Below the pieces are notes generated by a model. The model was not told where the DNA came from and ran no database searches. It saw only the letters and a program-made list of their open reading frames with translations. Positions 1 to 30,603 of a DNA stretch of 30,603 bases are shown here, one piece after another; position 1 is the stretch's first letter, and every line of letters starts with the position of its first letter. This stretch comes from Candidatus Moanibacter sp. (GTDB lineage Bacteria; Verrucomicrobiota; Verrucomicrobiia; Opitutales; UBA2987), in the NCBI GenBank assembly GCA_965215885.1, contig CBDCEW010000022.1, positions 1-30,603 of the forward strand, read 5' to 3'. The translations under genes and the position numbers were made by a program.

Positions 1-64
1 GATAAAGACATAGCCTTCATTCCGCTCAGAGCGTGGACTACTGAGCAGTTAGAATGGAGACAAC

Positions 65-1353
65 ATGTCAAAGAAACTACCGGAGAATCCGGACCTCGAA
101 CAGCTCAGGGCGCAGGCCAAGGAGCTCTTAAAAGCGGCTCGCTCAGGAGATAGGGCCACAATTGTCAGATTCGAGAACTATCAACTGGGAGGCGAACGCG
201 GGAAGCTACAGCTTGCGGACGCACAGCTTCTCCTCTCGCGCGAGTATGAGTATTCCAGTTGGCGGGAGCTTAAGCGTCATGTGGATCACCTTAGCGGCGA
301 GCGGCCGACACTGTTAGAGACGGCGATCCTCCAGGAGGGATGTCCAGTTGCTGGAATCGCTTCTGGGGGAAGATCCCACTCTTGTGCGGCAACCGCGGAA
401 GTGGAAAGCGCGCAAGCAAGCCTTTAAGCCGATGACATTCGCTTGCAATTTCCGCAAACTGGAATCGGCGCGAACGCTCCTGAAACACGGGGCAGATGCG
501 AGAGAGGATCAGAATTATCCCCTTTTCCGCGCCGGGCTGGCTGATGATCAGGAAACTCTGTTGGATCTGCTCCTCGAGAATGGAGCGGATGTGAATGCGG
601 TCGGACTGAGCTTCGACGGGACCGATTGGGGTCCTGTGGTCCTTGGCGCGTGCGAGACGCTCGCGCCTTCTGCCTTGCGATGGTTCATCGACAACGGCGC
701 CGACGTGGATTTCTTCTACGAGCGCGCCAACGGCAATGTGTTGAATTGCGCGGATATGCTGATCAAGGACCTACGTCCGACGGCCGGCGAAACGCGCGGA
801 ATGCATGCGGGCTTTGTTCGATGCTGGAGTACGGATACCCGAAACGCCGTTCACAGCGTTGATGGCAAGAGACTACGAACGCCTTGATCGGGATCTGAAG
901 AAGGATTCAAAATTGCTGGAGCGTCGCTGGAACCTCGATGAGTTGCTGCCGGAGCCATTCGGGTACGACGCCGACAGCGATTTCACACAGGTCGATCGGA
1001 CTACGCTTCTACACATCGCGATTGAGCAACACGATCTCGAGTTCGCGCAGGAACTACTCGATCGGGGTGCCGACGTAAACGCGCGCGCGAAAGACCTTGA
1101 GGACGGCTCGGGCGGGCATACCCCTCTGTTTCATGCTGCGGTGGCGAACACAACCAGCGCCGGCGGGAGCCGGGCGCGTGTCGAGTTTCTGCTTGAACGC
1201 GGCGCCGATCCGACCATTCGGGCCAATCCGCGCCATCGAAAAATGCACGGAATTGACGGCTTCGCCGGCACGATCGAGAAGGATATTACTGCAAGCGAGT
1301 GGGGTTCGCGATACGTGGATCAGCAGCCGTGGATCGACGCTTTTGTGTTTTAG
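65..1353 (+). CDS. Ankyrin-repeat protein with N-terminal LPxxPxLExLxxQAK...ADAQ...REY..SW domain; split by two frameshifts (~338, ~768)
   Basis: GGAGA RBS before ATG 65. ORFs 65-427, 348-887 and 805-1353 join into one protein across the frame changes. Ankyrin motifs: LLKHGAD, LLENGADVNA, TLLHIA, LLDRGADVNA, GHTPLFHAA, LLERGADP. Confidence 0.85.
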
Positions 1354-1528
1354 GAGCTGTCTTCAGGAGATTTTAGCGAAAGCAATGAAGACGATACAAC
1401 TGGAACGTGACCTTCGACACAAAGATCCTGTCACCAGAGATATGGCTTAAGTGACGGCTGAGACTGTACCAGCGCTCGCCGTAAAATTCGCCATTGTCCA
1501 GGCAGATTGTATCACTAAAGAATCACTC

Positions 1529-1760
1529 ATGAAGGTCGAACTGGTCACTACACTTAAACGCCGCGCAACGGTTAGTCAGGAAAGCATTTGAAAAATTTGA
1601 TCAGTTGCCGAAAATTCCAGAGTCGGGCACACGCCCGAAGGACCTTGCAGGGACGCCTTACCGCAAGCTCACTGTAAAGCCCCTTTTGCTCTACTACCGA
1701 TTCGACGGGCATAGGGTATGGGTTGTCCATGTTACGCGTGGAGAGAGGTTGGACGGCTGC
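1529..1760 (+). pseudogene. Collapsed type II toxin-antitoxin remnant: Phd/YefM antitoxin 5' end joined to the C-terminal half of a RelE/ParE toxin
   Basis: ATG 1529 gives MKVELVTTLKRRAT (Phd/YefM-like start). From 1572 another frame reads LVRKAFEKFDQLPKIPESGTRPKDLAGTPYRKLTVKPLLLYYRFDGHRVWVVHVTRGER (RelE/ParE-like). Confidence 0.7.
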
Positions 1761-1999
1761 CGAACTGGGACTCCCACGGGCATGACAAGATCTTTTTCAT
1801 GATCCCTGAGAACCTGGCGGAGCGAAGAAGCGGCGGGGGAGAAACGGATCCGTCTTCGCTGCGCTTCGCCGAGACGAACGGACGGAGAGACGGAGAGACA
1901 GTTTTGAACGATCTGAGAAGGTGGCTGGGAATACTTTGGTACCCTCGTCGCGAACCTTGTCGACTCTATCGAGCAGAACAATATAAACTTCGAGTCTCT

Positions 2000-2126
2000 T
2001 TCTGTCATTGCGAGGTCTGGCCGACGGGTCTGCCGTACGGCAGACTGGCAATCCAGCAGGGGGTTCGATGTTCCAGCCGTGTTTTGGATCGCCGCGCCTC
2101 CCTGCGGTTGGCTCGCGATGACAGAA
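2000..2126. repeat. GTCATTGCGA...TCGCRATGAC palindromic REP/MITE-like element, copy 1
   Basis: Terminal IR ttctgtcattgcgag (2000-2014) / ctcgcgatgacagaa (2112-2126); inner ggcaatcca / tggatcgcc; related copy at 19538-19626. Confidence 0.8.
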
Positions 2127-2137
2127 TGGAACAGGAC

Positions 2138-2165
2138 TTGACAGAAATTGATCTCGCACTACCTT
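2138..2165 (+). promoter_or_regulatory. Sigma70-type promoter of the aspS leader
   Basis: TTGACA (2138-2143), 16 nt, TACCTT (2160-2165). Confidence 0.65.
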
Positions 2166-2176
2166 TTCGCCCCACA

Positions 2177-2260
2177 GTGATCAATCAGGTAATCAGCACG
2201 CTCAATAATAATACAGCGAACGGTGATGCTAACCGTAACGCCCACTTGAGCGTGCCCTGA
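2177..2260 (+). CDS. Putative Asn-rich attenuator leader peptide (27 aa: MINQVISTLNNNTANGDANRNAHLSVP)
   Basis: GTG 2177 to TGA 2260; 7 Asn codons including AAT AAT AAT (2204-2212) and one Asp codon; lies between the promoter and the terminator upstream of aspS. No SD seen. Confidence 0.7.
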   Translation: MINQVISTLNNNTANGDANRNAHLSVP

Positions 2261-2321
2261 CGATAGTCTGAACAAGAATTTGAAGATGAACCGTCGTGAG
2301 CGCGCTTACGGCGGTTTTTTT
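2196..2321 (+). promoter_or_regulatory. Transcription attenuator with alternative helices 1:2, 2:3 and 3:4
   Basis: 1:2 is gcacgctcaa 2196-2205 / ttgagcgtgc 2246-2255 (perfect 10 bp). 2:3 is 2247-2255 with 2300-2308 (9 bp, 2 G-U) plus 2260-2264 with 2293-2297. 3:4 is the terminator. Confidence 0.75.
2289..2321 (+). terminator. Intrinsic terminator in the aspS 5' leader
   Basis: Stem aaccgtcgtgag (2289-2300) / cttacggcggtt (2305-2316), loop cgcg, T7 run 2315-2321, ending 28 nt before the aspS ATG. Confidence 0.85.
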
Positions 2322-2349
2322 ATGTACCGATCAAAATATGGAGGCAGTC

Positions 2350-4117
2350 ATGCACAGATATCGCACACATACATGCGGTGAACTCCGCGAGGAACACGCC
2401 GGTCAGATCGTTCGCCTGAGCGGCTGGGTAGACCGAAAGAGGGATCATGGATCTCTGCTCTTCCTGGACCTCCGCGATGAATACGGAATAACGCAAGTGG
2501 TATTCTCACCCGATCACAGTTCTAGCGAACTGGCGGGTAGAGTGCCCAAAGAGTCTGTCATAACCGTGGCAGGCGAAGTTTCCGTCAGATCTCTTAATAA
2601 CCGAAACGAGAACATGGCCACAGGGGAGATTGAGCTGGCGGTGACCCAATTCACTCTGCTCTCGGAGGCTGACCCGCTCCCTTTTCCAGTGGCAGATGAG
2701 CTGCATGTCCAGGAATCTACTCGCTTGCGGTATCGATTTTTGGATCTTCGCCGGGCCGGGATGCACCACCGTATCCAGTTCAGATCACAAGTGATTTCCA
2801 GTATTCGACGGCGCATGATAGAGATGGGATTTACCGAGTTTCAAACTCCCATCCTCACCAACAGTTCTCCGGAAGGCGCCCGCGACTACCTCGTGCCGAG
2901 CCGGCTCCATCCCGGTTGCTTTTACGCGCTTCCGCAGGCGCCTCAACAGTTCAAGCAGCTCCTGATGGTCTCCGGCTTTGACCGCTACTTTCAGATTGCA
3001 CCCTGTTTTCGCGACGAGGACGCCCGTGCTGATCGCTCCCCGGGGGAATTTTATCAGCTCGACCTCGAGATGGCATTTGTCGAACGGGAAGATGTATTTT
3101 CAGGTCGTCGAGCGGCTTTTCCACGGTCTATTTCGCGAGCTGAGCGATTGGAAAGTGACGGAACCTCCGTTTCGACGCATCTCTTACGCAGACGCCATGT
3201 TGCGGTTTGGCACGGACAAGCCGGACCTGCGTTTCGGCCTTGAAATTCAGGACCTCACCGACCTGTTTGGAAGCTCCAATTTCCGGCGATTTAGAGAAAT
3301 CGTCGACGATGGCGGTGTCGTTCGTGCCCTCTGTGTCCCCGGAGTAGAGAGTCAACCGCGATCATTCTTCCAAGGCCTCGAGGACTTCATTGTGGACCGT
3401 GGAGGCGCTGGATTGGCCTATCTCCTTTGCTCTCCAGATAGTGTGAAGGGAACGATCGCGTCCGCCCTCAACCGGACGCTGACCGCCCGCATTCTGGAGA
3501 AGACCGGAGCTTCTCCAGGTTGGGCCGTGCTGTTTATTGCCGGAGAGGAGGTGATTACCGCTACACTGGCCGGCCAACTGCGTCTTCACCTCGCCGACTT
3601 GCTGCATTTACGACAGGACCGCACCTTTGAGTTCTGCTGGGTCGTGGACTTTCCGATGTATGAATGGGACGCTGAGCTTGATCGCATCACATTTTCACAT
3701 AATCCCTTCTCCATGCCCCAGGGCGGAATGGCGGCACTCGAGTCTCGGTCACCGCTGGAGATCAAGGCGTTTCAGTACGATATTGTTTGCAACGGTTTGG
3801 AGCTCTCGAGCGGCGCCATCCGCAACCATCGGCCGGACATCATGTATAAAGCCTTCGAGATCGCGGGTTACTCCGCCGATGAGGTGGACCGCAAATTTGG
3901 CGGGATGATTCGAGCCTTTCGCTACGGTGCCCCGCCCCACGGTGGAATTGCCCCTGGTATCGATCGCATCGTCATGCTCCTGGCCAACGAGCCCAACATC
4001 CGCGAAGTAATCGCGTTTCCAATGAGCCAGAACGCGCGGGATCCCCTAACGGGCGCACCCGGTAAAGTGTCGTCTGAACAGTTGCAAGCCCTCCACATCG
4101 CGGTCGCGGATCTCTAG
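2350..4117 (+). CDS. aspS: Aspartate--tRNA(Asp/Asn) ligase, non-discriminating type; one extra T at 3097-3100
   Basis: GGAGG RBS. Motifs [99 protein letters not shown]. Removing one T restores EDVFQVVE. RDHG and PPHGG are signatures associated with ND-AspRS. Confidence 0.95.
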
Positions 4118-4463
4118 CGAAGCGTAGCCGCCCTGCGACGGGCTCAGGACCCTGAGGCTCTCAAACGGGCAACCAAACTGGTAGGCCCTTCCACGCTGAA
4201 GAGATTCGATTCCCGGCGAGCCGGGAGAAACAGAGAGAAACGGGGAGGAACAGAGAGGAATAAAAGGGGAAAAGTTGCCCACGGATGGCTCCGCAGTACC
4301 ACGGATGGGGAATGAATCGGTAGGGCTGCCATCTGAGAAATCTGTGGCCCATTGAGGAATTTTACTACTCATGAGCAATTTTGAAGAGCTTTCGGAAGGC
4401 TATATTGCCGAGCCGGCGGTCGTGATTAGTGAACAGTGGATTCAGGTGTGGAGAAAAAGGAAG

Positions 4464-4491
4464 TTGCAAAAGCGGTAGAAAGCTCCATTCT
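4464..4491 (+). promoter_or_regulatory. Possible sigma70-type promoter for the second ankyrin gene
   Basis: TTGCAA (4464-4469), 16 nt, CATTCT (4486-4491). Confidence 0.35.
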
Positions 4492-4521
4492 GGATTTCCA
4501 GTGCTTCAGGGGAAGCCTCCT

Positions 4522-4610
4522 CGTCCGCGGCAAGGGCTATGCCCACCCCGTTATTGATGGTTAAGAACTATCCTTCCTGCCTACGGAAGCGGACGCCTGG
4601 CAAATTCAGG
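4522..4610 (+). promoter_or_regulatory. Candidate structured 5' leader RNA
   Basis: Closing helix cgtccgc 4522-4528 / gcggacg 4589-4595; inner ggcaagg / ccttcctgcc; small hairpin cctg...cagg (4596-4610) next to the RBS. The 3' half resembles positions 4-40 before the first ankyrin gene. Confidence 0.45.
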
Positions 4611-4623
4611 AAAGGACATAGTT

Positions 4624-5508
4624 ATGACCATGACTAAGAAAATACCTGCCGAGCCTAGCTTGGAGTATTACAAGAACCAGGCAAAGGCGCTCGTAAAGGA
4701 CCATAAGTCGAGGAAACCCGCAGCTCTTCGACGGATCCGCGACTTTCACCCCGATCACACGTCATCGCCGGAACGGGCTCTATTTACTTCAGAGGTGACG
4801 GTTCGCGACGCGCAGCTCGTAATAGCGAGAGAACATGGGTATCCCTCATGGGTTCGATTCAAGAGTGATGTCGTAGGGCGCATCTACTTACCCAAACTGT
4901 TCGAGGCAATCGAGAGGAGCGATACGTCAGGCGTGCGCGACATTCTCCGGAATCATCCCGAAATCGTCTCATTGAAACAAGATGGAGCGACTGCATTGCA
5001 CATTGCGGCCGCAGCAAACAACCGCGAAGCGGTCGATATATTGCTGGCCTACGATGCTGATCCCGACGTTCGCGACGATAAGTATGATGCGCTTCCGAGA
5101 GCGTGGGCTCACGAGTGCGGGCATACGGACTTGGCAAGACACATGGTGGCCGAGTCCAGTTCGGATGATTTGCAGCGCGCCGCCGGGTTCGGCATGACCG
5201 CCGAAGTAAAGATCAATCTGGATGAGGATCCTTCTCGCATTGATGAGGTAAGCGGGTACGGAACCGCGCTTCATTACGCGTGCCTTTGGGGATATCCGGG
5301 GGTTGCCGCGCTTCTGCTCGAGCGCGGCGCAGATCCGAATCTCACCACATGTAATGGTGATTCGGCGTTGGCGATAGTGAGGAATCAGATCGATTCAGGC
5401 GGCAAGCAAACTCCTCGGGCTTCAAAGGAGCGACGCCATGAAATCCTGGAGGGCTGCCGAGAGATCTATCAGATTCTTTTGGGTGATGGTGAAGGAGGCG
5501 ATCGATGA
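4624..5508 (+). CDS. Ankyrin-repeat protein with the same N-terminal domain as 65-1353
   Basis: AAGGA RBS; IPAEPSLEYYKNQAK...RDAQLVIAREHGYPSW; GATALHIAA, GTALHYACLWG, LLLERGADPN. Confidence 0.9.
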   Translation: MTMTKKIPAEPSLEYYKNQAKALVKDHKSRKPAALRRIRDFHPDHTSSPERALFTSEVTVRDAQLVIAREHGYPSWVRFKSDVVGRIYLPKLFEAIERSDTSGVRDILRNHPEIVSLKQDGATALHIAAAANNREAVDILLAYDADPDVRDDKYDALPRAWAHECGHTDLARHMVAESSSDDLQRAAGFGMTAEVKINLDEDPSRIDEVSGYGTALHYACLWGYPGVAALLLERGADPNLTTCNGDSALAIVRNQIDSGGKQTPRASKERRHEILEGCREIYQILLGDGEGGDR

Positions 5509-5993
5509 GACAAGAAACAAAAGCAAAGCAAGCGAGATTCCAGCCCTACCACGAGGAGTTCGAATTCCTGGTTAAAGCAATGAAGAAGCCGGCCTCGGCG
5601 AAGGACTGGAATTTCGAAGCGGCGATGTATGGTAAGCCCAAAATTCGTGGTGCCTCCGTTCGGATGTGGAAGACGCTTTGGCCTGAGGCGCTCCATTTTG
5701 AAAGTTGGATCGGCAATGCCGACATCGAACGCGGTAGCGCTTCGCTCGCGTTCCATATTGAGACCTCTCTTGCGGAGTTTGGGGTGCGGCGCAACGAGTT
5801 CAATCGGGAGTTGATTGAGCAGGGTGCGGAGTTGATGGACAACTGGGAGAGGTGGGCCCTCTCACCAAAGTCGTTCCAGACCGGCAAGCGGCATGTTCCA
5901 TTCAAGAAGGGCAGGGTAGTGCAGGCTTTGAAGCCCGAGTTTTCCCGGTTGCGGCGTTTGGGTAAACTGATCGACGGATTGCTTAATCTGTGA
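5505..5993 (+). CDS. Hypothetical protein (162 aa)
   Basis: ATGA overlap with the upstream stop and GGAGG RBS; family not recognised. Confidence 0.7.
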   Translation: MRQETKAKQARFQPYHEEFEFLVKAMKKPASAKDWNFEAAMYGKPKIRGASVRMWKTLWPEALHFESWIGNADIERGSASLAFHIETSLAEFGVRRNEFNRELIEQGAELMDNWERWALSPKSFQTGKRHVPFKKGRVVQALKPEFSRLRRLGKLIDGLLNL

Positions 5994-5997
5994 CGCG

Positions 5998-6588
5998 ATG
6001 TGGGCAAAGAAACGGATGGGCCTGGATAGAGACGAACAATACCAATCGACCAACAGACTGATCATAGTCTGTGGACTCTCTTTCGCCGGCAAGTCAACGC
6101 TGGGCGATGCGATATGCGACAGCTACGGGTTTATTCAGGTCGACGTGGACGAGACGAAAGTAGAGCTGTTCGGAGAAGCCGTCAGCTTTGAGGAATTGAG
6201 CCGGGAGAACTGGAACGAGATTTACAGGGCAACAGATGATAAGATCGTGAATCTTCTGCGATCCGGGAACAGCGTCGTGGATGCGTCGCGGGATTTCCGA
6301 AAAGTCGAACGAGACGGTGCAAGAGGTATTGTCGAAAAGGAGAATGCTGAATCGGTGGTCATCTATGTCGATACCCCTGAATGGTTAGCGCGTCTGCGCA
6401 GGGCCGAAAACCGGGACAATCAAACAAGGACTGATATCAGCGTCGAGGAGTTCGAGGAGATCATTTCCGTCATGGAACCGCCAACGCCTAATGAAAAAGC
6501 GTTCGTTTTCAAGTACGACGATGACATCACGAATTGGCTTGGGAGGTATGGAGACTGTCTTTCGGGCGAGCGGCATTTTCCCTCGTGA
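5998..6588 (+). CDS. P-loop kinase-like protein (AAA_33-type)
   Basis: Walker A IIVCGLSFAGKST, SVVDA, VIYVDTP, MEPP; the start may be ATG 6016. Confidence 0.85.
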   Translation: MWAKKRMGLDRDEQYQSTNRLIIVCGLSFAGKSTLGDAICDSYGFIQVDVDETKVELFGEAVSFEELSRENWNEIYRATDDKIVNLLRSGNSVVDASRDFRKVERDGARGIVEKENAESVVIYVDTPEWLARLRRAENRDNQTRTDISVEEFEEIISVMEPPTPNEKAFVFKYDDDITNWLGRYGDCLSGERHFPS

Positions 6589-6636
6589 TCATACTGACTC
6601 CTGGGAAGTACTTAGCGCAGTGAAGCCGCGGCAATT

Positions 6637-6672
6637 CGACAAGGTTCGCGACAAGGTTTGCGACGAGGTTTG
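6637..6672 (+). repeat. Triple tandem CGACRAGGTTYG repeat
   Basis: cgacaaggttcg cgacaaggtttg cgacgaggtttg; reverse-strand relative at about 1944-1965 (cctcgtcgcgaaccttgtcgac). Confidence 0.7.
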
Positions 6673-6686
6673 CTTCGCTTAACGGA

Positions 6687-6920
6687 ATGGAACTTCCGAG
6701 ATCCAAGTATGCCGTATTCACCCATGTCGGGTCTCCCATATCGATGCTGGAAGATACGATCCGGCCGGCATGCGATTGGCTGAAAGCATCCCAATACCGA
6801 ATGAACGGTCCGTTCGATGTAGAGCACGAGGGCGAGGATTTTCTGGATAACGGCCGAAATCCGAAGTCAAAGTCTTACTTCTGGTTGCCTGTTATTGAAA
6901 AATGCGGAGAGAATACTTAA
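6687..6920 (+). pseudogene. C-terminal fragment of a GyrI-like (effector-binding) domain protein
   Basis: LPRSKYAVFTHVG...DWL...PFDVE...FWLPV matches the second half of the GyrI-like fold; the N-terminal half is absent. Confidence 0.65.
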
Positions 6921-6972
6921 CCGCGGAGCTCGCGGAGGGTCTAGCGCACCATAGCCGCAACATAGAAAGAAG

Positions 6973-7008
6973 AAGAGAACCGCAGATGGACGCAGATGGA
7001 CGCGAATG
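6973..7008 (+). repeat. Intergenic repeat family A, copy 1
   Basis: aagagaaccgcagatggacgcagatggacgcgaatg. Confidence 0.85.
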
Positions 7009-7209
7009 CAGGAGGAAACTCCTACTTACCTTGGGTAACCTCGTCGCAGATCCCGCTGAGCGGGATCCCGAACCCTGTCCATCTCGGCAAAGCGCAGCGA
7101 CGAAGTGTCGATCGTAATCCTTTGATTACCAATATTTTCTGCGCATAAGCCTGCCCAAAAAACTAAGTTCTGACGGATAGCAATACAGAGAGAAATGATG
7201 AAGGAGAAC

Positions 7210-7779
7210 ATGGAGAAACAATCTGGATCCAACGACCCCTCGTTTGCCGACAGAGTCATTAGTTTGATTAACGACGGCTGGCTAGATCGCAGGGAAGAGC
7301 GGTTGACCGAGGCGAGAGAGAAGCTGACAGAGGCAGCCTCACTTTGCCGCCAGGCCGGTGATCAGGACAGATTGGTATTGGCACTGGGAAAGCTCGGCCA
7401 CGTCGAGACAGATTCAGGGAACGAAGATGCAGCCATTAAGGTGTACGAGGAAGGGGTCGCTCTCTGCCGTGAAAAGGATGATGGTCTGGCGCTGGCGCAC
7501 AAGATTCGGCACCTCGGTGATATCCATCGACGCGCAGGACGACTGGATGAAGCCGAAAGATGCTACGACGAGGCGCTTGCTCTCTACCGAAATCATAGTG
7601 GTCCCCCGACCCTCGATTTTGCGAACGCGGTTCGGCCCATGGCGATCCTTCAGGAGGAGATGGGAAAGGATGAAGAGGCGAAGCCACTGTGGCGGGAAGC
7701 GCGAGACCTCTACGCAGCCGTCGATGCGCCGGTCGGTGTTGCGGAATGTTCCAGACGGCTTGCGCGACTTGATAGATAG
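7210..7779 (+). CDS. Tetratricopeptide-repeat protein
   Basis: AAGGAG RBS before ATG 7210; ALGKLGHV, LGDIHRRAGRLDEAERCYDEALALYR. Confidence 0.85.
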   Translation: MEKQSGSNDPSFADRVISLINDGWLDRREERLTEAREKLTEAASLCRQAGDQDRLVLALGKLGHVETDSGNEDAAIKVYEEGVALCREKDDGLALAHKIRHLGDIHRRAGRLDEAERCYDEALALYRNHSGPPTLDFANAVRPMAILQEEMGKDEEAKPLWREARDLYAAVDAPVGVAECSRRLARLDR

Positions 7780-7930
7780 GCTTAATACTGGTTATGCCGG
7801 ACACTTGTAAGGCTGATAAGACAGAAGAGGGGTCACAGAGGGCCCTGGCGCAACCTGGCCGGAACCGAAGAAGCGGAGGGGGAGAAAAGGAGACGCGGAG
7901 AGAGGGTGAGGGAATGAACCCCACTGATTC

Positions 7931-7966
7931 AAGAGAACCGCAGATGCACGCCAATAGACGCGAATG
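7931..7966 (+). repeat. Intergenic repeat family A, copy 2
   Basis: aagagaaccgcagatgcacgccaatagacgcgaatg. Confidence 0.8.
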
Positions 7967-7988
7967 AAGAAGAATCTGCCGCGGATTC

Positions 7989-8053
7989 GTCCCGCTGAGC
8001 AGGATTTTTCTGTCCAATCAATGGGTCCTAAAGAAGAGTCTGCTCAGCGGGAC
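7989..8053. repeat. Small element with a 14-bp inverted repeat
   Basis: gtcccgctgagcag (7989-8002) / ctgctcagcgggac (8040-8053); ccgcggatt on both sides; related hairpin gatcccgctgagcgggatc at 7049-7067. Confidence 0.65.
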
Positions 8054-8087
8054 CGCGGATTGATTGAAGAGGAAGTTCCCGACGGCC

Positions 8088-8265
8088 TAGAAAATTGGGA
8101 GGACTCGACTTCGGCTCGCACGTAGCGCGGTGCAAAGTGGTCAGAGAAGCATTTGCAAGAGCGAGACCTGACTCTGAGCCAAGAGAAAACGCTCTCGTAA
8201 ATGCTTCTCTGACCACTTTGCACTCTGCCATAGAGCAGGCGAAGTCGAGTCCTCTCAATTTTCTA
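8088..8265. repeat. 178-bp long imperfect inverted repeat (MITE-like or structured RNA)
   Basis: Arms tagaaaattgggaggactcgacttcg...gtgcaaagtggtcagagaagcatttgcaagagcg / cgctctcgtaaatgcttctctgaccactttgcac...cgaagtcgagtcctctcaattttcta. Confidence 0.85.
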
Positions 8266-8282
8266 CTTCTCCAAGTGCCATT

Positions 8283-8322
8283 CTCCGTGATCCTCTGTGC
8301 TTCTCAGTGTCGCTCTGTGACC
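8283..8322 (-). repeat. Repeat family B (CACAGAG...GAGAAGCACAGAG)
   Basis: Reverse complement ggtcacagagcgacactgagaagcacagaggatcacggag; relatives at 22531-22558 (-) and 28006-28044 (+). Confidence 0.7.
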
Positions 8323-8432
8323 CTGATTAAGCTCTTTTCTCTCACTTCCCTAGGATGCCGGCATTTTGGCGCGGTTCCGACTGGAAATACATTTGGGAGT
8401 TGCATTATGATCCCCGCGAATTGGTGTGAACG

Positions 8433-8915
8433 ATGATTCGACAGGCGAAATCGGAAGATCTGCTCCAAATACAGGAACTGCTCGATGATGTCTTCGCGCC
8501 GAGCAGGTTTGAATCGCGGCTCGAGAGGCTGGTTTCGACTTCCAAGACCGAACACTGGGCTTGGGTATCCCATCGTGACTCCGAAATCGTATCCTATGTT
8601 CTCTACACGAGAGCCTTCAAAGGAGCGGAGCCGATAGGGTTTCATCTCGGGCGGGTTGCGGTGTCACCAGAATCCCAACGTAAGGGACTTGGTTCCACCA
8701 TCATCGAATATTCCTTGAATCGGGAACCGGTCCGGTCGTCACCAGTTTTCGTTCTCGGAGATCCTCAATTTTATGAACGCCTTGGTTTTACTACCCTTGC
8801 AAATCCGCGCTGTCTTTACGACCCGGAGAATCGAAATTTCCGAGCGTTGCGATGGCATGAACCGGAAGAGTCGTTCACCGTGGGATACGTGGACGCGTTT
8901 CGGGAAGCAGAGTAG
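8433..8915 (+). CDS. GNAT N-acetyltransferase (YhbS-like)
   Basis: LGRVAVSPESQRKGLGS; VFVLGDPQFYERLGF. Confidence 0.9.
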   Translation: MIRQAKSEDLLQIQELLDDVFAPSRFESRLERLVSTSKTEHWAWVSHRDSEIVSYVLYTRAFKGAEPIGFHLGRVAVSPESQRKGLGSTIIEYSLNREPVRSSPVFVLGDPQFYERLGFTTLANPRCLYDPENRNFRALRWHEPEESFTVGYVDAFREAE

Positions 8916-9031
8916 GAGACTTGAGGCAATTGATGAACCGCTCCGAAAGACGATTGCCGCAAGTAGCTAGATTGTGGCTCTATTCGGCCACAGAGAAGCT
9001 TAGGTCAACGAAGCCGAAACCAAAAGGGAAG

Positions 9032-9067
9032 AAGAGAACCGCGAATGCACGCTGATGGACGCGAATG
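9032..9067 (+). repeat. Intergenic repeat family A, copy 3
   Basis: aagagaaccgcgaatgcacgctgatggacgcgaatg. Confidence 0.8.
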
Positions 9068-9135
9068 AAGAAGCATTGCGGAAGCTGCTTTATGACGCGA
9101 TATGATTGCGAATTCGAATACAACAGAAAGGCACT

Positions 9136-9741
9136 ATGAAAACAATCAACGAAATTGAAGAGCTCGAACTGCAGATTCGTGAAGGCATGGAAAAGCTCGT
9201 GGAACTGCGCAAGGCCAGCCCGGGTATTGAAGTCCCATGTTACACCTTTTCCACACTGGAGGGTGAAACAACGTTGCTGGACTTATTTGCGGACCGCGAC
9301 AAGCTGCTGGTGATTCACAACATGGGTCAGGGCTGCCGCTACTGCACCCTCTGGGCGGATGGATTCAATGGGATCCTCGGCCATCTGGAATCAATATTTT
9401 CGGTCGTCCTCCTGTCCAAGGACCCTCCGGAGACGCAACGCCGATTCGCCAACTCGAGAGAATGGCGCTTCCGGTTGGCCTCCCACGGTGGAGGCGACTA
9501 CATTCGCGAGCAGACGGTGATGTCCGGTCAAGACAACATGCCGGGCGCAGTGATCTATGAAAAGGTTGACGGCAAAATCTACCGCAAGAATGGCAGCGTG
9601 TTCGGACCTGGCGACATCTATTGCGCGATGTGGAGTCTGCTTGGTCTCGGCGGTCTGGGAGAGGACGACTGGACACCGCAGTATAACTACTGGCAACGGC
9701 CGAAAACGTTGGATGACGGTGGAGCGGATATTCTCGAGTGA
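9136..9741 (+). CDS. DUF899-family thioredoxin-like protein
   Basis: TLLDLFADRDKLLVIHNMGQGCRYCTLWADGFNG (CxxC), FGPGDIYC, WTPQYNY; GAAAGG RBS. Confidence 0.85.
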   Translation: MKTINEIEELELQIREGMEKLVELRKASPGIEVPCYTFSTLEGETTLLDLFADRDKLLVIHNMGQGCRYCTLWADGFNGILGHLESIFSVVLLSKDPPETQRRFANSREWRFRLASHGGGDYIREQTVMSGQDNMPGAVIYEKVDGKIYRKNGSVFGPGDIYCAMWSLLGLGGLGEDDWTPQYNYWQRPKTLDDGGADILE

Positions 9742-10214
9742 TACAAGAGATAGATATTCGGCGACTTCAGTCGGGCGATGAGGATATAGCAAGCCGGACG
9801 GTTGAATGCCAGAAACCAGTGGTGGAACGAAATGGCAATCTGGCAAGCTCGTCGCATATGCGGTCGCTGCTTAAGGCAAGTGGGAATTACTTCATCGGCG
9901 CATACGACGAGAAGCGGCCGGTTGGATTCCTGATCGCGCACCTGTTTCCGCGAATTGACCGGGACGAGTATCAGGTTTACCTCTATGAAATTGGCGTCGA
10001 TGAGCGCTACCGGCGCCGCGGAATCGGCTCGAGGATGATCGAATTGCTCAAACAGCTGTGCAGGGAAGAAAATGTCGTGATCAAGGAGATCTGGGTGGGA
10101 ACCGAGCACGGCAATACCTCGGCCCAGGAGCTCTACAAGTCAACCGGCGCGCAAATGGAACTGGAGAAATTCAGGGAGTTCGTGTATTCGCGTGAGACTC
10201 TTGAAAATATATGA
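9738..10214 (+). CDS. GNAT N-acetyltransferase
   Basis: GTGA overlap; YLYEIGVDERYRRRGIG; NTSAQELYKSTG. Confidence 0.9.
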   Translation: MIQEIDIRRLQSGDEDIASRTVECQKPVVERNGNLASSSHMRSLLKASGNYFIGAYDEKRPVGFLIAHLFPRIDRDEYQVYLYEIGVDERYRRRGIGSRMIELLKQLCREENVVIKEIWVGTEHGNTSAQELYKSTGAQMELEKFREFVYSRETLENI

Positions 10215-10267
10215 GATTATCGCGGCGAATTTCACAGGAAAAGGGAGAATGTGTTGGCAACGAAAGG

Positions 10268-11575
10268 TCACGTTAGTTCTGCTGGGCTGATATAATCCGT
10301 AGCATACTTTACGCGTTGAATACATCCGGCGTCATCCACCTCAAATTGAAGGAGCTCCCCCACATAGTCACCACTTACCATGCAGAATATGTGTTTTTCG
10401 ATTGGCGAGAGAACCGTTAGAGTGTCGCCATCCTTCTCCGCAAGTACTAATCGATCATTGTCGATTCGTATTTCATACTCATCCAAACAATCCTTATACT
10501 CGCCCAAGTACATTGCCCATTCAGGTTGGCAACGGTTGTTCTCATAGGACAACGAAGACTCGGCGTTTGATACTTCAGTGAATTCCTGAAGTCCTCGAAA
10601 TACGATTTTCCCTACTGGAATATCATCAGCATTTGCCAGCGCCAGGCATGCCACTTCTTGATCCGGTATCATAGCGAACTGAGCAACATACCCGGGAAGA
10701 TCTCCTCCATGAGAAACTAACTGACCGGACTCATTTGGCCTGAGATAGAATCCGAGACCATAACCCACTTTCCAAGGTTTGAGAAATCCTTGGATCTGTT
10801 GCATCTCGCGCACGCTCGCTTCGCTCAAAATCCGCGTCCCGTTTTCGAGCTGACCGCGTCTCAGGTGCATCGCAACGAAACGCGCGAGATCTGAAAGGGT
10901 CGTCGACATCCCGCCGGCCGCAGCGGAAACACCTTTCAAATCACTCTTACGCCGACGACAGCGAATTCCGTTAGCATTTGGAGCGCTATAGCCGGGAACG
11001 ACCTTTTCAGTGTTCGCGACGCACGAGTTACGCATACCCAATGGGTCAAAAACGGAATCCTCAATATAAGCCTGAAAATCTTTACAAGAAACAGCTTCGA
11101 TAACCAGTCCCAGCAAGATATAACCAAGATTGGAATATTTCGCGCGCATAGAAGGTGGATAAATTACGGATTGGTCAGGCAACCCCTTTTTGAGCATCAC
11201 TTCATCCGGATGAGTGAAGGTCGTCCACACAGGAAACGGCGGATCCGCTGGCAGTCCAGCAGTATGAGAAAGCAAGTTGCGTATGCGGATCGGATCTTCG
11301 GAATTGTAACCTTTCATTCGAAACCAGGGCAAAAAGCGCGTCACAGGGTCATCCAGAGAGAGCTTGTCTTGTTCGCGCAATTGCATCACGGCGGTGGCGG
11401 TGATGCTTTTTGACACTGAGGCAATTCGATACACTGGTTCTCCCGAAACGGAAGTATCATTTTCGAAATCCGCCTTCTCGAATCGCTCACTCCATGCTAG
11501 TTGACTTCCTTGAATAATGCCCACACTCAACTCCAACCCCGGCGAAAAGGGGATGAAATATTGTCTGCCAACCAT
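10268..11575 (-). CDS. Serine hydrolase, beta-lactamase/AmpC-like family (start uncertain)
   Basis: IASVSK (SxxK), LLSHTAGL, YSNLGY, HGGDLPG. Confidence 0.9.
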   Translation of the reverse strand: MVGRQYFIPFSPGLELSVGIIQGSQLAWSERFEKADFENDTSVSGEPVYRIASVSKSITATAVMQLREQDKLSLDDPVTRFLPWFRMKGYNSEDPIRIRNLLSHTAGLPADPPFPVWTTFTHPDEVMLKKGLPDQSVIYPPSMRAKYSNLGYILLGLVIEAVSCKDFQAYIEDSVFDPLGMRNSCVANTEKVVPGYSAPNANGIRCRRRKSDLKGVSAAAGGMSTTLSDLARFVAMHLRRGQLENGTRILSEASVREMQQIQGFLKPWKVGYGLGFYLRPNESGQLVSHGGDLPGYVAQFAMIPDQEVACLALANADDIPVGKIVFRGLQEFTEVSNAESSLSYENNRCQPEWAMYLGEYKDCLDEYEIRIDNDRLVLAEKDGDTLTVLSPIEKHIFCMVSGDYVGELLQFEVDDAGCIQRVKYATDYISPAELT

Positions 11576-11990
11576 GCACGAAAGTTCCCAATAACCTGGT
11601 TTGATGAATCTTGAGACATAGGGTTTCGAAGTTCTACTGTCTTTTGAAATAGGGTCAAAGGGGAATGCTCATAATTTGCTCAATTTCAGACTCTTAAAAG
11701 GACGATTTCGCTTTAGTCAGACAATATTGTGGATTCTTCGGACAATGATAGGGGGTATGGATGCAGTTCAAGCCGGGAAAGTAGGGACCTTCGGTATTCA
11801 AAGGTCGATGTTCAAGTACGGCAATTCGATCGCAATTCTTTGAATTTCCTGCATTCCTGCTTTCCTTATTCAATTCTCTATCTGGTAGGGTTTCCAGTAC
11901 CGCAGATCTTTGGTCCATTGAGGTATTCGAAGCGAAGCAATTTTCGCTTAGCAACAGAACCATTTTTCCTCAACTTCACAATTGTAGAAT

Positions 11991-12839
11991 ATGAAAACGG
12001 CCCTGCTTTCAGATATTCACGGAAACTCGATCGCACTTGATGCAGTGCTCCGGGATGCGCACGAATCCGGGATCGACTCCTATGTGATTATTGGTGATCT
12101 GGTCGCCATCGGGCACGATCCGGTCGGAGTTTTGGAGCGACTCGGGAAACTACCCAATGCAATTGTTCTTCGGGGAAACACCGATCGCTATATTGTGGAA
12201 GAAACCGGGCCACCTCCCACAGTTGAAGACGCGGAAAAGGATTCCACATTGGTCGGCCTGGCCGTTGACATCGCTCGATCGTTCGCTTGGACGCACGGCT
12301 ACTTGACCGCGGCCGGATGGTTGGATTGGCTGGGGCAACTTCCCCTGGAGCATTGGGTCGAATTACCTCGAGGAAAAAAGCTGCTCTGCGTGCACGCTTC
12401 ACCGGGATGCGATGATGGGGGAGGCATTCATCCGGGCACAAGTGACCGGGAACTCAAAGCGTTATTATCGGGCTGCATTGCCGATATTATCTGCGTCGGA
12501 CATACTCATCAACCGATGGTTCGTATGGTTGACGGAAAGACCATTATCAATCTCGGTTCGGTAAGCAATCCACTCGCACCGGATCTTCGTGCCAGCTATG
12601 TCTTGCTCCAGACATGTGACGACCGTTACGAACTCTTGCACCGACGTGTGCCGTATGATCATCAGACCGTGATGAAGCAGGTTGAACAAAGCGGACACCC
12701 GGCGCGCGAATATATAAACCGTTTTCAGCAGGGTCTGATGCCCGTAACAGAGCCTCATCCCGACCACCTTCGATCCGAAGCGCAAGATAGCATATCGAAA
12801 GCTGATCAGGCCAGCGAGCTGCGAGGTGAATCCGCCTAG
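11991..12839 (+). CDS. Metallophosphoesterase (calcineurin-like)
   Basis: SDIHGN, GDLV, GNTD, HASP, GHTH, NLGSV. Confidence 0.92.
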   Translation: MKTALLSDIHGNSIALDAVLRDAHESGIDSYVIIGDLVAIGHDPVGVLERLGKLPNAIVLRGNTDRYIVEETGPPPTVEDAEKDSTLVGLAVDIARSFAWTHGYLTAAGWLDWLGQLPLEHWVELPRGKKLLCVHASPGCDDGGGIHPGTSDRELKALLSGCIADIICVGHTHQPMVRMVDGKTIINLGSVSNPLAPDLRASYVLLQTCDDRYELLHRRVPYDHQTVMKQVEQSGHPAREYINRFQQGLMPVTEPHPDHLRSEAQDSISKADQASELRGESA

Positions 12840-12981
12840 CGAAATCAGTAAATCGTGAGCAGATGACCAACAGAGTGCATGAGGCCAACAGGAAGCGCTG
12901 GGATGCGGGCTCTGAGCAGTGGGCTCGCGGTGCGGAATCCCGTGGAACTTGGCGACGTTGCTCGGCGGAACCCACCCTAGT

Positions 12982-14825
12982 CCTAAAATAAGCGCGTTTA
13001 AAGGTTGAACAGGAAACTTCGTTATTCCTAACGTTATTTGCCATGCTGGCGGTAGTTTTGCCGCCGCCACCCTTGGGCTGGTTTCATGTTTTGCTTTTTT
13101 TGAGTCATATCCGTTCTGTTTTAACGTTAGTTCTGTCCCCTTTTTTGGATACGCCGACAGTCCTTCCGTTGTGGCTGTGCGTTCGCGGTTACTTGATCTG
13201 CTACCCAGGCGACATAGATCGGAATCGCTCCCAGGTGCTGATAAAATCTCCCATCCACTCGTTCCAGCTTAAAAGCCGATAAACAATTCGGCGCCCGCTT
13301 CGGATGATTTGCGCGGGGAGCAAGATGATGGCGTGAAGGAAGCGCCGAAACTCCATCTTCACGATCTCCAACCCCCGCAGGCGGTTGGGCATGAGTAATC
13401 CATACCACGCCTTCAGGTTCCAGGCCAATGCTGTCATTACCATATAGGCCCAATTGCTCAAAAGATCATCCACGGGCATACGCATCGCATTAACCCCGTT
13501 TTTGAGTTGCTCAATAACGTTCTCCTGATCGCAGCGTTGATTCGCAAAGGCGACCACCTGCTCCTTAGTCAGGTCCCTACGATTTGTGATATAAAAAAAG
13601 TAGCGGATCTCATCAAAGAGCACTACTTCGCCCTTTTGCACACTGATGTTCTTACGCACCACCACCATCCGATAGGTCTTTTTGCACTTGTTGGGCCGAT
13701 AGTCCAACTCGGCCACACTTTCTGCCTCCAGCACCTTGTTTTCAAAACCCTTCTGGTGCACGATCCCTTCCTTCACTCGCGGCGCTTTAGCTCTCGATTC
13801 GGTCGCTATTTCATGCTTGGGCAACCGCTCCAGTTCGCTCCAGGCCGTCTCTCTGAACTCCTCGGCCAGTCCCACCACTTTGGGATGCGCATCCATTCCG
13901 AAGATAAATCCCGTTCCTTCTTCATCCCACCGATCGAAGTTTTCTGTCAACGAAAAGTCCGTATCCCCTCGCAAGCAGATTTTCCCCGCATGCGCACGCA
14001 CAAGTTCCACCGCCCGATCAATCCACTTTACGCATCCCTCATGGCTAGTCTCATTGCCCGGTCGATTCACCATGTAGAGCACTTCCCTGGTATTTGCCAA
14101 ACTCACGATCAGCGGTGCATAGCCCCAGATCCCCTTATAGCTTATTCCCATACCCCCTTTGCACTTCCCTCTCGTCTGCGCTATCGTCCCGTCCACATCG
14201 ATGAACGCCTCCTCCATGAATCCTTTTGCCTGCTTGTTCCACACCCCTTGCCGTATCCGGTTGATCCCTTCCATCAATTTTTCGATCGCGCCTTCATCAA
14301 AGCGTCGGGTGAAGTCTCCACTGGTCGTCGGATCCGGTATCCTCTGCGCTCCTAAGGCATTCAGAAAAACCTCGTCCTTGCGGCGCAATTCGATGTCTTC
14401 GAGCCGGATCCCTCCCAATAATGCGTTGTAGGCTATGTTGAGCACATGATCACTCTCATGATACGGCAGGTGGCGCTTGAGCAACTGCACGCTCTGGTCG
14501 AGCTCTTCCACCAACCCCAGTCTCTTCACCATCAGGTGAATCGCTCCTATCCCTCCACAACTCACCCCTTTGCCTCGTTCGGCCGTCTCGTAGTGGATGT
14601 TGCTCGCTTTGAACATCGGTTTGGCCTGTTCAGGCCAGCCCCGATTTCTAAGCCGATGCTTTATTCTTCTCTTGCTATTGTGGAGGTTCTTGCGGTATCT
14701 TCTTTTCACTCGAAACGTCCTTTTTTCTGGGTGGTTTTTTTGGTCGATTAACAGTTTTCCCAGTATCTAAGCGCGTTTCGAGCTTTTTATTGCGTTAGGT
14801 ATATTCCAATCACACTTGTTCGAGG
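12982..14825 (-). mobile_element. IS1380-family insertion sequence (1844 bp)
   Basis: Target duplication cctagt at 12976-12981 and 14826-14831; imperfect IRs cctaaaataagcgcg / cctcgaacaagtgtg (reverse complement), both starting CC. Confidence 0.9.
13201..14709 (-). CDS. IS1380-family DDE transposase (502 aa)
   Basis: PDPTTSGDF, FIDVDGT, GYAPL, RGDTDF, NQRCDQENVIEQLKNG, NWAYM. Confidence 0.92.
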   Translation of the reverse strand: MKRRYRKNLHNSKRRIKHRLRNRGWPEQAKPMFKASNIHYETAERGKGVSCGGIGAIHLMVKRLGLVEELDQSVQLLKRHLPYHESDHVLNIAYNALLGGIRLEDIELRRKDEVFLNALGAQRIPDPTTSGDFTRRFDEGAIEKLMEGINRIRQGVWNKQAKGFMEEAFIDVDGTIAQTRGKCKGGMGISYKGIWGYAPLIVSLANTREVLYMVNRPGNETSHEGCVKWIDRAVELVRAHAGKICLRGDTDFSLTENFDRWDEEGTGFIFGMDAHPKVVGLAEEFRETAWSELERLPKHEIATESRAKAPRVKEGIVHQKGFENKVLEAESVAELDYRPNKCKKTYRMVVVRKNISVQKGEVVLFDEIRYFFYITNRRDLTKEQVVAFANQRCDQENVIEQLKNGVNAMRMPVDDLLSNWAYMVMTALAWNLKAWYGLLMPNRLRGLEIVKMEFRRFLHAIILLPAQIIRSGRRIVYRLLSWNEWMGDFISTWERFRSMSPG

Positions 14826-15108
14826 CCTAGTTCTGTCCCCAAAAGAACTTCAGTACCTCACAGATATAGGCGACAAGCGAGTGGCTGTTCTCGGGAGCGG
14901 TGACAACTAGGGCCGCATTCGCCTTGGCCGGTCTCGGTGCAATCGTGACCTCCGTGGATATCTCACAGAATCAACTCGATGTCGCTGACTGGGAAGGCGC
15001 GCCCATGGACGGACTGCCGGAGTTCCTTCTCCTTATTGCACGTAAGAACGTAAGCGACCGGGCAACGACCTTGTAGCGCAAAGATGCCGACCGTGATATG
15101 ATTATGGG

Positions 15109-15474
15109 ATGGGAGAAAAAACGAGAGGGCGGACACGGTCGAAGCGAATCGTTCGACGAAGTCGGCAGGAGCGCAGGCGACTGATAAGCGCATACCGTCG
15201 CAGCAATCAGACGCAGAGGGCGTTTGCCCAGCGGCACGGTATCAAGTATATGACCTTTATGGGATGGCTGCGCAAGGACCGGGCCGGGCACAGAAGCAGC
15301 GGGGTAAAATCGGCGGGGGCGCGGTTTGCCGAAGTTACGGTGCAGAGCAGCGCGGTCACGGAGGATCGGATCGAGATCGTCTTAGGGGACCCGATACGGG
15401 TGGAGGTGGACTGCGGTGTTGCGGTGGAACAAGTGGCGAGTCTGGTGAAGGCGTTGAGGGAATCGGGATGCTGA
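15109..15474 (+). CDS. tnpA: IS66 accessory protein TnpA
   Basis: HTH-like SNQTQRAFAQRHGIKYMTFMGW, FAEV; first ORF of the element. Confidence 0.8.
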   Translation: MGEKTRGRTRSKRIVRRSRQERRRLISAYRRSNQTQRAFAQRHGIKYMTFMGWLRKDRAGHRSSGVKSAGARFAEVTVQSSAVTEDRIEIVLGDPIRVEVDCGVAVEQVASLVKALRESGC

Positions 15475-15818
15475 GCTTACCGGGAACGATGAAGGTTTTC
15501 CTGGCCGTGGGAGTAACGGATCTGCGAAAGAGCTTTAATGGTCTCTACGCCCTGGCGGCCAATCAGCTCAAGGAAGACCCGTTGAGCGGAGCGGTCTTTG
15601 TCTTCTGCAATCGCAGCCGGGACCGGGTCAAGATTCTGTATTGGGACGGCACGGGGTTATGGGTTTTCGCAAAGCGATTAGAGAAGGGTCGGTTCAGCTG
15701 GCCGCAGGGAGTGGACTTGAAAGATCAGAAGCTTCCATTGCGCCCTGAAGCGTTGAGCATGCTCTTGAACGGGATCGACCTGAGGGAGGGGAAGATGCGG
15801 CCCTGGTATCAGCGTTAG
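15468..15818 (+). CDS. tnpB: IS66 accessory protein TnpB
   Basis: TDLRKSFNGL, FVFCNRSRDRVKILYWDGTG, KRLEKGRF. Confidence 0.93.
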   Translation: MLSLPGTMKVFLAVGVTDLRKSFNGLYALAANQLKEDPLSGAVFVFCNRSRDRVKILYWDGTGLWVFAKRLEKGRFSWPQGVDLKDQKLPLRPEALSMLLNGIDLREGKMRPWYQR

Positions 15819-15886
15819 GTCAAAAAAAGTGATTTTTTTGAAAAAAGCATTGCTTTTCTTATTACCGTTAGTTTAGTATTGTTTTC

Positions 15887-17389
15887 ATGCCTGAAGTCGA
15901 GGTTTTGCAAACAGAGCTGGAGCAACTCCGAGAGGAGAATCGGCTTTTACGACAGAAGATCGGCTGGCTCATTAAGCGCTACTTTGGAGGCAACCAAAGC
16001 GAGCGGATCGATCCGGGACAGCTGGAATTGCTCCTGGCCGGGCTGGAGCAGGCCGAGGAAAACAAACCCGCTGAGCAAACGGCAGAGCCACCACCCGAGC
16101 CGAAGGCGCGCAAAGGAGCTGGGGCGAGGCGACAGCGTCTGCCCGAGCACCTGGAAGTCGAAGAGATCGTAATCGAACCCGAAGCGGTGAAGGTTGAACC
16201 GCAAAAGTGGCGGTTGATCGGTGAGGAAGTCACTGAAGAGTTAGATTTGCTCCCGGCCCGATTTATCAGGCGGCGCTATATACGGCGCAAATATGTATCT
16301 CGCGAAAAGCCCCAGGAACCTCCCGTGCTGGCGCCATTACCATCGCGGCTGATTGAAAAAGGGATCCCTGGAGTGGGGCTTTTGGTGCACATATTACTGA
16401 GCAAATACGTCGATCACCTGCCGTTGTATCGGCAGGAGAAGATTTTCCGGGAACGCTACGGAGTAAGGGTGGCGCGCCAGAGCATGCTCGATTGGATCCA
16501 CCAGGTAGCGCAATGGCTAAAACCCATCTACAACTACATGTGCTTACAATTGTTCGAGGGCGGTTACATCCAAGCGGACGAAACGCCCATCCGCTACCTG
16601 GATCCGGACGCAGGCAAGAAAGAGGGCTGCAGGAAAGGATACCTGTGGGTCTACGGGCGACCCGGCGGCGAGGTGCTCTACGACTGGCACACAGGCCGTG
16701 GGGTAAAATGTCTCGAGCAGTTCCTCAACGGATACGAAGGGTTGCTCCAACCCGACGGTTACGCAGCCTATGGCAGTTTCGCCCGGGAGCATAACGGGAT
16801 TACCCTGTTTGGGTGCTGGGCACACCTGCGACGCAAATTTGTGGAGGCGATGGATGAGAATCCGAAGCTGGCCGGCTGGGTGGTGCGGCAGATCCACAAT
16901 CTCTACAGAGACGAGCGCCATCTGCGCGAACAGCGGGCCGGTCCCGCCTTGCGCGAAGCCTACCGGAAAAGCCATGGTCGGATGATCGTGGAACGCTTGG
17001 GCAAAGCCTTGCCTATACTCAAACGGCGGGCCTTGCCGCGGAGCAAAATGGGTGAAGCCGTTGAGTATGCTCTGAACCAGTGGGAATCACTCAAGCGCTA
17101 CCTCGAGCATGGCAAGGTTGAAATCGACAATAACCTCATTGAGAATGCTATCCGGCCGACCGCCCTGGGAAAGAAAAACTGGATGTTCATCGGCCACCCC
17201 AAGGCCGGTTGGAGAAGCGCCGTAATTTACTCGATCATTGAGAGTTGCCGGCGGCACGCAATTGAACCATCCGCTTACCTCACTGACGTCCTCAAAAGAT
17301 TGCCGGACATGAACATCACCGAGATCGCCGAACTCGCTCCGGCGAATTGGAAGCCGACCCGAACAGGCGAACCGCTCGCAGCCTCTTGA
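15887..17389 (+). CDS. tnpC: IS66 transposase TnpC
   Basis: KYVDHLPLYRQ, QADETP, DGYAAY, CWAHLRRKF, IDNNLIENAIRP, GKKNWMF. Confidence 0.95.
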   Translation: MPEVEVLQTELEQLREENRLLRQKIGWLIKRYFGGNQSERIDPGQLELLLAGLEQAEENKPAEQTAEPPPEPKARKGAGARRQRLPEHLEVEEIVIEPEAVKVEPQKWRLIGEEVTEELDLLPARFIRRRYIRRKYVSREKPQEPPVLAPLPSRLIEKGIPGVGLLVHILLSKYVDHLPLYRQEKIFRERYGVRVARQSMLDWIHQVAQWLKPIYNYMCLQLFEGGYIQADETPIRYLDPDAGKKEGCRKGYLWVYGRPGGEVLYDWHTGRGVKCLEQFLNGYEGLLQPDGYAAYGSFAREHNGITLFGCWAHLRRKFVEAMDENPKLAGWVVRQIHNLYRDERHLREQRAGPALREAYRKSHGRMIVERLGKALPILKRRALPRSKMGEAVEYALNQWESLKRYLEHGKVEIDNNLIENAIRPTALGKKNWMFIGHPKAGWRSAVIYSIIESCRRHAIEPSAYLTDVLKRLPDMNITEIAELAPANWKPTRTGEPLAAS

Positions 17390-18048
17390 ACCCGGACACT
17401 GCCAGGATCCTCGCGCATGCCGCGATCCATAGGGCAGTTCACCGGTCGTTTACGTAATTACGGCGATTAGCATCGAAGCCAAACGAGCGTAACAGGTCCC
17501 CTTCGTTTCATAACGTTGAATTACTCACGCAACCCGAGACCTTAATAGACCAACCGGTCGGCTTCGCTTCGATGCCAGTCCTTTTGCGCTTCGTAGCTCG
17601 ACCGGCTAGACTCCATTGACGATCGACATGCGACTTCTAGTCCCGTGCAAAGGATCGGAAAATCCTGTTGATCCCATCCGGTAGATCGGCATGACGCGAA
17701 AGTCTGCGGACGGTGAATCGGCGTGGATGTCGTAGTTCGTCACTTCTGTGCAATTTGATTGTACATGTGCTGAATCCAGTAAGCTAGGATCCCCAATAGT
17801 TTACCAAATCGTCTAGATCGGCGCCACCGAGTCGCGCTGACCGATGCCGGATCAAACGAGAATGAGTAGTTGGACAGACTAGAAGTGGCGGGAGGAGTCG
17901 GATCCTTTGCCTGCTCTGCCACTTCGGCAGTTCTCAGTGGAAAATAGGCCAATTCACGCATTAGGGCCATCGAGCCGTTATCCCGCATGGATTAAAGTAT
18001 GAAGCCGTCAGGTGACTTTTCCCAAGGAAGTCGGCAAAATCTTTCTAC

Positions 18049-18609
18049 CCTCGAACAAGTGTGATTGATATAGCGCTAACGCGAATCGATAGCTCAAAGG
18101 CCGCTTCCTACTGGGACTGTTAATCTGACCAAAAATCACTTCAATACCGAGAGGAATTAGGATCTCTTCCCTTGCGATTGGTGCCAAGGTCGACGCAGTC
18201 GCTATTGCTGGGGCACAATAGCCCGTCCGAGAAGAATGCAAAGCACATCGACATTAGATATCGGGGCTGCATACTGAAATCGGCCAAACCGATGTTCATA
18301 CTCGTGCCAACCTCCACTACGATTCTCGGCCGAATCGAGGCTGAGGGGTCCCAGTCTGCTGGCTCTTGATACCCGCGATTCTCCTGATGGTGAAGAGACT
18401 GGGGTTGGTCAGAAGAGCTCGACTCAGAGCGTGCAGTTGCTCAAGCGCCGCTTGCCGTATCCATGAGAGTGATCATGTGCTCAACATAGCCCAACGCATT
18501 ATTGGGAGTGATCCGGCTCGAAGTCGAATTGCGCCGCAAGTTGAGCGATGGCATTGGGACCTATGGGTTAGGAGCGCAGAGGATCCAAGGAATCAAGACG
18601 ACCAGTGGA
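18049..18609 (+). mobile_element. Indel-riddled partial copy of the IS1380 5' end, inverted relative to 12982-14825
   Basis: Starts cctcgaacaagtgtgattg (same as the IS end); exact blocks cctgatggtgaagagactggggttggt, catgagagtgatcatgtgctcaacatagcc and ttaggagcgcagaggat. Confidence 0.85.
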
Positions 18610-18945
18610 TAAGTCGTCCCGGGCGGACTTGACCAATGGCAATATCCGAAAAACCGACTGGAACCTTCGATGGATACATATACCTGAACAAGCTCCAAGG
18701 TGCCATCCTTCTTCTTGGCCTTGTCGAATGATCTCTATCGTTTTTTCCATCCTTTGTTGTGAGTTATCCCCAATTTCAGTATCCCCAGAAGTTGATGAAG
18801 AGGCGTATGACGCTATAGGAAGGTAAGGAATCGCAATACCTGCTATCCAGCCCGCGCATCCCGCGGCACCTCCCCCAATAAAATCCCTTCGCGAGAGGTT
18901 GCTCAAAGGGCTTTCAAAGTTGATATGCGCTCCTTTCTCGATCAT
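18610..18945 (-). pseudogene. 5' fragment of a Tat-exported serine hydrolase-like protein, ending at the IS1380 fragment
   Basis: SRRDFI twin-arginine signal; IIRQGQEEGWHLGA then, after frame changes, QVYVSIEG and DIAIGQVRPG, resembling the N-terminus of beta-lactamase-family proteins. Confidence 0.55.
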
Positions 18946-19537
18946 TACTTCAGCGACCTGGCATTACACAAAATCTCCGTTATTAATCTGCTTGAGGTCC
19001 GCAACCAAGCAACAACAACGTTTTCGCTACCAACAGATCGAGGAGGGCTGTGCCCTTTCCGCGAACCCGGGAGCATCCTTCAATGCTCTCATCGACATAC
19101 TCCCCTAATCTCTCGCTTTGGCAAGAGTATTGATACAGCATAAACGGACGCCGCTTCGTCTTCAGTCGTCAAACACCGAACTCGTAACCGGTGGCGCGGA
19201 ATCATGCGTTTTGCGGACATAGAGCATCGGGGCTTCGCGGAAGGCCATGTGCAATACGAGCGCTCGGTTTGGATTCCAGCGTGCTTTCCTCGGTGTCGCT
19301 TGACTTGAACGTTCCCTAAGCACGGGAAAATGGCAATTCAGGATCACACAGAATTTGCAGGAAGACGCTTCGAGTCAACTTGGGTAAGCGGAGGCAATCT
19401 ACCGCCAATAGACCAAACAATTCAAGTGAGTGCTGTCTGTTTTTCTCCCAGAGATCAGGTTGTAAAAGCCGGTTTTCTGTCGGGCTTAGTATGAAAAATG
19501 AAGTCACCCGCGCAACCAGTTACCAAACCATGTTGAC

Positions 19538-19626
19538 CCTGTCATTGCGAGGAAGAATGACGAAGCAATCCAGATCTTCAGGCCTCCAAAATTCGTGGAT
19601 TGCCGCGCTAGGATCGCAATGACAGG
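19538..19626. repeat. GTCATTGCGA...TCGCAATGAC palindromic element, copy 2
   Basis: cctgtcattgcga / tcgcaatgacagg; inner gcaatcca / tggattgc. Confidence 0.85.
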
Positions 19627-19739
19627 CGAGTGGTCGAACAGCCTCTAACTACGATAACGATTGCGAATCTCCTTCATCCGGATAACTATGTCGAATCCTG
19701 ACACCTGTATGCGTCGGGGTAGCTCTGCCGAACGGCAAA

Positions 19740-20456
19740 GTGAAGACGGGACACCCGAAACCTATGAAATCGTGTAAACATTTGATCCGGAATGGGCAAG
19801 AAGCGGCGATTCAACAGGTGCGCCGCGTAATCGAGCGACTGGTTCGTGACGGTTCTGTTGTGGCGAATTCCGACGGAATTGAGCATCGTATATTCCCTGT
19901 CGCCGTGAGTCCCCGGGAAGGTGAAGCGCTGCGGAGATGGGTAACCCAGGAAGGGGCAGCGCAGACCATCGAGATTGGTCTGGGCTACGGAATTTCCGCA
20001 CTACATATCTGTGAAGGCCTGCTTTTGAACGGTAAACAGGCGGCACGGCATGTTGTGCTCGACCCGAATCAAGCCGGACGATTCGCGGACTGCGGGCTGC
20101 AGGTCCTCGAGGAGGCAGGGGTCAGGCAGCTCGTGGAGCATCGTGCTGAGGAATCACAGATTGCCCTTCCGCGGTTTCTGAAGGAAGGCCGGAGTTTCGA
20201 TTTAGGGTTTGTAGACGGCAACCATCGCTTTGACAGAGTCTTCCTGGATCTGTTCTACCTCGGGCATCTGGTGCGCAAAGGAGGAATCATCATCCTGGAC
20301 GACTACAGCTGGCCCGGGATCAAACGGGCAGTGTCCTTCTATCTGACGAATCTAAACTGGAGGAATGAGGAAAGGAACGAGGATGGGCACCAAGTCGTCC
20401 TCCGAACGACCGAAGTCCCGGACAATCGACACGGTAAATTCTTTGTTGAGTTTTGA
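19740..20456 (+). CDS. Class I SAM-dependent methyltransferase (Methyltransf_24-like); start uncertain
   Basis: IEIGLGYGISAL, FDLGFVDGNH, GGIIILDD. Confidence 0.88.
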   Translation: MKTGHPKPMKSCKHLIRNGQEAAIQQVRRVIERLVRDGSVVANSDGIEHRIFPVAVSPREGEALRRWVTQEGAAQTIEIGLGYGISALHICEGLLLNGKQAARHVVLDPNQAGRFADCGLQVLEEAGVRQLVEHRAEESQIALPRFLKEGRSFDLGFVDGNHRFDRVFLDLFYLGHLVRKGGIIILDDYSWPGIKRAVSFYLTNLNWRNEERNEDGHQVVLRTTEVPDNRHGKFFVEF

Positions 20457-20590
20457 TGAGTGAGGGCACCTAACGCTTTCGTCTCCGCTTTCTAGCCCCC
20501 TTTTCTCTCAAAATTCCAAAAGCACAATCACGACAGAACGTTCTTTTTGACACTACGCGAATTAGCTGTCTGGAAAAGGGGGCTAGCGAT

Positions 20591-21218
20591 ATGCAGACCG
20601 AAAATATCCAACCAATAGAGACCGACCGATTGAGACTCAACTCTCTGAGCGTCGAATTTCTTCGTTTGATTTCCGAAAGTCGCATCGACTGTGCTCAGCG
20701 AGAGGTTGATTATTCTGTTCCGCAGGACTGCTCGCTTTTTCATCACCGGCAGATCAATCATCGATTGAAGATGATCGAGGCTGATCCGCTGCAGCATCCA
20801 TGGATGTACCGAGCCATAGTAAGAAAGGACGACAACAGGATGATTGGGTTCATCAGCTTTCACAAGAAAGCGCCGGATCCCAATTTATCTGAATACTGTG
20901 AGAATGGTGCGGAGCTTGGCTACACTATTGAGCCAGACTATCGCCGACAGGGATACGCAAAGGAGAGTGCGATCGCGATGATGGAATGGGCCTATAGCAA
21001 TCTCGGTGTTCTGCCACTTTGTCTTGACGATTAGCCCCGAGAATAAGCCATCACTGAAAATGGCGGAATCGATGAATTTCCGAGACTATCATGGTATAAA
21101 GGATGATCCGATTGACGGGCTGGAATACGTAATGAAAGCCGAGATTGTTCAAATTCTGCGAACGACGGCCTGGGCCGAGAGCATATCGGAGAGAAAGAGG
21201 AAAGAATTCTCAAGCTAA
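20591..21218 (+). CDS. RimJ/RimL-like GNAT, frameshifted near 21010
   Basis: IETDRLRL, MIGFISFH, ELGYTIEPDYRRQGYAKE; continues in another frame as VLTISPENKPSLKMAESMNF. Confidence 0.85.
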
Positions 21219-21235
21219 GCCGTAGCCAGAAAAAG

Positions 21236-21271
21236 AAGAGAACCGCAGATGCACGCAGATGGACGCGAATG
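21236..21271 (+). repeat. Intergenic repeat family A, copy 4
   Basis: aagagaaccgcagatgcacgcagatggacgcgaatg. Confidence 0.85.
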
Positions 21272-21410
21272 CAGTAAGAAACCCAACGGATTCGAGAACA
21301 CAGCGGACTGCTCTTTTGCGTTTTCTGCGATCTATTGTGGCCAATCATAATATACGCCGGAGACAGATGCAATTTCTGAGAATATGCGCGCGGATTGGCT
21401 CTGAATAAAA

Positions 21411-21722
21411 ATGATTACGTCGTTGCGAAAGGTTACCGACAGAGATTTTCCGGTGATCAATAATCTAGTCCCGTACTACGTTTATGAGATGTCGGGCGAG
21501 ATGGGTTGGGATCCCAACACGGAAGGATGCTACGGCGGATGTGATGACCTGCGTGATTACTGGGAGAAACCGGACTACTGTGCGTATGTCATAGCCGAAT
21601 ACACAAATGGAGACTTTACCCAGACTGCGGAACAGTACGTTTGCCCTTATTCCGGGACCTGGGATATGCAGTTCTACCGTTTTGCCACCAGGAACCAGGG
21701 GATGTGGAGTGGTGGAGTATAG
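21411..21722 (+). pseudogene. GNAT-like gene lacking its central acetyl-CoA-binding core
   Basis: N-terminus (NLVPYYVYEMS...G.Y...L.DYW...AYVI) joins directly near 21590 to a C-terminal-like AEYTNGDF; no R/QxxGxG motif. Confidence 0.5.
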
Positions 21723-22788
21723 GAGTGATGGAATGGTGGAATTACGGATTAATGGGCGAGGTTACACAGGTCCGGGGTTTCATGTTGAATTCGAGCGGCT
21801 ATAATAGACACCAGTTTTCGGCTCAGTCGGTTGCGCTTGATCGACAAACGGAAGACTCATGAAGATCGCATCAGTTCAGCCCGCAATTTCGGAATCCTTT
21901 GATCGCCACTGAAGATGGCATATTAGGCTCTTGGACGCTGTCTTTGATTTGATGTCTTAATTCGTCACTTCTGTGCAATTTGAGTAGATGTAAGAAAGCT
22001 GTCGAAAAGCCCGAGTAAATCAAGCCGGATTCTAGCGTTCGTAGCTATGGAGACCTCCGGGGCCACAGAGTCAGCACAGAGGACCTGCCGGAGAATGGTA
22101 GTATTGCGGCGATATCCGAAAATCGCTACCGTAGTCACTTTGCCTCGACATCTGCCGTAAGGCGTGCCGAGCGCAGTTCGGCCGAAGAATGCCAGTTGCG
22201 TCCCTTGCCAGAGCATATCTCGCTCGCATACTGATCATTCGAATTAAAGTAAAGAGGCAGTCTTGATCAGGCTGGTGACAAATGCTTCTTACCCGGTGCA
22301 GTGGATTGAACCGCGCTTCGCGCGTGATGCGTGAAAAGAGACTCCGTCCCGACTTTCTACCGCTCACTCAGAATCGGCTTTTATGATCTCAAGAGGGCTG
22401 TTGGATGCCACGGGTGAGACGCGGAGTCGCTATGTGCTGGGGCTTGAAGCCCGTCCCGAAGAAAAGCCAATCGACTCCAGCCCGAATTTCCTGAAAACGA
22501 TCCAGCGGATGTTATCTCAGCTGTCCCGAGGTGCTTCTCTGAGCCGCTCTGTGACCCCTCTTCTCTTTACCCGCTTTACAGTTTGGTTGCCCGTTCCTAG
22601 AGCAGACTTGGTGGCAGGCTTCGCTTGCTATGATAATCAACAGTACTGATTGAATAGTCCAGAATGGTGCCGGAGCTAGTGAGCGGAGCTATTGCGCGAC
22701 CAGGACTATCGCCGACAGGGGATTCCAGGAAGCAACTAGCTGATAAGCGAAGATAAAAAAAGAGCTAAACAAACCCGAGGGTTCAGTC

Positions 22789-24654
22789 ATGTTAAGATGG
22801 GATGAAAGTCTAGCTGATAAGCAAGAAGATAAAAAAAGAGCTAAACAAACCCGAGGGAATCAGTCAGAAAAATCTTACCAACTGAATCCTTCGATAGATC
22901 GTTTAACTCTGCGTCTGGTCCTGCCCGAAGAGCAGGAGCGATTCAATGATCTATTGAAACAACATCATTATTTACACAGTGCGGGCAGCGCAGGAGAGAC
23001 CCTGCGCTATGTGGCGCAGATCGACGGGCAATGGATGGGCCTGCTCTTGTGGGGGGCCGCATCCTACCGGCTGAAGGATCGAGACGAATGGATCGGGAGG
23101 GACGGGGCGCAACGGCATGCACGATTGAAACTGGTAGTACAGAACCGGCGTTTTCTGATTTTGCCCGGGGTGGATCTTGCAAATTTGGCCTCCAAGACGT
23201 TGGGTATGTGCCTGAGAGTCTTAGCCGATCACTGGCAGGAGGCTTTTGGCTATCGTCCCTTAGTAGCGGAAACGTTCGTGGACCCACAGATTCACCGGGG
23301 CACTTGCTACGAAGCGAGCGGGTGGACGCCCTTGGGCTTGAGCGCGGGATATGGCCGCCAACGCGAAGATTTCTATCAACGCCATGAGCGTCCCAAGCAG
23401 ATCTGGGTCAAACCCCTCAAGGCTAATGCCCTTGAGCTTTTGCGCGCTTCAGGGCCATTGCCCGCGGCACAGAGCCAGGCGCTCAATGAAACCGATAACT
23501 CCCATGCGGTCTGCCTCAAAGTGGAACAGATGAGCAGCCTGTGGGAACGCTTCAATCAGATAGAAGACTTCCGTCGTAAAGCGGGCCTTAGATATCGGCT
23601 CGCCACGGTCCTGAGCATGATTGTGCTCGGCACGATGTGCGGCAAACAGACCCTCAAGGGCATCGTGCGCCTGGCCCATCATCTCAATCAAGCCCAATTG
23701 CGCGCCTTACGCTCCTGGAAAAACCCCAAAACAGGCCGCTATAAGGCCCCTTGCTATGATGTCTTCTATCGGGTCTTGCAAAACGTAAAGGCCGAGCTCT
23801 TCGATAAAACCCTCACCGAATTCATCTGCTTACAAGACGGCTGTTTGCCCCGCGATATTGCCGTCGACGGCAATTTGAGTAGATGTGTTGAGTAAGACCC
23901 TCAAAGGCACAAACACCGAAGAATCAAAGGCTCTGCACCTGGTGGCCGCAGTCGATCACCAAAGCGCTCAAACCTTAGCCCAAGTCGCTACCGCCGATAA
24001 ATCCAACGCGATCACCGCCGCCCAGACTCTCTTGCGAAAGATGCCCATTTTGGACGGCTCCACCTTCACCTTCGACGCCATGCATAATCAAAAAGAAACT
24101 GCCCACATCGTCGTCGAAGAACTCAGTGCTGACTATGTTATTCAAATTAAAGACAATCAGCCCAACATGCATCAATACGCTCAGAATCTCTTCAGCTCCA
24201 CCCCCTTTTTCTCCACCAAACCGTGGACAATGACCATGGGCGACTCGAAATACGTCAAATAGCAACCCATTCTCTAAGCGCTCCCTCTGCCGGCCTGCCC
24301 CATGCCCGCCAGTTCGCCTGTGTGCAACGCACCTTCCATTATCCAAACAAAGCTGAACCTTCCTCTGAACGCTCTTACTACGTAAGCAGTCTCGATCCCG
24401 CCGATTTGAGCCCTCAACAGTTCCTCTCGAAAATTCGCAACCATTGGTCGATCGAAAATAAAAATCATTACCCCAGGGATCGCTTCTTCGATGAAGATCG
24501 ATGTATGATCCGTAATCATAACGCAGCCAGAATTCTTGCTGCATGCAGGCAACTGGTTCTCAGCCTCAAGTCTTCCATGGGCGCTGAATCCACTCCCGCA
24601 CTCTGTGATGATTTCGTCTTTAACTTACATAAGGCCATCAATATCATCACCTAA
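22789..24654 (+). mobile_element. ISAs1-family transposase with DUF4338-like N-terminal domain, in three frames
   Basis: HHYL...GETLRY, RDEWIG, NRRFLILP, ETFVDP...GTCY (DUF4338-like); IAVDG|KTLKG, FDAMHNQ, IKDNQP, HGRLEIR, RNHWSIENKNHYPRD.FFDED (ISAs1). 22-nt insert at 23874-23895 and a -1 shift at C5T5 24201-24210. Ends not resolved. Confidence 0.88.
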
Positions 24655-24694
24655 TGCTCCGAGAATCAAAATACCGTGAGCATTGGGAGAAAAC

Positions 24695-24803
24695 GTGAAG
24701 CCGGAAAGCAGAATGTCATTTACGCGTGACGGCCTGATCGACCAAATCATCGAAGGAAATAAGACAGCAAACGTTGAATGGCTCGACCAACAAGAGGAAC
24801 TGG
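24695..24803 (+). pseudogene. 5' fragment of an ASCH-domain-like gene
   Basis: GGAGA RBS and GTG; MKPESRMSFTRDGLIDQIIEGNKTANV resembles the ASCH GxKTA motif; runs into the next gene. Confidence 0.5.
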
Positions 24804-25328
24804 ATGCGAGATATCGAAACAGAAAGGCTCACATTAAGGCCATTGCGCGAAAGCGATGCGGAGGATCTTCGCAGAATCTTTCTGGATCCGGAATTCGCAG
24901 ATTATCTTCAAAACGCCGAAGTCGAACCCGATCACACAAGGGGCGAAATCGTTCGGCACTTGGACGACCATTGGAAAGAGAGAGGGTATGGGCTGTTCGC
25001 CGCTATATTGAAAAAGGAAGGCGAATTCATTGGTCGATGCGGATTTCTTCATCAGGAACTTGAGGGAGAGGATCTGTGCGAAGTTGCCTATTTGATTGCG
25101 AGAGAGCATTGGGGGCAGGGATATGCAACCGAGGCGGCGCGATCCTTGGTTTGTTATGGGTTCGAGATATTGGAAAAGGACCTACTGGTATCTCTCATAC
25201 ACAGAAAAAATGCACGGTCCATCCGAGTTGCGGAAAAGATTGGGATGAGTCTTTTGAAGGAACACCCACTCATGTTTAAATATGGTATATCCAGAGAGAC
25301 CGCATCGTGCGAACAAGGCTCAGACTGA
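24804..25328 (+). CDS. RimJ/RimL-like GNAT
   Basis: IETERLTLRP, FIGRCG, EVAYLIAREHWGQGYATEAA, NARSIRVAEKIGM. Confidence 0.92.
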   Translation: MRDIETERLTLRPLRESDAEDLRRIFLDPEFADYLQNAEVEPDHTRGEIVRHLDDHWKERGYGLFAAILKKEGEFIGRCGFLHQELEGEDLCEVAYLIAREHWGQGYATEAARSLVCYGFEILEKDLLVSLIHRKNARSIRVAEKIGMSLLKEHPLMFKYGISRETASCEQGSD

Positions 25329-25362
25329 AGACAGGCCACCATTTGACCCTTGACCGCAAAAC

Positions 25363-25390
25363 TTGACAAGAGAGCACGCGGTGCTACATT
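25363..25390 (+). promoter_or_regulatory. Promoter of the TA operon, probably leaderless
   Basis: TTGACA (25363-25368), 16 nt, TACATT (25385-25390) preceded by TGn; ATG 8 nt downstream with no SD. Confidence 0.65.
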
Positions 25391-25397
25391 GTCTTAC

Positions 25398-25613
25398 ATG
25401 GATACGATTACCGTCCGCCTCCCGGAGTCTCTGAAATCTGACCTGCAGCGCATTTCCAAAGACCAGCACAAAGCGGTCAGTGACGTCGTGCGCGAATCGA
25501 TTCGTCGCTACGTAGCAGTTGAGCGCTTTCGACATTTGCGCCGTAAGGCGCTGCCGTTTGCCGAAGCACAGGGGTTGTTGACCGATGACGATGTATTCAA
25601 GTCAATTTCATGA
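25398..25613 (+). CDS. Ribbon-helix-helix (CopG-like) antitoxin
   Basis: MDTITVRLPESLK...SDVVRESIRRY...GLLTDDDVF; ATGA overlap with the PIN gene. Confidence 0.88.
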   Translation: MDTITVRLPESLKSDLQRISKDQHKAVSDVVRESIRRYVAVERFRHLRRKALPFAEAQGLLTDDDVFKSIS

Positions 25614-26005
25614 GTCGTGTCATTCTTGATACAAATGTTGTCATTGCCTCATTCGCAGCACACGGGCTGTGCGAGTCCGTATTTGAACTCTGTCTTGAAA
25701 GGCATGATCTGTTCGTAAGCAAACACCTTATAGACGAACTCCGATCCAAGTTGATTGAGCGCTTAAAAATGCCTGGTTCGGTAGTCAATGAGATCGTAGA
25801 GCTCTACTCGAGCCACGCAACGTGCCTCGTTCCGGTAGAATTGCCGGGCAGTAGTTGCCGAGACCCCGACGACATCCCGGTCCTTGGACTGGCTGTTGCC
25901 GCATCAGCGGACTACATCGTGACAGGGGATAAGGACCTGCTTACACTCGAGCAATTCAGCGATATTCCAATCGTAAATCCCAGAAGTTTCCACGACCTTC
26001 ACTGA
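25610..26005 (+). CDS. PIN-domain (VapC-like) toxin
   Basis: VILDTNVVI, CRDPDD, IVTGDKDLL. Confidence 0.92.
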   Translation: MSRVILDTNVVIASFAAHGLCESVFELCLERHDLFVSKHLIDELRSKLIERLKMPGSVVNEIVELYSSHATCLVPVELPGSSCRDPDDIPVLGLAVAASADYIVTGDKDLLTLEQFSDIPIVNPRSFHDLH

Positions 26006-26025
26006 AAAGTCAGCCAGAACAATAG

Positions 26026-26073
26026 AAGAGAACCGCGAATAAACGGTCTGCCGTACGGCAGACGACGCGGATA
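26026..26073 (+). repeat. Intergenic repeat family A, copy 5, interrupted by an 18-bp palindrome
   Basis: aagagaaccgcgaataaacg[gtctgccgtacggcagac]gacgcggata. Confidence 0.7.
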
Positions 26074-26138
26074 AAGAGGAAGTGAATCTTTTGGAGTTGC
26101 GGCAGGGAGAAAAAGCAACGATTGCCAATCAGGAGAGA

Positions 26139-26600
26139 ATGACGGACGTTCAGATACGCTCCGCCACGATTGCTGACGCCGAAGCCGTGAGTGAGGTCTA
26201 CCTTGCGTCACGAAAAGAGTTTCTGTCATTTGCTCCGCTTGTACACACAGACACAGACGTTCGCCGGTGGATTCGCGGCGAACTCATTCCGACGGGTCGG
26301 GTCACGGTGGCGATACAAAGCGACAAAGTCGTTGGGATGATGGCGCTGTCCGACCACGGAAAAGTCGGCTGGATCGATCAGCTTTATCTACATCCGTGTG
26401 CTGTGGGGAGAGGCATTGGAACCCAGTTGCTCGAGCGCGCGAAGTCGGCAATGGGCACACCGATTCGGCTCTATACTTTTCAGGCCAACACTGAGGCTCG
26501 CCGGTTCCACCAACGACATGGCTTTCAAGCGATTGCTGTCAGCGATGGCTCAGGGAATGAAGAACATTGCCCGGATGTGCTTTACGAATGGCGAGGTTGA
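26139..26600 (+). CDS. GNAT N-acetyltransferase
   Basis: AGGAG RBS; WIDQLYLHP...GRGIGTQLL, LYTFQAN, GNEEHCPDVLYEW. Confidence 0.92.
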   Translation: MTDVQIRSATIADAEAVSEVYLASRKEFLSFAPLVHTDTDVRRWIRGELIPTGRVTVAIQSDKVVGMMALSDHGKVGWIDQLYLHPCAVGRGIGTQLLERAKSAMGTPIRLYTFQANTEARRFHQRHGFQAIAVSDGSGNEEHCPDVLYEWRG

Positions 26601-26778
26601 AGTTGGCGACTATAGAATCGCCTGATTGCGCCAAGATTACAGGCCTGTCGCTCGCAAGCGAGCTTCGCAGTTTGTTGTAGGAAGGCAGCTTGCGGCCGAA
26701 CTCTGCTGATACGCGATTAAACCTTTATCCCCGATACGCTATCGTCTCGTCTTTGATTGTCTGCGCCGACCCAATTCA

Positions 26779-27390
26779 GTGAACCGAGAACAGAGAGTTT
26801 TTCTCATAGGAGGCACGTCGCATGTGGGCAAGTCAACGCTTGCCCAATCATTGGCTTCGCGACTCGGATGGTGCTGCCGCTCAACGGACAAGCTGGCACG
26901 GCATCCCGGGCGACCGTGGCAAGAAAAACCGAACGAAGTTCCCGAACACGTGGCCGACCACTACCTCTCACTGCCGGTAGATGAGCTCGTCGCCGATGTC
27001 GTTTGGCACTATAGCGAGAATGTATGGCCGCTTGTCGTAAGCATTGTAAATACACATGCGACTGATTTTTCCACTGATCGACTGATCATGGAGGGAACTG
27101 CCATATTGCCGGAACTTACAGCGAAATTATCTATCAATGGCGTCGCTGCTGTATGGCTCACAGCCAGCAATGAGCTCTTGGGGCGAAGGATCTATGAATC
27201 AGCCCAGTATGATACAGAATCTCCTCACGAAAAGAAGATGATCGACAAATTTCTGGAGCGAACCTGTCTGTTTGATGAGCGAATAATGGGGACCGTAAAG
27301 CTGTTCGGGTTGGCCAGTATAGACGTTGAAGAGACATCCATCGCGGCCGACCTGATTGACGTGTGTCTTTCAATATTGGAGAAGCAATGA
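26779..27390 (+). CDS. P-loop kinase-like protein (2-phosphoglycerate kinase-like)
   Basis: LIGGTSHVGKST, STDKLARHPGRPW, LIMEG. Confidence 0.85.
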   Translation: MNREQRVFLIGGTSHVGKSTLAQSLASRLGWCCRSTDKLARHPGRPWQEKPNEVPEHVADHYLSLPVDELVADVVWHYSENVWPLVVSIVNTHATDFSTDRLIMEGTAILPELTAKLSINGVAAVWLTASNELLGRRIYESAQYDTESPHEKKMIDKFLERTCLFDERIMGTVKLFGLASIDVEETSIAADLIDVCLSILEKQ

Positions 27391-27860
27391 AACTTCGATT
27401 TGTTCAGATGAACGCCGAGTACGCCAAGGCGTGCGATCAGTGGCGATATGAGCCTCCTTACGACTTCTATGACTTAGATTCGGATGAGGGCGATCAGAAC
27501 GAATTTTTGGATCCGGCGAATTGGGGGAACGAGCAATTCGCAGTGCTGGACAGGAAGGAAGAGTTAGTCGGGTTCTTTTCGTTCAAGGTGCAAAGTCATG
27601 CCGTAATCATCGGCCTGGGAATGCGACCGGATCTGACCGGGCAGGGAAGAGGGAGCGCTTTTGTCGAGGAAGGCATTACTTTCGGAGCGAAGATATTAGA
27701 TCTTCAGTCGCCCGTCGTGGTCCTCGAAGTGGCGGCTTTTAACAGGCGGGCCATAAAGGTTTACGAGAAGCTCGGCTTAAGGACGACCAAACAATTCATA
27801 CAGATTACGAATTGTGGGAAATACCCGTTTCTTCGGATGGAGAGGGTCCCGATGCAATAG
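27387..27860 (+). CDS. GNAT N-acetyltransferase
   Basis: ATGA overlap; WRYEPPYDFYD, IGLGMRPDLTGQGRG, VAAFNRRAIKVYEKLG. Confidence 0.92.
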   Translation: MKLRFVQMNAEYAKACDQWRYEPPYDFYDLDSDEGDQNEFLDPANWGNEQFAVLDRKEELVGFFSFKVQSHAVIIGLGMRPDLTGQGRGSAFVEEGITFGAKILDLQSPVVVLEVAAFNRRAIKVYEKLGLRTTKQFIQITNCGKYPFLRMERVPMQ

Positions 27861-27900
27861 GGCGAGGGCAGGAGTGGGAAACGGGGAGAATGAGGAAACA

Positions 27901-28073
27901 ATTCTCACGCAACGGTCTTCGACCCGCAAGCGGCACTACGCCCTGTCGAGAAGTCGCAAAGTCGCAAAGGGGGAGGGGAAGTTAAAGGGGTTAGGACTGA
28001 AGAGAGGCCACAGAGAACACCGAGAAGCACAGAGTTGCACAGAGGGGGAGCAGAAGAGAATTCTCACGCAAAG
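27901..28073 (+). repeat. Cluster of short repeats (attctcacgcaa twice, gtcgcaaa tandem, family B copy)
   Basis: attctcacgcaa at 27901 and 28060; gtcgcaaagtcgcaaag 27953-27969; ccacagagaacaccgagaagcacagagttgcacagag 28008-28044. Confidence 0.65.
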
Positions 28074-28413
28074 CTCCCAGTGAGCAAGGACAAAGGGGGA
28101 GGAGAAGAAAGCATCGTTTGGGAGATTATTACGTGAGGGTAATGGCAACGGATAAAAGCAGAGCAGCGGAAGGGGAGGGGACATAAATTCCGCGGTTGAT
28201 ATTATAGTCAATTTCCTGCCTGACCTGAACGTAGACGAAGGGCTTTCCTGCCTTCCTTATTCAAATGTCAATTGGTGTTGCTTTGAGATTCTCTTAACGA
28301 GACTTTCTAATCGGATGGACAGAACTGTATTTATTGAACATGAACGGGTAATGGGTGCGGCCGAGTAGTTTTTCCTTAAGAAAACAGGTCTTTTCGAGTT
28401 AGTAGTATTGGGC

Positions 28414-28737
28414 ATGATACGGAAAATGACACTTGATGATATTGAGGCCGTCGGTCAGATCTGGCTGACGGCCTCGATCAAAGCCCACGATTTCGTGCCA
28501 GCGGAGTTCTGGCGTTCGCAATTGAAGACAATTACGGACGAAATCCTCCCCGACCACGGCACGGAGGTGTATGTGCATGAGGAGACGAAGGTAGTCGACG
28601 GATTTGCCTCTCTGCATGGGAAAAGGATTGGAGGCCTTTTTGTCATTCCAGAGAAGCAACGGCAGGGTATAGGTGCTGCGCTGCTAAATCACGTGAAACA
28701 GCTCCAAGCGGAACTTGAACTCAGTGTCTATAAAAGG
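28414..28737 (+). pseudogene. GNAT (YiaC-like) truncated by ISL3
   Basis: IWLTASIKAHDFVP..FW, LFVIPEKQRQGIG, LELSVYK, then the IS end; the expected C-terminal N...FY...GF segment is missing. Confidence 0.8.
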
Positions 28738-29883
28738 GGGTCTACAGCAGAATCTGTGGGTGGGTAACGTCGCTTACAAGAGGAAATAGAGTCGGTGAGC
28801 ACAAGGAGAAGTCAGGGCGCTGCCCTGAATCCCGCTCCTCCACAGCCGGAGGGGCTGGTCGGTGTTTTCTTTGCATATGGGATTGAAAGGTTGAAGCACC
28901 GGGCCGTTCCGAGGATGAAAGTAGTACCGAAAATACATCCTGAACACGGAGGACCCAGTGCTCATCAAAACGCTACTGAATCGGTGCTATTGGCTCAAGA
29001 GCTTTGTTTACGCAAAGGCGAGTATGGAAATGGTGAAATCGGAGGAGGCGATTGTGGTGCAGATTGAGCCGCGCAAGAATAGTCGGGTGTGCTGTTCGGG
29101 GTGTGGCCGGACGGCCAGCGGCTACGACCACATGAGCGAGGCGAGGCATTTTGAATTTGTGCCCTTGTGGGGGATGAAGGTGTATTTTCGTTACCGCATG
29201 CGGCGGGTCAATTGCCGGCGGTGCGGGGTGAAGGTCGAAGAGGTGCCCTGGGCCAAGGGCAAGAGTCATCTGAGTTGGCCAATGCAATGGTTTCTGGCCC
29301 AGTGGGCGAGGCGCTTGAGCTGGGAAGAGACGGCAAGGGTTTTTCGCACGAACTGGCGCAACGTCTTCGAGTCGGTCGAGGCGATGGTGCGGTGGGGGCT
29401 CAAACGGCGCGATATGAGCGGGATTGAGGCGATCGGAGTCGATGAGGTGCAGTATCATCGAGGCCATCACTATCTCACCGTGGTCTACCAGCTTGACGAG
29501 GGGCGGCGGCGGCTATTGGGCGTATTCAATAAGCGCAACGTAAAATCGCTCTTGCGTTTTTTCTGGGAATTGGGAGCGCAAAAGAGCAGCCAGATCCTCT
29601 ACGTCTGCTCGGATCTGTGGAAGCCTTACCTCAAAGTGATCAAGAAAAAGGCACCCCAGGCGCTGCACATCCTCGATCGCTTCCACTTGGTAGCCAACCT
29701 GAACAAGGCCCTCAATGAGATTCGTGCTGCGGAAGCCAGGCGATTGCAACGGGACGGCTACATCAACGTGCTGGTCAAAAGCAAATACTGTTTCTTGAAA
29801 AATCCGCAAAATCTCACCCCCACCCAACAGATCCGCCTCAAGGAGGTGCTCCAATACGATCTGAAGAGCGTGCGGGCCTATCT
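28738..29883 (+). mobile_element. ISL3-family element (left part), interrupted by another IS
   Basis: Left end gggtctacagcagaatctgtgg; transposase from GTG 28958 with CSGC/CRRC zinc finger, IGVDE, CSDLWKPY, DRFHLV; similarity stops after KSVRAYL. Confidence 0.88.
28958..29883 (+). pseudogene. ISL3 transposase, interrupted
   Basis: GGAGG RBS; motifs as above; the ORF tail to 29947 comes from the inserted element. Confidence 0.85.
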
Positions 29884-30603
29884 AGACCTTATCCGAAAAG
29901 CTACTGATTGGCCGCAAAGAGGCGCAAAAGGCGCAAGAAAAACTTGAGAAAAATCATTTTTTGGCTTGATAAAAAGTGTCGCAACATGCTAGTGTTTAAC
30001 AACTTAAGATTAAGAAAGGAGTTAAACATGCCAACATGTGCGACAGAGGAGAACAAAAGCGATAAGACGCCCCTTAGCAACCTCATTCTGCCGGTTCCAG
30101 ACACGGATTTCCGTGATTTTCTGGATGAAGTTGAAGAATTGGCCGGGTTCGCGGCGCAAATCATCGAGGCGATCGAGAAGGATCTGGACGCCCATGCGCG
30201 TGAGAAGAAGAAACTTCGATTGGAAGATCGCAGGTTCTTTGAAGGGCGCACAGCGGAGCTGCCGGAGCTGGACATCGAGGAGGAGAATATTCTGGCTGCT
30301 GAATTGAATCTTGGGGCAGGCCGGCCGCGGATGCCGGCTTATGCGGTATACGTGTTCGTGATGATTCGAGGGTTTCTGGGTTCGTTGACCACGAAACCGG
30401 CACGGCGGTTTGTGCGCGAGTCGATGAGCTTGTACGGATTTTTGCAGAGCGGGGGACTGAGAATGCCGGCGGTGACGACGATTCTGGAGAACGTGAACCT
30501 GGTCAGCCATACGACCCGCGAGTTGATCTTTGATAAACAGATTGGGTTTATCCTCCAGGAGCAATGGGACGATTTCGGGAAGCTGACGATCGATAGCACC
30601 TCG
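29884..30603 (+). mobile_element. IS5/ISNCY-like element nested in ISL3, running off the window
   Basis: Abrupt junction at ctag (29882-29885), AT-rich leader, then a transposase-like ORF; exact end uncertain. Confidence 0.65.
30028..30603 (+). CDS. DDE transposase (IS5/ISNCY-like), 5' part; missing from the ORF track
   Basis: AAGGAG RBS and ATG 30028, open for 192 codons to the window end: MPTCATEENK...IEKDLD...GRPRMPA...TTILEN...LTIDSTS (DST is the likely first catalytic Asp). Confidence 0.75.
   Translation, partial: MPTCATEENKSDKTPLSNLILPVPDTDFRDFLDEVEELAGFAAQIIEAIEKDLDAHAREKKKLRLEDRRFFEGRTAELPELDIEEENILAAELNLGAGRPRMPAYAVYVFVMIRGFLGSLTTKPARRFVRESMSLYGFLQSGGLRMPAVTTILENVNLVSHTTRELIFDKQIGFILQEQWDDFGKLTIDSTS

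Follow-up and report, generated by a model that had tools for sequence, protein, structure and literature searches.

Why should a gene for an aspartyl-tRNA synthetase (AspRS) be preceded by a leader rich in codons for asparagine, an amino acid that its enzyme does not activate? The question is raised by a second aspS gene on the forward strand of the window (the whole stretch of 30,603 nucleotides analysed here), which the initial annotation had described as controlled by an Asn-codon leader-peptide attenuator. Classical leader-peptide attenuators are trpL, hisL, pheL, thrL, leuL and ilv, with pheST as the example for a synthetase. From comparison of the region with its relatives, we consider it likely that the leader is a classical ribosome-mediated transcription attenuator with Asn control codons, acting on a horizontally acquired second aspS.

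Organisation of the leader region

The promoter-like site (2138-2165) is composed of a -35 box TTGACA (2138-2143) and a -10 box TACCTT (2160-2165) separated by a 16 nt gap, and transcription would start a few bases upstream of the leader open reading frame (uORF). This unannotated frame extends from GTG2177, 11 nt downstream of the -10 box, to TGA2260; its predicted translation covers 27 codons, seven of which are Asn (codons 3, 10, 11, 12, 15, 19 and 21). The sequence before it contains no Shine-Dalgarno site and, as there is no room for one, initiation on this uORF must be nearly leaderless. Segment 1 (2185-2205, delimited by sequence, folding and alignment) can form a hairpin 1:2 with segment 2 (2246-2262), which covers the last part of the uORF together with the stop codon. 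The hairpin consists of a perfect 10-bp inner helix (2196-2205/2246-2255) and an outer helix (2185-2189/2256-2260) in which the stop codon is included. Alternatively, segment 2 can pair with segment 3 (2291-2308), which takes in the terminator's 5' arm and loop as defined by RNAalifold and the alignment, to give an antiterminator 2:3 (2247-2256 with 2299-2308 and 2258-2262 with 2292-2296). The intrinsic terminator 3:4 (2288-2321), found by a terminator scan and in the alignment, has its stem at 2288-2317 and a tail of seven T (2315-2321) that ends 28 nt upstream of ATG2350. Finally, aspS itself (2350-4117) is of alphaproteobacterial type, presumably encodes a non-discriminating enzyme and carries one frameshift near 3097-3100; a Shine-Dalgarno-like site lies before it (2339-2344), and a GGAGG/GGAG site is also found upstream of aspS in most homologues. 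The promoter, uORF, perfect helix and terminator of the initial annotation were all recovered in the sequence. Of its helix 2:3, the pairing of 2247-2255 with 2300-2308 stands, and the lower half had to be shifted from 2260-2264/2293-2297 to the conserved 2258-2262/2292-2296.

The leader folds with -51 kcal/mol (z = -3.96), and 0 of 200 shuffled sequences were equally stable. In the whole 6.36-Mb genome, Asn-richness like that of the uORF occurs in 32 of 106,743 short stop-terminated segments; a terminator lies behind two of these 32, and the window leader is the only one that has a promoter-like site as well. A scan of the whole genome that included the promoter-like site returned two matches, the window leader and a Met-rich leader before a metG. 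Positions 1900-2408 of the window recur with 0 differences on a contig from another public run; since this run possibly comes from the source sample, it checks the letters only.

A second Asn-rich ORF with a hairpin, located on C100 before a superoxide-dismutase-like gene, was taken as chance; it has neither a promoter-like site nor similarity.

Conservation of the leader among relatives

The upstream region could be examined in 32 of the 33 Latescibacterota genomes that carry the same second aspS (in G164 the sequence is cut inside the gene), and the 31 loci with at least 200 nt upstream were taken as scorable. A leader was called automatically when a uORF with a pair of adjacent Asn codons, at least 3 Asn and at least 13% Asn was accompanied by a terminator at most 110 nt away. 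Under this rule, which was fixed after the positives were known and was applied to carriers that are kin, an Asn-uORF with terminator precedes 30 of the 31 scorable Latescibacterota second aspS genes versus 0 of 209 control aspS loci (77 from GTDB, 72 from metagenomes, 28 from the same phylum, 29 native loci of the same order and 3 native loci of Latescibacterota). The native aspS genes among these, 29 and 3 respectively, are without leader. The single miss (L239) is a full-length match to model R1, and a short locus (L127) has a type-B leader. The same model recovers two held-out leaders over their full length (E 5e-9 and 5e-8) and gives no full-length match in the 77 GTDB control loci.

Three leader types were distinguished at 30 loci: type A alone (11 loci), A and B in tandem (15), B alone (1) and a third type (3). 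The B-alone locus lies at a contig edge, its A unit being on another contig. The window leader belongs to type A; a profile from which it was left out recovers it at 52-63% identity as the sole significant match in the genome (E 4e-6), and one from which the nearest relative is also removed does so at E 1e-4.

The window leader was aligned with 25 type-A homologues, the degenerate L150 being left out. In these 26 leaders, the uORF measures 63-87 nt and is a multiple of three in 26/26, whereas the spacer from stop to terminator is free to vary (25-34 nt). Asn accounts for 131 of the 585 codons of type-A leaders (22.4%; 81 AAT and 50 AAC) versus 2.2% in AspRS, and Asp for 4.3%. The final Asn is located exactly 8 codons upstream of the stop in 24 of the 26, and the promoter arrangement noted initially is kept as TTGACR-N16/17-TAnnnT in 24/26, with 8 nt between it and the first ATG in 17. 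In the window, the position of this ATG in most relatives reads ACA and the start is the next GTG. The alignment supports the conservation of the uORF, Asn codons, frame and predicted switch within homologues that form one clade. The ribosome-mediated attenuator proposed in the initial annotation is supported by this picture, in which frame, Asn codons, promoter and competing helices are all conserved.

RNA structure and predicted switching

As predicted, the leader has the features of a classical attenuator: an in-frame Asn uORF, a terminator and a mutually exclusive antiterminator whose 5' arm is the end of the uORF. The RNAalifold consensus picks the antiterminator unprompted (97.9% of cells paired, two-sided changes in 2/13 pairs, 2/500 shuffles). 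The terminator is paired in 99.7% of cells, with two-sided changes in 2/11 pairs, both contributed by the window sequence (0/500 shuffles). Hairpin 1:2 is paired in 83.6% of cells (outer helix 94%, inner helix 76%) and its covariation score was matched by 73 of 500 shuffles. The alignment suggested at the outset thus bore out the Asn-rich uORF, terminator and antiterminator, and gave hairpin 1:2 a covariation not above shuffles. Slid controls fall far below the real helices, in a comparison where the structures were derived from the same sequences and covariation amounts to 2-3 cells per helix.

In the window, the helix energies are -28.4 kcal/mol for hairpin 1:2, -22.8 for the antiterminator and -18.2 for the terminator. 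Switching was modelled with a ribosome footprint of 12 nt past the A site, and the result holds for 9-15 nt. In this model, terminator probability is 0.04-0.22 with a stall at Asn10, 11, 12 or 15; it rises to 0.62 at Asn19 and reaches 0.97-1.0 for a stall at Asn3 or Asn21, for a ribosome at the stop, or without ribosome. Any stall in codons 4-18 flips the modelled switch and those at Asn3 and Asn21 do not, which puts Asn codons 10, 11, 12 and 15 in the predicted controlling zone, with codon 19 borderline. For the nascent chains of the 25 homologues, the model gives an antiterminator probability of 0.79-0.98 at every Asn stall and 0 at the stop. In several of them (for example L125, L129, L132, L147 and L149) the terminator is still favoured at full-length equilibrium despite the stall, so that the switch there would need co-transcriptional folding. 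The three type-B leaders folded (3/3) switch likewise in the model, their conserved C-terminal codons being the antiterminator arm. It is in the folding model only that an Asn stall frees 2:3 and a ribosome at the stop allows 3:4.

The proposed mechanism is as follows. When Asn-tRNA(Asn) is plentiful, the ribosome would reach the stop codon and mask segment 2, the terminator would form and aspS would be off. When it is scarce, the ribosome would pause at Asn10-15 (or 19) and mask segment 1; segment 2 would then pair with the terminator 5' arm, and the polymerase would read into aspS. In the absence of a ribosome, 1:2 and 3:4 would both form and transcription would stop. The extra AspRS would put Asp on tRNA(Asn) for amidation by GatCAB, Asn being made on the tRNA when free asparagine is short. 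Translation of the uORF, the termination site, the response to Asn, the non-discriminating activity and activity in this host are predictions of this scheme.

Origin and physiological fit of the second aspS

The window gene is a second copy, an intact native aspS with 51% identity being located elsewhere in the genome. This genome (90% complete, 5.5% contamination) also carries asnS, glnS and gatCAB, the latter outside the second-aspS operon, so that gatCAB, asnS and a second aspS, which the initial annotation had proposed to look for, are all present. Its two-step pathway to Asn-tRNA is accordingly available through gatCAB, but cannot be the sole source because AsnRS is also encoded; the leader would sense a shortage in a cell that has both routes. 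Bin contamination was ruled out, as the contig shares 99.7% identical IS copies with other contigs, including those bearing asnS; its tetranucleotide profile is typical for the bin (34th from the bottom of 104).

The second AspRS contains the RDHG and GAPPHGG signatures that had been taken as marks of a non-discriminating enzyme. They are also present in the native AspRS of the host and in 3/3 native Latescibacterota enzymes and, being found in both copies, do not explain why the second one is regulated. Alignment to 4WJ3 and 1C0A shows that its anticodon-binding motif has His, as in the Asp/Asn ligase of P. aeruginosa, where E. coli has Leu. The same His motif occurs in the native AspRS. Gly83 of P. 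aeruginosa, which we take to be the second determinant of non-discrimination, has no match in the window AspRS, which reads RSLN instead of RPEG. Better support than the signatures comes from two genomes without asnS in which the second-copy enzyme type is the sole AspRS, and the second AspRS is presumed to be non-discriminating from these sequence data.

The nearest Latescibacterota copy has 78% identity to the window AspRS, and the three best GTDB matches of the window AspRS are Latescibacterota (74-75%). This second copy was found in 33 of 168 Latescibacterota genomes, in 0/400 other genomes of the host's order and in 0/40 close relatives of the host. An alphaproteobacterial-type aspS of at most 71% identity is present in 198 of 400 genomes from other orders of the host's phylum; these genes branch apart from the window copy, and none of the 28 scorable ones is preceded by the leader. 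Likewise, no leader was found among 80 metagenome aspS loci of 60-69% identity. Two trees, built on 44 and 33 selected rows and on the N-terminal half of AspRS only, nest the window copy within the clade of Latescibacterota second copies (supports of 97/92 and 98/96 in one tree, weaker in the other); the native host aspS groups with its own family. Named rows that cluster with members of the host's phylum make the host probably a verrucomicrobium. We infer that promoter, leader and gene moved jointly as one cassette from the Latescibacterota, the direction being taken from this nesting rather than from a formal clade test. The GC3 of the second copy (0.63) gives no date for the transfer.

The host has two AsnB-like genes, which fall below the cut-off of PRK09431 (asparagine synthase B) and match a polysaccharide-system amidotransferase model with higher score; asnA was not found in the genome as far as it is complete (90%), nor tRNA-Asn in the assembly. 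The reason for a regulated second copy is left unexplained by the native AspRS with the same His motif and by these two AsnB-like genes. Among the carriers, asnS is present in 32/33, and gatB with glnS in the five tested (5/5) as in the host; as glnS and asnS stand alongside gatB, GatCAB is best explained as serving Asn. All four tRNA-Asn found among relatives (4/4) have U1-A72, a pair required for GatCAB according to the excerpt of PMC4206432. AsnB-like genes occur in 8/33 carriers versus 71/135 non-carriers, a trend only, since kinship is uncorrected and many of these genes are not true synthetases. Other Latescibacterota show codon-matched leaders as weak matches of model R1 (Gln before glnS, Ile/Leu/Val before ilvB, Lys/Asn before lysS). 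With the Met-rich leader of the host, they make it appear that a leader-peptide mechanism is used for synthetases generally in these organisms.

Alternative readings

The leader could be an attenuator that is real in the donor lineage and silent here, with a poorly translated GTG uORF before a decaying, frameshifted aspS. Near 3097-3100, one extra base in a T4 run leaves AspRS in two frames, the ankyrin gene upstream is likewise split and ParE-like remnants lie in the neighbourhood; the uORF starts with GTG and has no Shine-Dalgarno site, the modelled terminator probability is 1.0 without a ribosome, the second copy stands alone in its order and, in one relative (G210), the leader is joined to a 5'-truncated aspS. 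However, the break is a single base, about 1 gap per kb separates near-identical IS copies of the same assembly, and both aspS halves align over their full length without stops; an assembly error is a plausible origin of the frameshift, across which no public-run contig extends, and the indel rate shows no trend with distance from the contig end. The host moreover uses Shine-Dalgarno sites little (15% of 1,046 starts versus 9% at random), and the window leader differs from its relatives at about 40% of positions, yet has kept frame, Asn codons and compensatory pairs. We regard a silent relic as unlikely, though it deserves more weight than the readings that follow.

The leader might also sense Asp-tRNA(Asp) together with Asn-tRNA(Asn), or mainly how much aspartylated tRNA is available, as part of the usual feedback on an AspRS. 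Asp17 lies inside the controlling zone and runs that mix Asn and Asp occur in the type-B leaders of relatives, but the low Asp content of type-A leaders beside their Asn content, and native aspS genes that have no leader, make such feedback quite improbable. We give slightly less credit still to an arrest peptide of the TnaC/SecM kind, answering a ligand or stress, in which the Asn codons would be incidental. Each leader type does have its own conserved C-terminal residues, LRVF for type A and RARWRWP for type B; the codons for these residues are, however, the antiterminator 5' arm, and type-B DNA is invariant there also at synonymous sites, a pattern that points to a constraint on the RNA rather than to an arrest peptide. 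The window peptide, moreover, ends in LSVP with the base pairs retained, and a ribosome on the last codons leads in the model to termination, not to read-through. That the uORF is a chance feature, as the tail of a 180-codon frame (1718-2260) with which it is in frame, or that the hairpin simply ends transcription of upstream genes or of a small RNA, is scarcely credible. The promoter agrees poorly with the E. coli consensus and falls below threshold in a generic sigma-70 scan, but the frame from 1718 has no Pfam match, homologues share the promoter and leader but no related DNA further upstream, and the leader goes with the second aspS in relatives and is absent from the control loci. The Asn-responsive attenuator remains the reading that we prefer.

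Comparison with known systems and significance

Like the trp, his and pheST attenuators, the leader would combine a control-codon uORF, a hairpin 1:2, an antiterminator 2:3 and a terminator 3:4, with the stop codon in segment 2. It differs from the classical cases by Asn as control codon, by a nearly leaderless uORF, by a sensed amino acid that is not the one the enzyme activates, and by the two leaders in series often found in relatives. In Clostridium acetobutylicum, an Asn T-box is said to control aspS2-gatCAB (a finding attributed to Saad et al. 2012). In that system, scarce charged tRNA(Asn) reportedly likewise calls for an extra AspRS and tRNA-dependent asparagine synthesis; the T-box, however, binds uncharged tRNA, whereas here the ribosome would be the sensor and gatCAB lies outside the operon. 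Among 4,227 Rfam families, which include the aspS leader and T-box models that the initial annotation had proposed to search, none reached cut-off in the window and none reached E<=1 in 9 homologous loci. The only model touched was His_leader RF00514 (24.1 bits, E 0.1, cut-off 49), and no T-box matched in the window or in the 9 loci. The Rfam 'aspS' RNA motif of Actinobacteria lies before tRNA-synthetase genes.

A related published prediction is uORFC-8-2, a leader with Cys codons upstream of cysS in Rhodobacterales (Brewer et al. 2021, PMC8632094); there too, ribosome-mediated attenuation through a terminator is predicted for an aminoacyl-tRNA synthetase gene, but the leader senses the enzyme's own amino acid, belongs to a housekeeping gene and is unrelated in sequence. 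According to the excerpt of PMC4206432, Deinococcus radiodurans and Thermus thermophilus have AsnRS, GlnRS, GatCAB and two AspRS, the extra copy being non-discriminating and laterally acquired, which resembles the gene set of our host; the extra copies are archaeal-type there and of full-length bacterial alphaproteobacterial type here, and that excerpt mentions no attenuator.

The initial annotation knew of no described Asn-sensing attenuator. A full-text literature search, with most subscription papers and two survey supplements beyond its reach, likewise found none. A term search of the main text of PMC8632094, PMC11109978 and PMC5737381 gave no aspS or Asn entry, although the supplements of the latter two may list such a motif, and the accessible parts of PMC2494555 and PMC4833913 contain no Asn leader attenuator. 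An earlier published prediction of an Asn leader is conceivable but would surprise us. The mechanism itself is that of textbooks, which limits its interest. We hold a broader reading to be as likely as not: an Asn-specific attenuator class in a cross-phylum starvation-rescue cassette (promoter, nearly leaderless Asn uORF, switch and extra non-discriminating AspRS) that senses the end product, stacks two leaders in roughly half of the donor clade to sharpen the response and is part of a Gln/Lys/Met/Ile/Leu/Val set of leader peptides which, in these phyla, takes the role of T-boxes in Firmicutes.

As a self-contained element of about 150 nt, the leader could be used to report on Asn-tRNA charging, and the tandem leaders of relatives allow a direct test of the effect of stacking on the response. 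If the proposed attenuation is true, asparagine would join the amino acids read by leader-peptide attenuation, and the Asn T-box would have a counterpart that relies on the ribosome. It would also suggest why some bacteria maintain a second AspRS and two ways of making Asn-tRNA: the indirect one could be stepped up when needed.

Organisation of the Asn leaders before aspS

Among the second-aspS loci of Latescibacterota, the gene is in many cases preceded by two serial Asn leader-terminator units (L126, L128, L130-L132, L134-L136, L138, L140-L142, L144, L145, L150 and L239). At these tandem loci, the second unit contains a mixed Asn/Asp run and has a Shine-Dalgarno-like site of its own, located immediately 3' of the first terminator. 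A different arrangement was found at L261 (G210:C1:3148786-3148915), where a full leader of type A, the kind present in the window, is fused straight to the middle of an aspS that lacks its first 180 or so codons. Either a deletion or a misassembly would account for the missing 5' part.

Window neighbourhood and tRNA set

In the window, an ankyrin-repeat gene is broken across three frames (65-1353), and its paralogue at 4624-5508 looks intact. Remnants of a toxin-antitoxin pair occupy positions 1529-1760: the antitoxin is represented by a short stretch resembling its start, and the toxin by a C-terminal fragment resembling ParE, whose Pfam match (E 4e-4) does not reach the cut-off. Insertion sequences were located at 12977-14830, 15050-17454, 22789-24654 and 28958-30564, the first two having many near-identical copies genome-wide. 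By eye, the remaining contig is abundant in GNAT-like and small accessory ORFs. ARAGORN found neither tRNA-Asn nor tRNA-Phe in the whole host assembly (G000); its calls did include a tRNA-Sec, as well as one with the anticodon TTA.

Leader units before other genes

Leader units are also associated with other genes in the relatives. In G166 (C149, about 3100-3250), a Gln-rich uORF with two QQQ runs and a terminator are immediately followed by glnS; this unit (L264) is a candidate Gln leader attenuator. A Lys/Asn-rich uORF end with a terminator precedes a lysS (L270, G141:C474:3072-3202, minus strand), and an Ile/Leu/Val leader precedes ilvB in G115 and G116 (L265 and L266), with a terminator similar to that of the Asn leader. 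A short uORF, followed by a terminator of the same style, precedes an ABC transporter ATPase-like ORF (L267, G084:C30). L263 and L268 share a different conserved uORF-terminator unit, whose downstream gene is not clear.

The host genome itself contains a Met-rich uORF of 25 codons, five of them Met, with a promoter-like site and a terminator (L273, G000:C74:549-720, plus strand), upstream of a metG of the short type. This unit is likely to be a Met leader attenuator; the genome has it twice, the second, identical copy being on C60 (minus strand).
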